Part shown: in pieces, positions 1 to 64,000 of the stretch
Layout of the letters: each line of letters begins with the position of its first letter
Numbering within the stretch: position 1 is the first letter of the stretch
Origin: a virus
Length of the DNA stretch: 64,000 nt
Strand: one strand, 5' to 3'
IMG/VR virus record: IMGVR_UViG_3300009130_001466
Location: 48,802 to 112,801 of that record
Translations under genes and position numbers: made by a program
Notes under the pieces: generated by a model
Seen by the model: only the letters and a program-made list of their open reading frames with translations
Told to the model about the DNA's origin: nothing
The model's database searches: none

Positions 1-2210
1 TTTATTAAAGTATTACTTGATCCCGCTGTAACCGAGGAGTCTTGAGAATTTGTAAACGTATTATCTTTGCCCGCACCAACGTGGGACCTTTGAGAATTTT
101 GCATAAAATTCCCAGTTCCCGCTCCGATTGAAGAATCGTCCGAAAGTTTTATGGAGTTTTCTCTACCAGCGACGACCGTGGAAGCCACGCCGCTCACCTT
201 ATTATTTTCGCCAGCGAAAAGCGTGACAAATTTTCCAGAAGCGGTATTGGACTCGCCGCCCATCAAAACGATTCCGTCGCCCACTAACTGATTTCCGCTA
301 CCCCCGACAAGAACGCTCTTATCTCCGTGAAGGGTATTATTGCTACCTCCGAGCAGAGAAGAGGAAGAGCCAGATACTACATTTTCTATCCCGCCGAGCA
401 AGGAAGAGTAGCTTCCAGTTCTCAATTCATTATCTCTGCCGCCTAAGATAGAAGCGGAAGAAGTGTTTTCTCCGACCAGATTGTTTCTGCCGCCGAGTAT
501 CGAAGAGTTGTTTCCGATAGCTTGATTTAAGAAACCCCCTCCAAGAATGGAGTCCTCTCCGCTCACAATATTTTGAAGCCCCGCCAATATCGCTGCGTTT
601 TCGACATAAACCTTGTTGCGGTTTCCTCCACCGATGAAAGAAGAATTTCCGCTTATGTAATTTTCGTCGCCAGCGGCAATGGAAGATCGGTTAGAGTTTT
701 GAATGTAGTTTCCAGTTCCAGCGGCAATCGAAGAATCGCTTGAGCCGCTAATTTTATTAAAACCGCCCCCTACAATTGCAGAATTAGCAGAACCACTCAG
801 TTTATTTTGATTGCCAGCCCCCAGGAAAGATTCATTTGAACTTATAATTCTATTTCCAGTTCCAGCAGAACTTGAAGAATTATTAGACCCTGATAAAACA
901 TTTTCTTCGCCAGCTAAAATAGAAGACCCAGTTGAATCAGTCAAAGAATGGCTATCACCAGCACCTATCCACGAACTACTAGAATTTAAAACATTATTTC
1001 CAGAGCCAGCTCCTATGAAAGAACTGGGAGAGTTAGAGAATATATTTTCAGACCCAGCACCTATGAAAGAATTATCCGACGTATTTAAATGATTTTGGGT
1101 TCCAGCCCCCAGTAAACTATCACTTGAACCAGAAATTATATTAGATAGCCCCGCACCTAAAGTTGATCTTGGTGAATTTTTTACTAAATTCAAATTACCA
1201 CCGACAAGAATAGCATTATCCGAAACTAAATTGTTTCCACTTCCTCCAACTATAACACTTTTTTGCCCAGAAATGTTGTTGTTTGATCCACCTACAAGAG
1301 AACTTAAAGATCCACTTATTTCGTTGTTTTCTCCGCCAAGAAGAGAAGAGTGGGTTGAATTTTTTACAATATTTTCCTTGCCTCCAACTATTGTAGAATA
1401 ATTTCCCGTTTTTATTTCATTATTATCTCCGCCTAAAATAGCAGATTTCTGACCGTCTATAGAATTTATATGACCACCAGCAATTACAGAACCTTCGCCA
1501 GTAATTGTGTTATTTGTACCCGCTATTATCCCACCTAAATTAGAATTTACTTGATTCCCATTGCCTCCAGCAATTGCAGATCGATCAGAATTTACTATAT
1601 TATTTTGTCCAGCACCTATGAAAGATTTATTGCCAGAAATTTGGTTTTGGCTGCCAGCCGATATAGAGGATTGATTACCTATCAAATCATTTCCAAGTCC
1701 ACCATTTACAGTAGATGAATTTCCAGTAATATGATTTCCAGCACCAGCGCCGATAAAAGAAAAGTTCCCACTTAGAGAGTTATGAGTGCCAGCGGAGATA
1801 AACGAGTCATCCCCTATTAAAGAATTATATGTGCCAACACCAATGGCGGAATAATCCCCACTTAGAAAATTATTATTGCCAGCTAATATAACAGAATAAT
1901 TCCCACTTAAAGTATTTACGTTTCCAGCAAATATAACAGATCCTTGCGAATTTTGAGCCATTTGAAGCTGACCCTCCCCCAAACCAGAAAGCGAATTATT
2001 TTTATAAACAAGCTCTAAACCTTGATAAGTTGGTATAGAATTGAAATTCTTAACTCCAGATATGTTCTGATCGCCAGTTTTTAATACTATTTTGTTTCCA
2101 TCCCAATCTATATCAGATCCATCTCCATTTGTGACTATCGCAGTGTTTGGATCTGAATTCAGTATATAGATATAACTAGAATCTATTCTTTTTCCGTAAA
2201 GGTCTGCCAT
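1..2210 (-). CDS. Gly/Ser/Asn-rich repeat tail fibre or adhesin (beta-helix/YadA-head-like repeats); runs off the left edge
   Basis: Not in the ORF track because it is open-ended. ATG at 2210 (MADLYGKRIDSSY...), then ~14-aa repeats such as SVILAGNNNFLSGDY and SSIAAGTGNYIQNSNR. GTGTAA lies 8 nt upstream. Confidence 0.8.
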   Translation of the reverse strand, partial: MADLYGKRIDSSYIYILNSDPNTAIVTNGDGSDIDWDGNKIVLKTGDQNISGVKNFNSIPTYQGLELVYKNNSLSGLGEGQLQMAQNSQGSVIFAGNVNTLSGNYSVILAGNNNFLSGDYSAIGVGTYNSLIGDDSFISAGTHNSLSGNFSFIGAGAGNHITGNSSTVNGGLGNDLIGNQSSISAGSQNQISGNKSFIGAGQNNIVNSDRSAIAGGNGNQVNSNLGGIIAGTNNTITGEGSVIAGGHINSIDGQKSAILGGDNNEIKTGNYSTIVGGKENIVKNSTHSSLLGGENNEISGSLSSLVGGSNNNISGQKSVIVGGSGNNLVSDNAILVGGNLNLVKNSPRSTLGAGLSNIISGSSDSLLGAGTQNHLNTSDNSFIGAGSENIFSNSPSSFIGAGSGNNVLNSSSSWIGAGDSHSLTDSTGSSILAGEENVLSGSNNSSSSAGTGNRIISSNESFLGAGNQNKLSGSANSAIVGGGFNKISGSSDSSIAAGTGNYIQNSNRSSIAAGDENYISGNSSFIGGGNRNKVYVENAAILAGLQNIVSGEDSILGGGFLNQAIGNNSSILGGRNNLVGENTSSASILGGRDNELRTGSYSSLLGGIENVVSGSSSSLLGGSNNTLHGDKSVLVGGSGNQLVGDGIVLMGGESNTASGKFVTLFAGENNKVSGVASTVVAGRENSIKLSDDSSIGAGTGNFMQNSQRSHVGAGKDNTFTNSQDSSVTAGSSNTLI

Positions 2211-2218
2211 AATCTTAT

Positions 2219-3343
2219 TTACACAAAACTGTTCCAAATAAAGTCATTATGACTGAAAATAGTTCCGTTGTTCTTATTCCAAAGGTAAACAGAGGCGCCA
2301 GTTAATATATTTATATTATTTGCGCCAAAAATTAAATTTGCATCTTCTGATAATTCTGATGAAATAGAGTTACTGAAGTTTTTGGACTGTAAACTTGCTC
2401 CAGAAATATTGACCATGAAGTTTTTGCCATTTATCTTGCCACCACTTATGCTTATATAATAAGTTTCTGAATTTTTTAAAAAATTTAATAAAGAATGATC
2501 GGTTTCTATGTCTGAAACTTTATTTTTTAAAGAAATTTTTCCTAAAAACGGAGGAGTCGCCACCCTTCCCATTGGAAAATATTTATCTATAGAATTTATT
2601 CTTTTTCTGTTAAAATCGAGATTTATGTCGAAAGATTGAATATTATCTGGCTTAATCAAGAAAGAATCTTCTGTTCCTATCCCGCTTATTTTTACATAAG
2701 TATTGTATCCAGCAGTCCACTCTCCCATAAAGTTGGACTCAATTAATTCATCGTATATGCCAGTAAACACAAAATTACCAACTGGTTGTTGATCTCCAGT
2801 TAAATTAACAGATGGAGACTTGCCACTGCTTAATAAATACTGCCCATCGCTACCACTATATTCTTGCGCAATTATATTACTTCCGATGTATGAATAGTCA
2901 CTGGTTAAAATACCACCAACTTTTTGATTTATTTTTACAGAGTCAAGAAAACAATTTCCTATTGAAAGCGAACTCTCATATTGACTAAGAACAGTTCTTT
3001 CTTCGTCTCTACCAACAATAGAATAAAAGTTTTTCCCCCGATTTAAATCTTCACGAAGTTGCCCTCCAGTAAAAACATCTTCAAACAATGTTTCAAAATT
3101 TTCAAGTATAGATAAGTTTACATTGACATCTGGGGCTTGATTTGAATAAATAAAATTTTTCTTTTTTGATCCCACTGAACCCTTACTACTAACTAAATTA
3201 GATCCAAAATCAAAATCAAAACTTTGCACCCCTGGCAAGAAGAACATACCGCTTCCGTTATTCATTTCTTGCTGATGAAACTCATCCTCGCTATAAAACA
3301 AGCAAACATCCGCGTATCTATTTACAAATCTAGACGCACTCAT
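2219..3343 (-). CDS. tail-tube-like tail tip protein (paralogue of 14868..16292)
   Basis: VQSFDFDF and SIGNCFLDSVKINQKVGG align with VQSANYSF and GIGNAFVTDYSLEASVGG of the major tube protein. Confidence 0.6.
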   Translation of the reverse strand: MSASRFVNRYADVCLFYSEDEFHQQEMNNGSGMFFLPGVQSFDFDFGSNLVSSKGSVGSKKKNFIYSNQAPDVNVNLSILENFETLFEDVFTGGQLREDLNRGKNFYSIVGRDEERTVLSQYESSLSIGNCFLDSVKINQKVGGILTSDYSYIGSNIIAQEYSGSDGQYLLSSGKSPSVNLTGDQQPVGNFVFTGIYDELIESNFMGEWTAGYNTYVKISGIGTEDSFLIKPDNIQSFDINLDFNRKRINSIDKYFPMGRVATPPFLGKISLKNKVSDIETDHSLLNFLKNSETYYISISGGKINGKNFMVNISGASLQSKNFSNSISSELSEDANLIFGANNINILTGASVYLWNKNNGTIFSHNDFIWNSFV

Positions 3344-4380
3344 TAAACCCTCCCAAAATCAAAAATATTAAAATTAAAAGAAAAAGAAGAGTTTAGATTT
3401 TGACCCAAAGAAATTGACTGGGAGTTAGAAGATAATCTTGCTCCAGATATCTGAAACTCTTGAGTCTCTGAATTTCCATTTTCAAAACTTAAATTCACTA
3501 CATAAGAATCGTTTGTCTCTAGAAAATCTTTTAGATTAGACTGGGACCCGCTTAAGTTAAATTCTGAAGATATAAAAGATGCAGAAAGTGACCCCTCCGT
3601 AGTATGTATGAACTTTCTTTTTATTGGGTATTTCTTTCCGATTGAAAATATTTTTTTTCTATTAAATGGCATAGATAAGGAAAAATCTTGAATCATGTCA
3701 GCTTTAATTAAAAATATATTTTCTGAGTTAACTCCAGATATCGACAAATTGGTTTTATAAGCTGGGAAAATATCATCTTGAAGATTTGTCTGAGCATTAA
3801 GTAGGCCTTGAACATTCGGAAGGGTTGTTGTAATGATTTGTGATTGATCTCCAGTTAAATTAACAGCTGGGTTATTTATCTCATTTGAGACTATGGTTTG
3901 AGCATTGATATTACTACAAGAATAAGTGTATTTTGATGTTAAAAACTGATTAATAGATTGCGTTAAAGTGAAATTTTCAAGGAAAGCATTGCCAAAATTT
4001 ATGGTTTCATCTGCATCAGAAAAGTCTGAGTAATATTTTTTTTTACCTATCAGAAAATAAAAACTAGCATCTTGATCTAAGTCTTCTAAAACGGCATTGC
4101 CGCTAAAAAATCCAGAGAACATATCTTCAAATGTCTCAAAAATGTTAACATCTAAATTTACATCAACGTCATATCTATTTACGCTTTTTGAATAGAATTT
4201 ATCACCAAGCGTTAGTATATCTTCGGTTTTTGTATTAAAATCAAATGAAAAATCCTGCACCAACGGGACTAGTTTTATAGATGATGCGTCATTAGACCCG
4301 CTTAAAAATGATCCAGCGCCACCCTTCAACAAACAAACATTTTCATATGTTATTGTTGGTCTATTTATATTAGTTGTCAT
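3343..4380 (-). CDS. tail-tube-like tail tip protein (paralogue)
   Basis: VQDFSFDF, FGNAFLENFTL, IQDFSLSMPFNRKKIFSIGKKYP. Start moved to MTTNINRP. Confidence 0.6.
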   Translation of the reverse strand: MTTNINRPTITYENVCLLKGGAGSFLSGSNDASSIKLVPLVQDFSFDFNTKTEDILTLGDKFYSKSVNRYDVDVNLDVNIFETFEDMFSGFFSGNAVLEDLDQDASFYFLIGKKKYYSDFSDADETINFGNAFLENFTLTQSINQFLTSKYTYSCSNINAQTIVSNEINNPAVNLTGDQSQIITTTLPNVQGLLNAQTNLQDDIFPAYKTNLSISGVNSENIFLIKADMIQDFSLSMPFNRKKIFSIGKKYPIKRKFIHTTEGSLSASFISSEFNLSGSQSNLKDFLETNDSYVVNLSFENGNSETQEFQISGARLSSNSQSISLGQNLNSSFSFNFNIFDFGRV

Positions 4381-5413
4381 AATAATAATTATCAAACATT
4401 GCGTCGGATTTAAATTTAATTACTTCATCTAAATTTAATGTAATGTCGTTACAATCTTTATAAACAAATTTATGTTGCAGAGAATTACAAACAAAAAACT
4501 TTCTTTGGTTGTATAATTGAGGCAAGTTTAATTCAAAAGGTTTGTAATCTTCGTGTTTTTCTATAAAATGAATTATTGATCTAGTTTCTTTATTGCTCCT
4601 GTTTTTTAGTGTTAGGGTTAGCCCTTTTATTAATCCAGCATTTGCATCTGTTTTCGCAAAAGAAGAAAAAGAATCTTTTAATTTTACAATTTCAGATTTT
4701 TTGTCTGTAGAAATGGAAACGTTATCGTCCAAATCATAAAAAAATGATCTAGTCCATTTTGAGGCGGTTCCAGTTGGACTATTTGAAGTATTTGATGTAT
4801 GATCGCCGCTACAATAATAAAATCTTTCAATCCTATTGGCCGCTGTATCGAAATTGCTATGCCCTCCAGTATTGTATTGTGGAAAATAAATAACATCAAA
4901 TTTTTCATAATCACTTGAAGACGACCATCCAGTTTGAAAATTTCCAGTATTTAAATACGAAGATGTTGCCCAGTTCAAAAAAGAAGAATATCCATTTTTT
5001 GAAACAACCAAATCTATATCAAAAAGTCCGTCATGAAACCTAAAGTCGTAATTTTCTACATAAAGTTCATTTATTCTTTGATACACATCTCCAGTCGGGA
5101 AAGCTAATTCAACATTATTTATATCAAGTTGATTAAAATCAAAAAACCCCAAACTATTTCTACTAACGCCCTCCAAAAAACTCAAAAAAGATTTAGCCTC
5201 CTCTTCTGTTTTGTTAGAGAATTTTAAATTAAATTTTATTTCTGTCCCGTTTAAACCTTTAGAGAATTTTTTATAATGGTTGTCTGCTGTATAAAAATGC
5301 ACATTTTTATTTTCAAAAGACACGGTGGAGCCATATTCTGGGACAAACGAGTTAGCCTCGATAGTGCCCGTTACGTTATTGTCTCTATCGTAAGTTGCTA
5401 ATACTTCGCTCAT
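4370..5413 (-). CDS. distal/minor tail protein with an inserted small carbohydrate-binding-like module
   Basis: Directly downstream of the TMP. Two similar LxFxN(K/R)(T/S)xxE(A/T) half-domains. Insert WSSSSDYEKFDVIY...YYCSGDHTS...P...W. Confidence 0.55.
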   Translation of the reverse strand: MSEVLATYDRDNNVTGTIEANSFVPEYGSTVSFENKNVHFYTADNHYKKFSKGLNGTEIKFNLKFSNKTEEEAKSFLSFLEGVSRNSLGFFDFNQLDINNVELAFPTGDVYQRINELYVENYDFRFHDGLFDIDLVVSKNGYSSFLNWATSSYLNTGNFQTGWSSSSDYEKFDVIYFPQYNTGGHSNFDTAANRIERFYYCSGDHTSNTSNSPTGTASKWTRSFFYDLDDNVSISTDKKSEIVKLKDSFSSFAKTDANAGLIKGLTLTLKNRSNKETRSIIHFIEKHEDYKPFELNLPQLYNQRKFFVCNSLQHKFVYKDCNDITLNLDEVIKFKSDAMFDNYYYDN

Positions 5414-5415
5414 TT

Positions 5416-8400
5416 TTATGACTTATATAAATAGTTTAGAGTTCCCCCACTTCTAGACTCTTCTTGTATCACTGTCGTGACTGCCGATCTGATTCTAGAA
5501 GCAAACTCTCTTTGGTTCTCTGAAGAGCCCTGGCCGCCTTCTTGACTAACTTTGCCATCTTGTATATTGAAAGTAAAATCTGAGTTATTTGTTATTTCGC
5601 CTCCGCCAAGTGCATTACTTCCAGCCTCTGAAGCAACAGGAGAAACTGCTCCTCCATTTTGAAATCCTTGCATTGGGAGCATACCTTTATTTAGGCTAGA
5701 CAGAAAGTCGGTTCCATATTTATCTACCGCAGATTTCTTAACTACAAATTCTCCAGGGGTTAGCATAGCTGGTACTGTATCTGTTCCTCTACCAACTGAT
5801 CCGCCAGCATTAAAGAAACTGAATAAACTACCCAAGCCACCACTCAAACCACCGAGAAGGCTGCTAAATATTCCACCAATTCCGCTCCCTATTCCACCTA
5901 GTCCGCCGAGAAGGCTACTAAATATTCCGCCGCCACCTGCGCCACCACCAAATAAACCTACGAGACTGTCTTTTAGTCCACCAAATATTCCACCAAGTTT
6001 ATCTTTTAAACCTCCGAATAAATCGCCAAATCCGCTTTTTATTTTACTGAAAAAGCCCTCCTGCCCTTCTCCTTCTTTTCCAGTTATACCCTCTAAAGCT
6101 TTTTCTGCTCCGCTAGTGGCTCCTCCACTTATGGCATTAGCTACATCTTGAACAAATAGTGGATTTGTTGGGCTGCTTCCTAGAGCGCCGCCACCTTTTT
6201 TACCTCCACCAAATAAGTCACCAAAAAACCCGCCAACTTTTGAGAAGAGTCCTCCGCCGCTAGCAGCTGCACCGCTAGCAGCTGCACCGCTAGCAGCTGC
6301 GCCGCCAGAAGCTGCGCCGCCAGCAGCGCCAGAAGCTCCCCCTCCGCCGAAAAGACCACCAATAGATGAAAATATATTTTTTTGACCACCGCCCCCAGCG
6401 CCGCCAAAAACTCCAGTTGGGCCTCCACTAAATAAAGTGTTTGTAAATTGATCTGCGGCTTGTTGTAGAAACGCATCCCTAATGAACCCTAAGAAATTTC
6501 TTCCAGCATCGGATAAAGCCTCATCTAAATCTTTGGCCCCGCTTACAGCATCTTTCATAGCGGAACCCAAATTATCACTAAATTGAAGTGGTATATTTTC
6601 ACCAAGCTCATCTTTAAAAAAATCTATATCGTCTTTAACTTGTCCCAATCCTTTGCTAAATCCATCGGCAAATCCTTGCGGTTTATTAAGGTTATTTATT
6701 TCTTGTTGTAATTTTATTTCTTCTAGCTTGTCGTCCAATACTCTTTGCTGAATTTCTGCCTTAGCTACAGCAAGGTCAAAATCGGTTTTGGCTTTTTTAG
6801 ATAGCTCTATACCAGCCTCGGCAAGCCCCTCTTCAATTGAAAGTAAGCTAGCCCCTGCCTTAACCTGGCCCTCTATAAACTCTTTCTGCTTTTCAGAAAA
6901 AACACTGGCATCTGTGATTGATTTTACGTATTCTTCTGTGATTTTGAATTCTTCTTTAGCTCTTTCTATGAGAAATTCCCCCATAGCTATCTCATTTTCT
7001 AGACCCACTTTCCTTACTGTTGTTACAGCTTTAGCTAAATCAAGTTCTTTGCCTCTTATCGCGGATAAAGCTCCTTCTTGAAATATAGTCGCTCCTATTT
7101 CTCCAGGCTTCGTAGGCTCTAACTGCTTTGTTGTGTCAAATCCACCAGCCGCAAATCTTCCTTCGCCTATGCTTTCTTTAAAGCTTTTTTTTGCTGCAGA
7201 TCCAATTACCCCTTTCTCTCCAAAACCAGATGCAGCTATTAATGCTGCATCGGCGGCTTTTTTGGCGGCGGCATCAATCTGCTCAATAGCTTTGATCATG
7301 TTTTCCGCAAACAAAACTGCATTAAACTCCTTCTCGACTGTAGTTCTTGTTGTCCCACGCCGTGGATTGAAAAATTCCTTCTCAACATCTGTGCTGCTCG
7401 CATCAATGATCTTTTGCAACTCGGTTGTGCTCCCAACTTTTGCCAAAGACGCACTCAATGTTTCTTTATCTTTTACTCCTCCAAAAAATCCTTTATTAAT
7501 TCCTTTTAATCCTTTTACTTGTTTTTCAAGTATATCACCTATATCTGCATCCGCTTCAACATTTAATTTTTTTGCAAGTTCAGCCTTTTCACTTGCTCTT
7601 TTTATCTCCGCAACGAAAGAAGACTTCAAAGCGGCGGAAGCTTCTATTGATCCAGCTGATAACTCTCCCAGATCAATATTTTTAAGTGATTCGTTTAGTT
7701 TTTCGAACCCTGTTTTTGTTTTTGTTAATTCTAGAACAAGCGGAGCCACCACTGCTCCCACAGCTACAGCAGTACCAATTCCAGGCAAAGCTCTACCAAC
7801 TCCAGCTATGCCTCTACCCAGGCCACCCCTAGCTCCCCTCAGTTTGCCCTCTGAACCCCTCATTATTCCACCTGTTCTCGGACTCCGAAAGGTAGCTAAC
7901 TCTGTTCCAAAACTAGACAACTTAGCCCCAACATTTTCAAGCGGCCCTTTCAATAAGCTTAATCCACTTAATAATGATGCGGCTAAACTCACCTCACTGA
8001 TAAACTTCCCAAGACCACTTTCGGCTCCACTAAAAGCAGAGCTTAAGAAAAATAAAGCAGTAGACGCTCCTAGTGCAGCATTCGAAAATTTATCTACAGA
8101 CTCTGTAGCTCCTGCCGTTCCTCTTTTTGCAAAATTAGGTATCCTGCCAGTTGGCTCATCTCTTGTATTAGTGACGGCAAGACCTTGTGGATTTTGAGAA
8201 TTGCGAAGCTTCCCGCTTTGATTTATTCTTATTTGATTGATTGGAAGGCCAGCAGCTTGCTCTCTTGCAACTGCTTCATCCAAAGCTCCACGAGCAAAAT
8301 TTGGGATATAACCTCCAGCACTTCTTCTGTTAAATTCTGCTGTAACGGCTTTTCTACTAGGTCCAGCAACTCTGCTTTTTTGTAGTTCCCCTAAACCAGT

Positions 8401-10836
8401 CTTGGAAACACCCTTGCCTCCAGCGCCAAATTTTTCCATCTTATTGGCCATACTGTTGTATATACGAGTATTACCAGAGATTTTAGCCTCTATAAATCTA
8501 GCCTGGTCAGAGATTCCAGGATATAATTTTGCTATATCGTTTCTGGCCGCACTACCAACAAAATCAAATGTAGCTGTTTGAGATAAATCATATTGCGGGC
8601 TTTTTAATATGGAGCTAATAGCGGCTTCATAAATTACACCAGCCAAAGACGATACAGATCCTCGGTTTCCCAGTTCGTTTATTTTCGTTGCGGCTGGTCT
8701 TCCTCCACTTATTTTTTTAGCTTCTAGATTAGCTAATCCTACACCAAATTTTCCGACAGATTTTACATAATCCTTCGTTTCTCTGCCTTTTATTTGCGCA
8801 TCATTATAGCCCAAAATTGGAAATTGATAACTTTTGCCAGTTTTTGATTTTCCTACAGCGAATTTGCCCAAATTTTTATCTGGAGTAATTAAAGCGAATC
8901 TACGGTCTTGTATTGGAGCTGCTTGCCTCTTTGCAAAATTAGGAATAAATCCACTAGCCGCATTTATCTTTTTCGCCCCACTTGGAAGGCCCATCGACCT
9001 AACCATGTCTTGGTTAAATATAGCATCTCCGCCTCCAGCATAATTAGGAACAAAATATTCACTAGTGTTTGCGACCATTGTGCCACGTTTGCCGCCACCA
9101 AAAGCAAAATTAGGAATTGAAACAACTTTGGAGCTAGACGGGGCGCCACCAACACCACGAGAAACGTCACGAGCTTCGGCAGCAACATAACCATCAGATG
9201 CTCTTCCTTTAGGGGTAACCCCTTTTGTCCCGCCACGCAGTCCAGCACCAAAAAGTCCAGGCGTTACAGTTGCAGCGGCTTTTTGAACCCTAGCGAGCGC
9301 GGCGGCTTGTTGGTTATAAATTTTTAGAAGTAATTGTTCTTGAGCTACCTTATTTCCTTCTAGGGCTAAAATCTCTCTTTGGATACTTTCATTTTGCAGC
9401 AGTGTCTGAAGGACGGACTGTTGAAGCGATTTTTGAGCCTCCGCAGCCTTGTTAATACCAAGCAGGCTTTTTAAGGAACTAGCTCCAAACTTTGCCAAGT
9501 CTACAAATAATTTTACAAATATAGCACTAATTAAAGCTAACCCTGGGCCAGTTAAAACGCCACCTATCCCCTTAACTATGCTTTGTGCGAATTTTGAACC
9601 TATTGAATCTCCCTGCAATAAATCAGTAATCCCACTAACTACAGAAGAAAACACCTTTAAAATATCTTTCGCTGCATCAGTAAAACCCAATTCTCCAACA
9701 ACAGAAGAGAGTTTTTGCGCCCCAACTGTCAAATTATTTATCAATGCTTCTAGCGTATCATTTAATTGGGCGTTTTTTCTATCTAAGGCGCCAGCAGCTC
9801 CAGCGGAAACTTGAAGAGATTTTGCAAACTGACTTTGGCTAGAATTTAAATCTTCGACCAAACTAATTAAAATATCACGCTGGCGAACGCCAGCAACTTT
9901 TTGGATAATCTCTCCAGCCTCAACACTTTTTAAACCAAGCTTGTTGAGCTCTACTGCGAGTTCCTGAAAAAGAGGTATAGCGCTTCTTACATTACCTTCC
10001 ACGTCTACAACATTTATTCCCAAGTCTTCAAGCGCGGCTAATGTATCAGTTCTGCCCAATCTAGCAAAAATGGTTTTAAAAGCATTACCAATAACAGCGC
10101 CGCCACGCTGAGTTCTTTCTTGCACGGTTGTAATGACACCTAAAAGCTCATCAAAAGATACGCCAGCTACACGAGCCGATGCGGAAGCTCGTTCAAGACC
10201 GTTAATCAAATCCTCCGTAGACACAGCGAACTTTGTATCAACTTCGGCTAATTTATCCGCTATTTGAGCTACATTTAAACCAGCGCCTTCAAAACCCTTT
10301 ATCGCTGCAGTCAAACCAGCTACAGCTTGTTGAGAATCAATACCAGCGACGCGAACTAATTTCAAAGAAGTTTCAACACGAGAAAGCGACTCTTCTACGC
10401 TTAAACCCTGACGAGCTAACTCTAAAGCGCCATCGGCCACCTGATCAAAAGATGTCGCTGTTTTTTGAGCTACAGCGAAAATACCATTACCAAATTGTTC
10501 TAATTCTTTTTGGGTCCCCCCTAAAATAGTATTAATTTTTGCAAAAGTAGCTTCTACTCTAATAGTGTTTTCTACTAGCGCCCCAAATGCTTGAGAAAGT
10601 TTATTAATAACAGCAACCGAAGCACCAAAAGCTAAAACACGAGCATTAGAAGCTTCTAATGATTTTTGGAATTCAGTGGCTTGCCCTGTTATTTTTCCAA
10701 GCGGGCGAGATAGCTTTTCAATGGATCGTGCCCCGCTTCCAAAATCAACTCCCTTAGCTTGAGTCTGTATTCTAGCTAAAGCCGCCTCAACCTTTCTTGT
10801 ATTTGGTTCTAAATTTACTCCTACATTTACCGCCAT
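5416..10836 (-). CDS. tail tape measure protein (TP901-like core, Gly-rich C-terminus)
   Basis: 1806 aa, Ala/Gly-rich helical. Motifs ELARQGLS and GGAVIGNAFKTIFARL; C-terminal DTVPAMLTPGEFVV. Confidence 0.92.
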   Translation of the reverse strand: MAVNVGVNLEPNTRKVEAALARIQTQAKGVDFGSGARSIEKLSRPLGKITGQATEFQKSLEASNARVLAFGASVAVINKLSQAFGALVENTIRVEATFAKINTILGGTQKELEQFGNGIFAVAQKTATSFDQVADGALELARQGLSVEESLSRVETSLKLVRVAGIDSQQAVAGLTAAIKGFEGAGLNVAQIADKLAEVDTKFAVSTEDLINGLERASASARVAGVSFDELLGVITTVQERTQRGGAVIGNAFKTIFARLGRTDTLAALEDLGINVVDVEGNVRSAIPLFQELAVELNKLGLKSVEAGEIIQKVAGVRQRDILISLVEDLNSSQSQFAKSLQVSAGAAGALDRKNAQLNDTLEALINNLTVGAQKLSSVVGELGFTDAAKDILKVFSSVVSGITDLLQGDSIGSKFAQSIVKGIGGVLTGPGLALISAIFVKLFVDLAKFGASSLKSLLGINKAAEAQKSLQQSVLQTLLQNESIQREILALEGNKVAQEQLLLKIYNQQAAALARVQKAAATVTPGLFGAGLRGGTKGVTPKGRASDGYVAAEARDVSRGVGGAPSSSKVVSIPNFAFGGGKRGTMVANTSEYFVPNYAGGGDAIFNQDMVRSMGLPSGAKKINAASGFIPNFAKRQAAPIQDRRFALITPDKNLGKFAVGKSKTGKSYQFPILGYNDAQIKGRETKDYVKSVGKFGVGLANLEAKKISGGRPAATKINELGNRGSVSSLAGVIYEAAISSILKSPQYDLSQTATFDFVGSAARNDIAKLYPGISDQARFIEAKISGNTRIYNSMANKMEKFGAGGKGVSKTGLGELQKSRVAGPSRKAVTAEFNRRSAGGYIPNFARGALDEAVAREQAAGLPINQIRINQSGKLRNSQNPQGLAVTNTRDEPTGRIPNFAKRGTAGATESVDKFSNAALGASTALFFLSSAFSGAESGLGKFISEVSLAASLLSGLSLLKGPLENVGAKLSSFGTELATFRSPRTGGIMRGSEGKLRGARGGLGRGIAGVGRALPGIGTAVAVGAVVAPLVLELTKTKTGFEKLNESLKNIDLGELSAGSIEASAALKSSFVAEIKRASEKAELAKKLNVEADADIGDILEKQVKGLKGINKGFFGGVKDKETLSASLAKVGSTTELQKIIDASSTDVEKEFFNPRRGTTRTTVEKEFNAVLFAENMIKAIEQIDAAAKKAADAALIAASGFGEKGVIGSAAKKSFKESIGEGRFAAGGFDTTKQLEPTKPGEIGATIFQEGALSAIRGKELDLAKAVTTVRKVGLENEIAMGEFLIERAKEEFKITEEYVKSITDASVFSEKQKEFIEGQVKAGASLLSIEEGLAEAGIELSKKAKTDFDLAVAKAEIQQRVLDDKLEEIKLQQEINNLNKPQGFADGFSKGLGQVKDDIDFFKDELGENIPLQFSDNLGSAMKDAVSGAKDLDEALSDAGRNFLGFIRDAFLQQAADQFTNTLFSGGPTGVFGGAGGGGQKNIFSSIGGLFGGGGASGAAGGAASGGAAASGAAASGAAASGGGLFSKVGGFFGDLFGGGKKGGGALGSSPTNPLFVQDVANAISGGATSGAEKALEGITGKEGEGQEGFFSKIKSGFGDLFGGLKDKLGGIFGGLKDSLVGLFGGGAGGGGIFSSLLGGLGGIGSGIGGIFSSLLGGLSGGLGSLFSFFNAGGSVGRGTDTVPAMLTPGEFVVKKSAVDKYGTDFLSSLNKGMLPMQGFQNGGAVSPVASEAGSNALGGGEITNNSDFTFNIQDGKVSQEGGQGSSENQREFASRIRSAVTTVIQEESRSGGTLNYLYKS

Positions 10837-10850
10837 ACAGAATATTACAC

Positions 10851-11825
10851 TTAAACTCCGTGCAACTTCATCATTTCTTGCATATTCAAAGATCCCCCTC
10901 TTTTCTTAACTTCTTCGCTTAAATTCACAGCCCGCTCATTGTCTGATTTTAAGCTTTCGAGATCCTCCTCATTGGCTCCAAAATAAGCTGAACCACCCTC
11001 CCCGTGCTGGGATTTTGTTTGAGTTCTTTCTGTTTTTTGGTTTTGGTGGAAATTTACCAATAATTCAGGGTCTTTAGCTACGTTTTCAGGTATTTCCTTG
11101 CTTGAGTTTTTAAAAATGTTTAAAAAATACCTCCCATAAGAAATCATCTTTAATTGGTATGCCGTTAAATTGACCAAGGGTTTTCCAAATAACCCCAAAA
11201 CATCTTCAGAAAATGGCAAATACATAGAAAAATAATCGCTCAATACTGCAACCGATATATTTTTATCATCAAATTTTTGAAAAAAATCTTTTTGCAGACT
11301 GTATATTTCCATTTCTTTGTCTTTTTCATTTATATACAAGCTGTCAAATATTGGATCTTTAAAAGCCTTATCAAAAAATACAATTTTTTCTATGGTAGTT
11401 TTTTGAATTTGATTATTTACAAATTTTTCGCAAGTTAAACCCATTAAAGATTCCTTGTCTGAATTTATTTTGAACAACTTTTTATTCAACCTCTCAATTG
11501 TTTTTTGTAGATTTTTTATCTTTGAAGGCAATATTTGAGCTTTCATTGAATTTGAGTTCAATTCAATTTCATTTTTGTATCGCTTTATTTCTTCTTCTTC
11601 TTCGTGCCCCCACATCCCCTGAGAGTACAGTTCATCCATTGCCTCTTTTTCGGTCATAAGGCCTTTAGATTTTGCTTCCTTTAGAAAAATGGAAGATTTA
11701 GAAAGTATTTCTCTCTGCTCTTCCTGAAGCAGGTGTTTGAAGTACAGAATCCCTAAATCGCTATCTACAATAGAGACACCCTGCAGTACTTCAGATACTA
11801 TTTGTAAATTTTGATCATTGTTCAT
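10851..11825 (-). CDS. putative tail assembly chaperone
   Basis: Position immediately upstream of the TMP; coiled-coil character. Confidence 0.45.
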   Translation of the reverse strand: MNNDQNLQIVSEVLQGVSIVDSDLGILYFKHLLQEEQREILSKSSIFLKEAKSKGLMTEKEAMDELYSQGMWGHEEEEEIKRYKNEIELNSNSMKAQILPSKIKNLQKTIERLNKKLFKINSDKESLMGLTCEKFVNNQIQKTTIEKIVFFDKAFKDPIFDSLYINEKDKEMEIYSLQKDFFQKFDDKNISVAVLSDYFSMYLPFSEDVLGLFGKPLVNLTAYQLKMISYGRYFLNIFKNSSKEIPENVAKDPELLVNFHQNQKTERTQTKSQHGEGGSAYFGANEEDLESLKSDNERAVNLSEEVKKRGGSLNMQEMMKLHGV

Positions 11826-12552
11826 CTCCGTCGACGAACTTATCTATATTTTCTTTACTAGAATCTTGGGCATAAAACCAATAGCCAATTATTTTAGATA
11901 ATTTTGCGACAACCTCAAAATCAAACCCTTCTTCAAGTTCGTATTTTGTATAAAAATCTTCTAACTTTTCTTCGTAATCAAAACCATTAAACCAGTCTTT
12001 TAATTCCCCATCTTCGCCTTCAACCTTTGACAAATTAATCACATACCACAACAAAGTCTCTCTTTCAGCTTTTGCGTCGGCAGTATGTTGATAGACGGAT
12101 TGTATAGAACTTTCTAGATTTATCATATCTCTTCTAAGGGTAGAGATTTCAAGCTCTAATTCTTTTTGTCTTTCTTCTTTCTTTTTGTCTTTTGTGGCAA
12201 CTACTAGCTTATATTCGTTTTCTAAGTCGTTTAATTTTTTCAAAGACTTTAAAAGATCTTTTGACTCTTCTTCAGATAAAGCTCCGCCATTGTCTGCATA
12301 CTTTTTAATAAGCATTGCCTTTGTAACAATACCCATTTTAATTGCTTTACTTAATTCAACGGAATAAAATACTTCGGCTTCATCAGCTAATCGGCGTGTC
12401 GGCTTTTTAACAACAAATTTGACTGGCGTCTTGACAGTTTTATTTTGAATAACTGTTTCTACCTCTCCAGTCTTCTTATTTTTTCTTTCTACCTCGATCT
12501 TTTTCTTCTCAGATTTATTAATCGTGAACTCGTAAATATTTTTCATAGCCAT
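11815..12552 (-). CDS. putative tail assembly chaperone
   Basis: Position; coiled-coil; overlaps the next gene. Confidence 0.45.
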   Translation of the reverse strand: MAMKNIYEFTINKSEKKKIEVERKNKKTGEVETVIQNKTVKTPVKFVVKKPTRRLADEAEVFYSVELSKAIKMGIVTKAMLIKKYADNGGALSEEESKDLLKSLKKLNDLENEYKLVVATKDKKKEERQKELELEISTLRRDMINLESSIQSVYQHTADAKAERETLLWYVINLSKVEGEDGELKDWFNGFDYEEKLEDFYTKYELEEGFDFEVVAKLSKIIGYWFYAQDSSKENIDKFVDGDEQ

Positions 12553-12842
12553 TATTTTTTAAAAGTAAATTCTACTGTTAAGTTTTCCAACTCACTATTA
12601 TAATCTCTTAAAACACAATTTCCAATATCTAGAATTTTTTTTCTATATATTTCGTAATGATCTTCATCAAAATAATCAGCCATCTCAATTAAGTCGTGAT
12701 GTTCTTCTGGTAAGTTGTCGTAAAGTTTGCCGAAATTTATTTCATGCACCCTCTGCATCTCTTCTAACGTTTGTAAAAAAGATTTAAATAAATAACGAAT
12801 GTGATGATCAGATCGATCATACAGAAATTCTTTTGCAATCAT
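12552..12842 (-). CDS. hypothetical protein
   Basis: ORF track, ATG start MIAKEF; late motif at 12867-12872. Confidence 0.6.
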   Translation of the reverse strand: MIAKEFLYDRSDHHIRYLFKSFLQTLEEMQRVHEINFGKLYDNLPEEHHDLIEMADYFDEDHYEIYRKKILDIGNCVLRDYNSELENLTVEFTFKK

Positions 12843-12914
12843 AATAATCCTTATCCCCAATATACGTTACACTTTTTTAAGAGGCTGGTTCTATTTTCTA
12901 GTGTAATTATACAT

Positions 12915-13373
12915 ATGCCAAGCTCTTTAATTTCGGAATCTCAAAAAAACACAATCAAAACTATCATTGACGATATTCATGAAACCTTCGCTAGAAATAT
13001 TACTGTCTACGAAGAAGGAAGAAAAATATTAATTGCTGCTAGTTCTGAATACAATGGCATTTACGGCAAAACAAGTGGGGGAGAAACCTCTACCACTAAA
13101 ACGGTTGTTAGCCATATAATAAAAGCAAGAATCAAATATATAAATTCAAGAGAGGAAAATTTAGCTGGCGCAGGCATAGGCTCCCAATTGGATATAAATT
13201 TAATTGATGGCTCTGTAAGAATAACCGTAGATGAGGGCGGTTTTGAAATTTTAAAAGAAGCAAAGAGATGCGAATTTGAAGGTCGAAAATATACTATTGA
13301 CAGCAAAGGAAATCCAACTGGTATTTTTGGACCACAATATTATCATTTTTATCTATCGCCAATTGAAGAATAA
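12915..13373 (+). CDS. putative head closure/head-tail adaptor protein
   Basis: Start reassigned to the ATG 8 nt after GTGTAA (12901-12906); small beta-rich protein at the head of the neck block. Confidence 0.5.
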   Translation: MPSSLISESQKNTIKTIIDDIHETFARNITVYEEGRKILIAASSEYNGIYGKTSGGETSTTKTVVSHIIKARIKYINSREENLAGAGIGSQLDINLIDGSVRITVDEGGFEILKEAKRCEFEGRKYTIDSKGNPTGIFGPQYYHFYLSPIEE

Positions 13374-13954
13374 TGGCTACTTTAAATTTGCAGTCAGAAA
13401 TAAATAAAAAACTGGCTCCTCAAGTTAGGCCAGAAATCAGAAAATTATTTCAAAGGTCTTTTCAGAAAAAAAAGAATGAAATGATAGCTGAATTTTTAAA
13501 TCACCCAGTGACTATAGAAATAAAAGGAGGTGTTAATTCTACAAACATCAGTGGAACATTAGGCGGAGGAAGCGGGAATTTGTTTTCTTTTATAGGTTTC
13601 GATTCCAACGACGATCCGATAGAGCCTATTTTAAGAATACTTGAACAAATATCATTTGACTACCTAAACACGTCAACAAAAAGGATAAATTACAGAATTA
13701 ATCTACCATCGTCAAAAGAAATTTTCGCCGCGACCCCAATGCCGTGGGCTACTGGCCGTAGTTGGGCAAAAGGAATTGAGACTGGAATATCTGGACTTGG
13801 ATTTTATTTAAGAAAAGAAACCTCTAACAGTAGATCTGGATTAGGTATTCAGTCCCCAAGAAAAGTTAGAAAAAAATCAAAATTTAAAAATATAAAATAT
13901 ATATCTGATTTAATTAAAAGGTATGAAAAAGAATTTTCAAACCTGCAGATATAA
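13373..13954 (+). CDS. putative neck/tail completion protein
   Basis: Basic protein between adaptor and terminator, the usual siphophage gene order. Confidence 0.45.
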   Translation: MATLNLQSEINKKLAPQVRPEIRKLFQRSFQKKKNEMIAEFLNHPVTIEIKGGVNSTNISGTLGGGSGNLFSFIGFDSNDDPIEPILRILEQISFDYLNTSTKRINYRINLPSSKEIFAATPMPWATGRSWAKGIETGISGLGFYLRKETSNSRSGLGIQSPRKVRKKSKFKNIKYISDLIKRYEKEFSNLQI

Positions 13955-13969
13955 GTGTAAAATATCCTT

Positions 13970-14818
13970 ATGAAACCACAGTATCAACACGAACTCATGA
14001 CAAGTTTCATGCTTTGGTTCGATCACGAACTCCTTCAGAAAGGAGAGGCTTACTCTAACCAAACAGGCGCTTTTTATTATTCTAACGATACCAGACTGCC
14101 GAATGAGTACAAAGCTTATTCAAGCCCATATAAGCAATGGGTAAGCGATTCTTCAATAAACGGAGACACAAATCCAATAATACCATCATCTCTTATGGGT
14201 AGCGGCAGAAACGATGGAATTATATTTGATTTTGAAAACGGGAGAATCATTGAAACAGGCGGTAATTTTGGAATAAACAGCACTATTACTGGAAGCTTCG
14301 CCGTAAAAGATTTTAATGTTTATTTAACAAACGAAACTGAAGAAGATTTGATTCTAGAAAACAAATTTCAATTAAATAGCAGATACTCAAAAACAGAAAC
14401 TGGAGTTGAGCCATATGATCAAATGGCTCCAGCTATATTTTTAAATTGCGAATATATGAGGAATGAAGGTTTTGCCTTTGGCGGAGAAGAAAAAACAACA
14501 AATATCGTTAAAGCGGTCGTTTTGGCCGAAAATTCTTATCAACTTGATGGAGCTTTATCTATATTTGCAGATTCCTCTAGGAAGATTATCTCCAAAATAC
14601 CATTTTCCAAACACCCCTCGACCGAGTATGGTGATATTAAAAACGGTTTGTATAATTATGCAAATTTGGCAAATACTTACCTAAACGCAAATCCTTACTA
14701 TATAGAAGATGTGACGGTTTCTAAATTTTCAGAAAAAAACCAAAGTATAATACCTGGAAATTTAAAAATTGGATTTATAGATTTTGAGGTTTCTACAAAT
14801 AGGTTTCCTCGTTCTTGA
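13970..14818 (+). CDS. putative tail terminator protein
   Basis: Directly upstream of the tube gene; PAIFL...GFIDFEVS. Confidence 0.45.
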   Translation: MKPQYQHELMTSFMLWFDHELLQKGEAYSNQTGAFYYSNDTRLPNEYKAYSSPYKQWVSDSSINGDTNPIIPSSLMGSGRNDGIIFDFENGRIIETGGNFGINSTITGSFAVKDFNVYLTNETEEDLILENKFQLNSRYSKTETGVEPYDQMAPAIFLNCEYMRNEGFAFGGEEKTTNIVKAVVLAENSYQLDGALSIFADSSRKIISKIPFSKHPSTEYGDIKNGLYNYANLANTYLNANPYYIEDVTVSKFSEKNQSIIPGNLKIGFIDFEVSTNRFPRS

Positions 14819-14867
14819 TTTCACATTTCACATTTTAAATTTTTAACTGTAAATATAGACACAAATT

Positions 14868-16292
14868 ATGAGCAGAAATAGAGTCATTTATCAATCAGAA
14901 GCCCTCTTCGCGAGTAAAGAGATCAACTCTACAAGCAAGCAGGACCACATGCAACTTCGCAGAGTTCAATCAGCGAATTATTCCTTTAACGTTTCTCGCA
15001 CTGACATCAATCAGTTCGGACAATTATCCAGAATCGATTCGTTGATCCTTGAAGCACCAACAGTATCTGCTGATGTTTCTTACTATCTCACGGATGGATA
15101 CAACGAAGAAGCTTTGAATTTCTCGAACTCCAACCTTAATGTTGGTTTTGTTTCTGGACAAATCACTTCTTCCAGCGGTCAAAACCTTTATATTATGACC
15201 AGCCCAGAGGGTAAAGACGCTAATTTTAGTGCTGGATCCTTTGGTTCTATCGGAATTGGTAACGCATTCGTTACGGATTATTCGCTTGAAGCTTCTGTTG
15301 GAGGGTTCCCTACAATCACAGTTTCTTTTGAGGGTTCTAATATCAATGCATCAACAGATGTAACTGGAACTGATGATGGATTTTCTGGCAACTTTACTGG
15401 TGCTGGTATCGATCCAATTTCAGGTACGCCAATCGCGAATCAAACTGCTGGCAACGGCATCGAAATTAGACCAGCAGACCCTGGCACTGACGAAGGAACA
15501 GCTACAGCGCTGAGACCAGCAGATGTTATCTTTGATTTGTCTAATGCTAATAATGATACTATCGCAACGATCGATGGAACTGATGGCGCTCACGTTCAAA
15601 GTGTTTCTTTGAGTATCCCACTTAGCAGAAGCCCAATTGAAAGACTTGGTACTAGATTCCCATTTGCTAGAACCGTAGACTTCCCAATTACTCCAACTTT
15701 GTCTGTTTCCGCAATCGTCAATGAGACCGCGCAAAGATCTTTGACTGACATCATTGCAGAAGACAGCTTTATCCCTTCTGCACAGATTACAATCAAAGAC
15801 CCTGCTGGAGATAAATCTGCTATTTACAAACTCACAAATCTAAAGCTTGACTCTGAATCGTTTAGTTCTAGCGTAGGGCCTAACAAAACCGTAGACATGA
15901 CATTCAGTGTCTCTGTGGGTGGTCCAGACGACTTAGAAAACAACGTTTTCTTCTCTGGCAAGAATACCGATGAAAAATTTGCTCTTCAGCCTGTCGTGAT
16001 TAGTGATGGTGGCCTCACAGCAAGCGAAGCAGTTGTTATTAATGGAGTGAGCATCGCTTCTGGAGAATCTAAAACAGTTGGATATGTTCACGGGCAATCA
16101 AGTCGCACATTCGTTACTAGTTATACTGGTAGCGCAGACCTTGACTTAACCTCGATCGCTGGTGGAGCAATCACGGGCAATGCTGGAGCATTGGGTATCA
16201 CAGGCCTTAGTGGCCAAGCGACTTCTCTTGTGTTTTCTCCTGCTGACGCAAGTGCAAGCACTACAATCAGCGCCTCTGTAAGCTTGAGCTAA
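14868..16292 (+). CDS. major tail tube protein (internally duplicated tube domain plus C-terminal extra domain)
   Basis: Two repeats, VQSANYSFNVSRTDINQFG and VQSVSLSIPLSRSPIERLG; high-expression codon bias; strong terminator follows. Confidence 0.75.
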   Translation: MSRNRVIYQSEALFASKEINSTSKQDHMQLRRVQSANYSFNVSRTDINQFGQLSRIDSLILEAPTVSADVSYYLTDGYNEEALNFSNSNLNVGFVSGQITSSSGQNLYIMTSPEGKDANFSAGSFGSIGIGNAFVTDYSLEASVGGFPTITVSFEGSNINASTDVTGTDDGFSGNFTGAGIDPISGTPIANQTAGNGIEIRPADPGTDEGTATALRPADVIFDLSNANNDTIATIDGTDGAHVQSVSLSIPLSRSPIERLGTRFPFARTVDFPITPTLSVSAIVNETAQRSLTDIIAEDSFIPSAQITIKDPAGDKSAIYKLTNLKLDSESFSSSVGPNKTVDMTFSVSVGGPDDLENNVFFSGKNTDEKFALQPVVISDGGLTASEAVVINGVSIASGESKTVGYVHGQSSRTFVTSYTGSADLDLTSIAGGAITGNAGALGITGLSGQATSLVFSPADASASTTISASVSLS

Positions 16293-16344
16293 TAAAACCT
16301 TAGGGTGGAGCTAACAGCTAAAAAGCCCTTCAACATTTAAAACT

Positions 16345-16373
16345 AACCCCGTCGAGTTCGACGGGGTTTTTTT
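16345..16373 (+). terminator. intrinsic terminator after the tail tube gene
   Basis: AACCCCGTCGA-GT-TCGACGGGGTT followed by a T run. Confidence 0.85.
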
Positions 16374-16444
16374 ATGCCCATAAAAAAGCGCAACCCCCGC
16401 TATGCAGTGGTCACGCTATCAGAGACATGCTCTGGGGTAAATCA

Positions 16445-16906
16445 TTAAGCTTCGCCCGCTTGAGCGCTTGACTCAACTCCTCCTACTTGCCTTGGGCTAG
16501 CTTGGTAGCTATTATATCTAGAGACCAAATCCATAAGCTTCGCATTTGCGTCCTGAGCTAGGTTTTTATACACCTTGGACACTTCGTTCTTATTCACAAA
16601 AGTAATGGCGTTGTCGCCATCTCTAACGCTCAGAATGTTGCCATTTGTATCGTTGGCGATCCCACGAATCGTATTTCTTGTTTGCTTGGTATAATAATGG
16701 TACAAATACATCTCTTTTAAGATGCTTTGCTCTTCAAGATTTAATCCATCAACGCTGCCACTAACTCCAGAAAAACTGGTGTAGATTGTATTATTCAGTT
16801 GGCCAATATTGTTTTCAATCCACCCAGAAATAGATTCAACTGTCACTCCAGAAGAATCAAATTCATTAATGTAAATAGAGTTAGCTAAATCCCCAATATT
16901 GCTCAT
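16445..16906 (-). CDS. putative head-tail connector protein
   Basis: Downstream of the capsid block; helical, with SVRDGDNAITF motif. Confidence 0.45.
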   Translation of the reverse strand: MSNIGDLANSIYINEFDSSGVTVESISGWIENNIGQLNNTIYTSFSGVSGSVDGLNLEEQSILKEMYLYHYYTKQTRNTIRGIANDTNGNILSVRDGDNAITFVNKNEVSKVYKNLAQDANAKLMDLVSRYNSYQASPRQVGGVESSAQAGEA

Positions 16907-16907
16907 A

Positions 16908-17165
16908 TTAATTTTTATCTAAAATATTTTTAATAACTTGAATCTTATTAAATTTCTCTACTAAAATATTTAATTCTTTACATATTGCCTCAAGCTGGTG
17001 CGGCTTTTTGTTCTTCAATTCTTCGTAAGAATACTTTGTTTTTTTGATGGATTTTTTGGTCGCTTTCTTGGCTGCTTTTTTCTTTGGAGCAGCGACTTCT
17101 TCAACTTCCTCTTTCCCGTTGGCGAGAGTCAGACCATCTAAAATATTTTCTGATTCGTTTTTCAT
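16908..17165 (-). CDS. small Lys-rich protein with a Rho-N-like C-terminal helix pair
   Basis: ELKNKKPHQLEAICKELNI...KIQVIKNI; GTGTAA-N8-ATG. Confidence 0.5.
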   Translation of the reverse strand: MKNESENILDGLTLANGKEEVEEVAAPKKKAAKKATKKSIKKTKYSYEELKNKKPHQLEAICKELNILVEKFNKIQVIKNILDKN

Positions 17166-17186
17166 ACATTATATTACACTAAAAAA

Positions 17187-17849
17187 TTAACCTCTCTTAA
17201 GATATTCCTGCCTTAAGGCGGATATTAGTCTAGTCCTATCAAAACTAGGAGTAAAACCCAACTTCATTGCCATTTCTTGAAGTTCGGATAAGGTTTTTCT
17301 TTTAAGTTTTTGTTCAAAGTCTCGAACCGAATCGGACGCAAGCACCTTCGCTTTAGCCTCAGTCTTGCTCCCAGTCGAGCCCCAATTGCTCCCCCTCCAC
17401 TCGTGAAAAGCTTTAATTAGAGCTTCGTCCTGCATTTCTTCGTCCGCAAAAACCCTTGTTCCTGTTTTTTCTGCGAGTGTTGATTTTCTAACATGCCCCA
17501 TGGATTCTAGCTTTCTTTTAAAAACTTTGGGATTACTTGTACCAAATGGAGAAATGACATCTACACCCATTAACTTTTCTTTAGCTTCGATTGCGTCAAT
17601 TTCATCTCTTTGCTTACCATCTGCGTAGTTCAAGCTGTCTAAAGTCTTAGTCCCAACATCTTTCTGCATTTCCTCATTATTGGGTTCGTCGTTTTCAACT
17701 GCGGTCGTAATATACCTCTCGTCTCTATTAATTGTTTCCTGGACTTTCTTCATGAACTGCTTCACCTCTTCTTCATTTGTTGGAATGGCTTCAGGCAACT
17801 CTTCGTACTTGCCTCCCTCTTTATTGATTTTTTCTGATATATCATTCAT
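17187..17849 (-). CDS. hypothetical virion-associated protein with a Rho-N-like C-terminus
   Basis: True start MNDISEK (the longer ORF overlaps the capsid gene and its terminator); LKRKTLSELQEMAMKLG...RLISAL. Confidence 0.55.
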   Translation of the reverse strand: MNDISEKINKEGGKYEELPEAIPTNEEEVKQFMKKVQETINRDERYITTAVENDEPNNEEMQKDVGTKTLDSLNYADGKQRDEIDAIEAKEKLMGVDVISPFGTSNPKVFKRKLESMGHVRKSTLAEKTGTRVFADEEMQDEALIKAFHEWRGSNWGSTGSKTEAKAKVLASDSVRDFEQKLKRKTLSELQEMAMKLGFTPSFDRTRLISALRQEYLKRG

Positions 17850-17884
17850 ATTAATATAATAAAACAAAAACCTGGATATTACAC

Positions 17885-17912
17885 AAAAAAAGCCGCCCCT
17901 TTCGGGACGGCT
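17885..17912 (-). terminator. intrinsic terminator after the major capsid gene
   Basis: Minus strand AGCCGTCCC-GAAA-GGGGCGGCT followed by a T run. Confidence 0.85.
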
Positions 17913-17934
17913 TAGTTTTAAGTGTTTTGTTCGA

Positions 17935-19026
17935 TTAAACGATGCAACCAACAAGAGCGCGGTCATCAAGAACGATACGACCCTCTTCAAGAGAACCGAA
18001 GTATCCGATCTTGCTTTGGCGAATGCTGTACTGGTCGTCAGCGATAAGGCTAAACTCACCACCGTTTTCAGCGTCAACAGCAACTGGACGAACCAATGCT
18101 TCGCGGCTACGATCGATACCAACAACAATCTGTTCACTAGCAGGAGTGAAAGAACCAGCGTAGCTGTTATCGAAAGTAGTGTTGAACTTCTGACCATCAC
18201 CGAACTCATTAAGTTCGATAACATTGATGCCGTAGAACTCAGGAGCGCCAGCAGCGTTATAAGCTTGTTCAGCGATAACGTCAGCAGTACGAACCGAATC
18301 AGTACCAGCGCCAGCAGGAGCTACCTTGGTGTTGATTGGGTTATAAGCGATTGCGCGAAGCTCTTCAACGATTTCAGGAGAAACGATGATGTCTGTAAGG
18401 CCACGACCTTGACGAGCATCAGGAGTACCACCTGTGAACGAAGTGACGATTCTCTTTGAGCGAGTCATGAGAGCATTCAAGTCGGCAAGAGTAAAACGAT
18501 CCGCGGTGTCTGCACCAATAACGTGAGAAAGGCCGTTAGTAGAAGCAGAACCAAGTGCCTTCATAATAACGTTAGCAGAGATTGTATTTTGCTTAAGAAG
18601 AATTTCTTGTGCAACACGAGTCATTGTCTTAGCGACAACGTCCATGCGGCTCTTAGCAGCATAACGACGATCAAAGCTTACAGCCGAATCAAGGCTGTAT
18701 GTAGCGATCTTAAGCTCGGCAGATGTTGGAAGAACTTCCGAAGTTGGGAGGCCACCAGCACGGCTTTGGCTATAAACTTGTACGTAATCTTCATCAGAAA
18801 CGTCGAAGTATAGATCCAAAGGAATCGAAGGATTGTCATCAGCATTGTACTGAAGAGTGGTGAAGAGGTTAGACAAAGCAGGTGCATTGTTAATAACTTC
18901 AGCGAGGACAGGTCCGATGAACTCAGCAAGAGCAGTTTGAGCTTCGTAAGCAACATCACGGTTGCGAGAAGCCATTGCTTTTACCAGTTCGACTTGTTCG
19001 GGAGTATTTTTTAAAGTAATTTTCAT
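17935..19026 (-). CDS. major capsid protein (HK97 fold expected)
   Basis: 363 aa; follows protease/scaffold and decoration genes; strongest codon bias; own terminator. Confidence 0.8.
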   Translation of the reverse strand: MKITLKNTPEQVELVKAMASRNRDVAYEAQTALAEFIGPVLAEVINNAPALSNLFTTLQYNADDNPSIPLDLYFDVSDEDYVQVYSQSRAGGLPTSEVLPTSAELKIATYSLDSAVSFDRRYAAKSRMDVVAKTMTRVAQEILLKQNTISANVIMKALGSASTNGLSHVIGADTADRFTLADLNALMTRSKRIVTSFTGGTPDARQGRGLTDIIVSPEIVEELRAIAYNPINTKVAPAGAGTDSVRTADVIAEQAYNAAGAPEFYGINVIELNEFGDGQKFNTTFDNSYAGSFTPASEQIVVGIDRSREALVRPVAVDAENGGEFSLIADDQYSIRQSKIGYFGSLEEGRIVLDDRALVGCIV

Positions 19027-19046
19027 ATTATAAAGTTCCTTTCTTA

Positions 19047-19664
19047 TTAACCAAGTTTAACGATGACGTAGTCACCAGCGAACTGATCAGTAACAGTGTT
19101 AGAAGTACGCGAGCCAGTTCCAAGAACCATGCCAAGCGAATCGGCAGAACCTGCAGTAGCAGGACCAATTGTTCCGTCACCAGCAACTTCGAAACCGTCG
19201 CCAACTGTAAATACAGAAGCTGCGCCACCTTCGATAGCATTTGCACTCAAGGTAAAGATACCCTTAGTTGCAACTGGAACACTTTGACCAGGAAGAACAG
19301 CTTGAAGCTCTTCTTTCTTAGTTGTGTTATAAATAAGTTTTTCACCGTTCTCATCAGTTTGAGCTGTTTGATTCAGGGTCAATCCAAGAGGGATTTCACC
19401 AGAAGCAGCAGCAGCAACTTCAAGAGGATTAGTGGGATACATGTCGCTACCGACGTGAGGGTAATCTGTCTTACCAAGATAGCTGTTAGAACCGTAAGTA
19501 ATAACATCTTGGTCGAAGTTACCGTCAGTAACCTTTACGAAAACACCGTTTGAGCCCTTGCCGTCACCAGTGGTAGACGAAAGTACATCGGCGTTTTGCA
19601 GAGCGAAAATGTTAACAACATCTTGCTCGTCATACTGTCTGAATGGAAGTAATCTTAGTGCCAT
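19047..19664 (-). CDS. capsid decoration/cement protein
   Basis: Between scaffold and MCP; Gly-rich beta (PLGLTL, VPVATKGIF, LGMVLG). Confidence 0.65.
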   Translation of the reverse strand: MALRLLPFRQYDEQDVVNIFALQNADVLSSTTGDGKGSNGVFVKVTDGNFDQDVITYGSNSYLGKTDYPHVGSDMYPTNPLEVAAAASGEIPLGLTLNQTAQTDENGEKLIYNTTKKEELQAVLPGQSVPVATKGIFTLSANAIEGGAASVFTVGDGFEVAGDGTIGPATAGSADSLGMVLGTGSRTSNTVTDQFAGDYVIVKLG

Positions 19665-19697
19665 AATTTTTTTTAGTTAAATTTAGTTTTTTTTATT

Positions 19698-21224
19698 TTA
19701 TCCAAGGATATTTTCGCGACTAAAAGCAGCAGCGAACTTATCCTTCAAAGTTTTTCCAGAAGCTTGGGCTTCGTTATTGTTGGGAATTTCTTCGTTGGTT
19801 TGCTCTGCATTTGCAAGAGCTTCTTCAACGTCGACTCCTTCTTCTGTTTCTTCTGCTTCTTCGGAAGCTTGAGAAGTAAGGCGTTTTTCGATTTCTGCAT
19901 CAACACGAGCTTTAACTTCTTCTTCGAATTTAGCTTTAGCTTCTTTATTTTTGGATGACCAAAAAACTTCAAGCTCGCTCTTAAACGAAGCGAAAGATTC
20001 TTCAGTGTCGTCAAGACCTTTAATCTTTTCGGCGATGAAAGCGCTGTCACTTTCTTCGAGGTCGTAAAGAGAATCGATTTCTTCCATGCGAGCGTTGAAA
20101 CGAGCGACTGCTTCTTCAGCAGTTTTTGCAGCTTCAAATTCAGCAATGCGTTGTTGAGCAGCCCCAAGCTCTTCCTTGATAGATTCTACGGAAGCTTGAA
20201 GCTCTTCTTTCGCAGAAGCGATTTCGGCCTTTTCTTGTTCCGCAGCCTCAAGAGAAGCCTTGTACTCATCATCTTTTTGTTTAATGGCGTCCGCAAAAGT
20301 TGCAGTCATTCCAGCGATGGCTTCTTCGGAGAATTTCTTCTCAGTAAGAGACGCCTTTATTTCTGATAGTAGAGTTTCTAAGTCCATGATTTTTGTATTG
20401 TTTACAGTATTTTTTAAATTTTGTGAAATTTTGTCAGATATTTTTTCTAAATGTGCTGATTGAGACTCATTAGATTCATCTGGAGTCTCTTCTCTTTCTT
20501 TGTACTCGTTGCTGATTACGCCTTTGACATTTGCAGCTGGCTTCATGGTGAAGCCAATGCCAAGCGGGTAAACGTTACCAGTAATCAATCGATAAACAGG
20601 TCGACCATCTTCAGTCGTTCCTTTGCCACCAAAAGCCCTCAACATTCCTTTCATTTCTGTGATTTGTTGTGGGTCAGAAATAATCTCTGCGTCTTTTAAA
20701 TTTTTGCTACCAACAGCGATCTTGTATTCGCTAAAACCAATTTCCCAACTTGCAGAAACAGTTTGGTGTGTTTTGCTTTTTGGATCAGTGCTTCTTCTTA
20801 AGGTTTCAAAAAACTCTTTATCTACAGTTTTGTAAACAACCGAACCCAAAGCAATATTAAAAGGGCTTTGTTCGTTTTCGTCTACATTAACCAAAATAGT
20901 GCTGTCAGAATAGTCACTAAATCCAGCATTTACAATATGTCCTACAATCTTTTTCTTATCGTGCTCTATATTTGTAGGTTTATGAACGAACTGCTGAACA
21001 GAATCGATAGCAGTTTTTGTACTCATGCCATCTCCGTTTTTATTAAACTCATTGACGACTGCCGCATTAAAAGCCACACCCATCAAGTCAATATTTTTAT
21101 CTAAATCTACAGAGCTTGGAATTAGACTTCTTAAATTTTCTACGTTAGCTTTTGAAATATCAATACCGCCAATTTCCTGGCAGGCTGTAACCTCAAAATC
21201 AAAGGTTGTTGTATACTTATGCAT
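19698..21224 (-). CDS. prohead protease fused to an acidic coiled-coil scaffold
   Basis: N-terminal NKNGDG, PTNIEH, IVGHI, SASWE motifs; C-terminal Glu/Ala coiled coil. Confidence 0.75.
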   Translation of the reverse strand: MHKYTTTFDFEVTACQEIGGIDISKANVENLRSLIPSSVDLDKNIDLMGVAFNAAVVNEFNKNGDGMSTKTAIDSVQQFVHKPTNIEHDKKKIVGHIVNAGFSDYSDSTILVNVDENEQSPFNIALGSVVYKTVDKEFFETLRRSTDPKSKTHQTVSASWEIGFSEYKIAVGSKNLKDAEIISDPQQITEMKGMLRAFGGKGTTEDGRPVYRLITGNVYPLGIGFTMKPAANVKGVISNEYKEREETPDESNESQSAHLEKISDKISQNLKNTVNNTKIMDLETLLSEIKASLTEKKFSEEAIAGMTATFADAIKQKDDEYKASLEAAEQEKAEIASAKEELQASVESIKEELGAAQQRIAEFEAAKTAEEAVARFNARMEEIDSLYDLEESDSAFIAEKIKGLDDTEESFASFKSELEVFWSSKNKEAKAKFEEEVKARVDAEIEKRLTSQASEEAEETEEGVDVEEALANAEQTNEEIPNNNEAQASGKTLKDKFAAAFSRENILG

Positions 21225-21690
21225 CTTTTTTAGGATTCTCATGGGTATATCCCATTTTTTTCATTTTGAGATGATCCTCATAAGTTTTCGCTTCATAGCT
21301 TTTGCCAGTTTTTGGATCATACATCATGTGTGGTTTGAAGTCTTTTTCTGCCGCTTCAGATTTAACATTCTTTCCTTCTTTTTTCATTTTTTCAAGGATT
21401 GCTTTTTGCAAGGGCTTTGGAAGTTTCTTTTGGCTGTCTGTTAGTCCTGCTTCTCCCACCTCGTTCATCATAGCTCTCATCTTGTCATACTGCATTGAGC
21501 AGGCTGCGTATGTTTCTTTATCTCCCATTTCTGCTGTATCAATGAGAGCTTTATCATCCATAGCGCAAACACTCATGTATGATTTATACATAGCTTCCTC
21601 TATTTTACTATATTTTTTAGCAATCGAGATTTCTATATCTCCGTTAGAGCGATCTATATTCGCTACAAGTGGATTTTTAATTTCTTTCAT
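21217..21690 (-). CDS. hypothetical head-module protein
   Basis: ORF overlapping the portal and protease genes. Confidence 0.6.
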   Translation of the reverse strand: MKEIKNPLVANIDRSNGDIEISIAKKYSKIEEAMYKSYMSVCAMDDKALIDTAEMGDKETYAACSMQYDKMRAMMNEVGEAGLTDSQKKLPKPLQKAILEKMKKEGKNVKSEAAEKDFKPHMMYDPKTGKSYEAKTYEDHLKMKKMGYTHENPKKDA

Positions 21691-23629
21691 TTGAGTGGTA
21701 TAAAATTGCTGATGGATAAAATTCTAATTTATGTGCATTTGAAACCTCAAAAACACCATCAAGCGTTCCTAATTTTTCAATCTCGGCAAAATTATTTACA
21801 CAAGAAATCATAACTTCTTGCCAATTTTCTTTTTCCGAAGAGGAAACAACAGATTCGCAGAGCTTGCTTAACATTTTGCTCTGATCTTCATTTAAGGATT
21901 CTACCCCAAGTTTTTCTAACATTTTTTCTTTTGCAATAGAATTCAATGCTTCGATTTCATAAATAGTTCCCTGAATACTTTCCCTAGAAAACTTATCCCC
22001 AGAACCTTCTGGGCGGCCAGGCATCGCCTTTGTTGGTTTTTCTCCTGACTGTTCTCCTTCTTCGGGTTCTATCATTGGCACACCACCAACAACTGGATTA
22101 AAATACCCCTTTTCTCTTTGTTCTACGAATTTTTCTTGAGCGCTCTCCAACTCTTCAGCGAGAGGAAATCTGCCAGTATGAAAAAGCGTCATACCTTGTT
22201 CTGCCGTCACAATACCAAGTTCCATAAGCCTGGTGGCTATGCGCATAAGTTGTGTTTCATCGCGGAGATCGATGTCCTTAAATTTAACAGTTGGGTATTG
22301 TCTGAATCCCAAATCTTTTGCAATACGACGAATTTCTGGTTGAAGAAAGTCATGAATAAAAGCTTCGCGAGCTTCTTTAAGTCTATCAAGAAAAACGCGA
22401 GCCTTAATTTGGGCGCCACTATACTTATCTTCATTAAGAATAATATTTTGTAAACCTTCTTTAATATCTTTATTGATTACTTCGTATTTTCCTGGACCAA
22501 CAACCTTGTTGATGTCTGGTATAATGAAATCCGCCTTAGTTGTATAGTCTGACACGAGAACGCGTCCAACAGATTCATTCTGAAAGAGCGTTTGCATAGC
22601 CTTAACATTATTTGCATTGATGCCTCCTTTATCTGGCTCCGCCCCCATGGTGATCATAAGAATTACATTTTCGACGGTTCTCATGATTGCTTGATCCATT
22701 TTTTTCATTTCCATTTTTGCATTAATGTCCTCAAGAACAGGATAACCAAAAGGAATGGCAAATGGTTCATAATCTTGCTTTTTGTAGAAGCTGTATGCAA
22801 GCCTATTATTCTCTAGATTAATCTGAAGTCCGTCCTTAAAATATGATCCATCTTTAATGGCTTTCTGATCTTCTGGGTCTAGCGCCTCAAAAACTGCTTT
22901 ATCGTAATCATTTTTAGGATTGGCGAGCCTTTCCATATCAAACTCGGAAAGAATTTTTGCGTAAGCTCCATCTTTTGTATTAAATACAGCACTACGCTTT
23001 GCCACAATCTCAAAGGGATTTAAAACAATGTATTTTAGCGGGAATTTATTTTCTTTGGGTGAACCCTCTACAATTTTAGAAAATTTCTTAAAATCATTAA
23101 GGTCAAATTTGCCATCTAATCTATAAAGAAAAATATTTCCACTTCTATAGTATTCTCTAAAATACTGATCCTTTAAATCCCACAGCTTTATTCTGTCGAA
23201 AAGTTTCATGAAGAAGTCCCTAGATGTCGCATTTCCGCCCTCAAGATAAACTTCAGCATTTGCAAATTCTGACATCATATCAATTGTATTTCTAAAAATA
23301 GGAACATTAGCGTAAGCTTTTTGGCAAAGTTCAATTGCTTCTCTTACATTGATTCCATCAGACGATATCTCGTAAGGTAAAAGTCCAGCACGAATTTGAC
23401 TAAATTTATTAAGCGGGGCCGTAACAGAAGATCTATTTATTCTTGTGCTGGTATTAGACGATGAGAGGTTACTCACAGAACCAGACCGACTGTACGACCC
23501 CAGGGAAGTATGATAAGATTCGCCAGCAGTTGCTGGCTCAACAGCCTCTTGCGCTTGCGATACTTGCGGGGCAGCTTTTTGAAATTTATTCCAATAATCC
23601 GATTTTTTATTGTATTTTCTTTTGGACAT
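21677..23629 (-). CDS. portal protein
   Basis: 650 aa directly after the terminase; FREYYRSGNIFLY, YEPFAIPFGYPVL. Confidence 0.8.
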   Translation of the reverse strand: MSKRKYNKKSDYWNKFQKAAPQVSQAQEAVEPATAGESYHTSLGSYSRSGSVSNLSSSNTSTRINRSSVTAPLNKFSQIRAGLLPYEISSDGINVREAIELCQKAYANVPIFRNTIDMMSEFANAEVYLEGGNATSRDFFMKLFDRIKLWDLKDQYFREYYRSGNIFLYRLDGKFDLNDFKKFSKIVEGSPKENKFPLKYIVLNPFEIVAKRSAVFNTKDGAYAKILSEFDMERLANPKNDYDKAVFEALDPEDQKAIKDGSYFKDGLQINLENNRLAYSFYKKQDYEPFAIPFGYPVLEDINAKMEMKKMDQAIMRTVENVILMITMGAEPDKGGINANNVKAMQTLFQNESVGRVLVSDYTTKADFIIPDINKVVGPGKYEVINKDIKEGLQNIILNEDKYSGAQIKARVFLDRLKEAREAFIHDFLQPEIRRIAKDLGFRQYPTVKFKDIDLRDETQLMRIATRLMELGIVTAEQGMTLFHTGRFPLAEELESAQEKFVEQREKGYFNPVVGGVPMIEPEEGEQSGEKPTKAMPGRPEGSGDKFSRESIQGTIYEIEALNSIAKEKMLEKLGVESLNEDQSKMLSKLCESVVSSSEKENWQEVMISCVNNFAEIEKLGTLDGVFEVSNAHKLEFYPSAILYHSNERN

Positions 23630-23679
23630 AACTTATTATAAAGTTGTTTACACTTTTTAAAAGTTACTTTTAAACTTTT

Positions 23680-25530
23680 TTAAATAAACATTGGAGTAAA
23701 ACCCGAATGAGATTCTTCTGGTATATTGATCATATCGTAATAAATATTCATTCCCCAATTCCCCAAAACCAAAGCAGAGTAAGAGTCTTTTCTTGGTCTA
23801 TCTACACCCTTTTGCCTTTTAAGGTTACTTGGTAGGTCAAAGCTCTGAGTGCCTCCAGCCGAGCTAGTTACTTGGATTAAAGCGCATTCTGCTTTTGTTA
23901 AATCAATCATATCTTTCTGGTGCTCGATAAATTCAATCATTTTTGCGCCGTTATTTTTTTCGTCTTCATATTTAGAAAACTTTAATTCCTTTATTGGTAT
24001 TTTTTTAGCTTTTTGTATAGAATAATTGTCGTCCATAGCTGTTGCTGCAAAGTACAATTTCTTTCTATCGAAAGCTGTTTGTAACATTTCGTTACCATTT
24101 CTAATCCAAACCGATGTTGGTTTTCTTAAATAACAGATGGTTTTATTAGAAACATTATAGCTTCTTCTAGCTTCTTTGAGATCTTTAATGTAATCGTGAG
24201 GGTTGTCCAATCCTGCATCAAATACACCTATCTCCAGCTTGTCTCTTTTAAATAAATCACTCTCGTTGCATGAATTTATAAACTGGACACCGCCATTATA
24301 GTCTCCCACGATCATAATAACATTAAAATGATCCATAAGATACTTAAAATAAGTCATGTGTTTCTTTAAGTTTGTCCCAGGCAGAGCATAACTATGTACA
24401 ATAACACCTTTCTTTTCTTCTGGTATTAACTTTATTAATTGTATAGCAAAATCATCAGAAGCTTCAGATTCAGACCACGATGGGTCAAAGGCTAGTATAT
24501 ATTCCGAACCCTCTTCTCCAGCAACCTCAACCGCTGGAGATTCGCCATCCTCGATTGTGCATTCAGCCATCTTGCTAATCTTAAAATAACCAGCACTGTC
24601 ATCGGTAAATTGAGCATTAAACTCTCTATCGATTTGAGACTGGCTCATAGTACCTCTTGCTTGAGAAATCAAATTTTCATCATATAAGGCTTTGGGCGCA
24701 CAATCATAACTAAACTGCATTATGCATCTCCTGCCTTCGTTTTTTGCTCCAGGATTAAAGACCATATTTTCGTATGCTTGATACATTTTGTATAGGTATT
24801 CAAATTTATATGAAGCAGAAGATAAGCCAATCATTTTATTTGAAGGCCACTCTGTTCTTTCTTCTTCTGTCATTTTGCCAGCCTCAATCATGGCGTCTTC
24901 GGCGTCTTTAATTTTTTGCCTTTCCGTTGGGTTTTCAACAACGGCAAGGAACGGCATAATAACTTCGTTTAAAACCTTTTCTGGCATAAGTAGAAGCTCA
25001 TCAATAATGATTCGTTGAAAACGAAAACCACGAAGTTTTTCACCGTCACCAAGAGGTAAAGCAGTAATACGACTCTTGCCAATCTGCATAGACCATTCAT
25101 CGTTAGACTTACTTACCTTGCCTATACATTGTTTAAACAGCTCAGCTTTAGCGTCTTGCGATATATCTTCTATCTTACGGAAGATCATTTTAGACTGCCT
25201 AAATGATTTTGAAATGATCCCAATATGAACGCCTTGGTTCATCATTGCGTCCAGCAATGCGAAAATACCAGTCGAGAATGATTTCGACATACCACGAGAC
25301 CAGATGCCCAAAAAGTAATCATTCTCCATCATAGCTTTTACCGCCATGTGCTGAAACGGAAATAACTCTATACCAGTGAGCAATTCTGTCGTGAAGGTCA
25401 CATTTTCTTTGAGGAATTTATACAACCAGATTTTTGCTTGCGTATCCTCTAGATAACCCTCAAGATCCATAACTTGTTGATTGATCGGTTCTTTTTTTAA
25501 GCGTTTTTGATTCCCTATGTCCCAACTCAT
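23680..25530 (-). CDS. terL: terminase large subunit
   Basis: Q-motif FPFQ, Walker A-like SRGMSKS, LRGFRFQRIIIDE Walker B, SSA coupling motif, nuclease LAFDP...D...KDSYSA. Confidence 0.92.
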   Translation of the reverse strand: MSWDIGNQKRLKKEPINQQVMDLEGYLEDTQAKIWLYKFLKENVTFTTELLTGIELFPFQHMAVKAMMENDYFLGIWSRGMSKSFSTGIFALLDAMMNQGVHIGIISKSFRQSKMIFRKIEDISQDAKAELFKQCIGKVSKSNDEWSMQIGKSRITALPLGDGEKLRGFRFQRIIIDELLLMPEKVLNEVIMPFLAVVENPTERQKIKDAEDAMIEAGKMTEEERTEWPSNKMIGLSSASYKFEYLYKMYQAYENMVFNPGAKNEGRRCIMQFSYDCAPKALYDENLISQARGTMSQSQIDREFNAQFTDDSAGYFKISKMAECTIEDGESPAVEVAGEEGSEYILAFDPSWSESEASDDFAIQLIKLIPEEKKGVIVHSYALPGTNLKKHMTYFKYLMDHFNVIMIVGDYNGGVQFINSCNESDLFKRDKLEIGVFDAGLDNPHDYIKDLKEARRSYNVSNKTICYLRKPTSVWIRNGNEMLQTAFDRKKLYFAATAMDDNYSIQKAKKIPIKELKFSKYEDEKNNGAKMIEFIEHQKDMIDLTKAECALIQVTSSAGGTQSFDLPSNLKRQKGVDRPRKDSYSALVLGNWGMNIYYDMINIPEESHSGFTPMFI

Positions 25531-26444
25531 TTTTCTTCCTTATCTAAAAAATATTGCACGTCTACGTTCCACAACTTATTACCCAAAGAAAGTATTTTAG
25601 GTATTAATTCTTCACTATGTTTTCTGCTGTTTGTAAAAATAAATTGACAATGTCCAGCGAATTCGTGTTGAACAGAAATTAAATTAGAGAAGACCCAGCC
25701 CAGTTTTGGGGCCCGCCTTCCTTTAGTAAAGATAGCTTCTTTTTCTATGGCTTTAATTGATTTTTCTACAACAATATACATATAACTATCAAGCTCCACA
25801 CATCTCTGCATTTCTCTTCTGAATCTATCTACTTGACCCCCAAACGTTGATAAAAAATCTCCAGCACTTTTTCTGTCTACAAATGTATTGGAAAAATCAT
25901 TTCCGCCCAGCGTATAATCTCCAAAATCTAATTTTAAAATTTGAGACTTAGGAAATTCTAATGGTTGTTGTTCTCTTGTGTCTACCAAAACCTCGACATC
26001 TACATCTTGTTCAAATTCCTTTGGCATACCCTTGTAAAAAATTGGCTTAGCGCCCATAAGCTCGCAGGCTTTTGTGTATGTCCCAAAGTGTTTTTTGTAT
26101 AGATCTAAGTCAGGTAATTGCCTTTTAGTTAGTTCTAAATAAAATGGAGCATGAGTATATTTTTTTTGTTTTATCCTTCTTTTTGCCAACTCTAATATAT
26201 AATCCCTTACTTCTGAATCTGGCGCAGATAGACACCACTTTACAAGCTGCGATCGGTTGATAAAATCATTTTCGAAGTATTCATCTTTTTTCTTAAAGGG
26301 CAACGGGTTGCCATTTAACTTATTAAATCGCGGATAATGTTTCACATAGTAGTCAGCCACGTACATCTTATGCGCTTTAAGATGCGCATGAAGACTTTTC
26401 TCCGTTTCGAACTCAACCCCGCATTCTTTGCATTTATAAGACAT
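25527..26444 (-). CDS. C2H2 zinc finger plus ERCC4 (XPF/Mus81-type) nuclease
   Basis: YKCKECGVEFETEKSLHAHLKAH; VDTREQ, GDY, VDRKSAGDF, RFRRE, IVVE. Confidence 0.8.
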   Translation of the reverse strand: MSYKCKECGVEFETEKSLHAHLKAHKMYVADYYVKHYPRFNKLNGNPLPFKKKDEYFENDFINRSQLVKWCLSAPDSEVRDYILELAKRRIKQKKYTHAPFYLELTKRQLPDLDLYKKHFGTYTKACELMGAKPIFYKGMPKEFEQDVDVEVLVDTREQQPLEFPKSQILKLDFGDYTLGGNDFSNTFVDRKSAGDFLSTFGGQVDRFRREMQRCVELDSYMYIVVEKSIKAIEKEAIFTKGRRAPKLGWVFSNLISVQHEFAGHCQFIFTNSRKHSEELIPKILSLGNKLWNVDVQYFLDKEEK

Positions 26445-27480
26445 CTTCAATACCAATCCCCAGGACTCTAGCTTTCCAGGCAGCCATGCCTTCTAAGCGC
26501 TCTGCCTCTTTCTTAATAACTTGCTTCTGCATATCTGCTATACGCACCATATTTTTTCTTTCCTCTTCTTCTTGAAATAATTGCACAATAGCCAAGAAGG
26601 ACGCCGTATCCTTCTGCTTGCTGGCTAGTCTAGCTCCTCGGTCACCCTGAAGCTTTTTTGTGAGATTCTCAATTCGCGTTTCGCACTGATGGTACTCAGA
26701 GCTTTTAGCCTTTATAATCTCGGCTAGACGAACAGTCATTTCATCTTGGTCGTCTGCGCTTTCAAACATATCGTTTAGTTTCTGCAGGTGCCCAGTAATC
26801 AATTCAAGATTAATAATCTCTTTGGCGACGTTCATGTATAGATTAAGTTCATCTGCCGTAAGATCTGGTTTGTCCCAAGTTAACCTAATAAATTCTTGCT
26901 CAAACAACTCCTTGTCTCTTGGGCTAGTATAGTTATTTACAATAGCTACGAATCGTGAATTGGACAAGTTGATTCTTAATTTGTCACAACAAGCGTGCTG
27001 GTTTCGCGACATCTTAGCTTCTTCTAGACCATATCCAGTTGAGTCGTTGATTTTTTTGATTATTCTAGAAATCGCCTGAGGAGCAATATAATTTCCAGCA
27101 GAATCCTGCCCTTTATCCTTTTCCTCTTCTTTATCTTGGTTGATTATCTCATTTACAGAGCGCCATTCTTTGGATAATCTGGTTATTTTAGTCTCAAATA
27201 TAATATCAGCTATTTCTGAAGTATTTAATTTGTCTTTTTTTAATTCTTCGATTTTTTCTAACTGCTCTTCAGAAAAAGATATTTCTTTTATCTTTTCGCG
27301 TTTTGTTGTTTTTGCCTTTAGACCATTTTTGGCTAAAAATTTACTAACACTACGTCCTTCTTTTGATCTCCCATCAAGCTCGTCATCATTAAATACCTTT
27401 TTTGTAATGTTGATTATATTCGGATCGTCTTCGAACATATTTAGGATAAATTCTTTTTGATCGTCTGTTAATTGAATCAT
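26434..27480 (-). CDS. helical protein, possible terminase small subunit
   Basis: N-terminal HTH-like segments and C-terminal coiled coil, upstream of terL. Confidence 0.4.
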   Translation of the reverse strand: MIQLTDDQKEFILNMFEDDPNIINITKKVFNDDELDGRSKEGRSVSKFLAKNGLKAKTTKREKIKEISFSEEQLEKIEELKKDKLNTSEIADIIFETKITRLSKEWRSVNEIINQDKEEEKDKGQDSAGNYIAPQAISRIIKKINDSTGYGLEEAKMSRNQHACCDKLRINLSNSRFVAIVNNYTSPRDKELFEQEFIRLTWDKPDLTADELNLYMNVAKEIINLELITGHLQKLNDMFESADDQDEMTVRLAEIIKAKSSEYHQCETRIENLTKKLQGDRGARLASKQKDTASFLAIVQLFQEEEERKNMVRIADMQKQVIKKEAERLEGMAAWKARVLGIGIEDVL

Positions 27481-28148
27481 ATAATATCCTTATTTTTAAT
27501 AATTTTCTTAGCTTTGTCTTGAAAAATTTTTTTCAAATTTTTGATTTGCTTATATCCCGCCGACCTCTTTTTTTCTGTTGTTTTGAAGCCTAAAAATTTT
27601 GCGACATCTTCTTCAGATTTGTTTTGAATAAAGAGCATCTTAAAAGCTGTAAACTGCCTTGGCGTAAGCTCTTCCTCGATTTCACTCGAAAGCTTGCGCG
27701 TCGCTAACTCTAGATCAAGAAATTCATCTTTTCTTTCATAAACCTCGTGAGTGTGATGCTCTATTGTAACGGCGAGCTTAATATCATAAGCAGCTTTTTT
27801 CTTTCGCTCCCAGTCTTTATATTCTGTGCAATGGTTATCCTGCATTCCGCTTTTTGTTTTACTGCAGCCATCTCCTCCAAGATTATACTTGCACCTCAAA
27901 CATGGTCTGGCATAATTGCCGTAATGATTTCGGAGCAAGTTTTTAAATTGATTCGATACAACTCTACTTAACCAAGGTTCGATTGGTTTCGATTGATTCC
28001 ATAAATGCCACTTTTTATGTATATGACACATAATAGTTTGCTTGATGTCGTCGTAATCAATATAAGCTAAGGCATCTAAATCCCATTTTGATCTCTTACG
28101 TTCTAAGGCTGTTTCTATTTCCTTGAGCTTGTCTTCGAAACTGTACAT
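27477..28148 (-). CDS. phage sigma70/ECF-like sigma factor with a Cys-rich insert (candidate late sigma)
   Basis: Region 2-like DDIKQ...W...PIEPWLSRVVSNQFKNLLRN; region 4-like LTPRQFTAF...SEEDVAKFLG. Confidence 0.75.
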   Translation of the reverse strand: MYSFEDKLKEIETALERKRSKWDLDALAYIDYDDIKQTIMCHIHKKWHLWNQSKPIEPWLSRVVSNQFKNLLRNHYGNYARPCLRCKYNLGGDGCSKTKSGMQDNHCTEYKDWERKKKAAYDIKLAVTIEHHTHEVYERKDEFLDLELATRKLSSEIEEELTPRQFTAFKMLFIQNKSEEDVAKFLGFKTTEKKRSAGYKQIKNLKKIFQDKAKKIIKNKDII

Positions 28149-28462
28149 TATAAATCATTAATGTCTCTAACTATTCTCCTCTTTCTGCTTAAGGGGCGTT
28201 TGCCAGCAAGAGAACCCATTGTTTGTTGCGCGTCTGCGCCAAAAGTATCGATTTCGTATTCAAGCTTTGTGATACGAGGTACAGATTCTGCATCTGTCTC
28301 ATCTTCACTTAGAGCTTCAATTTTTTTCACTTTTCTGTTGATTGGTAAATCTTCGTTTGCATAAGATGAGCCAAACGGACTTCCACAATCAGAACAAAAC
28401 TTGGGCGGGCTGAATTTATATTCAACCTTCTTACCGCAATCTGTACAAAACTTAATAGCCAT
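28148..28462 (-). CDS. zinc-ribbon protein
   Basis: FCTDCG...KFCSDCG. Confidence 0.7.
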   Translation of the reverse strand: MAIKFCTDCGKKVEYKFSPPKFCSDCGSPFGSSYANEDLPINRKVKKIEALSEDETDAESVPRITKLEYEIDTFGADAQQTMGSLAGKRPLSRKRRIVRDINDL

Positions 28463-28481
28463 AAATTATTATAAATTTATT

Positions 28482-29174
28482 TTAATTATTCTCAAGTTTA
28501 GATACGATAAATTTTACAATTTTACTTCTCTTTATGTCTTCTGTGGTGAATTGTTTGCATATGACTCCATTTTCCACAGAGTCTTCGTTGTCAAACGTTT
28601 TGAAAATTTCAGTAAAGCCACTATTATTAATATCGCTTTGCATAATGTCTCCGCATATAATTATTTTTGAATCCTCTCCTATTCTTGTTAAAACAGTCAC
28701 TAATTCACCATAAGAGAAGTTTTGAGCCTCATCAATTATTACAATTGTATCGTCCCAGTTCGCGCCCCTTACATAATTAACAGGTATGCAATCAAACATA
28801 TTTTTTTCTCTTAAAATTTTAATGTCAGAAGTATCAAGCATTTCATCGAGCTTATCATAAAATGGACCCGCAAAAACTGCAAACTTTTCTTCTAAAGACC
28901 CTGGCAGCGCACCCATGCTTCTCTGCGCGCTCTCAGCTATGCTTCTGATATATAGAATACCTTTTTCAAGGTTAGAGTCCATCATGACCTGTAAAGCCGA
29001 ATATACAGCCATATAGGTCTTTGCGGTGCCAGCGGGACCAGATAAAAACAATAATTTTGAATCTGGGTCAAGTGCTGTTTTTAGAAAATCAATTTGATTT
29101 TCAGTAAATTTAAATTTACGCTCTTTGAATCTTAGTTTATGATTCAATTGTTTGAATTCAAGCTTGTTAGACAT
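28482..29174 (-). CDS. phoH: PhoH-like ATPase
   Basis: GPAGTAKT, GALPGSLEEK, RGANW, IIDEAQN, TRIGEDSK, GDIMQSD. Confidence 0.92.
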   Translation of the reverse strand: MSNKLEFKQLNHKLRFKERKFKFTENQIDFLKTALDPDSKLLFLSGPAGTAKTYMAVYSALQVMMDSNLEKGILYIRSIAESAQRSMGALPGSLEEKFAVFAGPFYDKLDEMLDTSDIKILREKNMFDCIPVNYVRGANWDDTIVIIDEAQNFSYGELVTVLTRIGEDSKIIICGDIMQSDINNSGFTEIFKTFDNEDSVENGVICKQFTTEDIKRSKIVKFIVSKLENN

Positions 29175-29191
29175 TCAAAACTTATTACACT

Positions 29192-30073
29192 TTAAGATAT
29201 CTTTTTTACCGCCCAAGCGTGAATTCTTGGTCTTAAAGATTGGAATGCATTGTAAAAAAATAAAGAATCTGGCAAAGCTAAAGCGCTTGCATCTTTGTTC
29301 CAAACAAATCCTGTTGATGTATTATAGTGTAAATCTGGGTATTGATATTCTCCTATACCATTTATTATATTTTTTAAATTTTCTATACTTGGATCCTCTA
29401 TTCTATTATATAGCAAGCTGTTTCTAGAACCAGGCACAGAAGATATATCATACTGTGAGGCTTTAAAACTGATCAACTGATCGCTCTGTCCTTTATTTAA
29501 AACCTTATAGTTAAGACCCCAATAGGAGCAAAAATAATCTTCTTTATGTGGATATGCGAAGGTGGTAGAAGTTCCTGTTGTTCCTACTATATTAAAATTT
29601 CCTTGACTTTCAGTTATTTCTCTCTCCTCTAACTCTTGACCCTGGTAACTTGAAAAAAATTTATTATCACCTAGGGTGGAGCCGCCATAATCAGGGTGCG
29701 TCATTTTATTGTAGGCATAGGTACTAGTATTGTTTAAAAACGCATATCTAGATTGAGTACCAATAAAGCCGCTATTATTTGTAGATAATGGCAAAGAGTT
29801 TTGATCTTGCTCTTTAATTAATCCTAAATAAGTAAAAGTATCATTTGTTGTCCCGCCAGCGTCAATCGTGGTTGAGGTTGGAGTACCTTTATTTTCGTTT
29901 CCTACTCCTGTTTGCACAAAACTAACAAACATACCTATTTTTATTTCTTCCCAATCGCTACCAAATGTAAATGGGACTTGGTAAGCATAATTCGGTTCAA
30001 TAAGTAAGCTTTTGTCCGTGCCTCCCTGAAAAGCACTATCTATTGTTTTTTCGTATATAAATCCACCAGCCAT
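29192..30073 (-). CDS. hypothetical virion protein
   Basis: GTGTAA-N8-ATG; Thr/Gly/Asn-rich. Confidence 0.55.
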   Translation of the reverse strand: MAGGFIYEKTIDSAFQGGTDKSLLIEPNYAYQVPFTFGSDWEEIKIGMFVSFVQTGVGNENKGTPTSTTIDAGGTTNDTFTYLGLIKEQDQNSLPLSTNNSGFIGTQSRYAFLNNTSTYAYNKMTHPDYGGSTLGDNKFFSSYQGQELEEREITESQGNFNIVGTTGTSTTFAYPHKEDYFCSYWGLNYKVLNKGQSDQLISFKASQYDISSVPGSRNSLLYNRIEDPSIENLKNIINGIGEYQYPDLHYNTSTGFVWNKDASALALPDSLFFYNAFQSLRPRIHAWAVKKIS

Positions 30074-30090
30074 AATACTTATTACACTTT

Positions 30091-31401
30091 TTAAAATTGA
30101 TTTAAATCTTGATTTGTTTCTCCAGTGCTTATATTTTCGAAATCGACTTCGTTTTCGTAATAAATATCAATAAAACTTAATAATTCTTCATCTGTTTGTC
30201 CAGTATTTTCGTTTTCAAAATCAGTTTGACTTTCATAGTATGTGTCAATATGGGCTTTTATGTTTGCAGCATATGTACCTAGAATCTTAAGCTCAAAATC
30301 TTCTCCAGTTTTTGGTTCTCTTGTTACTATTTCACGTAGCCATAAATTGAAATTAGTTTGACCTGCTTCTCTATCTTCAAAGTCAACTTGGTTTGCATAA
30401 AAAGTGCCATTTAATCTAAATAAAGCAGTATTAAGATTTTCTTCTAATTGGGATAAATGTTCTGCACAAGTATTGAATTCCGATGGGGTTGGTAGAGAGC
30501 CAGTTACTTTTTTAATTGTTGAATAGGCGCTGTACTCATTAGATAGTTGAACAACTTCTCCAGCTCTAGAATCTAATGTTTGATTTGTTAGTGCACTTTT
30601 TTCAAATTGAAAAGAATTTAATGCACAAGTACCCATCGAAAAATCTAAGTCATCTAAAGTTATGCCGCTAGATTTTATATCCTTTATTATTGATTGTATT
30701 TCAGAAATTCTATTGATGCTTGATTCGTTTTCTTTTGGAGAAAAGATTATATCTATTTTTTTATTAAATTTATCTTCCTCAATTAACCCTGTGACATCTT
30801 CTACTTCTTGCTCCAGCATTTCTATATTAGCATTTATTTTATGAACTACTGGAGAAAATATATTGACATTTGAATAATTTATGCTGCCAATATTGTTTGT
30901 GGGTTTTACATCAAATGAAGCTTCATAATTTAAAGATTTTATAGCAGAATTTTTACCATCTAGATTAAGAGAAAAAATAGAAGGGGTCATATCTAACGCC
31001 TCGAAATCAGCAGAGGCTGTTAAAAGTTTTAAATTGGTAGTGGGTTTCATGTCTCCAAAAATTTGAAGTGTCACGTTTATTTCCCCAAAACCATTTGAAT
31101 CTAAATTCAAACCATAACTAGAAATAGCCGCATTAGTGAAATCTATTGCATTATTTTTGTATACAAATTGCCCAGATAAGTTAGTCGCCCCAGTTAATGA
31201 TTGCAGATAGTCCTTGCCATTATAAGGTTTAGAAAAACTACAAGTCGTTGTCGGCGGCTTATAAATTTTTCTGTTTATTCCTTTGTTTGCGAGTAGCTTT
31301 GTAGCCCCTTCCTGATTGGTCGATTGGAAAGATATGTTACTTATTCCAGTTAGTAATACATCTTGCAGTATTACATAGCTCTCTTCTGATCCATTAAACA
31401 T
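30091..31401 (-). CDS. tail-tube-like protein with four C-terminal DFE-x4-G repeats
   Basis: Paralogue of 31394..32182 (MFNGSEE vs MFVGSED; LSGQFVY; IFGDxKPT). Confidence 0.55.
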   Translation of the reverse strand: MFNGSEESYVILQDVLLTGISNISFQSTNQEGATKLLANKGINRKIYKPPTTTCSFSKPYNGKDYLQSLTGATNLSGQFVYKNNAIDFTNAAISSYGLNLDSNGFGEINVTLQIFGDMKPTTNLKLLTASADFEALDMTPSIFSLNLDGKNSAIKSLNYEASFDVKPTNNIGSINYSNVNIFSPVVHKINANIEMLEQEVEDVTGLIEEDKFNKKIDIIFSPKENESSINRISEIQSIIKDIKSSGITLDDLDFSMGTCALNSFQFEKSALTNQTLDSRAGEVVQLSNEYSAYSTIKKVTGSLPTPSEFNTCAEHLSQLEENLNTALFRLNGTFYANQVDFEDREAGQTNFNLWLREIVTREPKTGEDFELKILGTYAANIKAHIDTYYESQTDFENENTGQTDEELLSFIDIYYENEVDFENISTGETNQDLNQF

Positions 31402-32182
31402 TTAATTGCAATCCCTGATATTGTATTGAAAACTGAACCAAATCTCCAGCCGCAACACTAACTTCTTGGGAACTTATGCTTGCGTTTGGAATATTATAAG
31501 TATTTAAAACAGAGTTCCCTGTATCTCGTATATCAAATGTTATATTTCTGTTAAATGTTTCTGATTGAATTAACCCCGTAACATCTTCAAATTCTTGTTC
31601 GTCCATTAACATTTTGGCGGATGTGCTATATTTTATTGGAGATAATATTTTGGCGCTGGAAGATTTTATAGAATCTATTTCGTATGTAGGCTTTACATCA
31701 AAATTTACACTATATGAAAAATCTGTTAAAATTGAATTGCGCCCTTCAACATCCACTGAAACCGAATCTGGACCCAACTCCTCGAAAGAATAATCGCTCT
31801 GCGTGGCTGCAATATTTGTTGTTGGTTTAAAATCTCCAAATATTTTCATATCTATTGATATTTTCGGAGAACTGTTGGTATCTACAGATACGGAATATGA
31901 AGAAATAGTCGCCTCATTAAATTCTACGGCATTTGCGCCATATACAAATTGGCCAGAAAGATCGGTCATTCCTGTAAATTCTTGCAGTCTATCTCTTCCC
32001 AAATAAGGTTTTGAAATTTTGCATTGTATTGTGTGCCCTTTATTGATCTTTCTGGTTATTCCTCTTTCAGCAAGTAACACAACCGCATCTTCTTCAACAT
32101 TAGAAGTGAATGATATATCTGTGACACCAGTGATGGCATAACCTTGCATAATTACCTTTGTATCTTCCGAACCTACAAACAT
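31394..32182 (-). CDS. tail-tube-like protein
   Basis: Start reassigned to the ATG 8 nt after GTGTAA (32191-32196); collinear with its downstream paralogue. Confidence 0.55.
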   Translation of the reverse strand: MFVGSEDTKVIMQGYAITGVTDISFTSNVEEDAVVLLAERGITRKINKGHTIQCKISKPYLGRDRLQEFTGMTDLSGQFVYGANAVEFNEATISSYSVSVDTNSSPKISIDMKIFGDFKPTTNIAATQSDYSFEELGPDSVSVDVEGRNSILTDFSYSVNFDVKPTYEIDSIKSSSAKILSPIKYSTSAKMLMDEQEFEDVTGLIQSETFNRNITFDIRDTGNSVLNTYNIPNASISSQEVSVAAGDLVQFSIQYQGLQLNV

Positions 32183-32366
32183 AAATTCATTTACACTTTT
32201 TCTTTTTAAAATTTTTTTTCTTTTTTCTTTGTTTTTAAGTGTAACACTACTCGCCCCCATCTGCTTAATCGCGTGGTGTGTTTTTGCTATCGGTCGTAAC
32301 AAATTTAAGCCCCATTTTCTTGGTTCTCAAGATTATGGGGCTTTTTATGTGTAAAAGAATTAGTAC

Positions 32367-32729
32367 ATGAGCATAGAAAATATCCATCTTTTAGAAAAAG
32401 AAATACACCAAACATTTAATTGGGATAACGACACCATTAACTCCCTAACAAGTCGGATAGGCTCTCTTTTAGTTTTCTATCCAATCAGCGAATCTCAAAA
32501 CCTCCATATGTTTACGCATCTTTTACAAGAGTTAAACAGAAAATTAGACAAATTTGGATTTAGTGAAAATATTTCTAGGCCTGTAGATGCTGGGTTCAGA
32601 CCCTTGAATATCGAAGATTTTTTTGGTAATTCGCCTACTCCAGGTGCTAACGATTACCTAAAGCTAGAAGATAGTTCGTATCTATTCCAAGAAAATGCAT
32701 TCAAATTGATCCTAGAGCAGGATATTTAG
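32367..32729 (+). CDS. hypothetical late protein
   Basis: GTGTAA at 32349; C-terminal LKLEDSSYLFQE motif. Confidence 0.55.
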   Translation: MSIENIHLLEKEIHQTFNWDNDTINSLTSRIGSLLVFYPISESQNLHMFTHLLQELNRKLDKFGFSENISRPVDAGFRPLNIEDFFGNSPTPGANDYLKLEDSSYLFQENAFKLILEQDI

Positions 32730-32838
32730 TGTAATATAACACGCAGATGCTTATAAAGACAACAGAAACGAATAATAGACCACAATCAAGTATTGGGGCT
32801 TTCGTTGTGTAGTTTTTTATAACTCTCCGAATCAACGT

Positions 32839-32870
32839 AGCCCCGACTTGTAAAAAAGTTGGGGTTTTTT
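32839..32870 (+). terminator. intrinsic terminator upstream of the tRNA operon
   Basis: AGCCCCGACTT...AAGTTGGGGTT followed by a T run. Confidence 0.7.
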
Positions 32871-32880
32871 GTTTTTAGGG

Positions 32881-32929
32881 TTGACATTTTATTTTTTATG
32901 TACATAGTGTTTGTTATTGATCTTTGATA
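32881..32929 (+). promoter_or_regulatory. sigma70-type promoter plus boxA-like antitermination element of the tRNA operon
   Basis: TTGACA-N16-CATAGT, then TGATCTTTGATA (rrn boxA is TGCTCTTTAACA). Confidence 0.65.
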
Positions 32930-32950
32930 GTTTATTTTTTGAAATTTTTA

Positions 32951-33022
32951 TGTAGGGAGGTTAGGTAGCCAACGGAGTCTCATAAGCTTCGTGAGCAGGT
33001 TCAATTCCTGCCCCTGCAACCA
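32951..33022 (+). tRNA. tRNA-Met(CAU), possibly initiator-like
   Basis: TGTAGGG/CCCTGCA acceptor, CTCATAA loop, GGTTCAATTCC, encoded CCA. Confidence 0.85.
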
Positions 33023-33027
33023 TTTAA

Positions 33028-33102
33028 GCCCCTATCGTCTAGCCAGGTCTAGGACACTTGGTTTTCATCCAAGCGACTGCGGTTCGAATCCGCATAGGGG
33101 TA
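33028..33102 (+). tRNA. tRNA-Glu(UUC)
   Basis: CTTGG-TTTTCAT-CCAAG anticodon arm; GGTTCGAATCC. Confidence 0.9.
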
Positions 33103-33106
33103 CTTA

Positions 33107-33182
33107 GGTCGCATAGTTTTAATTGGCAAAACAGCTGATTTGTAATCAGCCTTTCTCGGTTCAAATCCGAGTGTGACCTCCA
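33107..33182 (+). tRNA. tRNA-Thr(UGU)
   Basis: GCTGA-TTTGTAA-TCAGC; CCA end. Confidence 0.88.
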
Positions 33183-33189
33183 TTTTTAT

Positions 33190-33264
<75 letters not shown>

Positions 33265-33324
33265 TTTTAACACACCCAGTGATCCTCTTCTTCATTGAAT
33301 GATCATAAAGGCTGGGTACATTTT

Positions 33325-33520
33325 ACACAGGCGGTGTTGAAAGTAGAAACACTGCGTGGGCCAGCGTCCGAGGAAGGCGGAATATCGACTCGGTTAATTC
33401 TATGGCATTTTCGTGACCGTAACTGCAAAACGCGAAGCGCATAGAAGCATGGTGATCGATTGGTAATCGTAAGCCTAGTTCCACAAAGACCGTAATAGGA
33501 GTAACGACCTATCCTGTGTA
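33325..33520 (+). ncRNA. tRNA-like RNA with a ~120-nt branched domain in place of the anticodon loop
   Basis: Acceptor ACACAGG/CCTGTGT+A, D-like GTGTT/AACAC arm, T-like ATAGG/CCTAT arm, internal helices. Confidence 0.6.
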
Positions 33521-33524
33521 TTAA

Positions 33525-33600
33525 GCACCTTTAGCTCAATCGGTAGAGCAGTTGACTTTTAATCAATTGGTTCTGGGTTCAAGTCCCAGAGGGTGTACCA
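33525..33600 (+). tRNA. tRNA-Lys(UUU)
   Basis: GTTGA-CTTTTAA-TCAAT; CCA end. Confidence 0.92.
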
Positions 33601-33607
33601 ATTTTAT

Positions 33608-33684
33608 TGGTTCGTGGTGAAGTGGCCTAACACAACTGGTTTTGATCCAGTCATTCGCAGGTTCAAATCCTGCCGAACCTACCA
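33608..33684 (+). tRNA. tRNA-Gln(UUG)
   Basis: ACTGG-TTTTGAT-CCAGT; unpaired 1:72; CCA end. Confidence 0.9.
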
Positions 33685-33686
33685 CC

Positions 33687-34270
33687 TTGACCCCTAATGC
33701 CTCTCATCTAAGTAGCCTTGATGATATGATGCACACTATAGGTAAAAAAAGCAGAGAACGTACCGCTCTGTCATAGGTCGTCAAATCGGTATCGTGAGGA
33801 GCAAACACGTTAACGTATCCAGCAGTGCAAGTGATGTAGGCTATTGCTCACTGCTGATCAATTTAATAGTTCTGATACTTTTCAAGAAGTATTGGGTAAT
33901 GATCCACCATTCCAAATAGGGGGAAACTAAAAAAGTAGTGTAGAACGTACTAGGATATGAGGCTTGTGGAATAGGCGTTGATTGAGCGGTATGCTGTTAG
34001 ATCGATCATTTGTCATACAAGGTAACTTCTCTACGTCATCTATTGGGTTAACTATTATCAAAGTAGACCTGCCATGCCTCTGAATGACGAAATTCGGACC
34101 TCAAGTGCCGTGAGAGTCGAAAGACTCCTATATCATTCAAGCATAATTTGGCGAAAAAGTATAAGAATCTGATCAAATCTTATATTGGTGTTTAGATTGA
34201 GTTTGTAATTTCTCTGCGACGGCGGGGGTTGATAATGAGGATAAGGACTGCGTAGCGGTCGACTCCCTCA
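33687..34270 (+). ncRNA. large ornate structured RNA (ROOL/GOLLD-like size and context; family unassigned)
   Basis: No ORF; 5'-3' closing helices 33687-33701/34221-34232 and 33703-33717/34187-34201; many nested helices. Confidence 0.7.
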
Positions 34271-34278
34271 CACTTTTA

Positions 34279-34355
34279 GGGCCTGTAGCTTAATTGGTGA
34301 AAGCAGCGAACTCATAATTCGTTGAGTCTCGGTTCAAGTCCGAGCGGGCCCACCA
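34279..34355 (+). tRNA. tRNA with CAU anticodon, probably Ile2 (lysidine)
   Basis: GGGCCTG acceptor typical of Ile2; GCGAA-CTCATAA-TTCGT; CCA end. Confidence 0.85.
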
Positions 34356-34361
34356 TTTTAT

Positions 34362-34433
34362 GTCGCAGTGTTTAAGGTAAACAAGTGGTCTCCAAAACCG
34401 CCAAAGGGGATTCGATTTCTCCCTGCGGCGCCA
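34362..34433 (+). tRNA. tRNA-Trp(CCA)
   Basis: GTGGT-CTCCAAA-ACCGC; GCCA end; atypical D and T arms. Confidence 0.8.
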
Positions 34434-34477
34434 TTTTTAGCTTGACTTTTATTTTTGGGGCAATAGTATACACACTC

Positions 34478-35017
34478 ATGGTAGAAGTTGAAGTTACAAA
34501 ATTCATGCTTGATGAAGCAAATCAAAGAAATAAAAAATTCTATGAAATGTTCGGACATACAGGCACTCACAGATCAAACAAACACAGACAAAGAATAACT
34601 GGTTATCTAGCCGAAGCAGCAATTAGCAACGCTTATGCAGATATAGTTTATGCGGAAGGTCATTCTGTTGATTTTGTTTTAAAAAACTCAGACACAATAG
34701 ATTCCAAAGCTCAAGGGTGCAATGGCAAACCAATGTCTAATTATAGTGCCACCTTATATGAAGAGCAAAAAAATAGAGCCACCGATTACTATATTTTCAG
34801 TAGAGTCAAGAACGATTTTAGCGTTGTTTGGATATGCGGCATTATATCCAAAAAAAAGTTTTTCAAAATAGCTGACTTAAAGAAAGCTGGAACCAAAACC
34901 AATAATTTCACTTATGATCAAAGTAGATATGAAATCGAATATAATCAATTAGCAGATATTGACACTTTTTTGAACTGGCACAAAAAAACAAACGCTCCGA
35001 TAGTTAAAGGGATATAA
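34478..35017 (+). CDS. PD-(D/E)xK-family nuclease-like protein inside the tRNA cluster
   Basis: GYLAE...VDF...IDSKAQ...DYYIF; own TTGACT promoter at 34442; the ORF-track start overlaps tRNA-Trp and was moved. Confidence 0.6.
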   Translation: MVEVEVTKFMLDEANQRNKKFYEMFGHTGTHRSNKHRQRITGYLAEAAISNAYADIVYAEGHSVDFVLKNSDTIDSKAQGCNGKPMSNYSATLYEEQKNRATDYYIFSRVKNDFSVVWICGIISKKKFFKIADLKKAGTKTNNFTYDQSRYEIEYNQLADIDTFLNWHKKTNAPIVKGI

Positions 35018-35068
35018 CCGCTGATTTCTAATCTGCTATTCCAGGTTCGAATCCTGGTCGGAGTACCA
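34994..35068 (+). tRNA. tRNA-Arg(UCU)
   Basis: GCTCCGA/TCGGAGT acceptor, TTTCTAA loop, GGTTCGAATCC, CCA end. Confidence 0.88.
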
Positions 35069-35418
35069 ATTTTAAAAAAGAACTGCAAAACTGTATTTTG
35101 TTATGCGCTAATTGCCATAAGGAAGAACATGAAAGGCTTAGGCAAAAATAGGTCTCGTATTTTTTTGGTTTTTTCTATATGTGGTTCATAGCAGGTGCGC
35201 CGATTCTACCACAAAGGTAGGGGGGTACTTGCGCGAACGTTTCGCCGTTGTTTCAAATCGTGAAAATGTGTTTGGAGATTGAGGAAACTCTCCCCCCCGC
35301 TTGTTCTGTGTTTCTCTGGACACGTTTTTTTGACAATGGGGTAGGGTGTCTGTATAAAACTTTTATTTTTTTTCTATTAGGGGTTGACAACCGCAATGGA
35401 TTCCACATACTGTAAGAC

Positions 35419-35598
35419 ATGATAAGCAATAAAGAAATCGACAACGTCATTGACCACCTCACGCAAGCGAGCTACAACACTCAGCGCAAGCTGTACCCTG
35501 AGATCAAAGCTAGTCGTTGGGGCAAAGTTTACGGCGAGGGCGTAGCAAAAAAACTTGAAAGTAATTTTCAAAAACACTTGACAATCGCACAAAAATAA
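35419..35598 (+). CDS. small early protein (paralogue of 37123..37305)
   Basis: Not in the track. MISNKEIDNVIDHLTQASYNTQRKLYPEIKASRWGKVYGE; TTGACA/CATACT promoter directly upstream. Confidence 0.75.
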   Translation: MISNKEIDNVIDHLTQASYNTQRKLYPEIKASRWGKVYGEGVAKKLESNFQKHLTIAQK

Positions 35599-35612
35599 CC
35601 ATACTATAAATC

Positions 35613-35798
35613 ATGAGTAAAATTGAATCAATAATTGAAGCTGAGTGCTACGATTGGAAGCCTTCCGATATTGAATGGTCTCTGCGAAAAGAAGATGTAC
35701 CAGAAATTGCAAGAAACATTAAGAAGCTTCTCATTGAAGAGATTAAAAACTACGCAGAACATATTGACGATGCGGTTCGATTTATAGACGATTTTTAG
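35613..35798 (+). CDS. small early protein
   Basis: Leaderless, after TTGACA...CATACT. Confidence 0.7.
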   Translation: MSKIESIIEAECYDWKPSDIEWSLRKEDVPEIARNIKKLLIEEIKNYAEHIDDAVRFIDDF

Positions 35799-35837
35799 GG
35801 ACTCTAATATCACACAAAAATAACCATACTATATAAC

Positions 35838-35996
35838 ATGAAAACTAAGATTACATACGAAGAATACGACATGATGTGGTTTGATCTCCGCGAAGGAAAG
35901 ATCAGCGAAGAAGAATGGAGAGCGTTCTGCGATGAGCTTTTCGAGCAAGAGCTTGAGCGTAACAAGGGCGTAATGATTCGCCTAAAGAATCGTTAA
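35838..35996 (+). CDS. small early protein
   Basis: Not in the track. MKTKITYEEYDMMWFDLREG..., after a CATACT -10. Confidence 0.65.
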   Translation: MKTKITYEEYDMMWFDLREGKISEEEWRAFCDELFEQELERNKGVMIRLKNR

Positions 35997-36058
35997 AAAA
36001 AATTAAAAAAAGTTTACGATAAGCTTGACATCACCCCTTGAATCCCTATTGTATACAT

Positions 36059-36268
36059 ATGATAACAAATAAAACATACACAGTCACCACAGTCGAATTC
36101 TCTAACACAGGCGAGATGCGCGAGCAAGTGCGCGACTTCCCTAAGTCTCGTGAGGGTCTCGCCGAAGCTTACGCTTTCGCTAATCCTTGCGACGAGTGGG
36201 CGATCTGGTTCGGCGACGAGCTGGTAGACGACAGCTGCTGCACCCCTGCTCACCTAGTGGTAGCGTAA
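36059..36268 (+). CDS. small early protein
   Basis: MITNKTYT; leaderless after TTGACA. Confidence 0.65.
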   Translation: MITNKTYTVTTVEFSNTGEMREQVRDFPKSREGLAEAYAFANPCDEWAIWFGDELVDDSCCTPAHLVVA

Positions 36269-36280
36269 CACCGAAGCCCC

Positions 36281-36355
36281 TAAGTCGCTGACAGTCAACG
36301 ACTTACGGGGCCGAGGCCGCCCCGCGCGCGTAAGTGCTTGATACTCAACGACTTA
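36281..36355. repeat. 75-bp double-palindrome element, copy 1
   Basis: TAAGTCGCTGACAGTCAACGACTTA + 25-bp GC core + TAAGTGCTTGATACTCAACGACTTA. Confidence 0.95.
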
Positions 36356-36436
36356 CGACACGAAAAAAACTTTAAAAAACTTAAAAAAACTTTGCGATAA
36401 GCTTGACTTGCCACTTCTTTAACCTATACTGTAAGC

Positions 36437-36616
36437 ATGATTAAATATAACGAATTGCACGACCTCTCTTGCCAATACTGGGATGCTCTTGACCGCCAAG
36501 ATTATGACTGGGCTGACTTCATCGACTCATGCCTTGAGCGTGAAGGCGTGGAGCGTCTTCCTCGCGAAGATTGCGAAGAGCCCATCCTTGACCTTTCTCC
36601 TCTCGAAGTAAACTAA
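36437..36616 (+). CDS. small acidic early protein
   Basis: Not in the track. MIKYNELHDLSCQYWD..., after TTGACT/TATACT. Confidence 0.65.
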   Translation: MIKYNELHDLSCQYWDALDRQDYDWADFIDSCLEREGVERLPREDCEEPILDLSPLEVN

Positions 36617-36620
36617 CCAA

Positions 36621-36956
36621 ATGACGATTATGACAAAAGCAATACTAGTAGACCCTTTTCTCCCCGCGATCTCAACTGTTGAGGTTGACGGGTTCGAAGA
36701 TATCCAACGCATGATCGATTGCCGCTGCTTTACTTGTGTGAGGTTTCCCGATGGCAAGCATGTCGCATACATTGACGACGAAGGATTAATCAATGGTACG
36801 CAAAGAGGCGTTAGGTTTATCGACAAGATTTACCCCGATGCCTTAGCTGGTCGCGTTCTTATCCTTGCCGACGACGGGCAAGGTGGCGACGCTGACTGCG
36901 AGCTGACAGGCGCTGATATCCAAGCGATGATAAAAGGAATCGTGGAATTCGGATAA
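36621..36956 (+). CDS. DUF3846-like protein
   Basis: KAILVDP...IQRMIDC...YIDDEGL...LAG. Confidence 0.6.
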   Translation: MTIMTKAILVDPFLPAISTVEVDGFEDIQRMIDCRCFTCVRFPDGKHVAYIDDEGLINGTQRGVRFIDKIYPDALAGRVLILADDGQGGDADCELTGADIQAMIKGIVEFG

Positions 36957-36972
36957 AAAAGCTTGACACCCG

Positions 36973-37047
36973 TAAGTTGCTGATTATCAACGACTTACGG
37001 GCCCAGGGCCGCCCGCGCCGCGCAAGTGCTTGATAACCAAGGACTTG
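36973..37047. repeat. 75-bp double-palindrome element, copy 2
   Basis: Boxes at 36973 and 37023. Confidence 0.95.
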
Positions 37048-37122
37048 CGTAATCTAAAATAAAAAACAAAAAAGTTTCCAAAACGCTTGACAACCACACA
37101 AAATTTCCTATTCTATAAGATA

Positions 37123-37305
37123 ATGAAAGACACAAACAAATTAATCACCGAAGTAATCGACCACCTAACTTTTTCTAGCTATGCTCACAACCGCAAGCTA
37201 AATCCCGAAATCTCACCTTCTCGTTGGGGCAAGATCTACGGAGAAAAAGAAGTTGTTTTAATGGAAAAAACTTTCCAAAATACCTTGACAACCGCAAAAA
37301 AATAA
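37123..37305 (+). CDS. small early protein (paralogue of 35419..35598)
   Basis: VIDHLT.SY...RKL.PEI..SRWGK.YGE shared. Confidence 0.75.
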   Translation: MKDTNKLITEVIDHLTFSSYAHNRKLNPEISPSRWGKIYGEKEVVLMEKTFQNTLTTAKK

Positions 37306-37768
37306 TCATACTGTATAACATGAACATTAGAAAAGAAATTAAAGTCTCATCAATTCTAACCGACGAAGTATTGCGTCAACAAAAAGAGTTAATCTCTAAA
37401 GGCTTTCAGCACGTCAATAACATTAAAAATGGTCGTCTTTCGGATGGTTACACAATGATTTTTGTTAAACAAGGGTAATAATATGAAAATTTGGGAACTT
37501 TTAACTCTGGTGCTTTTTGGACTCATTCTTGGGTTGGCAATGTTTGTCGGGCTTAAGCTCGACGACAAAGCTCAACAAACGAAAGAAGCGACATGGGAAC
37601 GCTTCGAGGAAATCGACAACGCAATCAAATAAAATGAAAATAACTATTGACAAAACAACTGCAATTTGCTTGACAGTCGCGGCTTGCACTTACTTCATCG
37701 CAAATAAAATTAGCTGGTTTCAAAAAATGTTTGACACTGTCTCAGGGGTTGCGATAAACTCAATCATG

Positions 37769-37843
37769 TAAGTGCTTGAATATCAACGACTTACGGGGCC
37801 AGGGCCGCCCGCGCCGCGCAAACCCTTGATAAACAACGACTTA
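37769..37843. repeat. 75-bp double-palindrome element, copy 3
   Basis: Boxes at 37769 and 37819; the first TAA is the stop of ORF 37634..37771. Confidence 0.95.
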
Positions 37844-37904
37844 CGCAACTAAAAAAAAGAAAAAGACTCTTGACAACCGCACAAAAATAACCATCATACA
37901 AACT

Positions 37905-38237
37905 ATGAAACCACTAAGCAAAACACTGACAGAACTAGGGATTGCATTTAGCTTTCCTATTGAGATTAAAGACGCTAATGGCAAGCCGACTTACCGAGAG
38001 TACAGCGATGGCTACTGGTATAAGTTTGAGTATGATGACAATAATAAAATAACTTACTGCAAGAATAGTCATAACTACTCGTATAGGTGTCAGTATGATG
38101 ACAATGGCAACAGGAATTACTTCGAGGACAGCAATGGTCTCCGAGAAGGTGCGCCACGTCCAGCCAAATCAACTAATACCTGCGAAGGCAAGGTTGTCGA
38201 AGTGGACGGGATCAAATATAAATTAACAGCACTATGA
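37905..38237 (+). CDS. short YD-like repeat protein
   Basis: EYDDNNKITY and QYDDNGNRNYFEDSNG repeats. Confidence 0.65.
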   Translation: MKPLSKTLTELGIAFSFPIEIKDANGKPTYREYSDGYWYKFEYDDNNKITYCKNSHNYSYRCQYDDNGNRNYFEDSNGLREGAPRPAKSTNTCEGKVVEVDGIKYKLTAL

Positions 38238-38665
38238 AAAAATTAATCTTACTAACATTCGCCATCTGCGCATCAATAGCACAAGGCGCGACATTAACTG
38301 ATTTAATTGTTGCTTTAGAAAAAGTGGAAAGCAATTGCAATCCTTCCGCTTATAACGAAAGCGAAAAAGCGTTAGGCTCTCTTCAGATTAGACCTATCAT
38401 GTTGGCTGATTATAATCGCATCTATGGCACGAATATAAAGCACAAGCAAATGTCAAACCGCTTGACTTCCCATAATATCGCAATCGGAATCTTTCGTCAC
38501 TATGAAAAGTATATCAAACGTAATGGCGAAAAGTTAAATGCAAAACATCTTGCCTTCGTTTGGAATGGAGGAGGATCAGCTTGGAAACGGGTTGCAAATC
38601 CGAAAAGCGACAAAAAGCAAAAAAATCTAGAAATTTACTGGACAAAGGTCTCAAAGCATCTGTAA
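38234..38665 (+). CDS. secreted lysozyme-fold (SLT/i-type-like) muramidase
   Basis: Signal peptide MKKLILLTFAICASIAQG; VES catalytic Glu, GSLQI, WNGG. Confidence 0.7.
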   Translation: MKKLILLTFAICASIAQGATLTDLIVALEKVESNCNPSAYNESEKALGSLQIRPIMLADYNRIYGTNIKHKQMSNRLTSHNIAIGIFRHYEKYIKRNGEKLNAKHLAFVWNGGGSAWKRVANPKSDKKQKNLEIYWTKVSKHL

Positions 38666-38687
38666 GTTACTGGTATTCAACGACTTA
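38663..38687. repeat. solitary 25-bp palindrome box
   Basis: TAAGTTACTGGTATTCAACGACTTA; supplies the stop of the muramidase gene. Confidence 0.85.
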
Positions 38688-39058
38688 CGCAACAAAAAAA
38701 CTTTAATCTTTTTTCAAAATCGCTTGACAGCCTAACCTTTTTTCTTATTCTTTTTTAAGCATTAACAACATCACTTTATGATTGATAAACGAACAGAAAA
38801 ACAAATCAAGAGGCTCTTCTCGGTGGTAGTAGACGACTCACTCATGGACGCTGACTTTGAATATGTCCAAGCAGCTATTGCTTGCGTTCGTAAAGAGTGT
38901 GATCAAGTTGAAGAATACATGAAGGAGATGGATAGACTTGCTGATGAAGATTCTATATCTAACACAATATGAGACAATTCACCAACGGCGACACGGGCGA
39001 GGTCAAGACTATAGCTGAGGTCTTTGCCCTAATCCGCGAAGAGAGAGAAGGAGAGCCG

Positions 39059-39133
39059 TAAGTCTCTGACAGTCAACGACTTACGGGCCCAGGGCCGCGC
39101 CCGCCGCGCAAGTGCTTGATATACAACGACTTA
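39059..39133. repeat. 75-bp double-palindrome element, copy 4
   Basis: Boxes at 39059 and 39109. Confidence 0.95.
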
Positions 39134-39204
39134 CGCAACAAAAAAACTTTAATCTTTTTTCAAAATCGCTTGACAACCTCACCAAAATTCTTATTGTTTT
39201 AATT

Positions 39205-39387
39205 ATGACTACTACTGATTCCTTCTCTGATTCTTCTTTTGACCCTTGGGCTGACTTGTCCGAGGCCGAGTTCGCTGAGTTCGAAGCCGATATGTTGCGC
39301 GAGCAACAGGAGCGTGAAAGCGCCGAGGCGATGGCTCACGAAGCTCAGCTTGAGCGCGAGCTTATGGAAAGAGCCGACTTCCGCTAA
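39205..39387 (+). CDS. small highly acidic early protein
   Basis: MTTTDSFSDSSFDPWADLSEAEFAEFEAD; promoter upstream. Confidence 0.65.
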   Translation: MTTTDSFSDSSFDPWADLSEAEFAEFEADMLREQQERESAEAMAHEAQLERELMERADFR

Positions 39388-39396
39388 GGGGTTGCG

Positions 39397-39471
39397 CAAG
39401 CCCTTGACAGTCAACGACTTACGGGGCCGAGGCCGCCCCGCGCGCGTAAGTCCTTGATACTCAGCAACTTA
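39397..39471. repeat. 75-bp double-palindrome element, copy 5
   Basis: Boxes at 39397 and 39447; core identical to copy 1. Confidence 0.95.
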
Positions 39472-39639
39472 CAGAGGTTCCCGAAATTCATTTCGGGAAC
39501 ATACATAACTGCTTGATCATTAGATATATACGCTATTTGTCTTGTATTTGCGTTCGATTTGCGTTCGATTTGATTTGGCGCTATTTTTTTTCAAAAAAGG
39601 GTTGACTAATGCCCAAAACAATACATAATGTAAAACATA

Positions 39640-40068
39640 ATCGTTCTTTAACATTTTACAATTTAGACAAGCGAGTCCTAGAAGCTGGTAGATGAAATTG
39701 CTTTAGTAGGCTACCAAGGTTAAGCAAATCGTTTGTCTCTTATCTAACTCGAAGAAAGCCAGGTAAACAGCCGAGCATGGGGATCTGCTGGCAATGCGTC
39801 GAGGACAGCGTGGGGGTGCGTTGATAAGATTGATTAGTTAAACACCCTCAAGATTTAACCTCGCTTGGATGACGTCTGCCTTAGAAGGGCATCCCCAAGC
39901 CAACTGGATTCGCAAATAGCGAAGAGGGAGTTGCCACTGCTCTGAGGTTTTAACATTTTAAGCGGAGAATTTGAACGCTCGACCTAAACGCCTAAAGGGT
40001 TCACCCAAGCGGAAATGAGTCGAAAGACCGAGAGCGCCAACCAATTGAAACAGGTTATATCCGCACCA
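39640..40068 (+). ncRNA. boxA-led multi-domain non-coding transcript ending in a CCA acceptor-like stem
   Basis: Promoter TTGACT(39602)/CATAAT, boxA CGTTCTTTAACA, four helix-closed domains, no ORF. Confidence 0.65.
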
Positions 40069-40153
40069 ATCTAAAAAAACTATTGACAAAGCTCAACTTT
40101 TGTGATTTAATATAATCTTAACAATCGAAAATCCAAAACGGAGAAAAGAAAAC

Positions 40154-40405
40154 ATGAAAAACCTAAAACTAAATCCAATCCAAAAAACTCGCCTTGCTAT
40201 TCGTCGCGCTTTCGCTAAGAATAATATGGCTCAAATCACCTACAAGAAAAAGTCTGATGAGACTGTTGGCTCTTATGTCATTGACATGAATTTCATTGAA
40301 GACTTGGGCGATATGTTCAACACCTATTCTTACGCCACTGGCGCGAAGCACAGCGGCATCCGCTCCTTCTATAAAAACCGAATCGAAAAAATTAAACTTG
40401 TGTAG
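40154..40405 (+). CDS. WYL-like/SH3-fold small protein
   Basis: ITYKKKSDE...GIRSFYKNRI. Confidence 0.55.
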   Translation: MKNLKLNPIQKTRLAIRRAFAKNNMAQITYKKKSDETVGSYVIDMNFIEDLGDMFNTYSYATGAKHSGIRSFYKNRIEKIKLV

Positions 40406-40559
40406 CGTGATTGGTTAACGTGTGTGTGCCGCCTCGTCTTGTGGTTAGGGCGAGGCGGCTTAAATTTCTTTTGTTGTAGTCGTGTGCAACGTGTGTGTGC
40501 CGTCTTACCTTTTGTGTATGGGGTAAGGCGGCTTTTCGCTATATGGATCAAGAGTTCTG

Positions 40560-40634
40560 TAAGTCCTTGATGGTCAACGATTTACGCGGCGGGGGCCAGC
40601 GCAGACCCGCAAGTGCTTGATAATCAACAACTTA
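40560..40634. repeat. 75-bp double-palindrome element, copy 6
   Basis: Boxes at 40560 and 40610. Confidence 0.95.
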
Positions 40635-40706
40635 CGAATTCAAATAAATTTAAATAAATTTTTAAAAAGGGTTGACTCGTCGAATTAAATAATACATTAT
40701 ACTAAT

Positions 40707-40997
40707 ATGAAAATGACAAAAACAACTACAGAAAACCTCACCCTTGAAAACTCATTCGGAACAATCCGCGAAGAAAATGGAGTCCAGATGAATATATCCG
40801 TGCATGTCCAGCCAAACAAAAATTATGGTTCGTTTGAAATGTATGACGAAGAAACTGGAGGTGAAGAATGGTATGCCGAAGGAGGTCTTTGGTTTGAGGG
40901 CAAGGAACTGGTTGACTACGATGGAGTTTTTGCTCTATCTCCGTCAATTATTCAAATCTTAGAAGACAAAGGTTATGATGCTTCTTATGCAAAGTAA
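40707..40997 (+). CDS. hypothetical early protein
   Basis: Leaderless; GGLWFEGKELVDYDGVFAL. Confidence 0.7.
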   Translation: MKMTKTTTENLTLENSFGTIREENGVQMNISVHVQPNKNYGSFEMYDEETGGEEWYAEGGLWFEGKELVDYDGVFALSPSIIQILEDKGYDASYAK

Positions 40998-41035
40998 TAC
41001 TTGACTAATCACAAAAAATAATACATCATATCAAC

Positions 41036-41377
41036 ATGAAGAAAATAACCTTATCACTACACCGCAGCGAAGATGAACCTTTTGTTCAGAAATGGGAGGT
41101 CGCTCGCAAATGTGTTTTTGCTGTTCGGCTGAACGTAGAGCATATCGAATATCCACATATTCCGTCAAAGCTTGCTGAGCTTTTGTTTCACGTTACTAAC
41201 GCGCCGACCGAGCTTATCACTAAAACACACGAAAAAATTCTTTTGGCTCTGTGGGAAAACTGCTCGGACAAGAGAACCTTTCACTCTACAAGTGTCGGAG
41301 ATGTCGTTAAGATCTGTGATTGTAACGGACACCCAACAACTTTAATGTGCAAATCAGTTGGATGGGAGGAGCTATAA
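41036..41377 (+). CDS. YodL-like domain protein
   Basis: LFHVTN...HSTSVGDVV...SVGW. Confidence 0.55.
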   Translation: MKKITLSLHRSEDEPFVQKWEVARKCVFAVRLNVEHIEYPHIPSKLAELLFHVTNAPTELITKTHEKILLALWENCSDKRTFHSTSVGDVVKICDCNGHPTTLMCKSVGWEEL

Positions 41378-41557
41378 TGACAATCGATCAAATAAATTCA
41401 TACTGCTACGAACATTACGAAGACGGCGGCGATATTGTAGTAGAGTGCATGGAAGATGAAGAGAAGCTCAAACGTTTTGAAACTTTGGAAGACCTCAGAC
41501 AATACATTGAGATACGCCAAGAGCATCGCCGAGAAATTGAATCAACCATTTGGTAAT

Positions 41558-41905
41558 ATGAAAGTAAGAGTATACAGAAACCTGCACAAAAAATGTTTTT
41601 CGGTTCAAGAGAAGACAGAAAAAGGCTGGCGAGTCAAACGCCACGCCACTTCTATCGTGCTTAAAAACGCCTCGTTTCGTGTTTCTGAAGCTGGACGCAA
41701 AAGAGTGTTAAAAGAAAAAAGAAAAAATGTTCACGCTTTTATAGAGGGCTATGAAATAAAAAACAGCACACAAAAACACAAGTGCGAAGTTTGTGTTAGC
41801 TACAATCCTTACAAGTGTGACCACTTTGAAACTAACTCCCACGATCCAGTTTTTTTTGCTCGACTCGCTCATGTTAATCTCTCAGGGTGCAAAATCCATA
41901 AGTAG
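41558..41905 (+). CDS. conserved phage protein of unknown function
   Basis: MKVRVYRNLHKKCFSV...VSEAGRKRVLKEKRKNVHAF. Confidence 0.7.
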   Translation: MKVRVYRNLHKKCFSVQEKTEKGWRVKRHATSIVLKNASFRVSEAGRKRVLKEKRKNVHAFIEGYEIKNSTQKHKCEVCVSYNPYKCDHFETNSHDPVFFARLAHVNLSGCKIHK

Positions 41906-41973
41906 TTGATATTCAACGACTTACGCGGCCGCGGCCGCCCCCGCGTCGTAAGTCCTTGATATTCAACGACTTA
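41899..41973. repeat. 75-bp double-palindrome element, copy 7
   Basis: Boxes at 41899 and 41949. Confidence 0.95.
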
Positions 41974-42123
41974 CGCAACTTTGACTGCTCTGGGGCTCAA
42001 GTTCCGTGCCAACTTTTTTTCTAATTATTTTTTTATTTTTTTGGTAAACGCTTGACACCACATTGATTTTCTCATATGATGTAATCTCACAATTAAATAA
42101 TAATACTATATAAAGTTAATACT

Positions 42124-42924
42124 ATGAACATCGAAAATACACACCCTGCAAATCAAGAACTCCTTCGCCTTAACGTGTGCGAATCAAAACAGTGCGACTT
42201 CTCTAAGGTTCAAGCTGTCTCTACTCCCGACGCTTCTGATCGTTGGACTCCTATCGCTCACGATGCTTTGGTTGGTCAATTCCGCGAGTCTATCGGCAAC
42301 ACTGATCTTGAGATCGTGAATGAGCATCACGCGTTGCACCGCTATGGTCAACGCTACTTTGGCTTGTTCCAAGTCAAGGGCGTAGGTCGCAAGCATGGCG
42401 ATGACGTTGGCACTGTTATGTGTCTTCGCAATTCTCACGATAAGGCTTTCCGCGCTGGCATCTCTGCTGGTGATGCGCCTTTCGTTTGCTCCAACTTGAT
42501 CTTCTCTAACGAGATCGTGCTTGGTCGCCGCCATACTACTCACATCATGCGCGACTTACCGCAAATCATTTCACGTGCGATTGGTCAACTTATGGAGTCT
42601 TGGATTACTACGGACAACCGCATTGACTCCTACAAGTCAACCGAGATTGATGATCGTGTGGCTCACGACTTAATCCTGCGCGGCTTTCAAGCTGGCGCGT
42701 GTGGCAAGACGCAAATTGCTGACATCTTCACACAGTGGCACAAGCCCGAACATGAGAACTTTGAGGGTCGCGACCTTTGGAGTCTTCAAAACGCCTTCAC
42801 GAACGTGTGGAGGGGCAACACGCTCAACACGGCGAACCGCTCAAGCTCGCTCTACTCCGTGCTTGACACCTTCGCGGCTCACGCCAAACCAGTTGAGGGC
42901 GAATTAGTTCTCAACGCTTCCTAA
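42124..42924 (+). CDS. DUF932-family protein
   Basis: PIAH, LRNSHD, FVCSNL, RRHT, LWSLQNAFT. Confidence 0.75.
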   Translation: MNIENTHPANQELLRLNVCESKQCDFSKVQAVSTPDASDRWTPIAHDALVGQFRESIGNTDLEIVNEHHALHRYGQRYFGLFQVKGVGRKHGDDVGTVMCLRNSHDKAFRAGISAGDAPFVCSNLIFSNEIVLGRRHTTHIMRDLPQIISRAIGQLMESWITTDNRIDSYKSTEIDDRVAHDLILRGFQAGACGKTQIADIFTQWHKPEHENFEGRDLWSLQNAFTNVWRGNTLNTANRSSSLYSVLDTFAAHAKPVEGELVLNAS

Positions 42925-42978
42925 CGGCTCTCGCCTCACCCTTCGGGGTGGGGCTTTTCTTTTTCTGCTTGACATTCG

Positions 42979-43053
42979 TAAGTGCTTGATAATCAACGAC
43001 TTACGCGGCCGCGGCCGCCCCCGCGTCGCAAGTCCTTGGTATTCAACGACTTA
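42979..43053. repeat. 75-bp double-palindrome element, copy 8
   Basis: Boxes at 42979 and 43029; core identical to copy 7. Confidence 0.95.
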
Positions 43054-43180
43054 CGCAACTTCTTTCACGCGCTGGTCGCTGAGCTTGTCAAGTCTTTTCT
43101 TTAGGTTTTTTTTGAAAAGTTTTTTTAATTTATTTTAAATATCGCTTGACTTGCGCGACAAATTCTCAGATAATGCTTTT

Positions 43181-43888
43181 ATGACTAAACTACTAAACAA
43201 CGGAAACTCGAAAACAATCAAAGGCGAAAAACTTGGATGGACTACTTTTGGTCTACACCTTGCGCCTTTTAACTTGGCTGGCAAAAATGTTTGCGCCCAT
43301 GCTTCGGCTGGATGCGCTGCTGCTTGTCTCAACACTGCTGGACGCGGCGCGATGTCGAATGTGCAAAAATCTCGCATTGCAAAAACACAAAAATTCTTTG
43401 CCGATAAAAATGCTTTCGTATGGCAACTTGCTAAAGAGATTAGCAACGCTGTTAAACTTTCCGCAAAAAAAGACATGAAGCCATGCTTTCGTCTCAATCT
43501 TACAAGCGATCTGCCTTGGGAAAACATAAAAGTTGAATCGCACGGAAAAAAGCTTTCGCTTATGGAGATGTATCCCGATGTGCAGTTTTACGATTATACC
43601 AAGTCTTTTCCGCGTATGCAAAAATATCTAAAAGGTGAAATGCCAAGCAACTATCATCTTACCTTTTCGCGTAGTGAATGTAATGACAACTTAGTTGACT
43701 TGGTTCTCAAGCTTGGCGGAAATGTCGCGGCAGTCTTTCGCAATGAGTTTCCTAAGTCTTGGAAGTCTGTGGAAGTTGTCAACGGTGACGAAACAGACTT
43801 GCGTTTTTTAGATGCGCAAAATAAAATTGTTGGACTTGTGCAAAAAGGACTTGCCAAGAAGGACGAAACAGGCTTTGTTATAGGCTAG
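43181..43888 (+). CDS. Gp88-like phage protein (radical-SAM-like Cys cluster)
   Basis: NSKTIK, CAHASAGCAAACL, RLNLTSD, FYDYTK, GDETDLRFLD. Confidence 0.75.
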   Translation: MTKLLNNGNSKTIKGEKLGWTTFGLHLAPFNLAGKNVCAHASAGCAAACLNTAGRGAMSNVQKSRIAKTQKFFADKNAFVWQLAKEISNAVKLSAKKDMKPCFRLNLTSDLPWENIKVESHGKKLSLMEMYPDVQFYDYTKSFPRMQKYLKGEMPSNYHLTFSRSECNDNLVDLVLKLGGNVAAVFRNEFPKSWKSVEVVNGDETDLRFLDAQNKIVGLVQKGLAKKDETGFVIG

Positions 43889-44104
43889 TAAATGATAATA
43901 ATTCTAACCCTCTTAATCTTCTTAATGATAACACTCAACCATGAATCCTACTGAACGATATAATCTAATCAAAAAAATCTGTGAAAGCAAAAATCAAATC
44001 AACTCGCACGGGCAACTGCCCACGACCGAAACCGACTTGCAAGACGAATTCTTACGCTTCCAAACTAGCGTCGAACCTCTTGCAACTAAACAAGACTCAA
44101 GGCT

Positions 44105-44248
44105 ATGGCAAAAAAGTTTCTTCCAAAACTTAGTCTTCGGCAGTTAGAAAAAACCGTTAGGAAAGGGTTAGGCTTAATGCCTTCCCGCCCCTTTCGCGAC
44201 CGCTCGAAATACAACCGCAAAAACAAACACAAAAAAACGTTAGACTAA
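44105..44248 (+). CDS. small basic protein with an ArfA-like C-terminal motif
   Basis: Not in the track. ...PSRPFRDRSKYNRKNKHKK. Confidence 0.5.
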   Translation: MAKKFLPKLSLRQLEKTVRKGLGLMPSRPFRDRSKYNRKNKHKKTLD

Positions 44249-44423
44249 AATGAACTACAGTAAAAAATTCGGCTTCTATAATCCTAAAACTAAAATTGCT
44301 CAAGTGTATGACGGCTCCAAGCGCACTCCAACTAATACCGTTGTAAATGGTAAGGTTGGCTTTAGCATACCAAAAATTTTTGTCGGTAAATGCTCGCGAG
44401 CGCAGTTTGATAAACTGATCTCA

Positions 44424-44542
44424 TAAGCGCTTGAGCTTCAACGACTTAGGGATCGGCTAGAATTCCCTAAGTCGCTGGTAGTCAACGACTTACGCGGCGG
44501 GGGCCGCCCCCGCGTCGTAAGTGCTTGATATAGAACGACTTA
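44424..44542. repeat. element copy 9 with an extra upstream box (three boxes)
   Basis: Boxes at 44424, 44468 and 44518. Confidence 0.95.
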
Positions 44543-44816
44543 CGCAACTTGCTCGCAGGAGACAGAGCGGGCTTTTTTTAAAAATAATAGTTGACAGAAC
44601 CATTTTTTTCGTTAGACTGTAGTCATGATAATCAAAAAAGATGACCTCCTCCGCCCCACTCGCAACCACGCTCGCACCGTCAAGGTAATGTTTACCTACT
44701 CTTGTGGGAAACTCGCCATGATCTACTGCCCTACTGTTGGGCGTGGCGATGTCAGGCACATCGACCTCTACGAAGGTTGGGCTATCGAGCGTGACGGGAA
44801 TCACGTCGGGACTGTG

Positions 44817-44891
44817 TAAGTCCTTGCTAGCCAACGACTTGTGGGGCGGGGGCCGCCCGCGACGCGCAACTCCTTGATATACAACAACTTA
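44817..44891. repeat. 75-bp double-palindrome element, copy 10
   Basis: Boxes at 44817 and 44867; the first TAA is the stop of ORF 44625..44819. Confidence 0.9.
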
Positions 44892-45092
44892 CAAAACTTC
44901 AGTCTCAATATAGTCTCATTTAATTTTTTTGGTTTGGTATATTATTAAGTCTTTATTTGGTTTGGTATAGATTCCCACTCATATTTGGTATAATACAAAT
45001 TGTCAAGCTTATTTGGTTACTATATAATTCGGCACGAAAAAGCCGCCACTCCCGAAGGAATGACGGCTCAACACACAACACGCTATGAAATA

Positions 45093-46025
45093 CTACATAT
45101 CTTTTAATATGTTTACACCTTTGCCGCTTATCTCACGCTGACCATTGATCTTCATTAGACCACGCTTGAGAAGATAGAGTTCTGCTTCTTTCTGGATTGC
45201 TGTGCGACTCATACCTGTAACGGCTGAGAGCATCTGAAGTGAGCAGTTGCCACGCTCCTTGAGGATGCTGAGAATCTCAAGCTCAATGTTGGACAACCCA
45301 AGAGGCTTGATACCCAAGGTGTGAGACATCTTCTCCCAATCCTTTTTGGAATAGTCCTTGTTATTCACAGACTCGCAGTAGAGCATGATCTCTTTGGAAC
45401 GCTTGACTGCTGAACGAGCGTTGCCCCTTGTAGTCTCAGCAATCTCTGTGAGAATCCCATCCTCAAACTCAATCTCGCCACAAACCAAATCAATAATTTC
45501 AGATAGCTCGTCAACTGTATAAGGCTTGAAGTCTACGATAGTGAGGCGATCCTTGAAGGGAGCAAACAACTTATCCATCTCAGTAGTAGCGAAGATGAAA
45601 TTTTGTTGGGCAAAATCAAAAGCAAAAATCTGTTCGCCATGATGATACTCTTTGAAGTTGCTCTTCTCTGTGTTGAATACAGTAAGGAAGGCGTTAACCA
45701 AATCCTTGGGAAGCATGTGCGCCTCGTCCAATAGGATGGTAATCTCGTTGTGCATCACAATGGGCAAGAAGATTTGCTCAAAGAAAGCATTAGCATTTTT
45801 AATAGTGGAGCAGTTGATCTCAAGGAATGGACGTTGACTGCCATCCTTGTTCTTGAGATTGGAAGCATACTCCTTAGCGAACTCAGTCTTACCCAAGCCC
45901 TTTGCCCCACTCAACATAAGAAATGGTGCGACTCCAGTAGAATTTTGTGCTTTAGCGTAAAAGGAAAGCTGACGCTTTACCTCGTCTTGACCGATTAGGT
46001 TTTTGAACATAGTTTTAGTAATCAT
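45093..46025 (-). CDS. ruvB: RuvB-like Holliday junction branch-migration AAA+ ATPase
   Basis: LIGQ, GAKGLGKT, LLDEAH, ATT...PFKDR, RGNAR, C-terminal winged helix E.YL...GL. Confidence 0.85.
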   Translation of the reverse strand: MITKTMFKNLIGQDEVKRQLSFYAKAQNSTGVAPFLMLSGAKGLGKTEFAKEYASNLKNKDGSQRPFLEINCSTIKNANAFFEQIFLPIVMHNEITILLDEAHMLPKDLVNAFLTVFNTEKSNFKEYHHGEQIFAFDFAQQNFIFATTEMDKLFAPFKDRLTIVDFKPYTVDELSEIIDLVCGEIEFEDGILTEIAETTRGNARSAVKRSKEIMLYCESVNNKDYSKKDWEKMSHTLGIKPLGLSNIELEILSILKERGNCSLQMLSAVTGMSRTAIQKEAELYLLKRGLMKINGQREISGKGVNILKDM

Positions 46026-46113
46026 AGGACTTTCAGTATGTGGATTTTTGTGGTTGTGTCAATCCTTTTGTGCAAAGTTTTTTAAAATTAGTTTCTCTGT
46101 GTTTCCCATGATA

Positions 46114-46368
46114 TTACTTATGTAGAGTGAATGAGATTTTTTGTTCGGCTTCTGGCTCTGGGGCTACTGTTGATACAGGAGCAGGTACAGTGTCCTCAAT
46201 TGATGCACCCATACGCTCAAGCCACACACGACTTACTGGAATACCTGTTGCTGAACCGCAAAACTTTTCTAGTTCGGTTAAGGTGATGTTGACGAAGGAA
46301 GTTGCACCCTTCTTGCGACCACTACCTGTCTTACGAGGAGTGCCATCTTTGTTTAATGTTTTTTTCAT
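46114..46368 (-). CDS. small basic putative DNA-binding protein
   Basis: AT-hook-like GTPRKTGSGRKKG. Confidence 0.5.
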   Translation of the reverse strand: MKKTLNKDGTPRKTGSGRKKGATSFVNITLTELEKFCGSATGIPVSRVWLERMGASIEDTVPAPVSTVAPEPEAEQKISFTLHK

Positions 46369-48622
46369 GATGTAAACCAGTATGTCTTAATATTCCAATA
46401 TGTCAAACATAATTTAAATAAATTTAAAAAAACTTAGGCAGGAATCATATTGGGATCGGGACACTATTCTAGAACTAGCTGATTCGTCTGTCGTTTAATT
46501 TGTGCCGACCGAGCGACGCACAAAACCTAAGCTAAATTTTTGTTTGATTACTTTTGCTGAAGAAATGGTTGCATGGCTCTAGCTTGCTCAATCATAGCCT
46601 CACCAAATTTTTCGTGCGATTCTGGGTCTTGCTCATTCAGTTCTTGCAACGCTCCCAGTAATCGAAAGGTTTTTTCTGTTAGGTTGTCGATGGGTGTTTT
46701 AGTTTCCATTATGTAAATTTATCGTGATGATGTTTTTTTAGTATATCTATTAAGATGTTTATTTTTTTGTTTTGTATTTTTATTTGCTCCTCCACAGACT
46801 CAGTTAATCGTTCTTGTTTTTCTATGCGGTTTTCCAACTCTATAATATCAGAACCTAAGCAATAAAATGATGCGATTAAAAGACCTGCCAATATTCCCAC
46901 AACTATAATCGAAAAAGTTTTTGGCTTTGGTTTGTGGGGGTCAATATTTGGCTTCATAATTATTTGGCGACAGATTCTATATTGATACCATTATTCATGA
47001 GGTCTTGTTCAGTTGTAATGTCATGCCCCTCATCTTTAAATAATTTAAAAATATCTTCCATGCTTTCAAATTCGGCGGGTTCATTGTTATTCTCTACATC
47101 CAGTAGATACTCTTTCCCATCTGGGAATTTGTCTCTCTGGCTTCCTTGTATATTTCTAAAGATTCTGAGTTTCATTGTTTACTTTGCCTCCTTGCTAAAA
47201 TCATATTTTATGCCATTAATGAGGTCGTCCATCAAGAAAGATGAGACAATGGCACAGGCATCTGCCTCTCCGTAGTCGCGATCTTTGGCATAGTCTGCCG
47301 CATGTTCATTTAACTCTTGTGCCATATTTTTTAAATATTTAATTAATTCCCTTTTCTTGATTTTCATAGTAGTAGTATATTTGAAGTTGGCGCAAATGTC
47401 AAGCAATATTTGGATTTTTTTTGATTCCCAGTGGAATTTTTATTTCTCTAGTGTAATATGATATGTCAACGTGCGAAGGGTCGCACAATAATCCGCCCAA
47501 TTTTTTTAAATTTTTTTAAATTCTGCTTTAAGGAAAACCTAGTAGTAGTCTCGAAACAACCAATAAAATTGTTTTGTAAACTTAACAAGCACTCGATTTA
47601 AACCAAGACAGTCAAGCAGTATATTTGGTCGAGTTATAATTCGGCAACAGATCCTATTGAAATTACGATTTCACCATAGGAATTTTTTGTTTATGGCTAT
47701 AATGCGATATTTGAAATAATTTCTATTCCCACCAGATTAGTTTAGATTGTTGTTTTTTTGTTTTAATCCTTCTACTTTCAGCCAAAAGTTATAGTGAAAT
47801 GCACTAGCCATTGTTGGAATGAAAAAGAACGTGTCGTACGCTATGCCGCCTACGCAGTAGGCTAGACGCACAGCGGTAATAAAAACCCCATAGAATGGAG
47901 TAATAATTGCGCCTATGATAAAGCATAGTACCATGCCTAAATAATATTGTGTTTTTGTCGTCATATTTTAATCGAATAATATTTTTTGTTGTTTTATAGA
48001 GAGAAAAGGGAGAATACCCATCCCATCTTTTTAACCATTTTATATAATATAATTATCTTTCTCTTTTACTTATACTATATCCTTTATTCTATAAGGGTTG
48101 GGGAAGGATAGGAGGGTAGGGAAAGCGAGGGAATTTGGGGTGTAAAAGGGCTAAAGTAAGGGGTAAAAAGGGGTAAACGTACTGCAAACGCAAACAGAAT
48201 TTAAATAAATTTTAAAATAAAACATAATACGTTGTAGTTATAGTTTTTTGTAGTTTGTAATCAATTTGTTTTTTTTACTGCTCCATTTGCAACTATGCTC
48301 TGTAAATCGCCCTCAAGGTTATTATAAGCATAACAAGGGCTATGTTCACCTGCTTCCTCTCTAAAGAGTTCTAGGAGGTCTTGTGCCTCATTCTGGAGCA
48401 ATACTTTGTTGTCGATAGCTTTACGGATAATTCGGATTGCTTGTGTTTCGTATGCGTCCATTATTAGGAATTTGTTTCTGACTTTTTGAGAGCGTGATAC
48501 ATTACTTCTTCAGTTACTTCATCTTCAAACTCTGCGGCAGAAGATGGATCAATAGAATTGAGTTTTGCCAAAATCTTGACCAAGACTTGTTCTGATAGTG
48601 TTAGTTTTTCTAGTTTCATATT

Positions 48623-49114
48623 TTATACTTTATACTTTATAATAAATCCTTTTAGGTTAAATTCTTCTAGGGCTTCTTTAATAATACTCTCTACGATTTT
48701 CCAATCTCCACCTCCTAGTCCACACCCCATTCCGTAGGGAAAACCACAAATTGCATCATCACAGTATCCAGAGAACGTAGTATGGTCATCTAAGCAACGC
48801 CTCAAAGCGTCCCTTAAAGCAAAATAATCAGTCGGAATACCCCAAACACTATCCTCACCCAATCTTTGACCATAGAGATTCACCACCAATTTATAATCTT
48901 TAGAGTCTCCACTTACAAGTGCTTGAGTATAATGCCCCAATCTTTCTTTTCCTTTTGGCACGAAATAATCCTTGTCTGCTTTATGTGCTTGTGGATAACG
49001 CTTACGAATTTGTGATGCGATTCCTGCACCCATAACATTTTCTGTATTAGCTTGATGGAATATCATGTTAATCCCATTTGGGAAGTCTAATAGATTTCCT
49101 TGTATTGTCTGCAT
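48623..49114 (-). CDS. macrodomain (ADP-ribose processing) protein
   Basis: HQAN...MGAGIA, NLYGQ, PYGMGCGLGGGDW. Confidence 0.88.
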   Translation of the reverse strand: MQTIQGNLLDFPNGINMIFHQANTENVMGAGIASQIRKRYPQAHKADKDYFVPKGKERLGHYTQALVSGDSKDYKLVVNLYGQRLGEDSVWGIPTDYFALRDALRRCLDDHTTFSGYCDDAICGFPYGMGCGLGGGDWKIVESIIKEALEEFNLKGFIIKYKV

Positions 49115-49131
49115 ATTTTTTTTAAATTTTT

Positions 49132-49677
49132 TTAAATTGTTGTGGCGATGATTTTTTCTACTGAGTAGTCATACCAATGAGGTTTGTTTGCTTTCCAGTT
49201 TGCTAGGTGAGCCTTGTCAATCTTGTAATACAGTCTATATTGTAAGACAGGGTGCAGATCGCCAAAATTCTTTATCTTGCGACATTCTGAATCTTCTGAT
49301 ATGGCGATGGCAAAATCTTCTTGCTTTCCATCTGGGATATAATCAATCAAAGAAAATAGTTTGGTAATAACGCCTTCGCAAAAATGAGTTTTGTTGTAGC
49401 GTTCTGTATATTCTTTAGCTAAGGATAAACCATGATGACATAACCACTCGAAATTTCCTTTGGTATTACCTGCCCAAATTGAGCTAGGATGATGATGATA
49501 CCCACCCTTGACTGGTGTGCCTTTCTTAGATAGGGGTAAAAGGTGAGTTGGAGTCTTGTGTCGAATCACAGCACAGGATAGACATTGCATGATCTCTGTA
49601 ACCATTTTGACACAATGTTTGTCGTTGTGCCACTTTGCGGCTACTTCGTGATCTGTTGATAAAGCAAAAATGTTCAT
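49132..49677 (-). CDS. pyrimidine-dimer DNA glycosylase-like (DenV family) protein
   Basis: MNIFAL, DKHCVKM..E..Q.LS, HHPSSIW, EYTERY.KTH. Confidence 0.75.
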   Translation of the reverse strand: MNIFALSTDHEVAAKWHNDKHCVKMVTEIMQCLSCAVIRHKTPTHLLPLSKKGTPVKGGYHHHPSSIWAGNTKGNFEWLCHHGLSLAKEYTERYNKTHFCEGVITKLFSLIDYIPDGKQEDFAIAISEDSECRKIKNFGDLHPVLQYRLYYKIDKAHLANWKANKPHWYDYSVEKIIATTI

Positions 49678-51649
49678 AATGTTACAGTATATATGTTAGT
49701 TTGTTTGTCAATAAAAAAGTATCGAGCTTTTATGTAGTTACTCGAAAGGTGATGAAAGTGACCACAGAAGTAATCAAAACTGCGCTACAATACCCCACAA
49801 TGCAAATAGAGTTTTTTTAAATTTTTTAAAATTCTATTGATCCGCCATATATGTCAGCAAACTGCATGAAGTCTTCTGCAAGTGATTGGATGCAATTCCA
49901 AGTTTCATCTGGAGGAGAAGTTTCTAAAGCTTCCCAAGCATTATCTAACAGAAAGTTGATAATGTCATCTTCCGACATTTCTTCCCAATTGTTTGGCAAC
50001 GGCTCAGTTAAGAAATGAGACGATGCGTATACATAAGATGCTGTTTTTACTTTCATAATTTGTTTTTCTTAATAATCGGTTGATTCCATAACGGAGCAGA
50101 TTGTAGCTACATAGGTTGTAGAATCATCTAACAACTCTTTGTACGTTAAAATAGCGTCTTCGTAATCTTCAAAGAACTCCCAATGATCTTGAGGCTCTTG
50201 CTCTTTTGTTTTCTGTGTACAGTATGCCACTATATATCCCATAATTTATAAGCTTTCCTTTGGATAAACGATTGTCCAGTTTCCGTTGCCATCAAGACCA
50301 ACGACATTAAAATCAGCAAATTCAATTGCTTCATCTACATCCATGCCATGAGGCTCTTTAGTAAACACTTCAACAATAGCATCGTAATCGTACACCAAAT
50401 ATCCTTTGGTATCAACACCGATAATAGCATCGTTGAGTCCGTCTAGTTTTAAACAATCTTCTGCGATGATGTTTTGCAGTTCGATTGGTAGTTCATCATT
50501 TGTTTTGTTTTCTGTATCCATGCCGCAATTATAAGGTATAAATCAAATAACGTCAACACAAAAGAGGAATTAATGATGTTTAATTCTTGTTAGGATTCTC
50601 TCCACCTTCGCTGTCTTTGCAGGTCAAAAATTCTTCGTAGAACTCAGAGCTTTCTGCCTCAGTTATCAAGTTGGACGCTACCATCCTCTCTAGGTATTCC
50701 TTGGTTACATCTGTCGATTTCGACTCCTCGACGATGCGATTGAACCAAATCAAGTCTTGTGCCAGAGCTTCGATGAGTTCCGCAACAGCCAGAGGATGGC
50801 TATCTTCAAGGAAATACTTTTTGTTCTCGTTAATGAATTGCAACAGCTCTTCTCTATCCATGTCTCCGTAATTATCTGGAAACTCAATGTTGAGAAAATT
50901 AGATGATGCGAGAATGTTTGCTTCAGTTTCGATGTTCATGATTTAATGATGTTTAATTCTTGTTAAGATTTTAAGCACTTCTTTTTTGTGTGCTACTTCT
51001 TTTTTGTGCAGAAGGTCATCCATATCCATTGTAGGTAGGAACGCTTGACCTTCGTTTAATTCTAGCCAATTTTTGACTTCTTTAATTTGTTTTTCCACCC
51101 AAGGTATTTTCATAATCTTTTAATTGGATTAGCTCTTGTTTACCTTCAACCTTGACTAGAACTTCATAGTTTTTGCCACTCATTGATTTCATGTGTCTTG
51201 CACAATCTTTCGCCCAAGCTAATGATTGAGGTAGTTTTGTTGAGTAGAAGTTTGAAACACTTTTGCTTTCATCTTCTACTACGACATAATTTGCGTTTAC
51301 TTGCATATTTTTTTAAATTTTTAAAAATTTTAGATAGGTTGTTTTTTTGTAAGGGGACAGGTAGATGTCTTCGCTACCTGCCCCCAAGCTTTTTGTTTTT
51401 TTAATCGAGTGCTACTGCATCTACGATGTCTAGGGAGTTTACCATTGGATCAATATTAAAGTGTGTAGATAACACATCTTCAAAAGCTCCCATAGTTGTT
51501 TCTAGCTTTTCAGCTTCGTCTCCTTCTAGGTTGTAAGTGATAATTTCGCTTTTGTTCGACGTTACCGCTTGGATTATGATTTTCTTTAATTTACTCATTT
51601 GGAAAGCTGTGAAGCCAAATTAAAAAGATAATAAAATATATAAATACCA

Positions 51650-52510
51650 CTAATACTGTTCATTTTCGTATTCTTCGTCACTATAATCTTCATTATAATC
51701 GTTATCTTCTTCGGTATTACCATTTGTATAAACCCCATAAAAAGGTTTGGTAATCTCAGCATCGTCTTGAATCTCGATTTCTTCGATGATCTCATACATT
51801 GATACACGGAGCTTTTGGCAATTACAATCTTGAGGAACGCTTACTGCATCAGCAGGATTAAAGCGAACCATGAGAAGCTTGCCGCCACCCGCCCAAGACT
51901 TAGCATAATCGAACGAACCAACGTGCAGACCATGAGAGCAGTTGTTGCGACGATCATCATCAACGCATCGACGCATCACTTCTATAGTGTCACCGACACG
52001 ATTCATAATTTGACCGCGCTCATTGACTTCTCCCTGTAGTACTGTTGTTTGGGTGTTGCCAGACTTTGACCAACCATCAACAGCTACACCCTTGTAGGCA
52101 ATAACATAGCCCTCATCATCAATCGGTAGAGACTTGTAAGATAAGAAGTCATACAGTTCATCGACAGACGACTTGCTTGGGTTGTCTAGCAAATTTTTAA
52201 TAAATTTAATAAAAGGTGCAGACGTTGACATTCCAGACTCAAGCAATTCAAGAAGCTTATCTACAACTGCTCCATGCAAACGCTCGGAGTAATAGTAAAC
52301 TGCTCCATCCTTGATAGACAATTCGCCATCGGAAAATTCCTTAATAGAAGTTTTAATGTCGAGGTAATTGATTGCGGCTTCAAAGTCTGCACTCATTAAC
52401 GCCTTTTTGAATGGCGCGAAGTTTGGCTGACTTGCTGACAGGGTGTAAGGCTTGCCCTCATAAATGAGAGTTGCGCTTTCATCTGACACGATATATGGTA
52501 TATTTTCCAT
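51650..52510 (-). CDS. rIIB: rIIB-like protein
   Basis: NPS..SVDELYDFL, PI..DG..IAYKGV, CSHGLHV, DAVSVP.D...KLRV. Confidence 0.85.
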   Translation of the reverse strand: MENIPYIVSDESATLIYEGKPYTLSASQPNFAPFKKALMSADFEAAINYLDIKTSIKEFSDGELSIKDGAVYYYSERLHGAVVDKLLELLESGMSTSAPFIKFIKNLLDNPSKSSVDELYDFLSYKSLPIDDEGYVIAYKGVAVDGWSKSGNTQTTVLQGEVNERGQIMNRVGDTIEVMRRCVDDDRRNNCSHGLHVGSFDYAKSWAGGGKLLMVRFNPADAVSVPQDCNCQKLRVSMYEIIEEIEIQDDAEITKPFYGVYTNGNTEEDNDYNEDYSDEEYENEQY

Positions 52511-52568
52511 GTTTTTTCTTTAGTTTGGTTTTGGTTTTTACGATTAAATTTACACTACTTATAATAAA

Positions 52569-53324
52569 TTACTTGGCACTATTGTCAAGGGTAGAAGCCC
52601 AATACCAACAGTTTGGTTGATTCTTTTTTCTGTTCCAGTATATTGCCCTCGAAATTGCAGGTGATACGTTGTACATATTAGACATATCTATCCAGTGTTG
52701 CTCGATCTCGCGATACTTATCGCTATGCTTTGATTGGTCGTAACCATAAGCTTGAAATAAATGTGTATCAGCGCAAAACACTTGAACATCAAAGGTATAA
52801 ATCATTTCCAAAGCGAAGGACACCTTTGCCATACCTAGTCCGAGAATCTCTTTTACTAGACCATCACGGAAGCTCGCCCAAGACTGATCTTTTTTAAATT
52901 TAAATAAATTTGGATTCTGCCAAAATTTTGTGGCGAACTGACTGATAAATTTAGTGCGGTTGTTATACATACCAACTCCACTTTCGATCAGCTTCTCCTT
53001 TAGCACATCGCAACGATTAAACCATTCGGTAAAGTCTTTGATGGCAAGGTAGCCTCGCATATTCGATTCATAAGAAGTGTGGACTGAACAAAAAGCAAAG
53101 AGCCACTTTTGGAACACTTCCATATCGTTTGTGCATTTTAGTTTTTCCCATACCACGCCATGCTCGATAATTTCATCTTCTGTTATTGACTCAAAGAAAC
53201 GCTCAACGTCTCGCTTGTCGCACTTTTGAACATGGACGCGGTTGCGATCATCCAAGAAGGAAAGTTGTTGTGCCTCTTGTTTTTTAATGTGAGGAAGGAA
53301 GTCTAGTTGGGTTTCTGTTATCAT
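52569..53324 (-). CDS. HhH-family DNA glycosylase-like protein
   Basis: HhH ILGLGMAKVSFAL followed by CADTHL; own promoter. Confidence 0.65.
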   Translation of the reverse strand: MITETQLDFLPHIKKQEAQQLSFLDDRNRVHVQKCDKRDVERFFESITEDEIIEHGVVWEKLKCTNDMEVFQKWLFAFCSVHTSYESNMRGYLAIKDFTEWFNRCDVLKEKLIESGVGMYNNRTKFISQFATKFWQNPNLFKFKKDQSWASFRDGLVKEILGLGMAKVSFALEMIYTFDVQVFCADTHLFQAYGYDQSKHSDKYREIEQHWIDMSNMYNVSPAISRAIYWNRKKNQPNCWYWASTLDNSAK

Positions 53325-53426
53325 ATTGCTTACTATAGTGATTTTTGTAGTTATGTCAATGCTTTTTTTGAAAAAATGCCTATCCGTGAAGAAACCACTC
53401 TCCACGGATAGGACTTTCTATGATAA

Positions 53427-55526
53427 CTACCAGTTTTTGACGTAATTGATAACGTCAGATAGATCTTGATCTCCTCGACGCAAGCTTGTGCAGTTGGCAA
53501 GGCGTTTGATTAAAGGATATTTTTCGTTAAACTCTTTCACGGCTTCCTGCTCTTTTGTAATCTTTGGCTTAACTAAATCTAGGTCAGCTAGAACTCTTAA
53601 TTCTCCTTGAGCAGTATGTATATTGCTTCTTTTCCCAAAAACCTTTTTTAAATTTTTAATAATTTGATTAGAGGGCAATTCTTCAGAGGCTTTATCAACA
53701 AGATTAGAAACCGCTTTCCAATCATGCCCAAATTCATTATAAAGGTCGCGGTCTATCGCATTAAAATCAATCTTGTTTTGAATTGAGTTAGATTTTTTAA
53801 TCCAATCAGCATAAACATTTTCAAGTGGAATCCAGTTGGCTTTCTTTTCTACCTTCTTTAAAGCAGAAGAACGAATACCATATACTTCTTTAAAGTCGGG
53901 ATTGATGTCTTTTAATTCACTAATAAATCCCCTAGCTTTAGAAGGGCAATCTGATTCTAAAAACGCACTACCATCAATTTTTTGGAATTTGTTTGCGTAA
54001 TACCGAACGTAATAATACGTTTCGTTATCTGAAAAATCTTCGTTTTTAGCTTCCCAGAAATCGGCTTGCGAGTAATGATACGCATTGCCAAAAGAACCAA
54101 ATAACATCACATCACTACCTGCAAGTGGAGAACCAGATGACTTTTTTTGTGTTGTTTTCTTTGTTATCGTTCGCTCACATTCAGAGAGAAGTTTGACTTT
54201 GGTAGACTTCATCATTTTAAAACGATTGAGTGCATTATTTTTAGCCTCATCTGTTTCTGCGACAAGAACAACAGCCTCTTCGTTGTCAGCTAAGAAAGAC
54301 AAACGATTTGCGAGTGATCGAGGTGATACACCATCATCAATAATAAAAAATTTATCTTTTTTCGGGTAAAACATATCAGAATAAGAATAGCGGGGATTTC
54401 TAAATCCCAATTTACCATTACGATTATAAGAAACATTTGTTACTTTATAATTTTTCTTAAACAATGCAGAACTAACGAATTCGCCGCCAAATTTATTTTC
54501 GTCAAAATCCGCAGATACAGCTTTCTTAGAAAAATGTCTAGCATAAGTAGATATGACTGATAAATGTATTTTGGACGCTTCGTACAGACAATCGCAAGAA
54601 TCAAATTTTAATTTTAGTTGCGCTTTTAGAGCATTTGCGATTTTATCGGAAGCTTCTTTTAGCTTTTCAACAGTTTGATTGTTGTACTCTAAGGATTCAC
54701 GACTATGGTGCAATTTAAACTCACCAATTTCTGCTTTATATACTACCCCACGTACAAAGTTTTCGGGAGCATGATCGGTAACAGGGTACATTATGCCACC
54801 CATCAGAACGTAAGCTTTGTTACACTCTTCATTTTGAGACGAACGCCTCCAGTAATCCGTGTTTTCGTCAGTGAAATAATCAAAGGTGTCACAAGATATT
54901 TCCGCTTCGATATACTCAAAGGAGTCATTTTTAATGTTTAGATTGCCTTGTAGGTATCGAGAGAAATTTTTAAATTTTTTATTAAAATCTTCAATGTGTT
55001 GGTTTTCAATAGGCACTTGTATATAAATACCATTAGGTTCTTCAGAATTTTTCTCAGAGCAAAGGCGGCTTACAACTGTATCATCGTTTTCATCAACACG
55101 GATTGAATAAGATGTTTTAAAACCTTCGTTTACAGATATAACAATAAAAGAATCTGTGTACGATAAAGGAGCAAAACGTCCAATGCCAAAACCTCCAATT
55201 GAGTTGTTGCTACCACGTTTGGTTGATTTGCCATACTTGGTGTATAGACCCATCATATCTTCTTCGCTCAGACCTGTGCCGTAATCACGCACAATAAAGT
55301 TTGGCTCAATTTTTGTAGGTAATTGAATATCTATCTTCTTACCATTACTAACGTCAATAGCATTTGCGACGATCTCACGCATTGTTGCGAGAATAGTGTC
55401 GGAATAATTGTTGCGAAGCAGACTCGCGATATAACGCATATCTTCTGCATCAATAGAGCAAGATGCTGATTTAAGATTTGCGGATTGAGTGATGTTTTTG
55501 GTTTGGTTTGTAATTATCATGCTCAT
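53427..55526 (-). CDS. rIIA: rIIA-like protein (N-terminal GHKL ATPase)
   Basis: REIVANAID, VRDYGTGLS, YGKSTKR, IGGFGIG, SRESLEY. Confidence 0.85.
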   Translation of the reverse strand: MSMIITNQTKNITQSANLKSASCSIDAEDMRYIASLLRNNYSDTILATMREIVANAIDVSNGKKIDIQLPTKIEPNFIVRDYGTGLSEEDMMGLYTKYGKSTKRGSNNSIGGFGIGRFAPLSYTDSFIVISVNEGFKTSYSIRVDENDDTVVSRLCSEKNSEEPNGIYIQVPIENQHIEDFNKKFKNFSRYLQGNLNIKNDSFEYIEAEISCDTFDYFTDENTDYWRRSSQNEECNKAYVLMGGIMYPVTDHAPENFVRGVVYKAEIGEFKLHHSRESLEYNNQTVEKLKEASDKIANALKAQLKLKFDSCDCLYEASKIHLSVISTYARHFSKKAVSADFDENKFGGEFVSSALFKKNYKVTNVSYNRNGKLGFRNPRYSYSDMFYPKKDKFFIIDDGVSPRSLANRLSFLADNEEAVVLVAETDEAKNNALNRFKMMKSTKVKLLSECERTITKKTTQKKSSGSPLAGSDVMLFGSFGNAYHYSQADFWEAKNEDFSDNETYYYVRYYANKFQKIDGSAFLESDCPSKARGFISELKDINPDFKEVYGIRSSALKKVEKKANWIPLENVYADWIKKSNSIQNKIDFNAIDRDLYNEFGHDWKAVSNLVDKASEELPSNQIIKNLKKVFGKRSNIHTAQGELRVLADLDLVKPKITKEQEAVKEFNEKYPLIKRLANCTSLRRGDQDLSDVINYVKNW

Positions 55527-55598
55527 TAATATGGCATAATTTTATCAAAAGTCAATACCTAAAACAAAAAAAAGTGATCACAATCTGTGACCACTTTG

Positions 55599-55623
55599 TA
55601 AGTCCTTGAAAAAGAACTACTTA
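55599..55623. repeat. solitary degenerate 25-bp palindrome box upstream of the rIIA promoter
   Basis: TAAGTCCTTGAAAAAGAACTACTTA. Confidence 0.55.
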
Positions 55624-55779
55624 TGTAAGAAAAAAGTTTACTTTTTGCCAATAAGTTTCTTGCCGAAACTGACAACAGACTCAACTACGCCCGTATGCTT
55701 TCTTCCAACAAGTATGCCAACTACAAAGCCAACTAGAAAAATGATAATTGTTTCCATGTTTTTTTAAATTTTAAAAATT

Positions 55780-56112
55780 TTACTTTCCACCCTTTTTAGG
55801 AGCGCGTTTCTTGACTGCTTTTTTCGTCGCTGTCTTTTTCTTGGCTTTTTTCTTAGGGGCTTTGCCTCCCTCCCACGCTTCGTTTTTGTTGGGAGTAGTT
55901 GGGTCATCCGCTAGATACTTACCCTTCTTACCTCTAGCTCGCTTTGGCTTACTAGGTGATGATGTTTTATTTGCCTTGTAATAGTTCGGTGACGATTTAC
56001 CTTTTTTAAGTCCGACAATAGTCAGAACGATAATCAACAAGACAATATATGTCGTTGGGCTTGAAACCAAAACTTGAAAAAGAGTTGGTTCGTTAATGAT
56101 TGTTTCTTCCAT
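55780..56112 (-). CDS. membrane-anchored Lys-rich protein
   Basis: One TM segment plus a basic tail. Confidence 0.6.
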   Translation of the reverse strand: MEETIINEPTLFQVLVSSPTTYIVLLIIVLTIVGLKKGKSSPNYYKANKTSSPSKPKRARGKKGKYLADDPTTPNKNEAWEGGKAPKKKAKKKTATKKAVKKRAPKKGGK

Positions 56113-56152
56113 AATATATATTTATTTGCGTTTTTTAAAATTTGTGAGCGAT

Positions 56153-56428
56153 TTATTTTTCTTCCGTCTTATGCTTGTCGGAGATATGGCGTTCTTCAAT
56201 TAGAATTTTTAACTTCGTATTAAGTCTAATCATATCTTTGTCGAGGGTTTGCACCTGCTTCTTGAGTTTACCTAATGAAGCCCCTACTTGACCCAATGCA
56301 GGGTTTACTTTTGTAGTAACCCATTTCCAAATGTGCCATACAAAAAATCCTAGTCCGATAATCGCAATTAGCGAAAATCCAAATTTACCGATTACATCAG
56401 CCCAATGTTGAAATTCATGTCCACTCAT
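56153..56428 (-). CDS. holin-like single-TM coiled-coil protein
   Basis: VIGKFGFSLIAIIGLGFFVWHIW followed by a coiled coil. Confidence 0.5.
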   Translation of the reverse strand: MSGHEFQHWADVIGKFGFSLIAIIGLGFFVWHIWKWVTTKVNPALGQVGASLGKLKKQVQTLDKDMIRLNTKLKILIEERHISDKHKTEEK

Positions 56429-56472
56429 AATGTCTTATTTGCATTATTATAAATCGAAAAGCCGTTTTTCAA

Positions 56473-56757
56473 CTAATCGTCTCTGCAATCTTCTTTTCCT
56501 TCACTTGCGGCGATTCTATTTATATTTGGCTGACAACCAAAAGCACAAGAAAACTGAGCATCAATCTTAACGATGTCATTGTTCATTGTATCTATTTGGT
56601 TTTCTATAGAAAGTAAAGATTTTGCTATACCGCTAATTCTATCAGTTACTTGAGCTAAAAGAAATTTTAAGATGATAAAAAGAAACCAACCAACAGTTAA
56701 AGCGGCTGTGATTGGAACACCTACTCTTTCTATAAAATTTAATATATCTCCTACCAT
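56473..56757 (-). CDS. holin-like single-TM coiled-coil protein (paralogue of the previous gene)
   Basis: FIERVGVPITAALTVGWFLF...MNNDIVKID. Confidence 0.5.
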   Translation of the reverse strand: MVGDILNFIERVGVPITAALTVGWFLFIILKFLLAQVTDRISGIAKSLLSIENQIDTMNNDIVKIDAQFSCAFGCQPNINRIAASEGKEDCRDD

Positions 56758-56818
56758 AATGCCTTATTTGCGTTTTTTTAAATTAGCGAGCGATTTCGCT
56801 AATATATTTACACATTAT

Positions 56819-57304
56819 TTAGCCTTTTCTCCCACCAGGAGTGAAGTAGAACCCGATGATTGCTCCCAAAGTGGTGATTGCGACCAGAGAGATGTGCCCT
56901 GTCGTAATTGTTGAGGTGATTTCACTCCCACTTGGGAATTTAATAAACCCCCATAGGATTGTTGTGGCTTCTTTGCTTTCTGGTGGAGTGAAGGTGACAA
57001 GCGTGGTGTTTGGGTAGATTGTACAGAGGATGGATATGATTGCGAAGTTGAGCATCCCCATAAAAGCAATAAGGCGACGAGTAGCCCTAGTGAACATACC
57101 AGTATCCTTATCCGTTTCGCCGACCAATATTTTTTGAAAATCGTTGTCCATTTCACGGATTTGCATATCCCTAATAAGCTCTCTGCGTTCTTTTGCAGCT
57201 TTAGCTTCTGAAATGCCTTGAAAAATGCCACCAATAATCTTAAGCATACTGCCCATACCAGTCGCCCCCAGTGTCGATAATAACATCGTGATAAGTCCAA
57301 ACAT
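56819..57304 (-). CDS. holin-like 3-TM protein
   Basis: Three hydrophobic segments ending IIGFYF..GRK; GTGTAA-N8-ATG. Confidence 0.55.
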   Translation of the reverse strand: MFGLITMLLSTLGATGMGSMLKIIGGIFQGISEAKAAKERRELIRDMQIREMDNDFQKILVGETDKDTGMFTRATRRLIAFMGMLNFAIISILCTIYPNTTLVTFTPPESKEATTILWGFIKFPSGSEITSTITTGHISLVAITTLGAIIGFYFTPGGRKG

Positions 57305-57611
57305 ACCTTCATTTACACTATAATACGTTTTTTTTGTAAAAATTAAATTATATAATTTGTTGGGCTGTATTTTATACCTATTCGCCCTACATTAGACTCT
57401 TGGTCAATACACCAACCCTCATATTCGATGTGATCTTCGGCATGAATTGTTCTATATATTTGATAAAACAGTTTTTCTTCGCCTAGCATTAAGCAATGAT
57501 ACTCTTTATCCACAGACAAAAGAGAGCCTTCTCCTTTGAATTCCTCAAGCCTTTTTAGAGCTTTATTTGTTCCTAATACTTCTATTTGTCCTTTCATAAT
57601 TCGATTTACAC

Positions 57612-58100
57612 TTATATTTTTTTCCATCGTTGGTGAGGTAATTCTAAGACATCACTCATCTTAATAATAGAGATTAAATCTTTGCGACCTTCTCTTTGGT
57701 AGCCTTTGTATAACGCATCTTTACTATTTGTTACTTTCTTAGTCAAATCGCATTTTACTTGACACATACCTAAAAGATAATTGCGTTTGATTAAAACAAA
57801 GTCATCATCACGCTCAAAAGCAATCACATCTGTCTGACCACGAAGCCAGCCTTCACGACCTTGGACATTTAAGAACTCAACCCAAAGAAGCTGATCTTGT
57901 TCCTGTGAATCTGAGCGACTAATCTTCTTTTTAGCTTTTACATCAATAGTGCCAAAATTACTAAAGTAATCAATATGGAGAAATTGCTCTTCTCTATTTG
58001 CCTTCCGATAGTTCGGATCGCGTTGACGCAGAAGCGGAGCGAACTCTTTTTCAATTCGTTGCCCACGATTCCAGCTACTACTGTTTTTCCATTTACTCAT
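57612..58100 (-). CDS. PD-(D/E)xK nuclease-like protein
   Basis: E...HIDY...IDVKA...WVEF...GWL. Confidence 0.65.
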   Translation of the reverse strand: MSKWKNSSSWNRGQRIEKEFAPLLRQRDPNYRKANREEQFLHIDYFSNFGTIDVKAKKKISRSDSQEQDQLLWVEFLNVQGREGWLRGQTDVIAFERDDDFVLIKRNYLLGMCQVKCDLTKKVTNSKDALYKGYQREGRKDLISIIKMSDVLELPHQRWKKI

Positions 58101-58111
58101 TATCTTTTATC

Positions 58112-58735
58112 TTATTTGATTTTTTTTGAATTGTCAAGGGTTTTTATATGAGATAGGTTTAAATTTATTTTAGATTTTAAATCTTTTACTGTTTTGTCCC
58201 AATTATCAAAACAGCCTATATAATCATAGTCATCTGAATATTTTAATAAATCTTTTCTAAACCTATACTTTATACCTAAATTTTCTACTAAAATATCATC
58301 TTCGCTGTTAAAAATATCAATTAAACATTGGTCTGTTTTTTTGTTAAGTTCACTCATTATTTGATATAAAAAAACATCATAGTCATCTTCTATATTTTTT
58401 TTTAAAAATTTATAAGACCCAAAATACCTTACGCCCTTTAAATATTCTTTTATTAAGTTTGTTTTGTCAACCCTTATCGTAAACCAAAAATCTCCTTGAT
58501 TTTTTTTAATTTTTTTTGAATCAAAAATTCCATGTATAACCTCGCATCTAGGAAAGTTATGATTTTTAGGAGTTATATTTAACTTATTATTTGGAGAGTT
58601 GTATTGCGAATCGTCAACTAATTCAAAAACTTCATGTATATGTAAGCTTTCTGAAAATTGTTTTTTTATTGAGTCTACAATTTTAGGATACAGTGTGCAT
58701 GGATGAGATTGATAAACTATCATTTTTTTATCCAA
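58112..58735 (-). CDS. hypothetical protein, weakly sulfotransferase-like
   Basis: IHG.F, WFT..., YDYIG; same low-GC operon. Confidence 0.3.
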   Translation of the reverse strand: MDKKMIVYQSHPCTLYPKIVDSIKKQFSESLHIHEVFELVDDSQYNSPNNKLNITPKNHNFPRCEVIHGIFDSKKIKKNQGDFWFTIRVDKTNLIKEYLKGVRYFGSYKFLKKNIEDDYDVFLYQIMSELNKKTDQCLIDIFNSEDDILVENLGIKYRFRKDLLKYSDDYDYIGCFDNWDKTVKDLKSKINLNLSHIKTLDNSKKIK

Positions 58736-59499
58736 TTTACCTTATTTAAAAAAGCTTTAGTTTTTTGGTACTCTTTTGAATTCAAGCGAAAATATTCAAT
58801 AAATTTTTCGGGTATATTAATTTGTTTATTTGCAGATAACGAAAAAAGCGTATTTTCTTTATAACCATCCCTGAGATAAGTGCAAAAGAAAAAATTTAAA
58901 TAATCGAAAACTTCATAAAGCGAGTTATAAACTTCATTAGCTACTCTATAATTTACAGCAGGCGTTTGGACTTGACAAGATAACAACCCATCATCTTTTA
59001 AAATATTTTTTAAATCTTTGTAAAACTCCTTTTTAAAAAGAGGCTTAGATCGATTTATGGGATCTGTCGAATCAACTAAAATTATGTCGTATTTTTTATC
59101 TATTGATTTAACAAATTCTTTAGCATCATCAAATGTCAAATTTACTCTAGGGTTATTAAAAGATGAAGCCATTTGTGGAAAATATTCTCTGCACACAGAT
59201 ACCACTTCTTTGTCTATTTCGCATTGGTCGATAGATTCAATAGTATCATATTTCAAACATTCTCTTGCAATTCCCCCGTCCCCTCCTCCAATAATTAACA
59301 CATTATTTGGTTTGCCATGAATAGAAAAGGGGATTTTAGTCATTGTATCATGGTATTCGATTTCATCAAATTCAGAAAATTGCTCTACATCATCAAGAAA
59401 TAAAGATTTGCCGAAATTTGTTTCATAGACTTCTATTTTTTGGAAATCAGAATTTTTAAAAAACAATCTTTTTTTGAGTTTAGTTGATGTTATTTTCAT
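58720..59499 (-). CDS. speE: spermidine synthase (polyamine aminopropyltransferase)
   Basis: LFLD, YH, VLIIGGGDGG, CEID, DIILVDSTDP. Confidence 0.92.
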   Translation of the reverse strand: MKITSTKLKKRLFFKNSDFQKIEVYETNFGKSLFLDDVEQFSEFDEIEYHDTMTKIPFSIHGKPNNVLIIGGGDGGIARECLKYDTIESIDQCEIDKEVVSVCREYFPQMASSFNNPRVNLTFDDAKEFVKSIDKKYDIILVDSTDPINRSKPLFKKEFYKDLKNILKDDGLLSCQVQTPAVNYRVANEVYNSLYEVFDYLNFFFCTYLRDGYKENTLFSLSANKQINIPEKFIEYFRLNSKEYQKTKAFLNKVNWIKK

Positions 59500-59836
59500 T
59501 AATTTTTCCTCTATCGTTAATTTTTATTGATTTCTTTTTTGCTTTAAAGTTTTTGCATAAATATTCAACAGACTTATCTGTACCTTCTTTACAACAAAAT
59601 ATATCAATCGCACAATACTTATGTTCAGGCCAAGTATGTATTGAGAAATGAGACTCACAAACACAAATCACTCCTGTAACACCCTGCGGAGAAAATTTAT
59701 GAAAATATTTATTTAATATTTTGCATCCAGATATTTCTACAGCTTTTGTTAAAACTGATTCTACGAATTCTACGGAATTAATCAAATTAGAATCGCAATC
59801 ATGCAAATCGATGAGAATATGTTTGGCTAGATTCAT
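59480..59836 (-). CDS. speD: S-adenosylmethionine decarboxylase proenzyme
   Basis: HKFSPQGVTG, ESHFSIHTWPE, AIDIF.C. Confidence 0.92.
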   Translation of the reverse strand: MNLAKHILIDLHDCDSNLINSVEFVESVLTKAVEISGCKILNKYFHKFSPQGVTGVICVCESHFSIHTWPEHKYCAIDIFCCKEGTDKSVEYLCKNFKAKKKSIKINDRGKINENNIN

Positions 59837-60582
59837 TATTTTATAGTGAAACCATAAGTAATGGCTATGCCCTGTTCTAGATTTTCAATTTTATGCCACC
59901 AAAACATAGGAATGTTTAAAGATTCGCCTTCGTTCAAGATTACGGTATCGTATTCTATATTTTTGTTATCTAAAATATCTTTTGTAGTCTCCATGCACCA
60001 AGCGGCTCCGTTTTGTAAAGTTAGGTCGTATTTTAAATATTTAGAATATTTAGGATGTATTAAATAGACTCTTTTTTTACCCTCTATAACTGTTAATATA
60101 GAATGTTCGTAAGGTTTTTTGTAATAATTTTCTCCATGTAAAGATTTTATAAGCTTATCTTGCTTAAATCCATAAGAATCATAATGAAATGGAGTTATTG
60201 TGTCTTTATTGCCCCACCAAAAAGACAATCTACCACTTTCTCCAAATCCGTATTTATTTAAAATATCATTCTTTAAGTCTAATTCATGTAAGAAATCATA
60301 CGCATCCTCGGTTTTAAAATAATATAGACTTTGGGGTGTTTTTAAAAAATTTTCAGCATACTCTTTAATTGTGATATCTATTGCTGGGAAATCACTCCTT
60401 GTCATTAAATCAAAATCTTCGTTGCTTTTTTGAACCCGAATGGGGAAATCAGGAAAATTTTTAAGCAACAGCTCTTTATTTAGAATCTCATTAATACCAA
60501 AATCAGTATTAATCTTGAATGGTTTATTTATAACTAATTGGTTAAACAGCTCTTCCTCTACAATTTCCTGAACTAAACTCAT
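59836..60582 (-). CDS. JmjC/cupin-like 2OG-Fe(II) oxygenase
   Basis: TPFHYD, GKKRV.L, GE.L.IP..WWH. Confidence 0.85.
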   Translation of the reverse strand: MSLVQEIVEEELFNQLVINKPFKINTDFGINEILNKELLLKNFPDFPIRVQKSNEDFDLMTRSDFPAIDITIKEYAENFLKTPQSLYYFKTEDAYDFLHELDLKNDILNKYGFGESGRLSFWWGNKDTITPFHYDSYGFKQDKLIKSLHGENYYKKPYEHSILTVIEGKKRVYLIHPKYSKYLKYDLTLQNGAAWCMETTKDILDNKNIEYDTVILNEGESLNIPMFWWHKIENLEQGIAITYGFTIK

Positions 60583-60591
60583 TTTGTTGTT

Positions 60592-60876
60592 TTAATCTTC
60601 TGTCTCTATAATAGTCCCTTTTTGGACATAAGTGCCTAACTCTCCATGATCGATCAAAACTTCAATAATTTTTTCATAAAGCTCGTCATAATCATCGCCA
60701 CTGTATTCAGTACCAATATTGTATCTGCGATCTTCGTCATATTCGTGAAGGGTGTGGTCGCCATGATTATCGTCTTCATCAACAACAATCATATATTTCT
60801 TTCCATCGTATTCGACTGGAACGTGCCAACAGGTGCGTTGGTAATGAATATTTGCGTCTTCTAATATTGTAATCAT
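60592..60876 (-). CDS. hypothetical protein (paralogue of 62360..62644)
   Basis: EDA.I.YQR.CW.V..EY...KY....DEDDN shared. Confidence 0.7.
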   Translation of the reverse strand: MITILEDANIHYQRTCWHVPVEYDGKKYMIVVDEDDNHGDHTLHEYDEDRRYNIGTEYSGDDYDELYEKIIEVLIDHGELGTYVQKGTIIETED

Positions 60877-60877
60877 A

Positions 60878-61195
60878 TTATTTCTCTTTTACAAATAAAC
60901 CATTAACCATCTTACCCTTACGATCCTTGATTTCATCATAAGCGTCAGCCAAGCAATCAACAGAGTCTAAGCCAACCATTTTTGCAAGCAAAATAATTGT
61001 AACTATCATATCACCAATGCCATCGGCAACTTCTAGGATAGCCTCTTCACCTTTCCCAAGTCGCGTAAGAGCGTCGAGTGTTTCGTCAAGTTCTTCTTGT
61101 GTTTTACTTATTTGCTTGATTGCATTTGAATTCTCGAAAATATTTCGATCATTCGCCCACTTCACAACTTTTTCTTGTAGTTCTTCGTATTTCAT
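60878..61195 (-). CDS. MazG-like nucleotide pyrophosphohydrolase
   Basis: WANDR, EELDE, DGIGD, AYDEIKDRKG. Confidence 0.8.
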   Translation of the reverse strand: MKYEELQEKVVKWANDRNIFENSNAIKQISKTQEELDETLDALTRLGKGEEAILEVADGIGDMIVTIILLAKMVGLDSVDCLADAYDEIKDRKGKMVNGLFVKEK

Positions 61196-61247
61196 ATTTT
61201 TTTTCATTCTATTTCTGTTAGAGTATGAGAAAGTTCCTTTGCACATA

Positions 61248-61871
61248 TTATAATTCCTCCTTGTAATAACTCCAGCATTCTTTTGCCGACTCTTCATTAA
61301 AAGTTTCTTTGTTTTCGTGCCATTCTGGGTTGATCCATCCGACTTTAGCAGTAAAAGATTTCTCTCTGGTGTCTACGCAGTCGGAATCTATTTCGAGAAG
61401 TTGCCCATCGTAATAAAGATCTTGAACAAAGCCACCAACATCTGTTTCCACTTCGCTGATTACTAATTTTTGTAGATCTAAATCTTCTCCATCAGTCTCA
61501 ACCTCCCAACTTGCAAATATACCTTTTTCTGATCCGTGGAAAAGCAAGACGGGGACTGAACCATTTCCCGAATCTGTTATATACGCCTCGCGTGACATAA
61601 AAGTCGAAATAGATAAATCGTCACGAATTTCTTCTTCTTCTCCATCTTTTATTTCGCAAAGTGTAAAAAGTCCATCGGAGTACATCCCGTAACCATGTTC
61701 AAGGTCAGCTTCGTCATAAAAAGTATCTTGAACTTCTTGAACTAAATCATGCTCGCTAGAATCGCCATTTTCAATCATTTCTGACCAGTCATCAACAAAA
61801 TCCACATCTTTCGTGCAGATTGCATATTCGCCGCCATAACCAACAGCTGTAATTTTGAATTTTCTTTTCAT
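61248..61871 (-). CDS. acidic hypothetical protein
   Basis: ORF track; GYGGE and SEKG motifs. Confidence 0.6.
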   Translation of the reverse strand: MKRKFKITAVGYGGEYAICTKDVDFVDDWSEMIENGDSSEHDLVQEVQDTFYDEADLEHGYGMYSDGLFTLCEIKDGEEEEIRDDLSISTFMSREAYITDSGNGSVPVLLFHGSEKGIFASWEVETDGEDLDLQKLVISEVETDVGGFVQDLYYDGQLLEIDSDCVDTREKSFTAKVGWINPEWHENKETFNEESAKECWSYYKEEL

Positions 61872-62359
61872 TATTTATATACTTTATTTGAAATTTTTAA
61901 TATTGTCAAGCGTTTTCATTGTTTTTCTTCAAATTCAAATTGAGTGTTAAGAATTTTCATTGCGTATTTGGTCACATGATTTAACGCTTCCATATCTTTA
62001 TACTCGACATATCGATCACCGACAGTTTCCATATAGTAACCTTCTTTACCTCTCTTTAACCAGCAAATAGTGATACAAGTTTCCTCACCTAAACTCTCAC
62101 TATAAATCCAAGCAATGATCTCGCTTGGTCTATCCTCATCAATAGTATATCCATGAGAATCTTTTACGCCATTCTGTCTAAACTCTACATTATTGTATCT
62201 CATCATAACTGTTTATCGTTTTCCATACCTTCTGCTTATTATCAATATCACTCGAAAGGATCATGATATTTCTATAAGGTTTATACAAATACCACGCTAA
62301 AAAATCAAACCTTAGAAATAATTTAGCGATTAAATCACCTATCCAAAATAGTATTAGTG

Positions 62360-62644
62360 CTAATATTGTTCGCATTCGATAATCAATCCTTTCTTCATTC
62401 CCGAACTCATTTCACCTGATTCCCATAGTGTTTCAACGACTTCATCATATAGATCAGACATATTACTAATTTCATTTCCTATATTATACGGTTTTGATGA
62501 ATCATATTCATATAGAGAAACATCTCCACCGTTATCATCTTCATCAGATAAGACAATATATTTATTATCTTTGTATTCTATAGCCACATTCCAACAAACT
62601 CGTTGATATGTGATCTGCGCATCTTCTATTATTTTTATATCCAT
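62360..62644 (-). CDS. hypothetical protein (paralogue of 60592..60876)
   Basis: See its paralogue. Confidence 0.7.
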   Translation of the reverse strand: MDIKIIEDAQITYQRVCWNVAIEYKDNKYIVLSDEDDNGGDVSLYEYDSSKPYNIGNEISNMSDLYDEVVETLWESGEMSSGMKKGLIIECEQY

Positions 62645-62648
62645 AATT

Positions 62649-63038
62649 TTAATTTCCGTGTCCCTTTAATCTATAAACTCTATTTTCAGCATAAGCAATC
62701 ATACCGTCAATATATGCGCTGTGCTGACTTACAATACTTTCTGGAATATTTTCTTGCTCGTATTCTAAATGATAATAGAATCTCAAACTATTAAACTTTT
62801 CTTTAACTTGATCTGCTACTACTTGAGGAAAATTGACGCCGCCTTTCACTCCATTACAGTATTGAACATATCCACAATTAGTCATAGCATCACACAATTC
62901 ATCAATGATTGGAAGCCAATCAGTTGGCACTTCAAGTCCCCAACACATACAAGTCTCAGTCATTGGCTTATCTTTATCTCCAAAGATTTTTGGATACTTT
63001 TCAAATATTTCTTTTTGAGTTATCATAATTATACCCAC
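62649..63038 (-). CDS. conserved phage protein
   Basis: W..II.EL...QVKEKF.SLRFY. Confidence 0.6.
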   Translation of the reverse strand: MGIIMITQKEIFEKYPKIFGDKDKPMTETCMCWGLEVPTDWLPIIDELCDAMTNCGYVQYCNGVKGGVNFPQVVADQVKEKFNSLRFYYHLEYEQENIPESIVSQHSAYIDGMIAYAENRVYRLKGHGN

Positions 63039-63577
63039 ATAAAGTCTTTATTAGCTACAATCCAAGTCATATAGCGTTTATCTAATTTACTAATCTCTGC
63101 TTCTAAGCGATGTACCTCAGCATATTTTTCTTTATAGCTTCTTAGATCGGGTTCTTCTTTAGTCAGATTACTAAACTTTGGATAAGCTTCATCAATCTGT
63201 TTTTCGAGATCGTCACGACCATTCTTTGCATACTCATAGCACTTCTTCAATCCGTTTGCAAACTTCTTATGTTCTGGCGAATCATCCCAATTAATACGCT
63301 CAAAACACTTTTCTTCATCAACATAGTGAATAACACAACCAAAGAGAAACTTCGGAATAAGTTCAACCTTATCACACCAACGATTATATTCGATGTGCTT
63401 CTTAATCCATCGCTGACGAGGCTTAAAGAATTCACTCACCTTATCTAATAAGCCATAATGATATCTTGGAAAAGCCCAATTCCAAAGATCACCAATATAG
63501 CTAAAGGGTTTCGGCGCAAAGTAACGCAGCCAATCTCTAAAACCCCAGAGTTTAATTTGTTCTATTGTAAGTTTCAT
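63029..63577 (-). CDS. hypothetical protein
   Basis: ORF track. Confidence 0.6.
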   Translation of the reverse strand: MKLTIEQIKLWGFRDWLRYFAPKPFSYIGDLWNWAFPRYHYGLLDKVSEFFKPRQRWIKKHIEYNRWCDKVELIPKFLFGCVIHYVDEEKCFERINWDDSPEHKKFANGLKKCYEYAKNGRDDLEKQIDEAYPKFSNLTKEEPDLRSYKEKYAEVHRLEAEISKLDKRYMTWIVANKDFMWV

Positions 63578-64000
63578 AATCTATAATACTAATGTGATAA
63601 GTGCTACGGTCGCTATACCTAAAATAATTCCTGCTGCTGGATTACCAAAAGCATATCCGATACATCCACAAATTGTGATAAGAGATAGGGGTTTAATATT
63701 TTGTTGTAATAATTTCATAATACGATTATATCATAGTTCCTCAAATTCTTTACCCCATCTCTCACCTCTCCACCATAGATCATATAACTCATCACTCGTC
63801 TTTCGTATCTCTCTGAGATCGACATTCTTAGAGGTTGATGTACACCCTGATAAGAATATAAAAATGAAAAGTAATAAGATGTTTTTCATACCAATTTCAT
63901 CCAATCTGTCTCTTCAGGCATTAATTCACAGCCAAGTTCTTTCAACTGTTTCACTTGCGCTCCGATATTCATTTTTACTGCATAACCTTCTTTATGGCAC

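Follow-up and report, generated by a model that had tools for sequence, protein, structure and literature searches.

A probable modular noncoding RNA with a compact 3' core in a viral tRNA operon

RNAs of phage tRNA islands and the locus under study

The RNAs C and D of phage T4 (species 1 and 2) are small stable non-tRNA RNAs that are encoded among the T4 tRNA genes and share precursors with them, and to our knowledge their function is still unknown. In phage phi29, two loops of the pRNA are complementary and covary, and their pairing between molecules builds a ring. HDV-like theta ribozymes also occur beside phage tRNAs. The large structured RNAs of phage tRNA islands (GOLLD, ROOL, and T4 RNAs C and D) are conserved and highly expressed, and we know of none with an established function. 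The 3' region of GOLLD is universally conserved and its 5' region less so, and the linker between them sometimes contains tRNAs (PMC12286853). ROOL is a phage RNA of ~580 nt that lies near tRNA islands, is highly expressed and contains multiple pseudoknots, its function being unknown (PMC12286853). In addition, 8495 unnamed candidate RNAs (DNAVirus_X) with sizes of 29–151 nt have been predicted from IMG/VR (Fremin et al., 2023; PMC10690425).

The window analyzed here is a stretch of 64,000 nt from an uncultured marine phage, at the 3' end of an IMG/VR record that is 112.8 kb long and has an estimated completeness of 83%. Its + strand carries a tRNA array, in which both ARAGORN and Rfam recognize tRNAs for Met, Glu, Thr and Asn (32951–33264) and, beyond a gap of 260 nt between tRNA-Asn and tRNA-Lys (33265–33524), for Lys and Gln (33525–33684). 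The CCA end of tRNA-Gln (TTG; 33608–33684) abuts the gap under study, which is 594 nt long (33685–34278), holds no gene and has no ORF above 44 aa. On its other side, a tRNA with the anticodon CAT (Met or Ile2; 34279–34355; ARAGORN and Rfam) begins 3 nt past the U-tract of the module called E below. The ORF-free stretch between tRNA-Gln and tRNA-Ile2 that the preliminary description had reported is thus borne out. The array continues with a weak tRNA (34362–34430; 36.7 bits in Rfam, no ARAGORN call) and, further along, tRNA-Arg. By eye, the anticodon loop of the weak tRNA reads CUCCAAA, which would make it a tRNA-Trp (CCA) whose D arm is unusual. In two close relatives (L009:9110–9192 and L011:6019–6101), the same array has an ARAGORN tRNA whose anticodon is four bases long (ccat), and this tRNA could be frameshift-suppressor-like or a miscall.

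A consensus scan placed a putative sigma-70-like promoter, TTGACA-16-CATAGT (10/12 matches), at 32881–32908 on the + strand, with a terminator-like hairpin just ahead of it (32839–32866), and this site is likely the start of the tRNA/ncRNA operon. The next promoter-like site is found at 34442, and the scan found no + strand terminator-like site between 32881 and 34442, so that the gap lies inside an apparent single tRNA transcription unit. Pfam searches with 10 neighbouring proteins returned just a terminase, an AAA/RuvB-like ATPase and DUF932, none of them linked to the RNA of the gap. Within the tRNA array there is also a 179-aa ORF (34478–35017) that has its own promoter-like site (34442–34469) and no Pfam family above the cut-off; its homologues are found on 17 viral contigs, including contigs of 157–231 kb without the RNA modules. 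The 260-nt spacer at 33265–33524 looks like one more module of a similar system. It is ORF-free and without an Rfam match, is kept in 14 other loci (nhmmer), every time in tRNA arrays, and is covered by one metatranscriptome contig at a depth of 396.

Our preferred reading, to which we give a probability of roughly 85%, is that the gap encodes a real, expressed and modular multi-domain noncoding RNA with a beads-on-a-string anatomy, consisting of the units A1, B, C, D and E with the E pseudoknot as the 3' core. As in the preliminary description, no family could be assigned to it; a new class is probable. The check proposed there, cmscan against Rfam including ROOL and GOLLD, left the gap unassigned: with Rfam 15 at the gathering threshold, tRNAs alone were matched in the whole window, and with permissive filters at E ≤ 10 over 2.4 kb (32800–35200) no match fell inside 33685–34278, tRNAs and chance hits being returned elsewhere. 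The gap has no Rfam 15 match to a group I/II intron, RNase P RNA, tmRNA, OLE or 6S RNA, nor to a known self-cleaving ribozyme, riboswitch or pRNA. A tRNA cloverleaf inside 33685–34278 was found neither by ARAGORN nor by the Rfam tRNA model at E ≤ 10. The ROOL model (RF03087) alone scored 4 candidates in the 112.8-kb record at E ≤ 10 with no match, and the family gathering score of 99.1 bits was not reached; the 14 control genomes were without a match as well, so that they do not inform on the sensitivity of this search. The GOLLD model (RF02032) alone, run at E ≤ 10 over the whole record, scored 27 candidates and reported none, the gathering score being 150 bits. A blastn search of the 594 nt against 50,697 GenBank phage records, T4-like phages included, gave no match, and a megablast search with 8 kb had tRNA-Lys as the sole match. 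No account of a modular A1-B-C-D-E family was found in the literature; module E (85 nt) is within the size range of the candidates of Fremin et al. (2023) and may have been listed there earlier without a name.

The closest likeness in architecture is to GOLLD, which is also a large structured phage or prophage RNA beside tRNA islands. The layout is similar, in that every locus has E but not every locus has the 5' modules B, C, D and A1, and tRNAs flank or interrupt the chain. However, the Rfam model (416 positions) detects no similarity, the core here is only ~85 nt, and E also stands alone as a tRNA-sized unit or precedes protein genes. Because membership in RF02032 failed, GOLLD is treated here as an analogue and not as a homologue. 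The gap resembles ROOL in location and length, with 594 nt between two tRNAs on a viral contig, but it does not match the model, and the 594 nt are a composite of separable domains instead of one conserved fold. The T4 RNAs C and D differ in that no sequence relation was found in GenBank phages and in that they are smaller than the modular RNA described here. The likeness to the phi29 pRNA lies in a covarying 5-bp loop-loop pair in module B, which may form within or between molecules; in contrast, there is no Rfam pRNA match and the genome setting is another.

Module chain and its domains

The homologues were traced from the flanking proteins to related viral contigs, whose spacers were then compared. 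These spacers align with the gap in blocks only, and each of them has kept the last ~85 nt nearly unchanged. A motif of 20 bases within this 3' block was found at 30 IMG/VR loci, 28 of which were true, and a looser two-block pattern retrieved 103 stretches from metagenomes whose record names are marine and estuarine; in total, the homologues come from ~130 contigs of marine viruses and metagenomes. Scanning bacteria and archaea, one genome for each species, for the exact motif gave nine chance hits within coding sequence and one true match, an 11.7-kb contig of a Flavobacteriaceae MAG, from which no firm host follows. Across the records covered, the RNA family is so far found on marine viral and metagenome contigs only.

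The limits of the modules were set by mapping each block of the window on all loci with nhmmer, which gave the five units. They are combined as A1-B-C-D-E (in the gap studied here), B-C-D-E, B-E and D+E; C-D-E also occurs directly 3' of an ORF or as an entire tRNA-to-tRNA spacer, and E alone is the whole of such a spacer in L072, L110, L153 and L162. Other tRNAs interrupt the chain: tRNA-Asn, Met and Gln lie between A1 and B (and E) in L131, L133 and L063, and tRNA-Asn lies between B and E in L119. In IMG/VR, E is found downstream of B in 13/13 contigs with B and without B in 15 of the 28 loci, and a scan for A1 on its own returned one locus only, which was already known. Both B and E are conserved at 75–95% across dozens of otherwise different contigs. 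The gap is a chain of self-contained domains that occur apart or differently combined in other phages.

Further modules were observed in the relatives. Extra unrelated modules are interposed between B and C in L084, L092, L096, L103 and L137, and one such B-C module is conserved, noncoding and ~70 nt long (ATTAGCGTCTTGGCCCTGC...). Another conserved noncoding module, GGCCTTATGGCTG...CCCTCTTTCGCC, lies 3' of E in L035, L092, L096, L103, L112, L140 and L149. An alternative 5' module of ~110 nt, A2, begins with CTTGTCCTAT and replaces or precedes A1 in many relatives (L009:9358–9465, L008:9277–9390 and others). Its 3' end is a hairpin with a T-tract resembling an intrinsic terminator, and RNA contigs still run from A2 into A1. 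In some relatives, ORFs with HNH- or endonuclease-VII-like motifs lie directly 3' of E, and these ORFs and the 179-aa ORF may be linked to module shuffling.

Module A1 (33685–33860, + strand; 14 homologues) is closed by the helix UGACC/GGUCG (33688–33692 with 33776–33780), in which L010 has UA for CG, and contains inner hairpins and a terminal hairpin, CAGCAGUG...CACUGCUG (33820–33856). Its 46 consensus pairs are 96.5% paired across the 14 homologues, and 5 pairs are changed on both sides vs 1.0 in shuffles. A promoter at the 5' end of A1 (TTGACC-16-TAAGTA) was considered and rejected: it failed the scan criteria, RNA contigs pass through it at the depth of the rest of A1, and its first bases belong to the covarying helix. 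The 5' end of A1 (33687–33717) is also complementary to the S1/Pa strands of E (34199–34270), with 26 pairs in 10/10 homologues that have both; this complementarity is without covariation support and, if real, would offer an 'anti-E' pairing as an alternative.

Module B (~195 nt; 33864–34057, + strand) is highly conserved and closed by UAAUAGUU/AACUAUUA. This is the helix TAATAGTT/AACTATTA of the preliminary description (33864–33871 with 34050–34057), paired in 38/38 homologues and nearly invariant. The RNAalifold consensus of the 38 distinct homologues has 68 pairs, 98.5% paired, and 15 of these are changed on both sides vs 3.4 in shuffles (0/500). The loop of the hairpin 33898–33911 (AUCCAC) is complementary to that of the hairpin 33962–33976 (GUGGAAU), which suggests a loop-loop pairing UCCAC/GUGGA (33903–33907 with 33966–33970). 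In L119, the most divergent homologue, the loops are UCACC and GGUGA with two pairs compensated, the support being this single sequence, and one other sequence has a mismatch. An optional insert of ~40 nt is present in L010, L029, L035, L131 and L159.

Module C (34062–34152, + strand) is built on the helix UGCCA-UGC (34070–34077) with GCA...UGGCG (34140–34152) and has an optional sub-domain (34081–34139), which contains TGAATGA/TCATTCA and a GAAA-capped hairpin and is missing in L007, L025, L034 and L043. Compensatory variants of the helix are CTGCCGCGCC with GCGTAATTCGGCG and CTGCTATGCC with TTTAGCG; they were read directly from the sequences and not counted, since at the 5' strand of C the long forms were wrongly aligned with the short ones by MAFFT. 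Three further inner helices proposed earlier stand in the homologues: TGAATGA/TCATTCA varies as AU, UA and UG, and the sub-domain that it encloses is either there as a whole or missing as a whole; for GAGTC-GAAA-GACTC, 92.5% of cells are paired; and CAGCAGTG/CACTGCTG is paired in 11/11. Module D is the hairpin GUAUAAGA/UCUUAUAU (34158–34184, + strand), with a variable loop and a covarying stem (AUAAGA/UCUUAU, CUAAGA/UCUUAG, UUAAGA/UCUUAA and CUAUGA/UCAUAG). The fold z-scores, -1.88 for the whole gap on the + strand (vs -0.49 on the - strand), -1.4 for B alone and -1.2 for C-D-E alone, give weak thermodynamic support.

Module E (~85 nt; 34196–34275, + strand) is the universal 3' core. Its 84 distinct sequences were aligned and then realigned by a covariance model built here (R1), which scores 102.8 bits at the E of the window, the sole match in the genome. 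The fold comprises the helix S1 (34199–34203 with 34261–34265; GAGNU with GNCUC), the hairpin Pa (34211–34217 with 34222–34228), the hairpin Pb (34246–34251 with 34255–34260) and the helix S2 (34236–34240 with 34266–34270), which would form a pseudoknot with S1; the joining strand GGUUGAUAAUGAGGAUAAGGA is invariant. Across the 84 sequences, 96.4% of cells are paired vs 85.9% in shuffles and ~32–52% in slid controls, and the covariation score is 0.298 vs 0.116 in shuffles, reached by 0/500 of them. The variable pair of S1 is UA in 51 sequences, AU in 19 and CG in 14 and is never unpaired, two further S1 pairs are inverted in L048, and 5/7 pairs of Pa are changed on both sides. A U.G pair of S1 is present in 84/84 sequences, and many conserved G.U pairs are possible on the + strand only; the invariant U.G pairs place the RNA on this strand.

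The 3' strand of S1 continues directly into CCUC(A), and its complement, (U)GAGG, lies between the hairpins Pa and Pb and is invariant. The search patterns for E fixed GAGGATAAGG and CTCCC, so S2 and the invariant strand are partly invariant by construction. A scan with the S2 bases left free, run afterwards, yielded one compensated variant (AAGG with CCUU in L168) and one uncompensated mismatch (L169), and G.U intermediates occur in L032, L039 and L136. The S2 pseudoknot of E is plausible but only lightly tested. Downstream of E, a tRNA starts at most 25 nt from CTCCC in 56 of the 139 E copies, mostly at 11–14 nt, and E is also found 16–120 nt ahead of unrelated protein genes, with no single downstream gene family.

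Expression and rival explanations

Part of the gap is contained in 20 public runs, all of them marine or seawater and six labelled RNA. Four RNA libraries, each of a different study, supplied contigs that were mapped to 33200–34500 and span 33686–34284; three of the four date from 2018 and may represent one campaign. The summed k-mer depth is 3000–9000 over B, about 200–3000 over A1 and about 350–4000 over C and D, with 24–111 over the flanking tRNAs and 0–16 over the next ORF; the depths are those of assembled contigs with relatives summed at ≥88% likeness, in which no ends, strand or true abundance can be read. The depth of E is below that of B, a difference in contig depth that cannot rank parts of an RNA. 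Single contigs join A1 to B, run from the terminal hairpin of A1 through B and C-D to E, and reach from D-E just into the start of the tRNA. The contigs of two RNA runs join 34082 to 34135, which represents a natural variant without the sub-domain stretch. There is good evidence that the gap is transcribed and abundant. The preliminary description was to be given up if homologues showed no covariation or if there was no transcript; both covariation and RNA-library contigs were found, and its structured noncoding RNA in a phage tRNA operon is upheld by them.

For the modular RNA that we prefer, the following anatomy and maturation can be proposed. E would be an H-type pseudoknot in which each of the two loops holds a hairpin and the joining strand is rich in purines and invariant. 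On its 5' side there would be optional domains that fold independently of one another, in this case D, C, B and A1. The RNA would be transcribed from the + strand together with the tRNA operon, as suggested by the promoter-like site at 32881 and by the fact that no terminator-like site precedes 34442. The outer ends of the RNA would most likely be cut by tRNA-processing enzymes, with the 5' end set by the 3' end of tRNA-Gln and the 3' end lying just past the U-tract of E, at the RNase P cut that forms the 5' end of the downstream tRNA.

The preliminary description had instead proposed a single ornate RNA of ~550 nt (~550–590 nt), closed by two long-range helices (33687–33717 to 34187–34232) and perhaps dimerizing through TGATCA, which we now regard as clearly unlikely. 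Its outer segments are indeed complementary, and both helices are used in the single-sequence MFE fold. They can still form in all 10 homologues that have A1 next to B (96.8% of cells), which leaves some room for a long-range alternative conformation; however, none of these pairs changes on both sides in the 10 homologues. The outer 3' strands are the covarying S1/Pa strands of E and are invariant in many loci without A1. For UGACC in the 5' strand there is a local partner, GGUCG, and in L010 a CG pair of this helix is replaced by UA. Moreover, 33709–33713 varies (CTAAG, CTCAT, CAGCG, CTACA, CTATA) with its partner unchanged, and tRNAs separate A1 from E in L131, L133 and L063. Comparison of the homologues showed domains that fold locally, not via long-range closure, and that occur separately, with tRNAs between some of them. 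The TGATCA kissing loop is not supported, since the palindrome is not conserved (TGACCG, TGGTTG and TGACCA in relatives). Nor are three of the inner helices: TTGATGAT/GTCGTCAA relies on a 5-nt insertion unique to this window, AATGATC/GATCATT loses to a covarying local hairpin (UA 17, CG 14, UG 7), and GTACCGCTC/GAGCGGTAT has one pair mismatched in 9/10 homologues. At the other extreme, a non-functional spacer of decayed tRNAs or genes or recombination scars would account for the differing module content among phages and for the homing-endonuclease-like ORFs near it in some relatives, but it is scarcely credible in view of the compensatory changes in four modules, the conservation of B and E across dozens of otherwise different contigs and the high cover in RNA libraries.

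Other explanations accept a functional element and differ in its kind. The modules, above all E, might be cis processing or stability elements of the precursor, such as an RNase P leader or a 3' exonuclease cap. This is consistent with the constant position of E at the 3' end of the chain, with the short U-tract that ends it, with the near-fixed distance of 11–14 nt to a tRNA in 56/139 copies and with the lack of ties to a single downstream gene family. The ~20 invariant unpaired nucleotides and the pseudoknot exceed the usual needs of a leader or 3' cap, though, and E also stands ahead of unrelated protein genes at 16–120 nt and B is conserved far beyond a spacer, so that we consider this explanation doubtful. 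A highly divergent GOLLD or ROOL homologue beyond the reach of the Rfam models would share the setting in a phage tRNA island from marine samples, a GOLLD-like layout (PMC12286853) and a length near the 574 positions of the ROOL model. It is very unlikely, given that neither RF02032 (27 scored) nor RF03087 (4 scored) matched the 113-kb record at E ≤ 10, that the permissive cmscan of the 2.4-kb region was equally negative, and that the conserved core is 85 nt compared with 416 positions in the GOLLD model. A small self-cleaving ribozyme that cuts the precursor, like the HDV-like theta ribozymes, is suggested by the compact pseudoknot, the invariant junction nucleotides and the position of E at transcript boundaries beside tRNAs. 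No Rfam ribozyme family is matched, and the strand order taken from the predicted fold (S1, Pa, S2, Pb, S1', S2') differs from that of HDV-like ribozymes (P1, P2, P3, P1', P4, P2'), which makes a ribozyme highly improbable.

Possible function and significance

By analogy with GOLLD, ROOL and the T4 RNAs C and D, for which such a role is suspected, we tentatively propose that the locus yields one or more stable trans-acting RNAs, made together with the phage tRNAs and acting during infection on the translation or tRNA machinery of the host, a role that we hold as possible rather than probable. Transcription along with the tRNAs and release by the nucleases that process them would be the most economical way to make such RNAs. 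The chief alternative to a trans-acting RNA is that E works solely in cis, as a leader or as a 3' cap. A bolder proposal, which we think rather unlikely, is that B and E with their optional modules represent a third class of giant RNA in phage tRNA islands, unrelated to GOLLD and ROOL, in which the loop-loop pairing of B would be intermolecular and build rings or cages, and which would be among the more abundant phage transcripts of coastal seawater.

The A1-B-C-D-E family would be an independent example of structured RNA in phage tRNA islands, and it is apparently very abundant in marine RNA libraries. Its universal core E is very small (~85 nt), sharply bounded and tractable for study, and the optional modules across phages provide a natural 'deletion series'. 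If the layout arose separately from that of GOLLD, the two would point to a common functional demand tied to the expression of phage tRNAs.

Follow-up and report, generated by a model that had tools for sequence, protein, structure and literature searches.

Paired palindromes around a GC-rich core: putative protein sites that separate early gene cassettes in an uncultured phage

The plastic early regions of large phages hold most of the unknown genes of these phages, and their organisation and exchange are poorly understood. In an uncultured marine phage, a 75-bp unit made of two palindromes and a GC-rich core recurs ten times between early gene cassettes. This locus raises the question of what such a unit is: a protein site on DNA, a structure in the transcript or a site of recombination.

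Anatomy of the elements and their promoter context

Each element consists of a 25-bp box, a 25-bp core and a second 25-bp box, and in each box an 11-bp half-site is repeated in inverted orientation. In the window (the whole stretch of 64,000 nucleotides analysed here), the two boxes of all ten elements are exactly 50 bp apart, start to start, and the units are repeated in direct orientation; an earlier note on this DNA had listed the ten start positions and the pairing, and all of its coordinates proved right (Table 1). The cores are approximately 91% GC and account for 10 of the 12 stretches of 20 nt in the whole genome that have at least 90% GC. GGCC occupies core positions 10–13 in every one of the ten. 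Three lone boxes had also been reported. Those at 38663 and 44424 are good matches, and the former has 87% identity over 91 nt with box 2 and the promoter of E4, whereas the one near the rIIA-like gene is weak. A scan of the whole 112.8-kb record found no box in the remaining 48.8 kb, and the array does not extend beyond the early region. Neighbouring elements are 338–1489 bp apart with genes filling the intervals, which bears out the earlier view that this is not a CRISPR array. Six ORFs end at a stop codon that belongs to the box downstream of them.

Table 1. Positions of the elements, lone boxes and an example of the promoter tract in the window
Feature	Position	Strand	Remarks
E1 (box–core–box)	36281..36355		upstream ORF stop 36268; promoter -35 at 36403
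A-rich tract and sigma70-like promoter after E1	36356..36430	+	example; same layout at other elements
E2	36973..37047		promoter -35 at 37087
E3	37769..37843		first TAA is the upstream ORF's stop; promoter -35 at 37870
Lone box	38663..38687		good match; gives stop of ORF 38234-38665; promoter -35 at 38724
E4	39059..39133		promoter -35 at 39170
E5	39397..39471		core identical to E1 core; next promoter 39602
E6	40560..40634		two intrinsic terminators upstream (40428-40459, 40499-40532); promoter -35 at 40672
E7	41899..41973		TAG within box 1 stops ORF 41456-41905; promoter 42052
E8	42979..43053		core identical to E7 core; terminator 42933-42954 upstream; promoter 43146
Lone box	44424..44448		good match; 44 bp before E9; gives stop of ORF 44250-44426
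E9	44468..44542		promoter -35 at 44591
E10	44817..44891		most degenerate copy; gives stop of ORF 44625-44819
Weak lone box	55599..55623		3+3 mismatches; 73 bp upstream of rIIA-like gene (53427-55526, minus strand)

A sigma70-like promoter with an AT-rich upstream tract follows all ten elements as well as the lone box at 38663, and the gap from element to next promoter is 27–131 bp. The tract after the window elements is A-rich, not T-rich, and true terminators are found upstream of two of them, E6 and E8. Over all loci, a strong consensus promoter is present less than 160 bp from only 26% of elements, compared with 13% of control positions.

Related elements in viruses and single boxes in bacteria

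The window and related viral loci (38 loci) hold 411 boxes, against 2 in shuffles, which excludes a chance origin. Across this family, the spacing of paired boxes falls into classes of 34, 42, 50–52 and 58–60 bp, with 50 the commonest. More than 120 further viral stretches carry a perfect box; in 71 of them we counted 517 boxes, and a spacing of 50 was again the commonest. The element-bearing loci found in the first viral scan share proteins and resemble one lineage. GGCC is present at core positions 10–13 in 24 of 62 50-bp cores from outside the window, a count from loci that were retrieved with a pattern itself requiring GGCC, and it is fixed only in the window phage and its close kin. Thus the invariance of GGCC claimed by the earlier note stands for the window and fails for the family, and the proposal that the element presents a central GGCC site finds no support. 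Since GGCC is neither avoided nor enriched genome-wide, a reading of the core as a restriction site was dropped.

Megablast and blastn searches of cultured phages, with the region and with a single element as queries, gave no usable match; a 21-nt match in Cellulophaga phage phi19:1 was attributed to chance, that record holding no box. The terminase resembles those of cultured phages too distantly to place the virus. Motif text searches of the literature returned only a terminator table of phage DLP6 (PMC5349666), in a paper that leaves the repeats undescribed, and a single predicted IHF site, from Dickeya. Wider searches turned up no account of repeats of this kind, and we found no description of this large family anywhere in the literature searched.

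Perfect boxes also occur in 26 bacterial stretches. When up to three mismatches were allowed, Fibrobacter, Akkermansia and one Verrucomicrobiales genome had 11–17 sites per genome, and reversed-pattern controls had 0. The bacterial boxes are single and nearly all intergenic. They are found upstream of dnaA in Akkermansia and Fibrobacter (109 and 144 bp away, in two phyla), upstream of argS and other housekeeping genes with no phage context, beside RPA replication genes (plasmid-type Rep) and, in Bacteroidota, next to tRNA genes and integrases. Their distribution is patchy: in a sample of 121 genomes from one phylum 10 had near-perfect boxes, and of 150 others from another class none did, which is odd for the site of a housekeeping protein. 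The presence of such single boxes in bacterial intergenic DNA favours a host architectural protein as the putative binder.

Protein sites or RNA hairpins

Watson-Crick counts between the arms of the 411 boxes equalled those of within-locus shuffles at every variable position, the variable core positions showed no covariation, and box 1 did not covary with box 2 (z ≤0.1 at all 25 positions). On this ground we take the elements to be putative double-stranded protein sites, not conserved hairpins. It is unlikely that they act in the transcript, where the GC core, with or without the boxes, might fold into a terminator, an attenuator, a stabilising structure or a target of RNase III. Such a role would be consistent with the core consensus, a GC-rich dyad that may form a short four-pair hairpin, with the cores of the 58–60 spacing class, which are clean GC hairpins with a triloop and a short T run, and with the promoter-early stem-loops (PeSLs), whose poly-G/poly-C stem-loops terminate transcription (PMC2839356). 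However, folding of the window elements is less favourable in the mRNA strand than in the non-coding one, and the T-run polarity of the 58-class cores fits the gene strand in 17 cases and does not in 15. The polarity of the elements is constant within a locus and is not tied to gene strand; at one related locus (L021) it is kept where the gene direction flips, and a comparison of box orientation with gene strand (by a crude ORF caller and by AT skew) gave no consistent link. Boxes are present in bacterial promoter regions too. The elements lack the compensatory pairs of a structured RNA, those of the window lack the T run that follows the stem of an intrinsic terminator, and no Rfam match overlaps any of them. 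Metatranscriptome contigs all fall within cassettes, none bridging an element, but they are short and sparse and so carry no information on where transcripts end. The earlier statement that the element is not a terminator agrees with these observations, because E6 and E8 have genuine terminators on their upstream side.

Positions A2, A3 and T9 and their mirrors are invariant in the 411 boxes, the most variable positions being 4 and 6–8 with their mirrors, and the invariant positions coincide with the IHF core consensus. This core consensus is present in 362 of the 411 boxes and the full consensus (WATCAA-N4-TTR) in 198. Within the 64-kb window, 15 of 23 boxes contain the full consensus, and 15 of its 23 matches there fall inside boxes, confirming the resemblance to IHF that had been seen in half-boxes; the boxes thus carry an IHF/DNABII consensus. 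As the half-site reads like the IHF core, the most likely binder would be a host DNA-bending (DNABII) protein. The lack of covariation, the boxes in bacterial promoter and origin regions and the IHF-core half-site together support the earlier suggestion of a protein-built DNA architecture.

The match to IHF is not exact. The inner motifs of the mirrored half-sites are 3 bp apart, whereas those of a mirrored canonical IHF site would presumably be about 5 bp apart, as we reason from the lambda H' complex, so that one DNABII dimer, with its kinks about 9 bp apart, could not use both arms in the textbook register. This geometry would suit a pair of overlapping sites in opposite orientation better than a single symmetric one. 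In addition, positions at which the IHF consensus allows any base are 65–92% conserved in the boxes, which suggests a binder more specific than IHF. Half-site conservation beyond the IHF consensus would also be expected if the boxes were operators for a phage-encoded regulator instead of a host protein, for example a repressor that shuts off early transcription. The restriction of the array to the early region, the patchy bacterial distribution and the apparently single lineage of the first-scan loci are in line with such operators. We nonetheless consider them improbable, to the same degree as an RNA-level role, given that bacteria carry the boxes ahead of dnaA, argS and further housekeeping genes outside any phage context and that the same 11-mer is used by DLP6, an unrelated T4-like phage. 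Furthermore, a Pfam search of 20 early or shared proteins revealed no DNA-binding candidate, and no HU/IHF gene was found in the phage record, which is only 83% complete.

Cassette exchange at the elements

In relatives, cassettes are reordered or missing at the elements. In the related locus L016, cassettes are swapped with breaks at E7 and E8, E8 being the breakpoint. Homology blocks with loci L012 and L016 start at E7, the collinear block with L012 ends at E9, and a block shared with L016 starts at 44816, at E10. Altogether, 12 of 35 distinct homology-block ends are at elements against 12.8% expected, an excess that may partly reflect their intergenic position. Contigs from other marine samples have joints in or beside boxes, one inside the lone box at 38663 and another (41383>41899) on the first base of E7. 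Joints are also found in repeated promoter DNA (36031>37337 and 37859>39163), and joints at repeats can be assembly artefacts. Most likely, then, the elements mark where relatives swap cassettes, and the L016 swap, the block ends and the joints lend support to the shuffling option of the earlier note.

Ordinary homologous recombination between the repeats explains this shuffling. Being in direct orientation, the units would serve as its substrates, and cassettes could in this way be deleted, inserted or permuted. That the elements are instead a dedicated recombination site or mobile element (integron attC-, MITE- or REP/RAYT-like), with cassettes moved by a specific enzyme, is very unlikely. 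The breaks and joints at elements, the six ORFs that end in a box and the Bacteroidota boxes beside integrases and tRNA genes would suit it, but joints in repeated promoter DNA are what homologous recombination predicts, and the 3-bp centre of the box does not suit the cores of tyrosine or serine recombinases. No recombinase was found among the phage proteins scanned, and the Y1 transposase family (Y1_Tnp, PF01797), to which the search for recombinases and HUH nucleases was restricted, is absent from the record; with this absence and without hairpin covariation, the elements do not qualify as REP/RAYT or IS200-type sequences. A programmed nick, a DNA-entry pause site or a sink for a nucleoid protein, also put forward earlier, gained no support and is highly improbable. 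Clustering, the GC-rich core and a polarity that is constant per genome whatever the gene strand are consistent with these roles, but none of them is needed to account for the close association with promoters and cassette ends, and by our reasoning a nucleoid protein that is abundant could not be titrated by about 20 sites.

Known systems and a proposed role

The elements resemble the PeSL cassettes of T4-type phages (Arbiol et al. 2010; PMC2839356). Like the elements, PeSLs recur between genes in plastic early regions and include an upstream gene stop, an AT-rich tract, a strong sigma70-like promoter and a G-run/C-run dyad, and in both copy-to-copy recombination shuffles small genes; the early promoter with its AT-rich tract is seen in the window, and the gene shuffling between copies in comparison with relatives. 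Unlike the window elements, however, PeSLs lack both the pair of conserved 25-bp palindromes and the fixed 50-bp geometry, and the stem-loop is often inside the promoter, whereas the conserved part of the elements is a box that looks like a protein site and is common to bacterial chromosomes. IHF sites (lambda attP H', oriC, IHF-assisted promoters) have a core consensus that matches the invariant half-site positions, and the bacterial boxes are in classic IHF contexts, upstream of dnaA, at plasmid Rep genes and at integrases beside tRNA genes. In several cassettes the element site is ~75–96 bp upstream of the start, a further point of likeness. The putative element sites differ from those of IHF in their palindromic form, the 3 bp between inner motifs and the conservation of "free" positions. 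REP/BIME sequences of enterobacteria (RIP/RIB subclass) likewise combine extragenic GC-rich palindromes with IHF sites at gene ends. In the elements the order is inverted, the sites flanking the GC unit, and both the GTAG/CGTC tag and a RAYT gene are missing; the phage context and the rigid spacing also set them apart. Stenotrophomonas phage DLP6 (KU682439.2) has tandem copies of the identical 11-mer upstream of terminator–promoter units (28 forward and 4 reverse, versus 1 in controls). These 25-bp tandem repeats are intergenic, upstream of promoters and adjacent to a GC hairpin, like the elements, but they are non-palindromic direct repeats with an A tract whereas the window boxes are palindromic, and their hairpin, which comes after both sites, is a real terminator with a T run.

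The explanation that we favour, with moderate confidence and from sequence comparison, is that the elements are PeSL-like modules of double-stranded DNA which combine a boundary with promoter architecture between early cassettes, and that their likely binder is a DNA-bending protein of the host. Each box, with its inverted half-sites, is built as one would expect if the protein bound as a dimer or in either direction, and the stiff GC dyad spacer would keep two such sites at a lineage-specific distance. The module sits beyond the end of a cassette, past its terminator if there is one, and shortly before the next A-rich tract and promoter. There we infer that the bound protein bends the DNA and affects transcription: a bent nucleoprotein structure may shape the upstream promoter DNA, and the module may insulate neighbouring early transcription units. 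A further possibility, quite unlikely in our estimate, is that a defined nucleoprotein fold, formed by the paired sites with the fixed GC spacer, is both an insulating boundary device and a preferred entry point for phage recombination enzymes, with whole promoter–gene cassettes being excised and inserted, a functional analogue of integron cassettes that would use a host bending protein.

As putative boundary and promoter-architecture modules, the elements suggest that early expression needs a host factor, and they offer a testable route of cassette exchange, for which phage DLP6 provides a cultured system for a first test. The single sites at dnaA and at the ends of mobile elements in Akkermansia, Fibrobacter and their relatives point to an uncharacterised DNA-binding specificity in these bacteria. 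A boundary unit common to hundreds of uncultured phage contigs would, in turn, give a sequence handle for delimiting cassettes.

The array in the window and its viral family

The source record (112.8 kb, from marine metagenomes, 83% complete) has the window as its right-hand 64 kb. Proteins encoded in the window include a terminase, an rIIA-like protein and a long tape measure protein; there is also a cluster of tRNA genes, and the early region at 34-45 kb carries small genes on the plus strand. All ten elements (E1-E10; each with two 25-bp boxes around a 25-bp core) described in the earlier note were recovered, every one with its boxes 50 bp apart, start to start. Two of the three lone boxes also stood, and the third is present but weak. 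A whole-record scan found no further boxes in the remaining 48.8 kb. On either strand the box offers stop codons, TAA and TGA, to two of the three frames, and because six upstream ORFs stop within a box, coding sequence directly abuts the element.

Positions in the window of elements, lone boxes and associated features
Feature	Position	Observation
E1	36281	
E2	36973	
E3	37769	box stop codon ends upstream ORF
E4	39059	box stop codon ends upstream ORF
E5	39397	
E6	40560	
E7	41899	box stop codon ends upstream ORF
E8	42979	
E9	44468	
E10	44817	box stop codon ends upstream ORF
Lone box	38663	box stop codon ends upstream ORF
Lone box	44424	box stop codon ends upstream ORF
Lone box	55599	weak
L016 homology-block ends	41895, 42977, 43060, 44816	element edges
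Contig joint	38676 to 37783	within two boxes
Contig joint	37859 to 39163	in repeated DNA after two elements
Contig joint	41383 to first base of E7	
Metatranscriptome contig	40099-40419	run X16, depth 33
Two strong terminators	40428-40532	directly after the X16 contig

Ten of the 12 stretches of at least 90% GC in the whole genome are element cores. The GGCC at core positions 10-13 is kept in 10 of 10 window copies but not family-wide, and is thus a local trait. The 112.8-kb genome contains no CCGG at all (~126 expected), with GGCC and CGCG at expected genome-wide counts, GC-rich cores included; this looks like avoidance of a single restriction site.

A first viral scan, with an exact pattern derived from box and core, matched 38 stretches, nearly all multi-box, that hold 411 boxes (2 in shuffled sequence). 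They share DUF932, GP88-like, PhoH and sigma-like proteins, so that these loci, at least, seem to belong to a single broad lineage of phages. The perfect palindromic box alone retrieved, among the matches listed, more than 120 additional viral stretches, and this second set gave 517 boxes in 71 loci. Each phage keeps its own fixed box-to-box distance, and the distances fall into classes ~8 bp apart: 34, 42, 50-52 and 58-60 bp in the first set, and 50 (135 pairs), 58 (49), 42 (16) and 48 bp (16) among the matches listed in the second. Across the family, cores keep their length and GC content but not their sequence. Phage-like contigs with element arrays were also binned into bacterial MAGs (L040, L045, L049, L051); the Enterobacterales label of the bin containing L040 and L045 is no host evidence, because its boxes are confined to two short contigs.

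Double-stranded site or folded strand

Across the 411 boxes, no change occurs at A2, A3, T9 or their mirrors, and variation is greatest at positions 4 and 6-8 and the positions opposite them; judged by sequence, this pattern is that of the IHF core consensus. Counting a match on either strand, 88% of boxes contain the core consensus and 48% the full one; of the 23 full matches that the window contains, 15 fall in boxes, bearing out the proposal that half-boxes match IHF sites. The likeness lies in the invariant positions; the boxes differ, however, in that their inner motifs are 3 bp apart and sequence is conserved at positions that the IHF consensus leaves free. Such a gap is presumably unsuited to a single DNABII dimer in the textbook register. 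We found no HU/IHF gene in the phage record and no recognisable DNA-binding protein among the phage proteins tested; the suggested recombinase or HUH enzyme gained no ground, no Y1 transposase being found in the record.

Alternatively, the repeats could act as a folded strand. We counted Watson-Crick pairs between positions against within-locus shuffles, and found no compensatory change in any plausible pairing (within box, within core, or box 1 with box 2). Arm-to-arm pairs within the box were at shuffle level at each variable position (pair 4-22, 234 versus 242 ± 7; pair 7-19, 173 versus 170 ± 7), and variable core positions paired no more often than by chance. A long hairpin joining box 1 to box 2 gained no support (z ≤ 0.1 at all 25 positions). 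The non-coding strand in the window is predicted to fold better than the mRNA strand, and in L021, another locus with the box, 13 elements hold one polarity across a reversal of gene direction. The view that the element is not a terminator held, as real intrinsic terminators lie upstream of E6 and E8. The lack of covariation, the fixed polarity and these separate terminators argue that the boxes are double-stranded recognition sites.

The covariation result leaves room for the core, whose consensus is a GC dyad, to act as a short hairpin, because its paired positions never vary. Cores of the 58-60 class form good hairpins, but the polarity of their T runs does not track the gene strand. In 58-bp-spacing loci (L157, L138, L164 and others) the GC stems are constant and the triloops are found in two versions, each the reverse complement of the other (TTC/GAA, GTA/TAC), which gives the impression of a flipping loop.

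Boxes in bacterial genomes

A perfect-box scan of one genome per species matched 26 bacterial stretches (~0.3 expected), in Fibrobacter, Bacteroidota, Akkermansia and other Verrucomicrobiota, and Lentisphaerota, plus phage contigs binned in MAGs. With up to 3 mismatches allowed, site counts were 11 for Fibrobacter, 17 for Akkermansia muciniphila and 16 for a Verrucomicrobiales genome, against none in each for a reversed-pattern control. Near-perfect sites are patchily distributed among bacteria. Almost all sites are intergenic, frequently between divergent genes; in each of two phyla one lies upstream of dnaA (at 109 and 144 bp), others adjoin three RPA replication initiator genes, and others occur beside integrases, a few bases 3′ of tRNA genes. 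By their gene neighbourhoods, these settings would be classic for an architectural host factor.

A second palindrome accompanies the box in three Akkermansia loci (L052, L053, L059; inverted TGTTCC/GGAACA arms) and in Fibrobacter L047 and L054, where it is a related GGAACATTCC-type dyad. Box and palindrome precede argS in L052 and L059 (the L053 neighbour is unannotated) and, in at least one Fibrobacter (L054), very large ORFs; together they may form a control region with two conserved sites. In most of seven Bacteroidota loci (L039, L043, L046, L055, L057, L060, L061), a perfect box with a T run after it sits a few bases past tRNA genes and/or close to genes for an integrase or helicase, suggesting that it marks the end of integrated elements of one family.

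Rearrangement and promoter context

The gene-order comparison proposed in the earlier note revealed a cassette swap: in L016, the DUF932 and GP88 cassettes stand in reversed order relative to the window, bounded by element edges. Distinct homology-block ends lay within 15 bp of an element in 12 of 35 cases, against 12.8% expected (p ~0.001), an excess to which intergenic position may by itself contribute. The three tabulated joints were seen in DNA contigs of other marine samples, and joints at repeats may arise from assembly errors. Joints were found in repeated promoter DNA as well, so general homologous recombination between direct repeats would be enough to account for them.

We found no description of the paired-box element in the literature. 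Its nearest known kinds are the promoter-early stem-loop (PeSL) cassettes of T4-type phages, IHF sites and REP/BIME units, the last of which bind IHF. PeSLs resemble it in the recombination between repeated copies that we infer for window elements; in PeSLs, homologous recombination between direct repeats has been demonstrated (PMC2839356).

The metatranscriptome contig with the best coverage, from run X16, may represent a highly expressed small gene or RNA. In the cultured Stenotrophomonas phage DLP6 (KU682439.2), ~15 intergenic units (L065-L095) each have two direct 25-bp repeats with the 11-bp half-site at the repeat end, then a terminator hairpin, a GCTTTA box, which resembles a T4 MotA box, and a -10 element. 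The DLP6 paper gives this 11-mer only as a predicted-terminator flank and does not discuss the repeats (PMC5349666).

An A-rich tract and a sigma70-like promoter follow every window element, 27-131 bp downstream on the gene strand, and in several cassettes the box 2 centre precedes the predicted start by ~75-96 bp. In DLP6 one strand has 28 copies of the 11-mer, in tandem direct repeats 25 bp apart, with a terminator hairpin and then a promoter after each pair. Because promoters trail every window element and 11-mer pairs precede terminator and promoter in DLP6, we read the element as a putative upstream promoter and boundary architecture, and its rigid spacing hints that it would matter how two bends are placed relative to each other.

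Follow-up and report, generated by a model that had tools for sequence, protein, structure and literature searches.

The window analysed here is a stretch of 64,000 nucleotides taken from a 112.8-kb IMG/VR virus record, the genome of an uncultured phage found in marine/seawater metagenomes. The record encodes a tape-measure gene, a terminase and rIIA, and database searches yield only remote relatives among cultured phages. From 36.2 to 44.5 kb, the window contains an array of small cassettes on the + strand, spaced by a repeated element of about 114 nucleotides. An earlier note, made from the letters of this DNA, described a non-coding RNA unit between copies 5 and 6 of the element: this placement is borne out (Table 1), and the features it listed, namely the promoter, the boxA-like motif, the ORF-free stretch, the closing pairs and the 3' ACCA, are all in the sequence where it had located them. 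In six related loci, found through the downstream 83-aa gene, the flanks are kept and two small protein genes replace the RNA; the slot is variable among close relatives.

Table 1. Features of the RNA cassette and its surroundings, in window positions.
Feature	Position	Strand	Remarks
Repeat element, copy 5	39372-39485		upstream of the RNA cassette
Sigma-70-type promoter, TTGACT-N16-CATAAT	39602-39629	+	consensus scan, 10/12
Untranslated leader with boxA-like core CGTTCTTTAACA	39630-39664, core 39642-39653	+	
Linker repeat TAACATTTTA, first copy	39649-39658	+	3' part of leader; direct repeat of 39951-39960
Domain 1 (D1), predicted hairpin	39665-39738	+	AGACAAGCGA/TCGTTTGTCT, 10 pairs, one G-U
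Domain 2 (D2)	39739-39856	+	CTTATC/GATAAG, 39739-39744 with 39823-39828
Possible pseudoknot in D2, TGGGGGTG/CACCCTCA	39811-39818 with 39843-39850	+	single-sequence prediction
Domain 3 (D3), four-helix-junction RNA, 93 bases	39857-39949	+	model R1
Linker repeat TAACATTTTA, second copy	39951-39960	+	between D3 and D4
Domain 4 (D4)	39962-40068	+	GCGGA/TCCGC, 39962-39966 with 40060-40064, then ACCA 40065-40068
Putative promoter (TTGACA 40083-40088) and Shine-Dalgarno leader of next gene	40083-40153	+	
83-aa gene	40154-40405	+	ORF; same cassette, downstream
Two intrinsic-terminator-like hairpins	40428-40532	+	terminator scan; first after the 39602 promoter
Repeat element, copy 6	40535-40648		downstream of the RNA cassette

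The + strand carries no ORF longer than 28 amino acids between 39609 and 40153, or about 440-450 untranslated bases. A conserved short ORF might have explained the region equally well: none was found, and the homologues of D3, presented below, differ by indels of 4, 7 and 19 nucleotides, which rules such an ORF out for D3. A coding origin of the region was also rejected, since there is no ORF and tblastx relates none of D1, D2 and D4 to a cassette gene; in D3, the tag-like frame ANSEEGVATALRF is not retained in relatives.

The closing helices proposed for the four domains can all be drawn at their places. The z-score of the minimum free energy (MFE) of the whole region is +0.43 on the + strand and -0.25 on the - strand; the values by domain are -2.2 for D1, 0.0 for D2, about -1.1 to -1.2 for D3 and -1.0 for D4, and stems of at least 5, or at least 6, pairs are as numerous in dinucleotide shuffles as in the sequence. 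Both the helices and the folding energy of the single sequence are no better than chance. Structure is thus neither supported nor refuted by these measures: D3, whose fold is supported by covariation, itself reaches a z-score of only -1.2. The covariance-model scan that had been suggested recognises no family, with nothing at the gathering threshold of Rfam 15 over the region and, within the window, only tRNAs elsewhere. A Hairpin ribozyme candidate in D2 was discarded as noise, with 14.4 bits against a cut-off of 65.

We now turn to the comparison of relatives. A degenerate 20-mer, taken from the loose ends of metatranscriptome contigs, leads to 19 metagenome loci, 15 of which have D3 homologues, and a search with a two-block pattern adds one more, L144. 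The family then comprises 16 loci and 10 distinct sequences, all from marine contigs: nine of these sequences form alignment A2, to which L144 is added. With RNAalifold and the alignment, four helices, P1 to P4, are found around one junction. P1 is the outer helix AACCUC with GAGGUU (AACCTC/GAGGTT in the DNA, 39857-39862 with 39944-39949); P2 is a long arm whose tip varies in every lineage while the hairpin is always formed; P3 pairs UUCGC with GCGAA and has, in some relatives, extra nested or duplicated hairpins; P4 pairs GGAG with CUCU and bears the invariant loop UUGCCACUG. The tips of P2 and P3 vary in sequence and in length, with their hairpins retained, and the junction bases, the P4 loop and all three GGA triplets are invariant.

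The homologue search that the earlier note proposed thus reveals a conserved, covarying structure. The 24 pairs of the model are formed in 98.6% of the cells of the alignment, against 26-56% in a control in which the partners are slid by 1-3 columns. Three pairs (7-44, 56-83 and 93-103) are compensatory, with changes A-U/G-C, G-C/A-U and G-C/U-A, and the covariation score is reached by none of 500 shuffles. G-U pairs make up about one eighth of the cells and are compatible with the + strand only; the four-helix fold is the MFE structure of 6 of the 8 variants. D3 is a real conserved structured RNA, and it founds a new, well-supported family, whose model R1 recognises the D3 of the window with 98.1 bits. 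There is one copy in this genome; R1 finds none in five related virus records and none in the RNA of the tRNA operon of the window. The two-block pattern has no match in prokaryote genomes, blastn with D3 queries has none in cultured phages, and Rfam has no match for D3. In a population variant of DNA run X4, the small P3 hairpin is duplicated in tandem (39908-39923, with insertions behind 39913 and 39915), and other lineages have a nested extra hairpin at the same place.

Of the four folded domains initially claimed, the comparison confirms the structure of D3; it supports D4 weakly, through two or three near-identical variants, and leaves D1 and D2 without comparative support. The folds of D1 and D2, and the D2 pseudoknot, stand as single-sequence predictions. 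No homologue of D1 or D2 is found in any locus compared, although D1 is also present in a 489-nt contig of run X4; exact words of D1 and D3 gave nothing in viral contigs, nor did searches of cultured phages.

D1 to D3 also share short identities with rIIA, on the - strand of this genome: 39724-39755 with 54311-54277 (29/35), 39781-39799 with 54098-54080 (16/19) and 39897-39911 with 53842-53828 (15/15). A collinear cluster this strong, along the sense strand of rIIA, appears in 4 of 1000 shuffles (p about 0.004). One of the blocks codes for N-W-I in rIIA and falls, in D3, within the invariant junction; the rIIA gene of a relative has none of the shared blocks. Descent of D1-D3 from rIIA was rejected, as the signal is weak and the cluster is probably due to chance.

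The relatives differ in the modules that they hold. In L011, the promoter and leader, 88% identical to those of the window, run straight into D4: the segment corresponding to 39666-39948, which covers D1-D3, is missing, and the junction consists of two adjacent copies of the linker that stands at 39649-39658 and 39951-39960 in the window. Run X4 contains a leader-to-D4 joint with GAATTCGACCGC as well as the full D1-D4 form, the latter with the duplicated D3 hairpin. Six loci (L127, L132, L138, L140, L144 and L130) have promoter, leader and D3 only. In L134, the leader is followed by an unrelated module X and then D3; in L141, by D3 and then an unrelated module Y, with the linker TAACATTTTA after D3. 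In L125 and L137, D3 stands behind a gene and the leader is absent. In a distant group formed by L129, L133, L135, L136 and L142, D3 comes after TTGTTCTTTGAATAAA and before ten to fifteen tRNAs. The motif AACATTT lies directly ahead of modules in most D3 contexts, and immediately before them in L127, L134, L141 and L125.

Modules X and Y have no homologues in any locus compared. Since the same is true of D1 and D2, and D4 occurs only in L011, D3 is the shared core and the rest is exchangeable periphery. The arrangement of these loci supports the view that the modules are autonomous, that they are shuffled among relatives, and that they are swapped at (T)TAACATTT linkers. The description of the RNA as a modular cassette is upheld by the shuffling of leader, D3 and D4 in L011, L134, L141 and others.

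Other units were seen in these loci. L011 has, at 1187-1345, a second cassette with a CATAATCGTTCTTTAA leader and a degenerate tRNA-Ser(GCU)-like cloverleaf, with an acceptor stem of A and U only and no CCA, called by ARAGORN only at a 90% threshold; the 5' strand of its closing stem is provided by the leader. On the - strand of the same locus, at 12860-13075, lie a promoter, AGTTCTTTAACAATTT, an RNA of about 190 nt that has no ORF and contains a T-arm-like CGGTTCGAGTCCG, and a tRNA-Arg. The sequence TTGAATGATCATAAAGGCTGGGTAC is common to L129 (3147-3171), L142 (984-1010) and the window (33300-33325, between tRNA-Asn and tRNA-Lys): as it occurs in both phage groups, RNA modules seem to be shared across operons and lineages.

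Is everything but D3 simply filler? D1, D2 and perhaps D4 could be decayed genes, tRNA remnants or recombination scars, non-functional and lying beside a functional D3. Neither homologues nor an excess of folding energy are found for D1 and D2, L011 does without D1-D3 exactly between two linker copies, a similar cassette of L011 holds the degenerate tRNA-Ser-like unit, and D1-D3 share with rIIA the cluster of identities described above. However, the rIIA signal is weak, no translated similarity links these domains to any cassette gene, D1 and D2 are retained in the second population variant, that of run X4, and D4 is 97.9% conserved in L011 where its flanks are at 88%. We consider filler an improbable account.

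The promoter that heads the unit is recovered by a promoter scan. The boxA-like core CGTTCTTTAACA is present as described and is the sole match in the 64-kb window, a match that arises in 8 of 100 shuffles. The homologous cassettes of L011, L127, L134, L138, L140, L141 and L144 have the same type of promoter, with GTTCTTTRA 13 nt after it. Among the loci compared, the motif of all 10 promoter-plus-GTTCTTTRA units sits 10-13 nt after the -10 box, and all 10 units enter ORF-free RNA: the boxA-like leader, which with the promoter stands at the start of every non-coding cassette found, is confined to such cassettes, one L011 unit ending in a tRNA-Arg, and the D3 copies that stand behind a gene, in L125 and L137, have no boxA. 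In the tRNA operon of the same phage, a looser boxA-like TGATCTTTGATAG occurs in the leader, at 32918-32930, about 15 nt after a promoter-like TTGACA...TACATAGT.

The core agrees with the rrnB boxA of E. coli, TGCTCTTTAACAATTT (NC_000913.3), in 10 of 12 positions, and in 15 of 20 with the flank. It is close to the consensus GCUCUUUAACAA, and it lies, like the boxA of rrn operons, in an untranslated stable-RNA leader or spacer. The third unit of L011, AGTTCTTTAACAATTT, which precedes the RNA and tRNA-Arg, matches the rrnB boxA in 14 of 15 positions. The variant GTTCTTTAACAATTT is found in the 16S-23S spacer of an uncultured gammaproteobacterial genome (G011), where TGTTCTTTAACAATTT lies between the 3' end of a tRNA and the start of the 23S rRNA, the usual place of a spacer boxA: the variant with U for C is consequently a natural rrn boxA. 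As a 15-mer, it is barely commoner than a reversed control in 301 Gammaproteobacteria, and a scan of viral contigs with the leader 15-mer gave matches that are mostly chance.

As judged from these sequences, the phages would reserve an rrn-type boxA for their non-coding cassettes, and this suggests that the host rRNA antitermination machinery is used. In rrn operons, boxA acts with NusB/NusE, NusA, NusG and SuhB; it prevents the Rho-dependent loss of long untranslated transcripts, and the Nus factors with SuhB aid the folding of rRNA (PMC4807359). Such a role fits a 450-nt untranslated structured RNA.

No terminator-like site is detected by a terminator scan between 39602 and 40427. As no terminator follows D4, the unit probably extends through the 83-aa gene as far as the hairpins at 40428-40532. 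Each of these hairpins (40417-40532 with their surroundings) comes after the same AACGTGTGTGTGCCG. The 83-aa gene has no Pfam match and is 61-98% conserved in six relatives that lack RNA modules; the segment ahead of it, 40083-40153, is identical over 51-65 nt in L002 and L011, and its TTGACA at 40083-40088 is not called by the promoter scan.

Contigs of one DNA run and of three seawater metatranscriptome runs, each from a different study, were compared over 38600-41000. A 218-nt contig of the RNA libraries corresponds to 39874-40090, that is, D3 through D4, and a second one to 39853-39946, or D3; a diverged D3-like 33-mer appears in contigs of all three RNA runs. RNA-library contigs with D3 thus come from three studies, and one spans D3 through D4; they establish presence, without ends, strand or level, and may include DNA carry-over. 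No RNA-library contig of the runs compared covers 39668-39852, in D1 and D2, which proves nothing either way. RNA-library contigs of two runs stop matching at 40469, past the first terminator-like hairpin, where variants continue into tRNA-like sequence.

The modules might form a long structured 5' UTR that stabilises or regulates the downstream mRNA in cis, and not free small RNAs. The missing terminator between D4 and the 83-aa gene favours this, as does the position of D3 in L127, L138, L140, L144 and L134, about 30 nt before an ATG with only a degenerate -35 box. Yet D3 also stands behind a gene in L125 and heads the tRNA operon of the L129 group, and it is followed by different genes in different loci (for the ORF next to it in L144, this genome has no homologue). 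In relatives that have no RNA module at all, the 83-aa gene retains a conserved promoter region of its own. We therefore think a cis-acting leader unlikely.

D4 was said to have a CCA end and a T-arm-like AACC/GGTT hairpin, and both are present, but tRNA models do not recognise the domain. The hairpin, of 4 pairs around a 10-nt loop, is separated by 3 nt from the acceptor-like stem, which has no G3-U70 pair. Among the loci compared, D4 has a homologue only in L011, found with a 23-mer of D4: it is 97.9% identical, and its two changes, C40042 to T (a C-G pair becoming U-G) and C40051 to T (in the loop), keep the AACC/GGTT hairpin. At default settings, neither ARAGORN nor the Rfam tRNA model (RF00005) makes a call over 39602-40068, and ARAGORN at an 80% threshold makes only a poor call on the - strand; the Rfam tmRNA model (RF00023) has no match in the genome at E-values up to 1, and detects the control genomes. 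D4 was consequently rejected as a tRNA or tmRNA.

The modules could nevertheless be aimed at translation or ribosome rescue, with D4 resembling a tRNA or the acceptor part of tmRNA and D3 mimicking the 5' part of tmRNA contacted by SmpB, so as to titrate a host factor. D4 has, in order, an acceptor-like stem, an unpaired stretch, a long arm, a hairpin, the stem again and ACCA; its 3' context is like that of the phage's tRNAs; L134 has a true minimal tmRNA acceptor domain as a cassette of its own (56 bits, cut-off 47); and CTGGATTCG and CGGGATTTGC follow each other in D3 of L127 as they do within bases 11-30 of E. coli tmRNA. On the other hand, the Rfam tRNA and tmRNA models and ARAGORN miss both D3 and D4 on the + strand, the D4 hairpin has the irregular geometry given above, and the second tmRNA-like block varies among homologues and makes up the 5' strand of P4, a helix that covariation proves. 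A role in ribosome rescue strikes us as very doubtful.

Two observations concern these tmRNA likenesses. The two blocks in D3 of L127 are separated by the P3 hairpin (window 39903-39935 against E. coli ssrA, L145). The L134 cassette, at 1767-1930, has its own TTGACA promoter and a 68-nt minimal tmRNA (1829-1896): the acceptor stem has a G3-U70 pair, UGGAUUCGA is the D-loop analogue, and a single short hairpin, a canonical T arm and CCA are also present. It lacks a tag frame and pseudoknots, and might serve as a decoy for AlaRS or SmpB.

RNA anti-CRISPRs are a class of solitary CRISPR-repeat mimics, and it is highly improbable that D4 carries one: the 33-mer at 40019-40051 (+) begins with GTCGAAAGACC and ends with ATTGAAAC, like the 37-nt repeats of Pasteurellaceae, and weakly matches Rfam CRISPR-DR54 (20.5 bits, E 0.038 in a 118-nt search), but this score is below the 39-bit cut-off, the middle differs, the segment is 4 nt shorter and lacks the hairpin of the repeat, its last base is changed in L011, the + strand of the window has 10 occurrences of ATTGAAA[CGT], and 185,579 species genomes contain no array with such spacing and about the chance number of single matches. 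The segment was not retained as a solitary CRISPR repeat, as only its first 11 and last 8 bases match the Pasteurellaceae repeats.

The finding is real as a non-coding cassette, and the evidence supports a non-coding transcription unit inside the early cassette array; the earlier note is thus partly confirmed as an observation and partly supported in its interpretation, in which processing, the chemistry of the CCA end and a regulatory or decoy role are inferences. The reading that we favour, and hold to be probable, is that of an early non-coding cassette transcribed by host RNA polymerase, a boxA-led chain of modules with D3 at its core. Transcription would start a few bases after the -10 box at 39624-39629, and the first 30 bases would carry an rrn-type boxA, most likely recruiting the host NusB/NusE (S10)-NusA-NusG, as their sequence and context suggest. 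With these factors, the approximately 450 untranslated bases would escape Rho termination and fold during transcription.

The transcript itself would string together self-contained, helix-closed modules by means of U/A-rich (U)UAACAUUU linkers, at which, as the relatives show, the phage lineage gains, loses and re-orders modules. D3, some 90 nt folded into a four-helix junction whose junction and loop bases are invariant while the helix tips vary, would be the conserved core; D4 would be a second and rarer module ending in CCA, and D1 and D2 lineage-specific additions of predicted structure. The pattern of invariant bases in D3 points to a specific partner, most likely a host protein or RNA, and thus to a stable small RNA that probably acts in trans.

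One may go further and propose, quite tentatively, that D3 is the core of an undescribed class of trans-acting early phage RNAs that bind, and disable or redirect, a host factor, and that are assembled into boxA-led arrays by swapping at the fixed UAACAUUU linker. The target might be the machinery of translation or ribosome rescue, or else a GGA-binding regulator, the latter because all three GGA triplets of D3 are invariant. If this conjecture is true, boxA-led arrays built by module swapping are the RNA counterpart of the phages' system of protein-gene cassettes.

Small RNAs encoded by phages are far less charted than phage proteins. R1 adds a new RNA family that can be modelled, is supported by covariation, and is present in marine phage contigs of many samples and in ocean RNA libraries. 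The loci also give a picture of RNA modules changing places at one short, fixed linker, within an array whose exchange of protein genes was already known. The D3 fold, its invariant bases and its natural variants, with their swapped tips and duplicated hairpins, provide handles for pull-downs and mutagenesis.

Among known systems, the tRNA-like domain of tmRNA (RF00023) resembles D4 in the order of its elements, in its closed 5' and 3' ends and in the final ACCA; D4 differs in failing the family model, in its non-canonical hairpin in place of the T arm and in having no G3-U70. The cassette of the L134 minimal tmRNA is, like that of D4, a single-promoter cassette followed by an A-rich run and the next TTGACA. 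With the boxA of rrn operons, the phage motif shares its core (10/12) and a place close to the start of a long transcript that is structured and untranslated; in the relative L011 the motif stands ahead of a tRNA, and the variant GTTCTTTAACAATTT occurs in a bacterial 16S-23S spacer. The phage motif, however, heads a 450-nt RNA cassette and not rRNA, and neither a boxB hairpin nor a boxC is seen in its leader.

The genes of RNAC and RNAD of phage T4 lie in the T4 tRNA cluster, and D3 heads the tRNA operon of the L129 group: both are cases of small non-coding phage RNAs associated with tRNA genes. The T4 RNAs have no sequence or Rfam relation to D3, and we know of no description of modular shuffling for T4. 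RNAC and RNAD are small stable RNAs of unknown function and are classed as late RNAs (PMC9697503), whereas this cassette has a host-type early promoter. The uncatalogued structured RNA in the tRNA operon of this phage (33687-34269) and large phage-associated RNAs such as GOLLD and ROOL belong, like the D1-D4 unit, to stable-RNA operons of phages and have domains that fold separately; the D1-D4 unit differs in having its own promoter among protein cassettes and in being made of small modules, of 75-118 nt.
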